Source: Candidatus Baldrarchaeum yapensis (GTDB taxonomy: Archaea > Asgardarchaeota > Baldrarchaeia > Baldrarchaeales > Baldrarchaeaceae). From it: DNA of 32,000 nt. The notes below the pieces were generated by a model. It was not told where the DNA came from, ran no database searches, and saw only the letters and a program-made list of their open reading frames with translations. The stretch's first letter is position 1; the number at the start of each line of letters is the position of its first letter. Positions 1-32,000 of this stretch are shown here, piece by piece. The stretch spans positions 1 to 32,000 of the forward strand of contig JAEOSH010000007.1 in the NCBI GenBank assembly GCA_016840465.1, given 5' to 3'. Both the position numbers and the translations under genes were made by a program.

Positions 1-36
1 GTGCAACCTCCGTTACCTTTAAATCCCTCCCCTAAA

Positions 37-42
37 TTATAA
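37..42 (+). promoter_or_regulatory. Probable TATA box of the tRNA-iMet gene
   Basis: TTATAA preceded by AAA, about 30 nt upstream of the mature tRNA 5' end at 73. A second candidate, TTTAAA, lies at 18-23. Confidence 0.45.
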
Positions 43-72
43 TTTACGAGGAAAAGGAGAGGCCACCCCGGT

Positions 73-189
73 AGCGGGGTGGGGTAGCCAGGTTAGCCCG
101 CGGGAGGCCTGGCCGCGCCTGCAAGGCGCGACCGTCCCGCGAAGCTCATAACCCCGAGGTCCGAGGTTCAAATCCTCGCCCCGCTACCA
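73..189 (+). tRNA. tRNA-iMet: Initiator tRNA-Met (CAT) with intron and encoded CCA
   Basis: Acceptor stem AGCGGGG(73-79)/CCCCGCT(179-185) with the A1-U72 pair of archaeal initiators; D stem GGGT/GCCC; anticodon stem CGGG+G/CCCCG with three consecutive G-C pairs; loop CTCATAA (145-151); T arm CGAGG-TTCAAAT-CCTCG; ACCA at 186-189. Confidence 0.97.
105..143 (+). other. 39-nt tRNA intron at position 30/31 with a relaxed bulge-helix-bulge motif
   Basis: Removing 105-143 restores the anticodon stem. Central helix CGCG(99-102)/CGCG(138-141), bulges GG|A and AA|G, internal hairpin CGCGCC-TGCAA-GGCGCG. Confidence 0.92.
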
Positions 190-375
190 GTCCCCTCTAC
201 TTCTTACAATTTCACCATTGTATCGTGAGTCCTCATCACAGTTCTAATAAATTCTACAATTGTTGAACTGTAAGTTTTCGTCCTGTTTATTTTGTCTCTG
301 GAAGGTTTCCGATGAAATTTAAGATCATTTGAAGCGTATGCCTAAAATTGATGAAAAGAACGTGTTGAACTGATA

Positions 376-1380
376 TTATAGCAACAATGATCCGTTTTTC
401 ATGATTTCCGTTTCGTGCCCATCTTTGTATCTTACCACAACGGTAGGTTCCGTTATTAAGAAATCTATGTGCCCTTTTGACCTATTCCTACCGCCGGGGA
501 AGTCCTCGTTGTTTCCGAATGCTATATGTACCGTTCCGTGGACTTTTTCTGTTTCTAAGAATTCCTTAACAATTCTTGCACGTTTGTTCAATCCTATTGC
601 GAACTCTCCGGTGACGTTGGCGGTTGCGTCTATGTTGAGGGCGTTTGAAATTCTCTTAGATGCGTCGGGATCTGCGCATTCGACGCTTATGACTTTTCCA
701 TCTTTTACTGTCAGTTTTGCGGGATCTTTGAGGGGTCCTATTCCACCAGCGGCGTCTGCCACTATGCATCCGTTCATACTATTTTCGACGGGAGCGACGA
801 GCACCTCTCCCACCGGAAGGTTGACCCAGTTCATGAATCTCTTGCTGATTTCCACATCTGTGAAGAAAGGGCGCCCCATTACCGAGAATGAGATGTCCGT
901 ACCGGAGGAATTCGTCACCCTAATTTCGGCGGCATCTTCAAGTAATAGTATCAGTTTATGTGCGAGGGTTTTCATCTCGCGGTACTCTTCCCTTGTTAGT
1001 GCCATGGCACCTTCGGTGAGCATGTTCATTGTTATACCGGGACAGTGTGCGAGTCTGGTGTTCCCCCGTCGTTCCAGTTCTATCAGTTCTATTCTGAAGG
1101 GTACTTCCTCGATGATTCCTCGTAATACGTTAACAAATACGTCGATAGTGGGTCGGTTTGAGATTATGATTTCCCTGAGGAAATCGGGTACGCTCTTTCT
1201 AGGCGATTCGGGTTCCTTTAGTACAAGCAATCGCGTCCACATGCCTATTGAAATCGCCGCGCGTGAGAATACCTCTGCGATGTCTGCTTTTTCCTCATCC
1301 GCGATGATTAATATTCTCTCCCCAGATGTAGCTTCCAGCACTTCTAGTAGCGCGTTCTTCGCGGCCTCGTCGGCTCTCAT
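376..1380 (-). CDS. M29-family (AmpS/AmpT-like) thermophilic aminopeptidase
   Basis: 334 aa. Motifs NLPVGEV, GEFAIGLN, ETEKVHGTVHIAFG and GHIDFL; RBS GGGTGA upstream of the ATG. Confidence 0.85.
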   Translation of the reverse strand: MRADEAAKNALLEVLEATSGERILIIADEEKADIAEVFSRAAISIGMWTRLLVLKEPESPRKSVPDFLREIIISNRPTIDVFVNVLRGIIEEVPFRIELIELERRGNTRLAHCPGITMNMLTEGAMALTREEYREMKTLAHKLILLLEDAAEIRVTNSSGTDISFSVMGRPFFTDVEISKRFMNWVNLPVGEVLVAPVENSMNGCIVADAAGGIGPLKDPAKLTVKDGKVISVECADPDASKRISNALNIDATANVTGEFAIGLNKRARIVKEFLETEKVHGTVHIAFGNNEDFPGGRNRSKGHIDFLITEPTVVVRYKDGHETEIMKNGSLLL

Positions 1381-1407
1381 GCACTCACCCTAGGTGCGCG
1401 TGGTCTA

Positions 1408-1932
1408 TTAGTAATTAATGTCGCTCTTCTGTCTTTTTAGTTTCCATTTAAAAAGGCAGAAGTTCCCGCCTAGTCCTATTTCCGAGTCCCGCTCGAAGGA
1501 GACGTTGGGGTTTATTGCTCGGGTCCATTCTCGATACAAGTTAATGCAGATTTTACTGCATATATCGGGTATTATTGAGTGTCTATCCGCTTTTCGCAAA
1601 CCGTCGACCCATGGGCAACGCAACACTTTTACGATGCACTCTTCGTCGGATTTCTTTACTACCTCATAATTCCAGCCTTCTAGTTTCCAGCGCACCTCTA
1701 TCGTCTCGAAAATGGAGGACGGGTCTTCTCCCTCTATTCCGTACATTTTCTTTATCCTAGTAGCGACTCTCTTTGCGAACTCCGTCCATACTTCGTTATC
1801 GAGTTCGAGTGCGGCAGCGTAGCCGAATTTGTTTTCCACAAGCCTGAACCAAAGTCCATCGACGAGCATGTACATTTTCTTGAGAAGTTCTATATCTCGT
1901 TGTGCAGAGAGGGATGAGGATCTGCGCGTCAT
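1408..1932 (-). CDS. DUF6125-like protein (ATC-hydrolase/V4R-related fold)
   Basis: DGLWF...ALELDNEVW N-terminus, CPW and C..IC cysteine pattern, and a C-terminal C.F.W. ATG at 1932; the ORF track uses TTG 1935. Confidence 0.65.
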   Translation of the reverse strand: MTRRSSSLSAQRDIELLKKMYMLVDGLWFRLVENKFGYAAALELDNEVWTEFAKRVATRIKKMYGIEGEDPSSIFETIEVRWKLEGWNYEVVKKSDEECIVKVLRCPWVDGLRKADRHSIIPDICSKICINLYREWTRAINPNVSFERDSEIGLGGNFCLFKWKLKRQKSDINY

Positions 1933-1955
1933 CAATAAAAGTAGGGGTCACGTAG

Positions 1956-1962
1956 TTATAAA
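1956..1962 (-). promoter_or_regulatory. TATA box for the DUF6125-like gene (probably a leaderless transcript)
   Basis: TTTATAA on the minus strand 24-30 nt upstream of ATG 1932. Confidence 0.45.
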
Positions 1963-2018
1963 GGTTTCATGGTTAGTGGGTAATAAAATATATGAGAGCG
2001 GGAAGTGAAAATATCACT

Positions 2019-2074
2019 GCCGATGATGAATTCCGGCGTTTAGGAGAGGATGACTGGCGGCACCTTTCTGAGGC
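2019..2074 (+). ncRNA. Box C/D 2'-O-methylation guide sRNA
   Basis: C box ATGATGA (2023-2029), guide ATTCCGGCGTTT (2030-2041), D' AGGA (2042-2045), C' AGGATGA (2047-2053), guide CTGGCGGCACCTTT (2054-2067), D box CTGA (2068-2071). Terminal stem GCC/GGC with a 3-nt bulge gives canonical K-turn geometry. AT-rich TATA-like tract at 1984-1993. Confidence 0.85.
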
Positions 2075-2105
2075 GTCTCATATTTATCGTATTTCAGAGA
2101 GAGTT

Positions 2106-2659
2106 GTGGGAGTACCTTTTCCGAGAGAGAAGTATGAGCAAAGGCTATCCAAGGTTAGGAGGAACGCCGAGGAGGAAGGATTTGACGCCGTTATAACGTG
2201 TGTCGAGGAGGATATTTATTATCTGATGGGCATCGCGTTCAGGATGTTTGAATGTCCCTTCATTCTCGTGGTGCTGGTCAAGGACACTTCCTTAATCCTG
2301 TTACCGCTACTCGAGGAGGATTATTTTCTGTCGCAGATGGCAATGAAATTCGGGCATGAAATGTATGATGAGTAATCGCATTCCGAAGAACGATAATATA
2401 TTGCGATATTGCTTGAGAAAATTGGAGAATAGAAGACGATTTATGTGTTACTAGAGGCTAATTTGAGATTTGGGCATGACATGACTGCAAAGAATTGCAA
2501 AGAGCAGCAAAAAGGTGCATGTAAATGCGTTTTGCAGAGGCTCTGTTTTATCAAGACGGGTAAGGAAATAGATGGAAGATGAGAAGGGTTTCCGCCGCAA
2601 ATGCATCAAAAGGTTACAAAAGTAGCGGAGAGTCGGAACGGTATATTACAGGTCTGTAG
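2106..2659 (+). pseudogene. Decayed M24 (Xaa-Pro peptidase/creatinase-like) gene
   Basis: Creatinase-N-like segment FPREKYEQRLSKVRR...GFDAVI...DIYYLMG continues in frame through stops TAA 2373, TAA 2394 and TAG 2430 to LQRLCFIKTGKEID (the R.IK..eEI linker), then shifts frame to MRR...ASKG. The catalytic domain is absent. Confidence 0.75.
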
Positions 2660-2688
2660 GAAGACTAAATAAGATTGTCCATTCGTAT

Positions 2689-3258
2689 TTAGGCAAACTT
2701 CTCGTTAACAAAGACTCTGAGCCTTGCGCCCTCGTCAAGTATAAGGGATGAACTCGGAAATTTCAGCAGTTGAAATGAAGATATAATGTCCCACACAGAA
2801 GCACCAGTATTTGCTGCGATCAGCACTGCGATCTCGGTTCTGAATGGAGAAAGGATTACCAGCAGAAATAAGAACACAAAATTTAAAGCTAGAAGGGGAG
2901 TTAAAAGCACGAAAATGGCACTATTCCTCCTAAGCGGTTGAAATGACGCAACATAAACGGCCAGAATAAGAACCTTGTATTTTATTTTCACCCCAACACG
3001 AGGTCTTCCCCTTCTCATCAAAATAACAACTGCATGTATAATCTCATGTAACGGTACTATCGCCAGTATCAGAAGTCCTGCCTTTAATAGTTCCAATGGG
3101 CTCTTTAGGAACCGAAAACCAGTATTAAAGACATAGTGTATTAATACATAAGTTCCGGCCATCAGCAAAAAGCCAAGAACGGTCGAAAACTCAAGGTTTG
3201 GTTCAACGATATATTCCTTTACGGATCTGCCCTCACTACATGTCTGATGACGAGTCAT
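2689..3258 (-). CDS. DUF3267-like membrane zincin-type metalloprotease
   Basis: HEIIH (HExxH) after a hydrophobic helix, several TM segments, and an NTGASVWD motif resembling the N..G...D consensus. Confidence 0.75.
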   Translation of the reverse strand: MTRHQTCSEGRSVKEYIVEPNLEFSTVLGFLLMAGTYVLIHYVFNTGFRFLKSPLELLKAGLLILAIVPLHEIIHAVVILMRRGRPRVGVKIKYKVLILAVYVASFQPLRRNSAIFVLLTPLLALNFVFLFLLVILSPFRTEIAVLIAANTGASVWDIISSFQLLKFPSSSLILDEGARLRVFVNEKFA

Positions 3259-3342
3259 TAACTGGCACCCGCATTAAGACTTAAGAGGATGCCAGCAAAA
3301 ATGCCAATATAAACTTATTCAGCACGAAAACTGGTGGGTTTC

Positions 3343-4251
3343 ATGAAAAGAGCGAAAGCTTTCTGCCCAGGACATATAACCGCGTTTTTCGAGATATGTA
3401 CTGAGGACCCTGATCCTCTTAAAAAGGGCTCTCGGGGAGCGGGCGTTTCAATAAGCAGAGGTGTGGTAACAATAGTCGAACTTAGAGAGTCCGATCGGAC
3501 AACTGTGAACGTATACATAAACGGAGAAGTTTCGGACGCGCCGGTTAGCAAAACAGCAGCATTAAAAATATTAAATCTTGTTGATGATAAGTACGACGTA
3601 CGCATTTTCCATGAGCTGGAAATACCCGTGGGCGCGGGGTTCGGAGCAAGTGGAGCCGGCGCGTTCAGCACAGCAATAGCAATCTCTATGGCATTGAACC
3701 TCCCCTTAACCCTAACAAAGATTGCACAAATAGCTCATATATCAGAAATAGAGTGCATGACGGGACTTGGCGACGTAATTGCTCAATTTCACGGAGGTGT
3801 TGAAATAAGAACAAAGGCGGGAGCCCCCGGTGTGGGTGAGGTACAAAAAATATTGGTAGACCCAGATGTGAGGGTCGTATGTGCATCCTCAGGGGTCATA
3901 GAGACCAAGAAGATTCTCGCAGACCCCGGAAAACGCAAGAAGATAAACATGATCGGGCGATCCTTTATAGAGCAGATAATCAAAACACCGACTATAACCA
4001 GATTGATGGAATTGGGTAGAATGTTTAGTGTAAAGACGGGCCTGGCATCGCTAAAAGTATTGAAGATCCTAAAGGAGTTTGAAAACGTGGGCATTGGGGG
4101 AGCCAGCATGGTTATGCTGGGAGAATCAATCTTCTGTTTCGCATGGAAGGAAGATGCTCAGATGATCGCTGAAAGTTTCAAAAAGTTTATGCCGGACGCA
4201 TGGGTTTCTGTTGCAGAGATAGATTTCTGTGGCGCACGTCCCATATGGTGA
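3343..4251 (+). CDS. pok: Pantoate kinase (GHMP kinase family)
   Basis: [25 protein letters not shown] (GHMP motif), [11 protein letters not shown] and [11 protein letters not shown] 3343 follows RBS GGTGG. Adjacent to PPS. Confidence 0.92.
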
Positions 4252-5063
4252 TGAATATGGAAGTGCCGGAAGGACATCCTCGTGCCGAGTCGCTCAGAAT
4301 AAGGGAGAAGTTGATAAGAGGATTCGAAATGGGAGTCGTTGCAAAGGCGGGCCTCATAGCACATGGAAGAGGTGAAGCTTTTGATTATATAATTGGGGAA
4401 GAAACAATAGAGCCGGCAATGAATGCAATAAGAGCGGCGGTAGCCCTCATGCTGACCGCAGAACACCCCGTCATTAGTGTGAATGGAAACACTGCAGCAT
4501 TGGTTCCCAAGGAGATAGTCGAACTGGCAAAGTTGGTTAATGCGAAGATAGAGGTGAACATATTCTATCATTCCCCCGAGAGGGTCAACGCCATAAGAAG
4601 GTTGCTCGAAGACGCGGGCGCCGAGGAGATTCTGGGAATTGACGACCAATATAAGACCACAATACCGGAGATATCGAGCATGAGAAGATATGTTGATGTT
4701 CGTGGGATCTATAAGGCGGACGTGGTCCTAGTACCACTGGAAGATGGAGACCGCACCGAGGCCCTCGTGAAACTCGGAAAGAAGGTAATTGCTATAGATT
4801 TGAACCCGCTGAGCAGAACCGCCCAGTGGGCGACCATAACAATAGTCGACAACATTGTGCGATGCGTGCCGTTAATGTGCGATATCGCAAGGGAACTGAG
4901 AGGGAGGGATAGGCAGGAACTCGGGAGAATAGTAGAGAAATTTGATAACAGAGAAAACTTAAAACTTGTGATAAGGCACATTCTCGAAAGGTTGTCTGAA
5001 TTGTCGAAAAAGGGTATTTATCTTCCAGAGGTATCGGAAGTCTTCAAAGAGATGAGAGAATGA
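4251..5063 (+). CDS. pps: Phosphopantothenate synthetase (4-phosphopantoate--beta-alanine ligase)
   Basis: [37 protein letters not shown] and [14 protein letters not shown] stop/start overlap with pok; the start could also be 4257. Confidence 0.93.
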
Positions 5064-5081
5064 AGAAAAGTATACGGCGTT

Positions 5082-5954
5082 TTATTGCTTCTCCACGAGC
5101 CAGGACCCCAATACTATCAGCACACCACCAAATATCACCGGGAGAGAAAGATACTCTCCCAATAGCACTTGTGCCAGCACCGCCGCTACTACCACCTCCA
5201 TAAGCAAATAAACCGCGGATGAAGAGACCCTTATCACCTTGAGACTCAAATACCACAGAAAGAACGGAGCAACAGTGCAAGCAGCTGCAGTGTACAGGAT
5301 TGCAATCCAGCCACGAAGATCCGGAACCGTGTGCTCGAACATGAATATCGGGGTAAGAAAGATAGCCGTATATATCAGCATTAAGAAGGAAACGGCAGTT
5401 GCATCAACATTTGAATCCTTAAGTACACTCTTCGATGCAACCATGTAAATCGACCAGACAAAACCCGCCAAAATGCATAGAACATCTCCTATTATCCTTC
5501 CAGAGAGCAGTATCGACAAATCACCATTACTAACTAGTATGATGACACCTACGAATGCCGCAAGTACGCCAGCCGACCTTACAAGTGTTAGTTTTTCATC
5601 TAATACGAAATGCGATATTATTGCGACGAAAATGGCAGTAGTGTTCACAAGGATGGAAGCCTTTGCCGCGGTTGTCCATTGCATCCCTATAAATTGCAGA
5701 AAATACGCAACGGCATTTGTGAATCCTAAGAACATTATTAATCGTTTATTCAAAAGAATCCTCATAGAAAAGCTAAATGTTCTCTTAAATAATGGATAGA
5801 GCAGGATAAGAATCCCGGAAGCCATCAAAAATCTATACGCAACAAAAACAGCGGGCGATAAGTATTGCAACCCCCACTTTATCGCCACAAAGGAAGTACC
5901 CCACAGAAATGCCGCCATAAGCGTTAAAGCCCGCGCCTCGGCAGTCTTATTCAT
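5082..5954 (-). CDS. DMT/EamA-family transporter
   Basis: About 10 TM helices in two EamA repeats (LWGTSFVAIK, YRFLMA, G..LIVLG). ATG 5954 follows GGTGG. Confidence 0.9.
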   Translation of the reverse strand: MNKTAEARALTLMAAFLWGTSFVAIKWGLQYLSPAVFVAYRFLMASGILILLYPLFKRTFSFSMRILLNKRLIMFLGFTNAVAYFLQFIGMQWTTAAKASILVNTTAIFVAIISHFVLDEKLTLVRSAGVLAAFVGVIILVSNGDLSILLSGRIIGDVLCILAGFVWSIYMVASKSVLKDSNVDATAVSFLMLIYTAIFLTPIFMFEHTVPDLRGWIAILYTAAACTVAPFFLWYLSLKVIRVSSSAVYLLMEVVVAAVLAQVLLGEYLSLPVIFGGVLIVLGSWLVEKQ

Positions 5955-6058
5955 ATAACCACCGATCCTCATAAGTCCACGTGTTGTGCACGGGAGGCTA
6001 GATAACTTCAAACGGCTATTTAACTCTTAAGAAATGGAAGTACAGTAAGGGTGAAAGC

Positions 6059-6805
6059 ATGTCTGATGTGTGGCCTGAGAAAAAGCGAGCATCCCTCGTG
6101 ATAACGATAAACTTATCGGAGAAAACCGCAGGTGGTGCCACGGCATCTGCACAACTAAACTACGGGATAAGAAGGGGGATTCCGAAAATCCTAAAGATAC
6201 TTGACGAAAACCGGTTGAAGGCGACTTTTTTCGTTTCAAAGGACTTTTTCGTCAAATACCGAAATATAATAGCTGAAATATATAGTCGAGGGCACGAAAT
6301 AGCGCTGTTGATCGATAAAAAACTCAAAGATGCCGAAAACGAAATAAAAGTGTCAGTAAGAACTTTTCTTGAGGAAAAATATAAACCGTTGGGCATTAGA
6401 ATACTAAAACGGGAAGAACTAACAAATTATATGATAATAGCGGCAAATATTGGAATTCTTTATGACAGTTCTCTTCCAAGCAATGACTTTCCACACGTTA
6501 TCGACGAGTTGGGTATCATCGAGATACCCTACTTCGAGTATCTCGTCGACATAAACGTATTCGATAAAAAATTGAAAACGCCCGCCGAGGCATATGAATT
6601 GCTACTATCAGAATTAGATAGCGCGTATGAAGAGGGATCTCTGCTAACATTAGTCTTTCATCCCTCGTGTATCGCGAGACCCCCTCGCCTGAGAGTACTA
6701 AACGACCTGTTAATACAAGCACAGCGTTATAAGGGTCTATGGATAGCTAGAGCGGCCAAAGTTGCCGAATGGATCCGTGAAAGGACAAAAAGCGAATTTC
6801 GTTGA
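6059..6805 (+). CDS. Polysaccharide deacetylase (NodB/CE4)-fold protein with degenerate metal motifs
   Basis: YG..RGIPKIL.ILD...LKATFFV, GHEIA, YDSS, IEIP and LVFHP. Motif 1 (TxD) and motif 2 (HxxxH) are not intact. Confidence 0.7.
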   Translation: MSDVWPEKKRASLVITINLSEKTAGGATASAQLNYGIRRGIPKILKILDENRLKATFFVSKDFFVKYRNIIAEIYSRGHEIALLIDKKLKDAENEIKVSVRTFLEEKYKPLGIRILKREELTNYMIIAANIGILYDSSLPSNDFPHVIDELGIIEIPYFEYLVDINVFDKKLKTPAEAYELLLSELDSAYEEGSLLTLVFHPSCIARPPRLRVLNDLLIQAQRYKGLWIARAAKVAEWIRERTKSEFR

Positions 6806-6874
6806 CACATGAAAATGCTTTTATTCCTCGAAGCATAAGAATAACGTGTCTCAGAATGAAACGGAGGACACTGA

Positions 6875-7684
6875 ATGCCATACTGCCAGTACTGTGGTAA
6901 AGAGATTGTTCTTCCATTTGTATGTAAGTACTGTGGAGGCATTTTCTGTGAAGACCACAGGCTTCCCGAGGCCCACGATTGCCCATATATGCCTCGTGTC
7001 AAAGAATGGGTCATTCGTCCTACAGTTTACGTTCCGGTCCCACCGCCACCACCCGCCCCAGCACCACAGATAGTTGAAGTAAAGAAAGCTAGATTCAGCA
7101 GCACTGAGATAATGCACCTATTTATAGGATGTATACTGATATTGCTCGTAGGATTCTCGTTATTCATGGATCCACGTTTCATCTTCGGCGTAGAACCGTT
7201 TATGGCATTCTTACTCGCGTTATCGTTCATACCGGCTTTCTTGTTTCATGAACTCGCTCATAAGTTCGTTGCCCAGAGGTATGGGTGCTGGGCAGAGTTT
7301 CGTCTCATAGAATGGGGCCTCATCTTAACATTACTTTCAATTCTCCCCTACTCTCCCCTTAAAATCATAGCACCGGGGGCCGTGATGATAGCTGGGGGGT
7401 ATGATAGGGACGTTGTTGGGAAGATAGCGCTCGCGGGTCCCTGTATAAACCTGGCGTTGGCTCTCATCTCATTGCCCCTGTACTTCATTTTCGCCACAAA
7501 TCCGATAATTGCAGGGCTGATGAGGTTTAACATCTACCTTAACAGTTTCTTAGGTCTCTTTAACATGTTGCCACTCGGAATACTGGATGGAAAGAAGGTA
7601 TTCGACTGGCGACCCGACATCGGAATCATTACGCTTGCAGCTCTCGCGGCTCTCTTTGGAATCTCAATAATGTATCTTTTGTAG
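6875..7684 (+). CDS. AN1-type zinc finger fused to an M50 site-2 protease
   Basis: N-terminal C..C(10)C..C....C..H......HDC AN1 pattern, Pro-rich linker PVPPPPPAPAP, TM helices, HELAH, and FNMLPLGILDG (NPDG motif). RBS GGAGG. Confidence 0.88.
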   Translation: MPYCQYCGKEIVLPFVCKYCGGIFCEDHRLPEAHDCPYMPRVKEWVIRPTVYVPVPPPPPAPAPQIVEVKKARFSSTEIMHLFIGCILILLVGFSLFMDPRFIFGVEPFMAFLLALSFIPAFLFHELAHKFVAQRYGCWAEFRLIEWGLILTLLSILPYSPLKIIAPGAVMIAGGYDRDVVGKIALAGPCINLALALISLPLYFIFATNPIIAGLMRFNIYLNSFLGLFNMLPLGILDGKKVFDWRPDIGIITLAALAALFGISIMYLL

Positions 7685-7798
7685 CAATGTATCTCAAACG
7701 TACCCCTCCCTGTAACGATTCCTTTATATCCCGTCTTCCGTTACTTAAGAGTAAAGGAGAACTGAAAATGTCAAATTCAAATGCAGAGAGGCCTGTGA

Positions 7799-10069
<2,271 letters not shown>

Positions 10070-10070
10070 G

Positions 10071-11297
10071 GTGTTATACTTGAAAGAATCGGACATCTTG
10101 GTGGTCGGTGGGGGCCCCTCTGGTCTACTTTTTTCTACGTTGGCAGCAAGAGAGGGACTAAGAGTAACGGTCTTAGACAAATGGGATCCTCCCAATTTTC
10201 GTAAGCCGTGCGGTGGTATGCTCACACTCAGGGCAATCAAGAGGTTCAAGATAAGGACCGAAGGGGATGCTAGAGGAATAAACAAAATAAGAGTAAACAC
10301 ACCAGTCGGTGTTTTTGAAAAATCCTTTAGACGTGCCATCTGCATAAATATGGATAGGCGAGATCTGATAAGGCAACTGGCCGAAAGAGCAGAAAGCGAA
10401 GGGGTGAGAATAGTAACAAGGTCATATGTGCGTGCAGTGAGAATAAAGAACCAGAATATTAAGGTATACACTAAGAATGACGCACTAGAGGCGGTTCTCC
10501 TTGTGGGAGCGGATGGTGTAAATTCCGTTGTACGAAGGCAAATTTTCAAACAGAAACTACTAGCCGACAGACTTGGGTTCTGTGTACAATACTTAATAGA
10601 AGCCGATGAGCGGAAAGTAAATTCCTTATTCAATGATACAAACTTTTTCTTTTACGGAAGGCAGTATTCCCCATATGGATACGCTTACATCTTCCCGCGA
10701 AAAAACACCGTCGCCGTGGGCGTCGGTGCGCTTTTTTCAAAAATAGATAGGCGGTTAACGGAGTACCTTAATCGATTTATCTCAAAAAATAAATCCATGA
10801 GAGAACTTCTTGAAAACTCTAGAAGTGTGAAACTGGAGGGATATTATGTCCCCTTATGCGGATTTCTTGAAAACATAGTTGCAAATTCATGCGTTCTAAT
10901 AGGTGATGCTGCCGGAACGGTGTCTCCCATCACTGGTGAGGGACTGTACTATTCGATGACGTCAGCCGAGATAGCTTTCCAAGCTGTTAAAGCGGCGTTT
11001 GAAAACGAAGACACATCAATATCATTTCTAAAGGAACACTATGTCAAACCCCTAAATAACGTCATAGGAAGTGATCTTACATGGGGATTTAGGCTAATGA
11101 AACTCTTTAAAACTGGATTTTCGCTGGGAGAAACTCTTAGCAAAACAGCAGTCAGCGTAGGGGATGAAGTCGTGAATATAATTGCTGGTGTAAAACCATA
11201 CATTCATTGCATACTAGCAGCTCTTCCTCAGGTGGTCCGTACTCTGGGAGTCAGCACAATACGCAGGCTATTCGGGCGAGTAGATTCTCAAATGTGA
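10071..11297 (+). CDS. Geranylgeranyl reductase-family FAD oxidoreductase
   Basis: GGGPSG dinucleotide motif, KPCGG, VGADG..S, GYAYIFP and LIGDAAG.VSP.TGEG. Starts 2 nt after the cdc48 stop. Confidence 0.88.
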   Translation: MLYLKESDILVVGGGPSGLLFSTLAAREGLRVTVLDKWDPPNFRKPCGGMLTLRAIKRFKIRTEGDARGINKIRVNTPVGVFEKSFRRAICINMDRRDLIRQLAERAESEGVRIVTRSYVRAVRIKNQNIKVYTKNDALEAVLLVGADGVNSVVRRQIFKQKLLADRLGFCVQYLIEADERKVNSLFNDTNFFFYGRQYSPYGYAYIFPRKNTVAVGVGALFSKIDRRLTEYLNRFISKNKSMRELLENSRSVKLEGYYVPLCGFLENIVANSCVLIGDAAGTVSPITGEGLYYSMTSAEIAFQAVKAAFENEDTSISFLKEHYVKPLNNVIGSDLTWGFRLMKLFKTGFSLGETLSKTAVSVGDEVVNIIAGVKPYIHCILAALPQVVRTLGVSTIRRLFGRVDSQM

Positions 11298-21144: not shown

Positions 21145-21534
21145 TTATTTGAGATGCCCGTACTCCTCTAAGAACTCCAGCGATATATCTGATAAATTCC
21201 TCCTGACAAAAGAGATTGCCTTTGGTGTTAAGCAGGCTCTCACATATATGTTGCCGCATGATAATATGGCAACATACCCCTTCTTTTCCAACTTTTTCAA
21301 CGATGAAAGAACTAAGTTCGAAAGCTCCTCGTCACTAAGTAATAATCTGCCGTCTGGCAATTGAAATTCCTTTACATGTCTTAGAATTCTCTTTATACTC
21401 GATAAGTACCTTCGCTTAGTCTCATAAGGGCTTGCATAAAGCCACAAAATTATTATCAGGTCCACTAGCGAGAGATCCGGATCCGTGGACTGTATGTCCT
21501 TAAGTGCACGGGCCAACAGTTCCACTGCGGGCAT
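21145..21534 (-). CDS. Hypothetical protein, probable winged-helix fold
   Basis: TAATG coupling to the upstream gene; helix-rich with LKKLEKKGYV followed by a beta-hairpin and LTPKA, as in wHTH wings. Confidence 0.55.
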   Translation of the reverse strand: MPAVELLARALKDIQSTDPDLSLVDLIIILWLYASPYETKRRYLSSIKRILRHVKEFQLPDGRLLLSDEELSNLVLSSLKKLEKKGYVAILSCGNIYVRACLTPKAISFVRRNLSDISLEFLEEYGHLK

Positions 21535-22298
21535 TAACCTCCCACCCACTCGTAAGTTCCACTCACGTTCTTTATCACCATTCCCCTACTCAGAAGAGCC
21601 TCTAATGCGGCATCAGCTTGCTCGGAAGAAAAGCCCTCCTCAAGCATGAAATTCAGAAAGTCATCATAACTAGCTTGCGACATCCTCCTAAAGAACTCCA
21701 TGGCGACCTTGATAGGGTTCCTACTCTTGCGTGCCCTTACAGCGACTTTCCGCCGTACCCTTGATACGACGATACCTTCAACCCCACCGCTCATGTACTG
21801 AATGTGCCAGGGGTCCGGAAATATCACCATACCGTCACGTGCCATAGCTTCAATTCTTGATAACGCCCATTCTTCCTCAAGCCCATACTTTGCACAGAGT
21901 TTCCTAAAATCGTTTAGGTGTAACGGTTTCTGGCTGCAGCGCTCCTCCAATAACTTGAGTAATCTTCTTACCTTAGAATGCTCCGCAATCACAATTTCCT
22001 CAGCGCTACCTTTCTCCGCTCTCTCTTTCTCCTTTTCCGTAACTTCTAAAATTTCGAGAACCTTTTCTCGTTGCGCCTCCAATAATCTCTTAAAATCTTT
22101 CCATCCATCCCTCATGTTGAACTTCTTAACGAGAAGCGCGGCCTTGTACTTGTCATCAACTATGATGGCATTAGCGGTGCTTATCTTAATGACCTTCCCA
22201 CAATAGCTACATACTCTGGTCTTCTGCCCGATAGGGGAGTATGTAAAGTGCCCGCAGTGCTGGCATCGGAACACTAGGTACCGGTCCGCCAAGGGCAC
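21534..22298 (-). CDS. DUF1922-like zinc ribbon plus two C-terminal winged-helix-like domains
   Basis: YLVFRCQHCG...TRVCSYCG; two repeats ending ...RDGMVIFP..W.IQY and ...SRGMVIKN..GTYEW; RBS GGGG before GTG. Confidence 0.65.
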   Translation of the reverse strand: MPLADRYLVFRCQHCGHFTYSPIGQKTRVCSYCGKVIKISTANAIIVDDKYKAALLVKKFNMRDGWKDFKRLLEAQREKVLEILEVTEKEKERAEKGSAEEIVIAEHSKVRRLLKLLEERCSQKPLHLNDFRKLCAKYGLEEEWALSRIEAMARDGMVIFPDPWHIQYMSGGVEGIVVSRVRRKVAVRARKSRNPIKVAMEFFRRMSQASYDDFLNFMLEEGFSSEQADAALEALLSRGMVIKNVSGTYEWVGG

Positions 22299-22382
22299 CC
22301 CCTACCATTGCAAATATTAGAGGCGATGGAATTTTAACTGATGTGATGCGGACAAGAGAGGTATCACTGGGAGTGTATAGAT

Positions 22383-22964
22383 TTGGAAAGCGATGTTGAA
22401 ACACTTGCCGAATTGAAGAAGTATCTTGAAACGGAAATAGAGAAGCGAATGAAGGAAGTAAATATGCTCAAGAAATTTCTACGTGTAATCGACAATCTAC
22501 TCGTTAAAAAGAGTTTCGTGCGCGCATCTGAGATGTTAAAAGGGGGCGAAGTCCCGCACATGGAAACCAGAAAAATAGTATCTCAAAAGACCGGGGAAAC
22601 TCTCGCATACATGTACATAGAACCGAAGAGAGTGAGGATAGTTATAAGTGAAAACGTAATCGTGGACTCGCGGTCCGCGCCCTTCAGATCTTTCTTCGTC
22701 GGTAGAGTTCTAGAACCGTTGCGCAGAAAGGATGTGGAACTGAAAAAAATGGGTAAGATATCGGATGAGGAGGCTTTTAACTATGATATAATTCTCGATG
22801 GGAATATAGTCAGGGAAATAATACTGGAAAACTACGGCACAGGGGAACAACTCAGAAGACTCGAGGACAAACTGAGATGGACCCTAGAAACCGCAATGAA
22901 AAGTTTAAGAGCCGAGACCAGAACAGAAGATAGCCGCTATTCTGATTACTACCAAGAGTGGTAA
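22383..22964 (+). CDS. Conserved archaeal hypothetical protein (N-terminal coiled coil, PFRSFF motif)
   Basis: 193-aa open frame with RBS GGGAG. The pattern SF.RAS...APF.SFF..R...IREII.ENY...R..W resembles an uncharacterised family recalled from Thaumarchaeota/TACK genomes. Confidence 0.6.
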   Translation: MESDVETLAELKKYLETEIEKRMKEVNMLKKFLRVIDNLLVKKSFVRASEMLKGGEVPHMETRKIVSQKTGETLAYMYIEPKRVRIVISENVIVDSRSAPFRSFFVGRVLEPLRRKDVELKKMGKISDEEAFNYDIILDGNIVREIILENYGTGEQLRRLEDKLRWTLETAMKSLRAETRTEDSRYSDYYQEW

Positions 22965-24250
22965 CAATGGAGGAACTCGTGGAGGAAGCCCTGAAAATAG
23001 TAAGACCGGCAAAGTTCCTCGAAAACCTCTATTTGCCAAATTACGAGAGAAATGTTTTCATGGTCATGCCAACAGCATATGCACTCATGGGGATTGAGGT
23101 AGAAAACAGAAGGACTCTTCTCGGAAACAAGAAGATAAAAAAAGTCTTCGAAGACGCCGGATGCATGAGCGTAAAAAACGTAATCGCCATACTAATAGAC
23201 TCTCTCGGATTCGAACAGATACCCTACTCTAGAATCCTGATGAGAGCAAGGGAGTCCGGTAACCTCATTTTACTATCCTCCGTGTTTCCCACAATAACAT
23301 CAACCGTTCTGACATCCATATACACGGGAGTTCCGCCAGAATGTCATGGAATTGTCGGGTTCAAAATATACATCCCCGAAATAGGTAACGTTGTGGACAC
23401 TCTCAACATGTGCACCCTCGATGCACGTGAAAGGGACGCCCTGCCATCAGTAGGCGTCAACATAAAGGTGTTCATGTGGGAACAAACAGTATATGAAAAC
23501 GTGAGCGATGACCACTTACATGTAAGACTGTTAGAGAGTGCAATTGCCAGAACGGGGATCTCTAAACTCATTTCCGAGGATGTAAAACACCTGCTGGGAT
23601 ATCACAACATGATCGATTGTTTTTCAACCGCAAGAGAATTGTTAACAAGATATCAAGACAGAAAAATATTAATGGAAATATATACGGGGCTCTTAGACGA
23701 ATTGGCGCACGTTTACGGGCCAAATAGCCGTGAATACATGCTGGGATTGCGGTATCTCGAAGAAAATCTGCTAAGGCTGGCATTTGAACTTGACGACCGA
23801 ATCTGCGAAAATACGGCGGTTCTCATATTTTCTGATCACGGACAAGTGGAGCTGGGCAACGGTGAAGTTGTGAAACTAAAGAGAGAGGACTTCGAAGAAG
23901 CAAAGGAGTTCCTTCTTGCAAGACCAGGAAAGAGCGGGAGAATAATGCACTTTTACGTTAAAGAGGAGAAAGTAGACGAGTTTAGAAAGTGGATCGAGGA
24001 CAAGACGGGAGGAAAACTGGTGATGGAATTTGACCGTATCTTTAAACGTGTTTACCCGTACAAGAAAAACAAGGACGCGATCAAAGCGAGACTCGGAAAC
24101 TTGATAGGATTCTTCGAAATGGTAATTGAAAGAGATGAGGAGGAAATTCTGCCACCTAGAATCGTAAGTTCTCATGGCTCTCTCCTGCTTAATGAACTTG
24201 TAGTCCCACTTGCGTTCTTCCGTCTCAGTGATCTGAGAACAATCATTTGA
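22958..24250 (+). CDS. Alkaline phosphatase superfamily (NPP / type I phosphodiesterase-like) protein
   Basis: ILIDSLG, VFPTITS (Thr nucleophile), HGIVG, D..AH..GP, FSDHGQ and SHGSL. Confidence 0.87.
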   Translation: MVTMEELVEEALKIVRPAKFLENLYLPNYERNVFMVMPTAYALMGIEVENRRTLLGNKKIKKVFEDAGCMSVKNVIAILIDSLGFEQIPYSRILMRARESGNLILLSSVFPTITSTVLTSIYTGVPPECHGIVGFKIYIPEIGNVVDTLNMCTLDARERDALPSVGVNIKVFMWEQTVYENVSDDHLHVRLLESAIARTGISKLISEDVKHLLGYHNMIDCFSTARELLTRYQDRKILMEIYTGLLDELAHVYGPNSREYMLGLRYLEENLLRLAFELDDRICENTAVLIFSDHGQVELGNGEVVKLKREDFEEAKEFLLARPGKSGRIMHFYVKEEKVDEFRKWIEDKTGGKLVMEFDRIFKRVYPYKKNKDAIKARLGNLIGFFEMVIERDEEEILPPRIVSSHGSLLLNELVVPLAFFRLSDLRTII

Positions 24251-24321
24251 ATGGCAATTAGGTAAGAGTTAAAGTTCTTTCGGGCCAAAATATTAAACCG
24301 GAAAAATATCAAACTTTCAAA

Positions 24322-25488
24322 GTGAGGAAGATGATCTTCAGGGTTTTTAGATATTCAAAGCCAACCGAAAAGGAATGCAAGGTCTGCGGAAAGAAAAGCA
24401 TACTAATTGCGGAAGTGCTGGGCGTATGTGGCGAATGTATAAGGGAAAATCCCGAAAGCGCACTCCCCTATGCAAGAGAGGCCCATGCCTACAGTAAGAG
24501 AATGTTTAACCTCCCCTCTGAACCTCCTAGGGATAAAAATGGCGTAAAATGCGGAATGTGTGTCAATCAGTGTCAGATACCCGAAGGTGGATTGGGTTTT
24601 TGCGGTCTCGTCAAGAACGTTGGAGGAAAACTCGTAAGACTTGCAGGCACCCCAGAAAAGGGATTACTTGAATGGTATTATGATCCGTTGCCGACAAATT
24701 GTGTTGCATATTTTGTATGCCCTGGCTGCACGGGGGCTGGATATCCAAAATACGCCTATAGAAATGGCCCGGAGGTTGGATACGAGAATCTGGCAGTATT
24801 TTACGGATCATGTACATTTGATTGCCTATTCTGCCAAAACTGGCACTTTAGGGACCTGACTGCAAAACTTCGCCCCTTGATGAGCGCAAAGGAACTCGCA
24901 AGCAAAGTGAACAAGCGTGTAAGTTGCATTTGCTACTTTGGCGGAGACCCTAGCTCTCAAATGCTACATGCTCTTAGGACATCCGAACTTGCAATCGAAA
25001 GGGCAAAGCAGTGGAATGGAATAATGAGAATATGCTGGGAGACCAACGGTACCATGAATTGGCGTCTTCTTGAAAAAGCAGCAGAATTATCGTTTGAAAG
25101 TGGTGGATGCATAAAATTCGATCTTAAGGCCTGGACCGAATCGATAAACATAGCCCTCACAGGTGTGACTAATAGACAAACGCTAGAAAACTTCCGCAAA
25201 CTCGGAAAGTACTTCCATGAAAGACCAAACCCGCCATTCCTGATAGCAAGTACTCTACTGGTTCCTGGATATGTGGACACAGAGGAGGTCCGCCAGATAG
25301 CATCATTTCTGGCAGATATAAGCCCTGACATTCCGTACTCTCTACTTGCATTCCATCCACAATATCTGATGAGCGATCTTCCAACAACTAGCCGAAGACA
25401 CGCGGAGGAATGCCTGAAAGCAGCAAAGGAGGAAGGTCTTACCAATGTCCATATAGGTAACGTGTGGTTGCTGTCAAATGCTTATTAA
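24322..25488 (+). CDS. Radical SAM protein (PFL-activase / AmmeMemoRadiSam-like) with Cys-rich N-terminus
   Basis: CTFDCLFCQNW, GGDP, ETNG, FDLKA and LLAFHPQY; N-terminal CxxC pairs. Confidence 0.85.
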   Translation: MRKMIFRVFRYSKPTEKECKVCGKKSILIAEVLGVCGECIRENPESALPYAREAHAYSKRMFNLPSEPPRDKNGVKCGMCVNQCQIPEGGLGFCGLVKNVGGKLVRLAGTPEKGLLEWYYDPLPTNCVAYFVCPGCTGAGYPKYAYRNGPEVGYENLAVFYGSCTFDCLFCQNWHFRDLTAKLRPLMSAKELASKVNKRVSCICYFGGDPSSQMLHALRTSELAIERAKQWNGIMRICWETNGTMNWRLLEKAAELSFESGGCIKFDLKAWTESINIALTGVTNRQTLENFRKLGKYFHERPNPPFLIASTLLVPGYVDTEEVRQIASFLADISPDIPYSLLAFHPQYLMSDLPTTSRRHAEECLKAAKEEGLTNVHIGNVWLLSNAY

Positions 25489-26892
25489 CTAAAAAATGTG
25501 CATTTGTGAAATTCTTAACGGCGGAGCGCCCACTCCAACCGGGATATCGCCCTCCGTATGCGCGTATAACCTGACCTTCTTCCCTATCCCGTTGATACCG
25601 TTTAAAAACTTACTTATCTCCTCACTAACAGTCAGATCTCTTACAGCAATCTTTATCTCTCCCTTCTCTATCAAAAATGCTATCTGAGGCTTTATGGTTA
25701 TTCTTCCTCCTTCTATCTCAACCCCTCGTACACCGTGCAAGTAGAACCCAAGATCTACACCCTCTATCAATTCTTCAAGGGACCAATCCTTAGATCTCAC
25801 ATACACGTTGCCTGGAATTGCGTGAGGCACGGATCGTAGTCCTCTCCCGTTACCCGTTGGCTCCTCCCCCATCAATGTTGCGTGCAACTTTGTGTTTATG
25901 ATGGTCACAAGATATCCATCCTCCATGATCTTCTTTCTCCGTGTCCTCACACCCTCATCATCGAAGGCGTAGGACCCATATCCATTCGACAACATCGGAT
26001 CATCGAAAATTGTCAATTCCTCGCTTGCAACTCTTGTACCTATGAGCTCCGTTGGTTGCTGTCCACTGACAAAAATACTATCCGAGGTGAACTTCTCAAG
26101 CAGAATCTTATATATTGCCATAGCACTCAAATCGCAATCTAAAACCACTGGTAATCTTCTTCCTCTCCATAAAGGATTAAGAACCCTCGCACCTGTCAAA
26201 TGCCTAGCAATACCCGCACAATTGTTCACTAACTGCTCAATAATTCCAGAAAACATAACCTCCATGCCGCCAACACTGCCCACCCTAAACCCCATTCCAA
26301 GCACCTTTCTACGCGGAACCTTAACATTAACCTCAAATTCTACCCCGGAAAATGGTCTCTCCTCATAAATGTCTGTGCCATCACTGCCCAGCACCCTTTT
26401 AGAAATCTTCCTATAGGTCATCCTTGTCCTCGAACTCAAATAATAGGTCCCTAACACATCAATGGCAAGTGCGCGTATCTTTGATAAGAAGTCCGCAAAA
26501 TCAGACGGGCTTAAACTTGTAGGAGGAAGTCTCTCGGGAATCACAAAACTTCCCTGCCCTGCGCCCCAATCGAAAATTTTACTGCTTAACTGATGAAGCT
26601 TTGCATAACCGCACAGTGTTGCGGCAAATACGGCTCGATCTAGGGCCTTTTGTAAACCTTCGGGCGAAATATCGTCAGTAACTTCTATTCCCCAGCCCCT
26701 CTTGGTGAGAACCCTAGCGACTCCGTATTTTCTCCTAGACTGCTCTCTAATGAAGGTACCATCACATCCCTCAACACTGAAAGTCTCCTCCTGTACGAGT
26801 ACGACTTCCGCGTGCAGCGCGCCCTTATCAGTGATGCCTTTTAATACCTCGTGTATTGAACCCACAGGACTTATGTCCCCCGTCTGTAACAC
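25489..26892 (-). CDS. TldD/PmbA-family protein lacking the HExxxH site
   Basis: PVVLD, IFDDP, FDDEGV, PTGNGR and C-terminal PVGVGAP; YKILLE where TldD has HE...H. Confidence 0.82.
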   Translation of the reverse strand: MLQTGDISPVGSIHEVLKGITDKGALHAEVVLVQEETFSVEGCDGTFIREQSRRKYGVARVLTKRGWGIEVTDDISPEGLQKALDRAVFAATLCGYAKLHQLSSKIFDWGAGQGSFVIPERLPPTSLSPSDFADFLSKIRALAIDVLGTYYLSSRTRMTYRKISKRVLGSDGTDIYEERPFSGVEFEVNVKVPRRKVLGMGFRVGSVGGMEVMFSGIIEQLVNNCAGIARHLTGARVLNPLWRGRRLPVVLDCDLSAMAIYKILLEKFTSDSIFVSGQQPTELIGTRVASEELTIFDDPMLSNGYGSYAFDDEGVRTRRKKIMEDGYLVTIINTKLHATLMGEEPTGNGRGLRSVPHAIPGNVYVRSKDWSLEELIEGVDLGFYLHGVRGVEIEGGRITIKPQIAFLIEKGEIKIAVRDLTVSEEISKFLNGINGIGKKVRLYAHTEGDIPVGVGAPPLRISQMHIF

Positions 26893-26942
26893 TTCCCGTT
26901 CTCTATTCTAATCTTTTAATAACCCTGCGCAACCTATATTAG

Positions 26943-27161
26943 TTACTCCTCCCTGTAAAGCGAGAAACCGAATATTAGGAGGAAAAGCATCACCATAAGT
27001 ACCGGAACCCATTGGTCTGGCTGTCCATGCACCAGCAATACTATTAGAATTATCATCAGAATGACGGCGAACGTGAGCATGCCTATTGCCGCAACAGTAG
27101 CTTTGCTAACCTTCCTTATCTCCTCGGACAGTGAGGTCTCCTTATTCATCATTAACACCAC
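26943..27161 (-). CDS. Small two-TM membrane protein
   Basis: Two hydrophobic helices joined by a GQPDQ turn; co-oriented with and 50 bp upstream of the TldD-like gene. The start may be 27152 or 27149. Confidence 0.6.
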   Translation of the reverse strand: MVLMMNKETSLSEEIRKVSKATVAAIGMLTFAVILMIILIVLLVHGQPDQWVPVLMVMLFLLIFGFSLYREE

Positions 27162-27398
27162 ACGCTTGCCACCACTTTAATACACACCTCGCACTTTTAT
27201 AACCTGCGGATCATGGGGTTAGCGATCCTGTAAAAATAAAATTTGTGCAATTTCGAGCACATGGTTCATCGGCAATTCTAATAAATGCTCGAATGTCCAA
27301 AGCCCCATAACGACCGTTTCACATGAGTGTAAATTTTTAAATGACCATTCGCTCTACGCAAACGTACATATAGCAAGAAAAACGGTGAGGGTAACTCT

Positions 27399-28292
27399 GT
27401 GCAGTTAGAGGAAGTGAAATCTCTAGCATTGCAGATCTCCGACTTGCGAAAGAGAAGATTTGAAATAATAGAAGAGTTAAAGAAATTGCGAGAAACGGCA
27501 AGGAAATACAGAGAGGAGAGGGATAAGATAAACGCAAAGGTCAAGGAGATATCAGAGAAAATAAGGGAGATAAGAAGCCGCAGGGGAGAGATAATAGAAA
27601 ATCTGAAATTCTTGAGGGAAGTAAGGAGAACTCTGCGCGAAAAAATAAGAAAAATAATAGGAGAAATCCGAGAAATCCGAGGATCTATGCCAAAGGTGCG
27701 CGGAAACCCTCAACGCCTCTTAGAACTGAGGGATCGCCTCGATTGGAGAATACAAACGGAGGCACTTTCGCTCGAAGAGGAGAAGAGATTGATAAAGGAG
27801 ATAATCCGTATAGAACAGGAGTTGCTCGTATACTACGAACGAGAGGAAAAAAGGGCTCAAATAGAGAATCTGAGGAAGCATCTCGATGAACTCAGAACCC
27901 AACTTGAGGAGCTACAGGGAAAGATAGATGAGGAGCAAAAGAAAGTTGATGAGTACAACCAGCAAATAGAGGAATTAATGAAGATGAGAGACGAATATAA
28001 ACAGCAGGCAGACGCCTATCACAAGAACTATCTAAATGCACGGGAAAGAATAAGGGCCCTCGAGCAAGAGTTGGAAAACATTTCACAAATGATAAAAGAT
28101 GGAACGAAAAAGCTAAAAGAGGCAAAGGCCATGGCGCTTGCACAGAAAATCCTAGAGAGGTGGAAAGAGGAGGAGGAAATGATACGCGAAAGGGTAAAAC
28201 GAATAGAGGAGAAGTTCAAGAAGACGAGAAGGTTAACCTTAGAAGAATTCATTCTTCTACAACAATATAGGGATCTACTCAAGAAGTCGTAA
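27399..28292 (+). CDS. Archaeal coiled-coil protein (COG1340-like)
   Basis: Heptad-rich E/K/R sequence with LDWRIQTEALSLEEE and C-terminal RLTLEEF signatures. Confidence 0.8.
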   Translation: MQLEEVKSLALQISDLRKRRFEIIEELKKLRETARKYREERDKINAKVKEISEKIREIRSRRGEIIENLKFLREVRRTLREKIRKIIGEIREIRGSMPKVRGNPQRLLELRDRLDWRIQTEALSLEEEKRLIKEIIRIEQELLVYYEREEKRAQIENLRKHLDELRTQLEELQGKIDEEQKKVDEYNQQIEELMKMRDEYKQQADAYHKNYLNARERIRALEQELENISQMIKDGTKKLKEAKAMALAQKILERWKEEEEMIRERVKRIEEKFKKTRRLTLEEFILLQQYRDLLKKS

Positions 28293-28383
28293 CGGCATAA
28301 AGTCCACGGTAATATGAAACAATATATTTCCGCGTTCTAAATTTTCTGACAACACCAAACCCATTAAAGCGGGGGGCCTCTCT

Positions 28384-28761
28384 CTGATACATGCAATACT
28401 AGTGCTCGAAGACTCAGGGATTCCGGTCGTTGTGAAAAGTTTGAGACCTCTTCCGACAAATGAGGTCCTTATCTCAGGATACCTCGTTGCCTTGGACTCC
28501 CTTGCAAGAACACTATCCATGGGGAGGTGTCAACTTTACAGGACCGAAAAATACAACCTTATCTTCTCTCACAACGGCAACATAATAGTAGTACTAATAA
28601 CGGACCCTCACGATGAGATTGAACGCGCAAGAGAACTCGCAGACAAAATTCTGGCAGAAATCTCAAATTTGAAGAACGAAGACCCCGAATATCTGGAACA
28701 GGTTCTGGAGAAGTACATACCATTGGGAATATCAGAACAATTTTCTATACGCGCGGATTAA
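28384..28761 (+). CDS. Longin-like domain protein (probable CTG start)
   Basis: LIHAILVLEDSGIPV...NEVLISGYLVALDSLARTL...YNLIF...IIVVLITD matches the longin beta-beta-alpha-beta-beta-beta-alpha order. G6 RBS at 28371-28376. The ORF track starts it at GTG 28402. Confidence 0.65.
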   Translation: MIHAILVLEDSGIPVVVKSLRPLPTNEVLISGYLVALDSLARTLSMGRCQLYRTEKYNLIFSHNGNIIVVLITDPHDEIERARELADKILAEISNLKNEDPEYLEQVLEKYIPLGISEQFSIRAD

Positions 28762-29112
28762 AAGTCTCAAAAGACCGCTCATATGCTTATAATTAAGCTT
28801 CACAGGTATGAATAACTGCTTTATTTGCCCGTTTTCCTTATAAAGCATCAAGAACCCATCCTTCGTTTTCTGGAATTCGACATCATAGAGCTTTCCGTGT
28901 ATTGAGAAGGATCTACCATCTGCAAGCATCCTCATCAACTCCATCAACTCATCTTTTGTCATCTTAAGCGAGGCCTTGCTCTTACCAAGATTCATCTCTA
29001 ACTCGTAAATCTTTGTCTTTTTTAGAAGTTTGCCCACCACGGTCTCCTTCAGAAGCATGTTGTCTACCTGTGCAATGATTCTCTCGCCGTTCCCTTTCAT
29101 TGCCACCACCAT
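28732..29112 (-). CDS. Hypothetical protein (126 aa)
   Basis: Strong RBS GAGGTGA at 29125-29119 and natural composition; no family recognised. Confidence 0.6.
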   Translation of the reverse strand: MVVAMKGNGERIIAQVDNMLLKETVVGKLLKKTKIYELEMNLGKSKASLKMTKDELMELMRMLADGRSFSIHGKLYDVEFQKTKDGFLMLYKENGQIKQLFIPVKLNYKHMSGLLRLLIRAYRKLF

Positions 29113-29189
29113 CGCCGATCACCTCGTTTCTTCCTCATAATATAATAAATAGTTGTCATATAAAAAGTTATTTTTTGAAGTGATATCTA

Positions 29190-29208
29190 TTACAACTATG
29201 AGTTGTAA
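29190..29208. promoter_or_regulatory. Perfect palindrome TTACAACT-ATG-AGTTGTAA, candidate operator
   Basis: 8-3-8 inverted repeat in a divergent intergenic region, with a half-site AGTTGT at 29151-29156. Confidence 0.45.
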
Positions 29209-29435
29209 AGAAATTGCTCTTTTATTCTTAAAAAGGCATTGCGGTACTGATGCTTTTCATGCAAGAATGTAAAGCAACCTCTGAACCTATGTCATACGTT
29301 TTGTTGACAAAATGCCGAAATGCCGAAAGCCTATCACTGATAACATCGATGACCGCCACGCCTATCGGCTTGATTTAAATAATTCCTCGTGACCAAAATA
29401 CACGATATGTGTCTCACTAAAAGAAGTGATTCGAA

Positions 29436-30686
29436 ATGCCTCATACGCCGAGGGAAAGAGGCCTCTGTGCAAAATGTAAGGGATCAAGAAGATTGTGCGG
29501 GAGGCCGAAATGCCCAATATTGTTCAGAGTCGAGGCAATGAAGCAGGTCGCAATAAATTTGGAAAATAAAGAAGAAATGTTCGGATCCACCCCGCCATCT
29601 ACGCTCGTTGGTGAGTGGAATTACCCGCAAATTTACGTTGGAGGTTTAATTCCGCCCGAAATTGGTGATAATGCTGCATTTTTTGATTCTCCAAGACTAT
29701 GGCTCGTCAAGGGGGTAACCCTCGACGAGATAATCAGGTTGCGGTCATCAATGGTCAACTCTCGAACTCAGGTTCACGTTAGGGATGCTGCTTTCCCGAG
29801 AAACAAGGTTTTAGAACGAATTCAGGAGATGGTCATCTCCTCGAGGCCCATCGACGTAGAGGTTCACTTTGAAAAGAGGCCAAGATTCAGATTCACGTTC
29901 GATGGTATCATAACACCCGTGGGGGTAACCGCGCACACAAGGGATCTAATACTTGCGCAGAACCCGTCAGTACCTAGAGTTGTCGATAGGATTGTGTGCG
30001 ATTACGATCTGAAAGCGTCACAAGCAATACTAAAGCTGTATTCCCATGGCATCGATGTGTATCACATACAAAGGCTACTAAGTACCGGATTACTCGGTAT
30101 AAAGAAGCAAAGGCGCATCGTTCCCACTAGATGGTCGATAACAGCAGTTGACAAAATCATCGGTGACTTCTTACTGAAGGAAGTAAAGTGCATGCCGCTC
30201 ATAAATGAAATTTTACTTTTCCATCATGAGTATCTCGGGAATCATTACGAAATCCTACTTATACCCCGTCCATACAGCTTCGAAATGATAGAGATATGGA
30301 TGCCGCGGAGTGTGTGGGTCAGCGGAAAGAATCCTTCTGTTTTTGTAAACTGGGAGCTACATGATGGAAGAGCACAGGAGATGGATGGCGGATACTATGC
30401 GGTTAGGTTACCGGTACTTGAGTATTTAAGGCGCATAAAAAGGCAGGCATGTGTGATAGCGGTAAGAGAAATAAGACCGGAATATTATGCTCCTGTCGGC
30501 AACTGGCAAATAAGAGAAAACGTGAGAGCGGCGCTTTCGAGAAATCCTGAGGTGTTTGATGACGTACGCGAGGCCATTGCGAGAATGTCATCACGTTTGA
30601 AAACATCACTCCACCTGTGGCTTCCAAAGTCGTATTTACTCAAATTGTTGGAGAAGCAAACAATATTGGACTCATTTCTCCGATGA
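29436..30686 (+). CDS. nreA: Archaeal DNA repair protein NreA (DUF650/DUF651)
   Basis: N-terminal C..CKG.R.LCGRP.CP, STPP, VPTRWSITAVD, GGYYA, EI...Y.APVG.WQIRE and C-terminal PIP box QTILDSFL. Confidence 0.93.
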   Translation: MPHTPRERGLCAKCKGSRRLCGRPKCPILFRVEAMKQVAINLENKEEMFGSTPPSTLVGEWNYPQIYVGGLIPPEIGDNAAFFDSPRLWLVKGVTLDEIIRLRSSMVNSRTQVHVRDAAFPRNKVLERIQEMVISSRPIDVEVHFEKRPRFRFTFDGIITPVGVTAHTRDLILAQNPSVPRVVDRIVCDYDLKASQAILKLYSHGIDVYHIQRLLSTGLLGIKKQRRIVPTRWSITAVDKIIGDFLLKEVKCMPLINEILLFHHEYLGNHYEILLIPRPYSFEMIEIWMPRSVWVSGKNPSVFVNWELHDGRAQEMDGGYYAVRLPVLEYLRRIKRQACVIAVREIRPEYYAPVGNWQIRENVRAALSRNPEVFDDVREAIARMSSRLKTSLHLWLPKSYLLKLLEKQTILDSFLR

Positions 30687-30697
30687 GCACAATTTCT

Positions 30698-31630
30698 CTA
30701 TTGGATCTTCAGAACAACATTATCTCCGACCGATAGACCTATATGCTCCGCTATCGGCGGGCACTTGACCCTCAATATCAAGAATACCGGTTTCTCGAGG
30801 CGCCCTATGAAGTGCGTGAACGTCTCGTAATTTGATTGTCCTTTTGCAATTACGAAATCGCAACTCCTATAAACTTCGATGAACTTCCTAGACATTCTCC
30901 TAAAATCGACTCCCAAGATGTTATTTCCGGTGCTTATGATCTCGGCATACTTGTCGATACCCACGTATCTCGCATCCTCTACCGTGGCGTCATTGGAAAT
31001 CGGCGCGTCCTTTGCAGCATAATAAACTTTCAATCCCATCTCTACCAAGAATCTGACAAGTATTCTGTCAAATGCCGTCTCTCCCGCGTTATCTCCAATG
31101 TATAACACGATCCTGCTCTCCTTAATTTTCTTTAACAGCAATGACAGGTCGTTTACTGCAAAGCCACGCTCAAGAATCTCTTTGTATATTCCAGTTAACT
31201 GATTGAGATCAAATTTGTGCAGAGCACTTCCATAATCTATGACGTTCCCCGTAATTGCGGCAGCAACCGCTTTGTATAACCGTTTATAGACATCCTTCTC
31301 CGAGAACACATCCTCTTCTACCTTCGCCGCAACCGCCATCCCCATCCTATTGCTCTCTTCCTTTAACACTTTATAGGGATCCGGGTTTCCCGTCACGTCT
31401 GCAATCTCCCAGTAGAGTTCTGTCGCAATCCACGCCGGTCTATCCATAACCATCTCATCAAACCTATCATGCAATATCGCCAGCACCCTTTTTATCGCTT
31501 TGAACTTCTTTTCCTCATCTGGCGTTGAGAGATCTATCGTTTTTATCGCAACATCCAGAAGACAGAGAAAACACACGGGTTTTGTGATGCTTCTCCTTAA
31601 CTCCTCTGGTGAGACCTTCCTTTCGCCCAT
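30698..31630 (-). CDS. DUF89/ARMT1-like damage-control phosphatase
   Basis: C..CL, DPY...K, GNVID, DNAGE.AFD, ND and KGQSNYE. Likely ATG at 31630 or 31636 after GTGGTG. Confidence 0.9.
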   Translation of the reverse strand: MGERKVSPEELRRSITKPVCFLCLLDVAIKTIDLSTPDEEKKFKAIKRVLAILHDRFDEMVMDRPAWIATELYWEIADVTGNPDPYKVLKEESNRMGMAVAAKVEEDVFSEKDVYKRLYKAVAAAITGNVIDYGSALHKFDLNQLTGIYKEILERGFAVNDLSLLLKKIKESRIVLYIGDNAGETAFDRILVRFLVEMGLKVYYAAKDAPISNDATVEDARYVGIDKYAEIISTGNNILGVDFRRMSRKFIEVYRSCDFVIAKGQSNYETFTHFIGRLEKPVFLILRVKCPPIAEHIGLSVGDNVVLKIQ

Positions 31631-31653
31631 CAGCATCACCACAATATGGGGAT

Positions 31654-32000
31654 TTATTTGTCTGTTTGTAAAATCCTCGCAAGCATCTCGATTATGAATA
31701 TCGAGCATAGCGAACACGTTATGCCGTTACTGTCATAGGTTGGCGTCACTTCTACCAAGTCAAATCCCACAACATCTCCCCTAATACCGCGAATCAGAGT
31801 TATAAGTTCGGTGGGAGAAAGACCAGCTGGCTCGGGGTTCGATACCCCAGGAGCCCATGCGGGATCTATGACGTCGACATCTAAACTGACATACACGACG
31901 TCAGTATCCTCGAAAATTTCCGTGATTTTCCTTATAATCATCCTAATATCCTTTTTTACAACATCAGAACTAATTACGTTGAGCCCCAATTTTCTAGCGT
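31654..32000 (-). CDS. speB: Agmatinase/ureohydrolase, C-terminal part (runs off the window)
   Basis: YVSLDVDVIDPAWAPGV..PE..GL and GFDLVEV.P.YD. Confidence 0.85.
   Translation of the reverse strand, partial: ARKLGLNVISSDVVKKDIRMIIRKITEIFEDTDVVYVSLDVDVIDPAWAPGVSNPEPAGLSPTELITLIRGIRGDVVGFDLVEVTPTYDSNGITCSLCSIFIIEMLARILQTDK

Follow-up and report, generated by a model that had tools for sequence, protein, structure and literature searches.

A divergent stand-alone longin-domain protein of an Asgard archaeon with a probable CTG start codon

The window, the whole 32,000-nucleotide stretch of DNA that was analysed, harbors a genuine small gene, from an Asgard archaeon, that encodes one longin-fold domain. 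In the preferred reading, to which we give a probability of roughly 70%, the gene is functional, its 125-amino-acid product is initiated at CTG 28384, the product would form a platform for an Arf/Rag-like small GTPase through its helix alpha1 and strand beta3, and the coiled-coil gene lying upstream is unrelated to it. The protein adds a divergent, stand-alone member to a kind of protein whose expansion in Asgard archaea was known before, and the current picture of Asgard biology is unchanged by the finding. The only unusual points are the probable near-cognate start, a modest curiosity, and a clipped database model. One more, very divergent, stand-alone longin is added to the Asgard set, and a corrected gene model results for a protein whose database version is 6 residues short. 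It exemplifies how automatic gene calling can truncate small domains of this kind at their first strand when the true start is non-canonical. The protein is small and well predicted and is usable in dimerisation and GTPase-binding screens. Small-GTPase platforms of the longin/roadblock type belong to the eukaryote-like toolkit found in Asgard archaea, and we know of no Asgard platform of this type for which the cognate GTPase has been identified.

The window corresponds to positions 1-32000 of contig C30 in a genome of 2.27 Mb with a completeness of 96%. The contig was placed in an Asgard archaeon by three lines of evidence: a neighbouring NreA gene shares 61-63% identity with those of Odinarchaeota, Baldrarchaeota and uncultured-archaeon metagenome-assembled genomes, the language-model neighbours of the longin protein are Promethearchaeota (Asgard) clusters, and all 40 related genomes found by genome search belong to the same phylum, four of them to the same order. 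Contigs with the stretch that carries the gene come from metagenomes of hydrothermal vents, sediment and seawater. An ortholog of the longin gene was found beside the conserved NreA gene in none of five other archaeal genomes, and a search with Rfam indicated no RNA family anywhere in the window.

Coordinates of the longin gene and its elements in the window
Feature	Position	Strand	Basis
AT-rich box AATATATTT, candidate archaeal TATA element	28321..28329	+	sequence read; promoter role putative
Second AT-rich stretch TCTAAATTTT	28336-28345	+	sequence read
GGGGGG, Shine-Dalgarno-like site	28371..28376	+	pairs with 16S 3' end ...GGATCACCTCCT
CTG, most likely initiation codon, near-cognate	28384..28386	+	homolog starts, Shine-Dalgarno spacing
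CDS of 125-aa stand-alone longin-domain protein P0002, stop included	28384..28761	+	AlphaFold2, VIA-align, Foldseek
Strand beta1, residues 2-9	28387..28410	+	AlphaFold2; first 10 residues pLDDT 93
GTG, alternative start of the automatic gene call (119 aa)	28402..28404	+	P0003
Helix alpha1 (motif L29, G32, A36) with edge strand beta3; residues 24-57, predicted contact surface of the homodimer	28453..28554	+	alignment, dimer model
C-terminal helices alpha2 (79-94) and alpha3 (101-111)	28618..28716	+	AlphaFold2 model

Fold and family of the encoded protein

An AlphaFold2 model was built on the 20-sequence alignment A1 and reached a mean pLDDT of 87.1 and a pTM of 0.81. Strands were predicted at residues 2-9, 14-19, 51-53, 58-64 and 67-73 and helices at residues 27-43, 79-94 and 101-111, and the resulting topology, beta-beta-alpha-beta-beta-beta-alpha-alpha, is the longin order; for residues 115-125 disorder is predicted. 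The expected elements, namely a first strand LIHAILVLEDSGIP, an N-xx-LISGYLVALDSLA helix, three strands and C-terminal helices, were all found at the locus. When the model was compared by VIA-align with 48,161 PDB representative chains, the top 16 rows contained longin proteins only (Z 11.6-12.8, rmsd 2.1-3.1 over 101-115 aligned residues), and the longin superpositions covered model residues 1 to 111-118. High Z scores were obtained with AP-3 sigma (12.8), COPI delta (12.6), the first longin domain of Fuzzy (12.4), AP-2 sigma (12.3), the longin domain of VAMP7 (12.4 and 12.1), that of synaptobrevin-like 1 (11.8) and Mon1/Ccz1 (11.6-11.8); profilin scored 9.1. In Foldseek the best matches were AP-1 sigma3, Fuzzy, COPI and Mon1, with TM scores of 0.57-0.70 and E values of 1e-5 to 1e-4. 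These predictions strongly support a longin fold. When a choice was attempted among the longin subfamilies (sigma-adaptin, SNARE, sedlin/sybindin, Mon1/Fuzzy, SRX), their structural scores were tied within 1 Z unit.

Searched on its own, the protein gave no meaningful match in Pfam or NCBIfam, and a word-indexed search of 5.8 billion proteins returned as its only match the gene's own 119-aa call. phmmer, run exhaustively against 1.84 billion representatives, yielded seven matches at E <=1e-3, of which two are confined to short segments of giant proteins and probably spurious. Within Asgard archaea, phmmer and tblastn matches were obtained in 36 of 41 genomes, the target genome included, the best with an E value of 2.5e-10 and 33% identity. 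Alignment A1 comprised 20 rows, 16 of them extracted from the related-genome matches and three from the exhaustive phmmer search. Its consensus is MIHNxxIL...G.P...D..L.SGFLSA..SF.KE, and four residues invariant in its 20 sequences, G12, L29, G32 and A36, are all kept in the target. The A1 profile detected the locus with an E value of 1.9e-32, a value to be read with the target itself within the profile, while independent single-sequence matches reach the 2.5e-10 given above. It is strongly supported that the protein belongs to an Asgard-wide longin family.

Members of this family occur both alone and joined to other domains. A Pfam analysis of ten full-length homologs revealed an N-terminal longin followed by an Arf-family GTPase in two of them (L021, 386 aa; L024, 303 aa), and Fuz_longin_1 (PF19036) was matched by L024 with 27.7 bits against a cut-off of 26.1 and by four other homologs below the cut-off. 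In the ESM Atlas the nearest shapes were all from Asgard archaea and comprised fusions of longin with Arf/Roc/Ras (TM 0.83 and rmsd 1.9 over 116 residues), with V4R or with TrmB, as well as stand-alone Fuz_longin_1 clusters; language-model features gave a similarity of 0.92 to Asgard roadblock/Fuz_longin_1 clusters. Asgard longin domains, stand-alone as well as fused, have been documented previously, with dozens of them per Lokiarchaeon genome, among them GTPase fusions, and without operon linkage to GTPases (PMC10933270).

A search with the A1 profile revealed nine family members in the target genome. The paralog on contig C54 is a 387-aa longin-Arf fusion, several paralogs of 270-330 aa have a C-terminal region that looks winged-helix-like by eye, and one is a 720-aa membrane protein with a longin copy at its C-terminus. 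The target frame has 147 codons from stop to stop and the other members 227-720 codons, with the exception of a member on contig C89 whose 109-codon frame looks truncated. The target is the most divergent of the nine, and its single sequence reaches the paralogs only at an E value of about 0.06. Its reciprocal best match in a same-order genome (L013) is likewise a stand-alone protein, of 126 aa and 25% identical; a close ortholog was not found.

Start codon

On the forward strand one frame stays open between 28318 and 28761; it is closed upstream by TGA (28315-28317), ends with TAA (28759-28761) and holds no in-frame ATG between 28318 and the protein body. The candidate starts in this frame are CTG 28384 (125 aa, P0002), ATA 28387 and GTG 28402 (119 aa, P0003). 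The 125-aa reading opens with LIHAILVLEDSGIPVVVKS, contains the helix motif N-E-V-L-I-S-G-Y-L-V-A-L-D-S-L-A and in A1 aligns at its N-terminus, free of gaps, with the (M)-I-H-x-I-(Y/L)-(I/V)-L strand of the family. When the starts of 16 homologous genes were aligned, nine coincided exactly with CTG 28384 (eight ATG and one GTG) and a further four lay one codon upstream of this position. Because of these aligned homolog starts, the family N-terminus corresponds to the position of CTG 28384, and it is strongly supported that the N-terminus of the protein lies at 28384 or at most one codon away.

The run of six G residues is separated from CTG 28384 by the 7-nt spacer CCTCTCT, from ATA 28387 by 10 nt and from GTG 28402 by 25 nt. 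The 3' end of the 16S rRNA is located on contig C59 of the genome, and GGGGG could pair with its anti-Shine-Dalgarno sequence as GGAGG does, with one G-U wobble. In front of 627 confident ATG starts of this genome the spacer after GGAGG has its mode at 7 nt (26 cases), with 3 cases at 10 nt, and GGGG spacers peak at 6-8 nt. Runs of at least six G residues occur 339 times in 4.54 Mb (both strands), and 24 of them precede a canonical start of a long open reading frame with a spacer of 5-9 nt. At the same spacing from a near-cognate codon that begins a frame of at least 80 codons and has no upstream canonical start, a single such run exists in the genome, and this codon is CTG 28384. By chance, a run of this kind would be expected at 5-9 nt from a given codon with a probability of about 3.7e-4, and any Shine-Dalgarno-like pentamer with one of about 0.03. 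Contigs of the metagenome runs X1 and X4, which may be the source samples, cover the locus with zero differences, and a 151-nt contig of run X7 covers positions 28307-28457 and is identical. The start region thus reads identically in three other metagenome runs, which excludes an error of a single assembly as the origin of the CTG.

CTG is among the start codons listed in translation table 11, and initiation at this codon is not known from Asgard archaea. Nothing specific on CUG initiation in archaea was found in the literature, only a general near-cognate statement for H. volcanii, where about 30% of the putative alternative initiation sites detected by Ribo-seq were near-cognate (PMC7261190). 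With the aligned homolog methionines and the genome-modal spacing of 7 nt in its support, translation most likely begins at the near-cognate CTG 28384, placed by the six-G Shine-Dalgarno-like site. The sequence-only reading had described a stand-alone longin-like domain, a frame devoid of ATG back to the stop at 28315, a six-G ribosome-binding site 7 nt ahead of a probable CTG start, and six upstream codons that restore the first strand; all of this holds up against the results given here, including a single longin domain in 125 aa and a strand beta1 that is modeled with high confidence over residues 2-9.

Initiation at CTG 28384 is probably less efficient than it would be at ATG. A paralogous longin gene of 309 aa in an Odin-like relative (L017) lacks a canonical start ahead of codon 16; at the family start position it carries ATA, 6-7 nt after AGGAGG. 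An unlikely extension of the preferred reading would be that Asgard archaea use Shine-Dalgarno-guided near-cognate starts, CUG here and AUA in the Odin-like relative, for some members of the expanded longin family, and that these starts hold the stand-alone longin at low dosage for heterodimers with longin-GTPase fusions, as a minimal regulator resembling Mon1-Ccz1 or TRAPP. If this were true, the start codon would serve regulation instead of being an oddity of annotation.

Initiation of the same longin protein at ATA 28387 would give 124 aa with an intact fold, and we consider it distinctly unlikely. This codon is also near-cognate and has the ATA of the L017 paralog as a precedent; however, its 10-nt spacer is the one seen 3 times after GGAGG, against 26 times for 7 nt, and the methionine of the homologs is aligned with CTG and not with ATA.

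It is improbable that translation starts at GTG 28402, which would yield the 119 aa of the automatic call. Although GTG is a canonical archaeal start and the choice of gene callers, no Shine-Dalgarno-like sequence was found at a usable distance (4-10 nt) upstream of it, and the G-run lies well outside that range. The shorter protein would also lack the residues aligned with the family M-I-H-N-I-Y N-terminus and most of beta1. The sheet order of longins, 2-1-5-4-3 (SCOP SNARE-like fold), makes beta1 an interior strand, and it is one predicted here with a pLDDT of 93.

A decaying gene, in which an ancestral ATG has turned into CTG and which would be a young, poorly expressed pseudogene among nine redundant members, was judged to be about as improbable as the GTG start. 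The homologs do carry ATG exactly at the position of CTG 28384, and the target is very divergent, with at most 33% identity to all relatives. Start loss is nevertheless less likely than function because the frame is intact over 125 codons and gives a confident model (pLDDT 87), the four invariant family residues are conserved, and the Shine-Dalgarno-like site has been retained at the optimal distance.

Dimerisation, small GTPases and gene neighbourhood

Two copies of the protein, modeled together, reached an ipSAE of 0.66 (0.66, 0.65 and 0.66 in the individual runs) as compared to 0.42 for the best control; of the proteins solved as pairs, 20 of 30 come up to this mark, as compared to 1 of 23 solved as single chains. 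All contacts (100%) are shared between the three runs, with a partner pLDDT of at least 76. The modeled interface comprises residues 24-25, 29-30, 33, 36-37, 40-41 and 43-57, so that alpha1 and beta3 pair antiparallel with their twins. As this is the classical longin/roadblock interface, the score may reflect likeness to solved longin/roadblock dimers. The model supports a predicted homodimerisation of the protein through alpha1/beta3.

Some longin domains have other jobs, in SNAREs, in adaptor sigma/mu subunits or in SRX. For the protein studied here, its predicted fold and the GTPase-fused paralogs point to a possible role of a longin dimer as a small-GTPase platform. Its alpha1 and edge strand beta3 would mediate pairing, either between two copies of the protein or with a paralog's longin domain, and pairing would create a continuous 10-stranded platform as in TRAPPC1/C4, Mon1/Ccz1 and MglB. 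Such a platform might bind one of the Arf/Rag-like small GTPases of the genome and act as a GEF, a GAP or a scaffold subunit. Dimers of TRAPPC1/C4, of the first longin domains of Mon1/Ccz1 and of MglB are small-GTPase platforms (PMC10933270).

Twelve Arf-family matches were obtained in the target genome. None of them is encoded by a gene adjacent to the longin gene, and the nearest Arf-like GTPase is encoded on the same contig (C30:40775-41155), 12 kb downstream. The GTPase domain of the latter shares 43% identity with the GTPase portion of a 296-aa longin-GTPase fusion that lies tail to tail with L013, the reciprocal best match mentioned above, and can be taken as a weak lead to the partner GTPase. 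Around the 16 nearest homologs, GTPase genes within about 1.5 kb were found in four cases: a longin-GTPase fusion in L013, where it is the neighbouring gene, and in L021 and L024, where it is the homolog itself, and a separate Rab-like gene in L023. For the remaining homologs no GTPase was detected within about 1.5 kb. With so few GTPase neighbours, gene neighbourhood cannot name the partner; in MK-D1, gene neighbourhood likewise left the GTPase partner unnamed (PMC10933270).

The gene preceding the longin gene (27399-28292, same strand, 91 nt from its end to the longin start) encodes a 297-aa coiled-coil protein that matches Pfam DUF7121 with 32 bits against a cut-off of 29. That this coiled-coil protein, and not a GTPase, is the partner of the longin protein would be suggested by the shared strand and the short distance, and we regard it as very improbable. 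The DUF7121 gene is present in single copy in 34 of the 41 Asgard genomes searched, two same-order orthologs being 45% identical to it, and in 0 of 11 fetched loci was a longin-like sequence found within about 1.5 kb downstream of a DUF7121 ortholog. In one same-order genome (L031) a TldD-like gene precedes DUF7121, as in the window, but a PadR-like gene and an Hsp20 gene come after it. The longin gene moreover is preceded by an AT-rich region and a Shine-Dalgarno-like site of its own. As none of the 11 loci shares it, the adjacency of coiled-coil and longin genes is lineage-specific and does not speak for a functional link between them; judged by these comparisons, the coiled-coil gene is an unrelated neighbour. 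From the preceding coiled-coil gene and the lack of a nearby GTPase, the sequence-only reading had suggested a different partner. This suggestion is supported neither by the DUF7121 loci nor by the fusions to Arf-like GTPases that the family shows in relatives and in the target genome, nor by the Arf-like gene 12 kb downstream on the contig.

Comparison with known systems

Proteins of the Roadblock/LC7/MglB/LAMTOR2 type resemble the target in a core of a five-stranded sheet with a central helix and in the mode of dimerisation predicted for it. That the target is itself a protein of this type and not a longin is scarcely tenable: one ESM Atlas feature cluster is automatically named Roadblock/LAMTOR2, and roadblock, MglB and LAMTOR structures reach Z 9-11.5 (10-11.5 for the roadblock structures that favour this assignment), but their alignments cover only residues 1 to 95-100 and miss the two C-terminal helices that the target has, whereas longin alignments reach residues 114-117 with higher Z, Foldseek gives MglB/roadblock a TM of about 0.50 as compared to 0.6-0.7 for longins, Pfam shows no PF03259 (Roadblock/LC7) match, and no helix precedes strand 1, the upstream in-frame stretch being 22 codons long, non-helical, devoid of a start and closed by TGA 28315, so that coding room for such a helix is lacking. 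The solved Roadblock-Longin dimer from Lokiarchaeota (PDB 8yqg) scored a Z of only 9.3 against the target.

The adaptor longins (AP sigma, AP mu N-terminus, COPI zeta/delta) gave the highest structural scores, with a TM of 0.70 for AP-1 sigma3, whereas their sequence signal with the A1 profile is no better than E values of about 0.3-0.9. A sequence signal came from TRAPP, in which TRAPPC1/Bet5 and TRAPPC4/Trs23 (Sybindin) form a longin heterodimer in the Rab GEF core and are single-domain proteins of similar size: when the A1 profile was compared with PDB sequences, TRAPPC1 was the best match (E 5.2e-5), and Bet5 followed with 8e-4. Among TRAPP structures, a 159-residue chain of a yeast subassembly (3cue chain A, Bet5-sized) scored Z 12.0 and the TRAPPC1 chain of 7b6d 10.2. 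The target differs from TRAPP in that no TRAPPC3/V4R gene is adjacent to it, and its identity to TRAPP longins is about 13-15%.

The tri-longin Rab GEFs Mon1/Ccz1, Fuzzy/Inturned (CPLANE) and HPS1 are connected to the family by PF19036, which homologs of the target match, one of them above the cut-off. The profile reached the first longin domain of MON1 with E values of 4.3e-4 to 2.8e-3, and the model superposed on Mon1/Ccz1 with Z of about 11-11.8, next to the Fuzzy domain listed above. These proteins combine three longin domains in 400-550 aa, whereas the target has one domain in 125 aa and does not match PF19036 itself.

From the Asgard longin proteins described previously, which are stand-alone or fused to Arf/Rag-like GTPases, to V4R/TRAPPC3-like or to winged-helix domains (PMC10933270), the target is set apart by an identity of at most 33%, by standing alone and by CTG in place of ATG. 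It is like them in phylum, in fold, in its M-I-H-x-I-Y N-terminal start, in the alpha1 motif D-x-x-L-x-S-G-F-L-S-A and in a dimer through alpha1/beta3, which for the target is predicted.

Relatives of the stand-alone longin protein

The reciprocal best hit of the 125-aa stand-alone longin-domain protein is a 126-aa stand-alone longin from another Asgard genome (G004), whose gene lies tail to tail, at a gap of 12 nt, with that of a 296-aa longin-GTPase fusion. By sequence, the 125-aa protein is matched best by N-terminal longin domains that belong to larger proteins, about 600-700 aa in length, of a multi-copy family (the large longin proteins and ORFs of the table); in the sole family member scanned, that of locus L012, no Pfam match was found outside the longin domain. 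Coordinates of these and the other features are listed in the table.

Within the genome from which the window derives (G000), four longin paralogs were found to possess an N-terminal longin domain and, in the C-terminal 150-200 aa or so, what appear to be winged-helix (TrmB-like) modules, and longin-TrmB clusters matching this layout are present in the Atlas. On contig C76 the longin gene is adjoined by an Arf-family gene. An additional open frame on contig C67 displays about 470 initial codons that are hydrophobic, with the appearance of multiple membrane spans. It also includes a segment resembling a wHTH and, at its C-terminal end, another longin domain from this family, and its product could be a membrane-anchored longin.

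Features discussed in this section and their coordinates
Feature	Coordinates	Strand	Genome or remark
Coiled-coil protein, 297 aa, Pfam DUF7121	window 27399-28292	+
ORF of 126 aa, convergent to longin gene	window 28732-29112	-	30-nt overlap with longin gene 3' end
Longin paralog	C89:24441-25430		G000
Longin paralog	C76:40044-40982		G000
Arf-family gene	C76:41550-41951		G000
Longin paralog	C61:42847-43845		G000
Longin paralog	C12:55546-56358		G000
Longin-family open frame, 720 codons (stop to stop)	C67:60650-62809		G000
Stand-alone longin (126 aa) and longin-GTPase fusion neighbour	L013:1489-2772		G004
Large longin protein	L011:1489-3291		G010
Large longin protein	L012:1489-3315		G020
Large longin ORFs, ~640-710 aa			G007, G019, G023, G028
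Stretch noted for the paralogous 309-aa longin protein	L017:1468-1560		G005, Odin-like, single-contig 1.4-Mb Asgard genome

Start codons in the longin family

Near-cognate starts may be recurrent in the longin gene family. At the family's start position L017 carries ATA, 6-7 nt after AGGAGG, and in a sister genome (L015) an ATG lies one codon upstream of that position. In the homolog L014, ATA occurs 6 nt after GGGGGG and an ATG six codons upstream. The L017 gene is likewise without a canonical start at its 5' end, none lying ahead of codon 16.

Neighbouring genes

Searches of Pfam and NCBIfam with the convergent 126-aa ORF gave no match. In the model that the ESM Atlas itself provides for this ORF (pTM 0.67), the shape is similar to PurA-like ssDNA/RNA-binding proteins (TM 0.67) and to some immunity-protein folds, and a feature search weakly retrieved phage hypothetical proteins (0.83).

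The DUF7121 coiled-coil gene upstream occurs as one copy in 34 of the 41 Asgard genomes searched. In a relative of the same order (L031) it and the adjoining TldD/PmbA-like gene share one strand; in the window, by contrast, the two genes are divergent.
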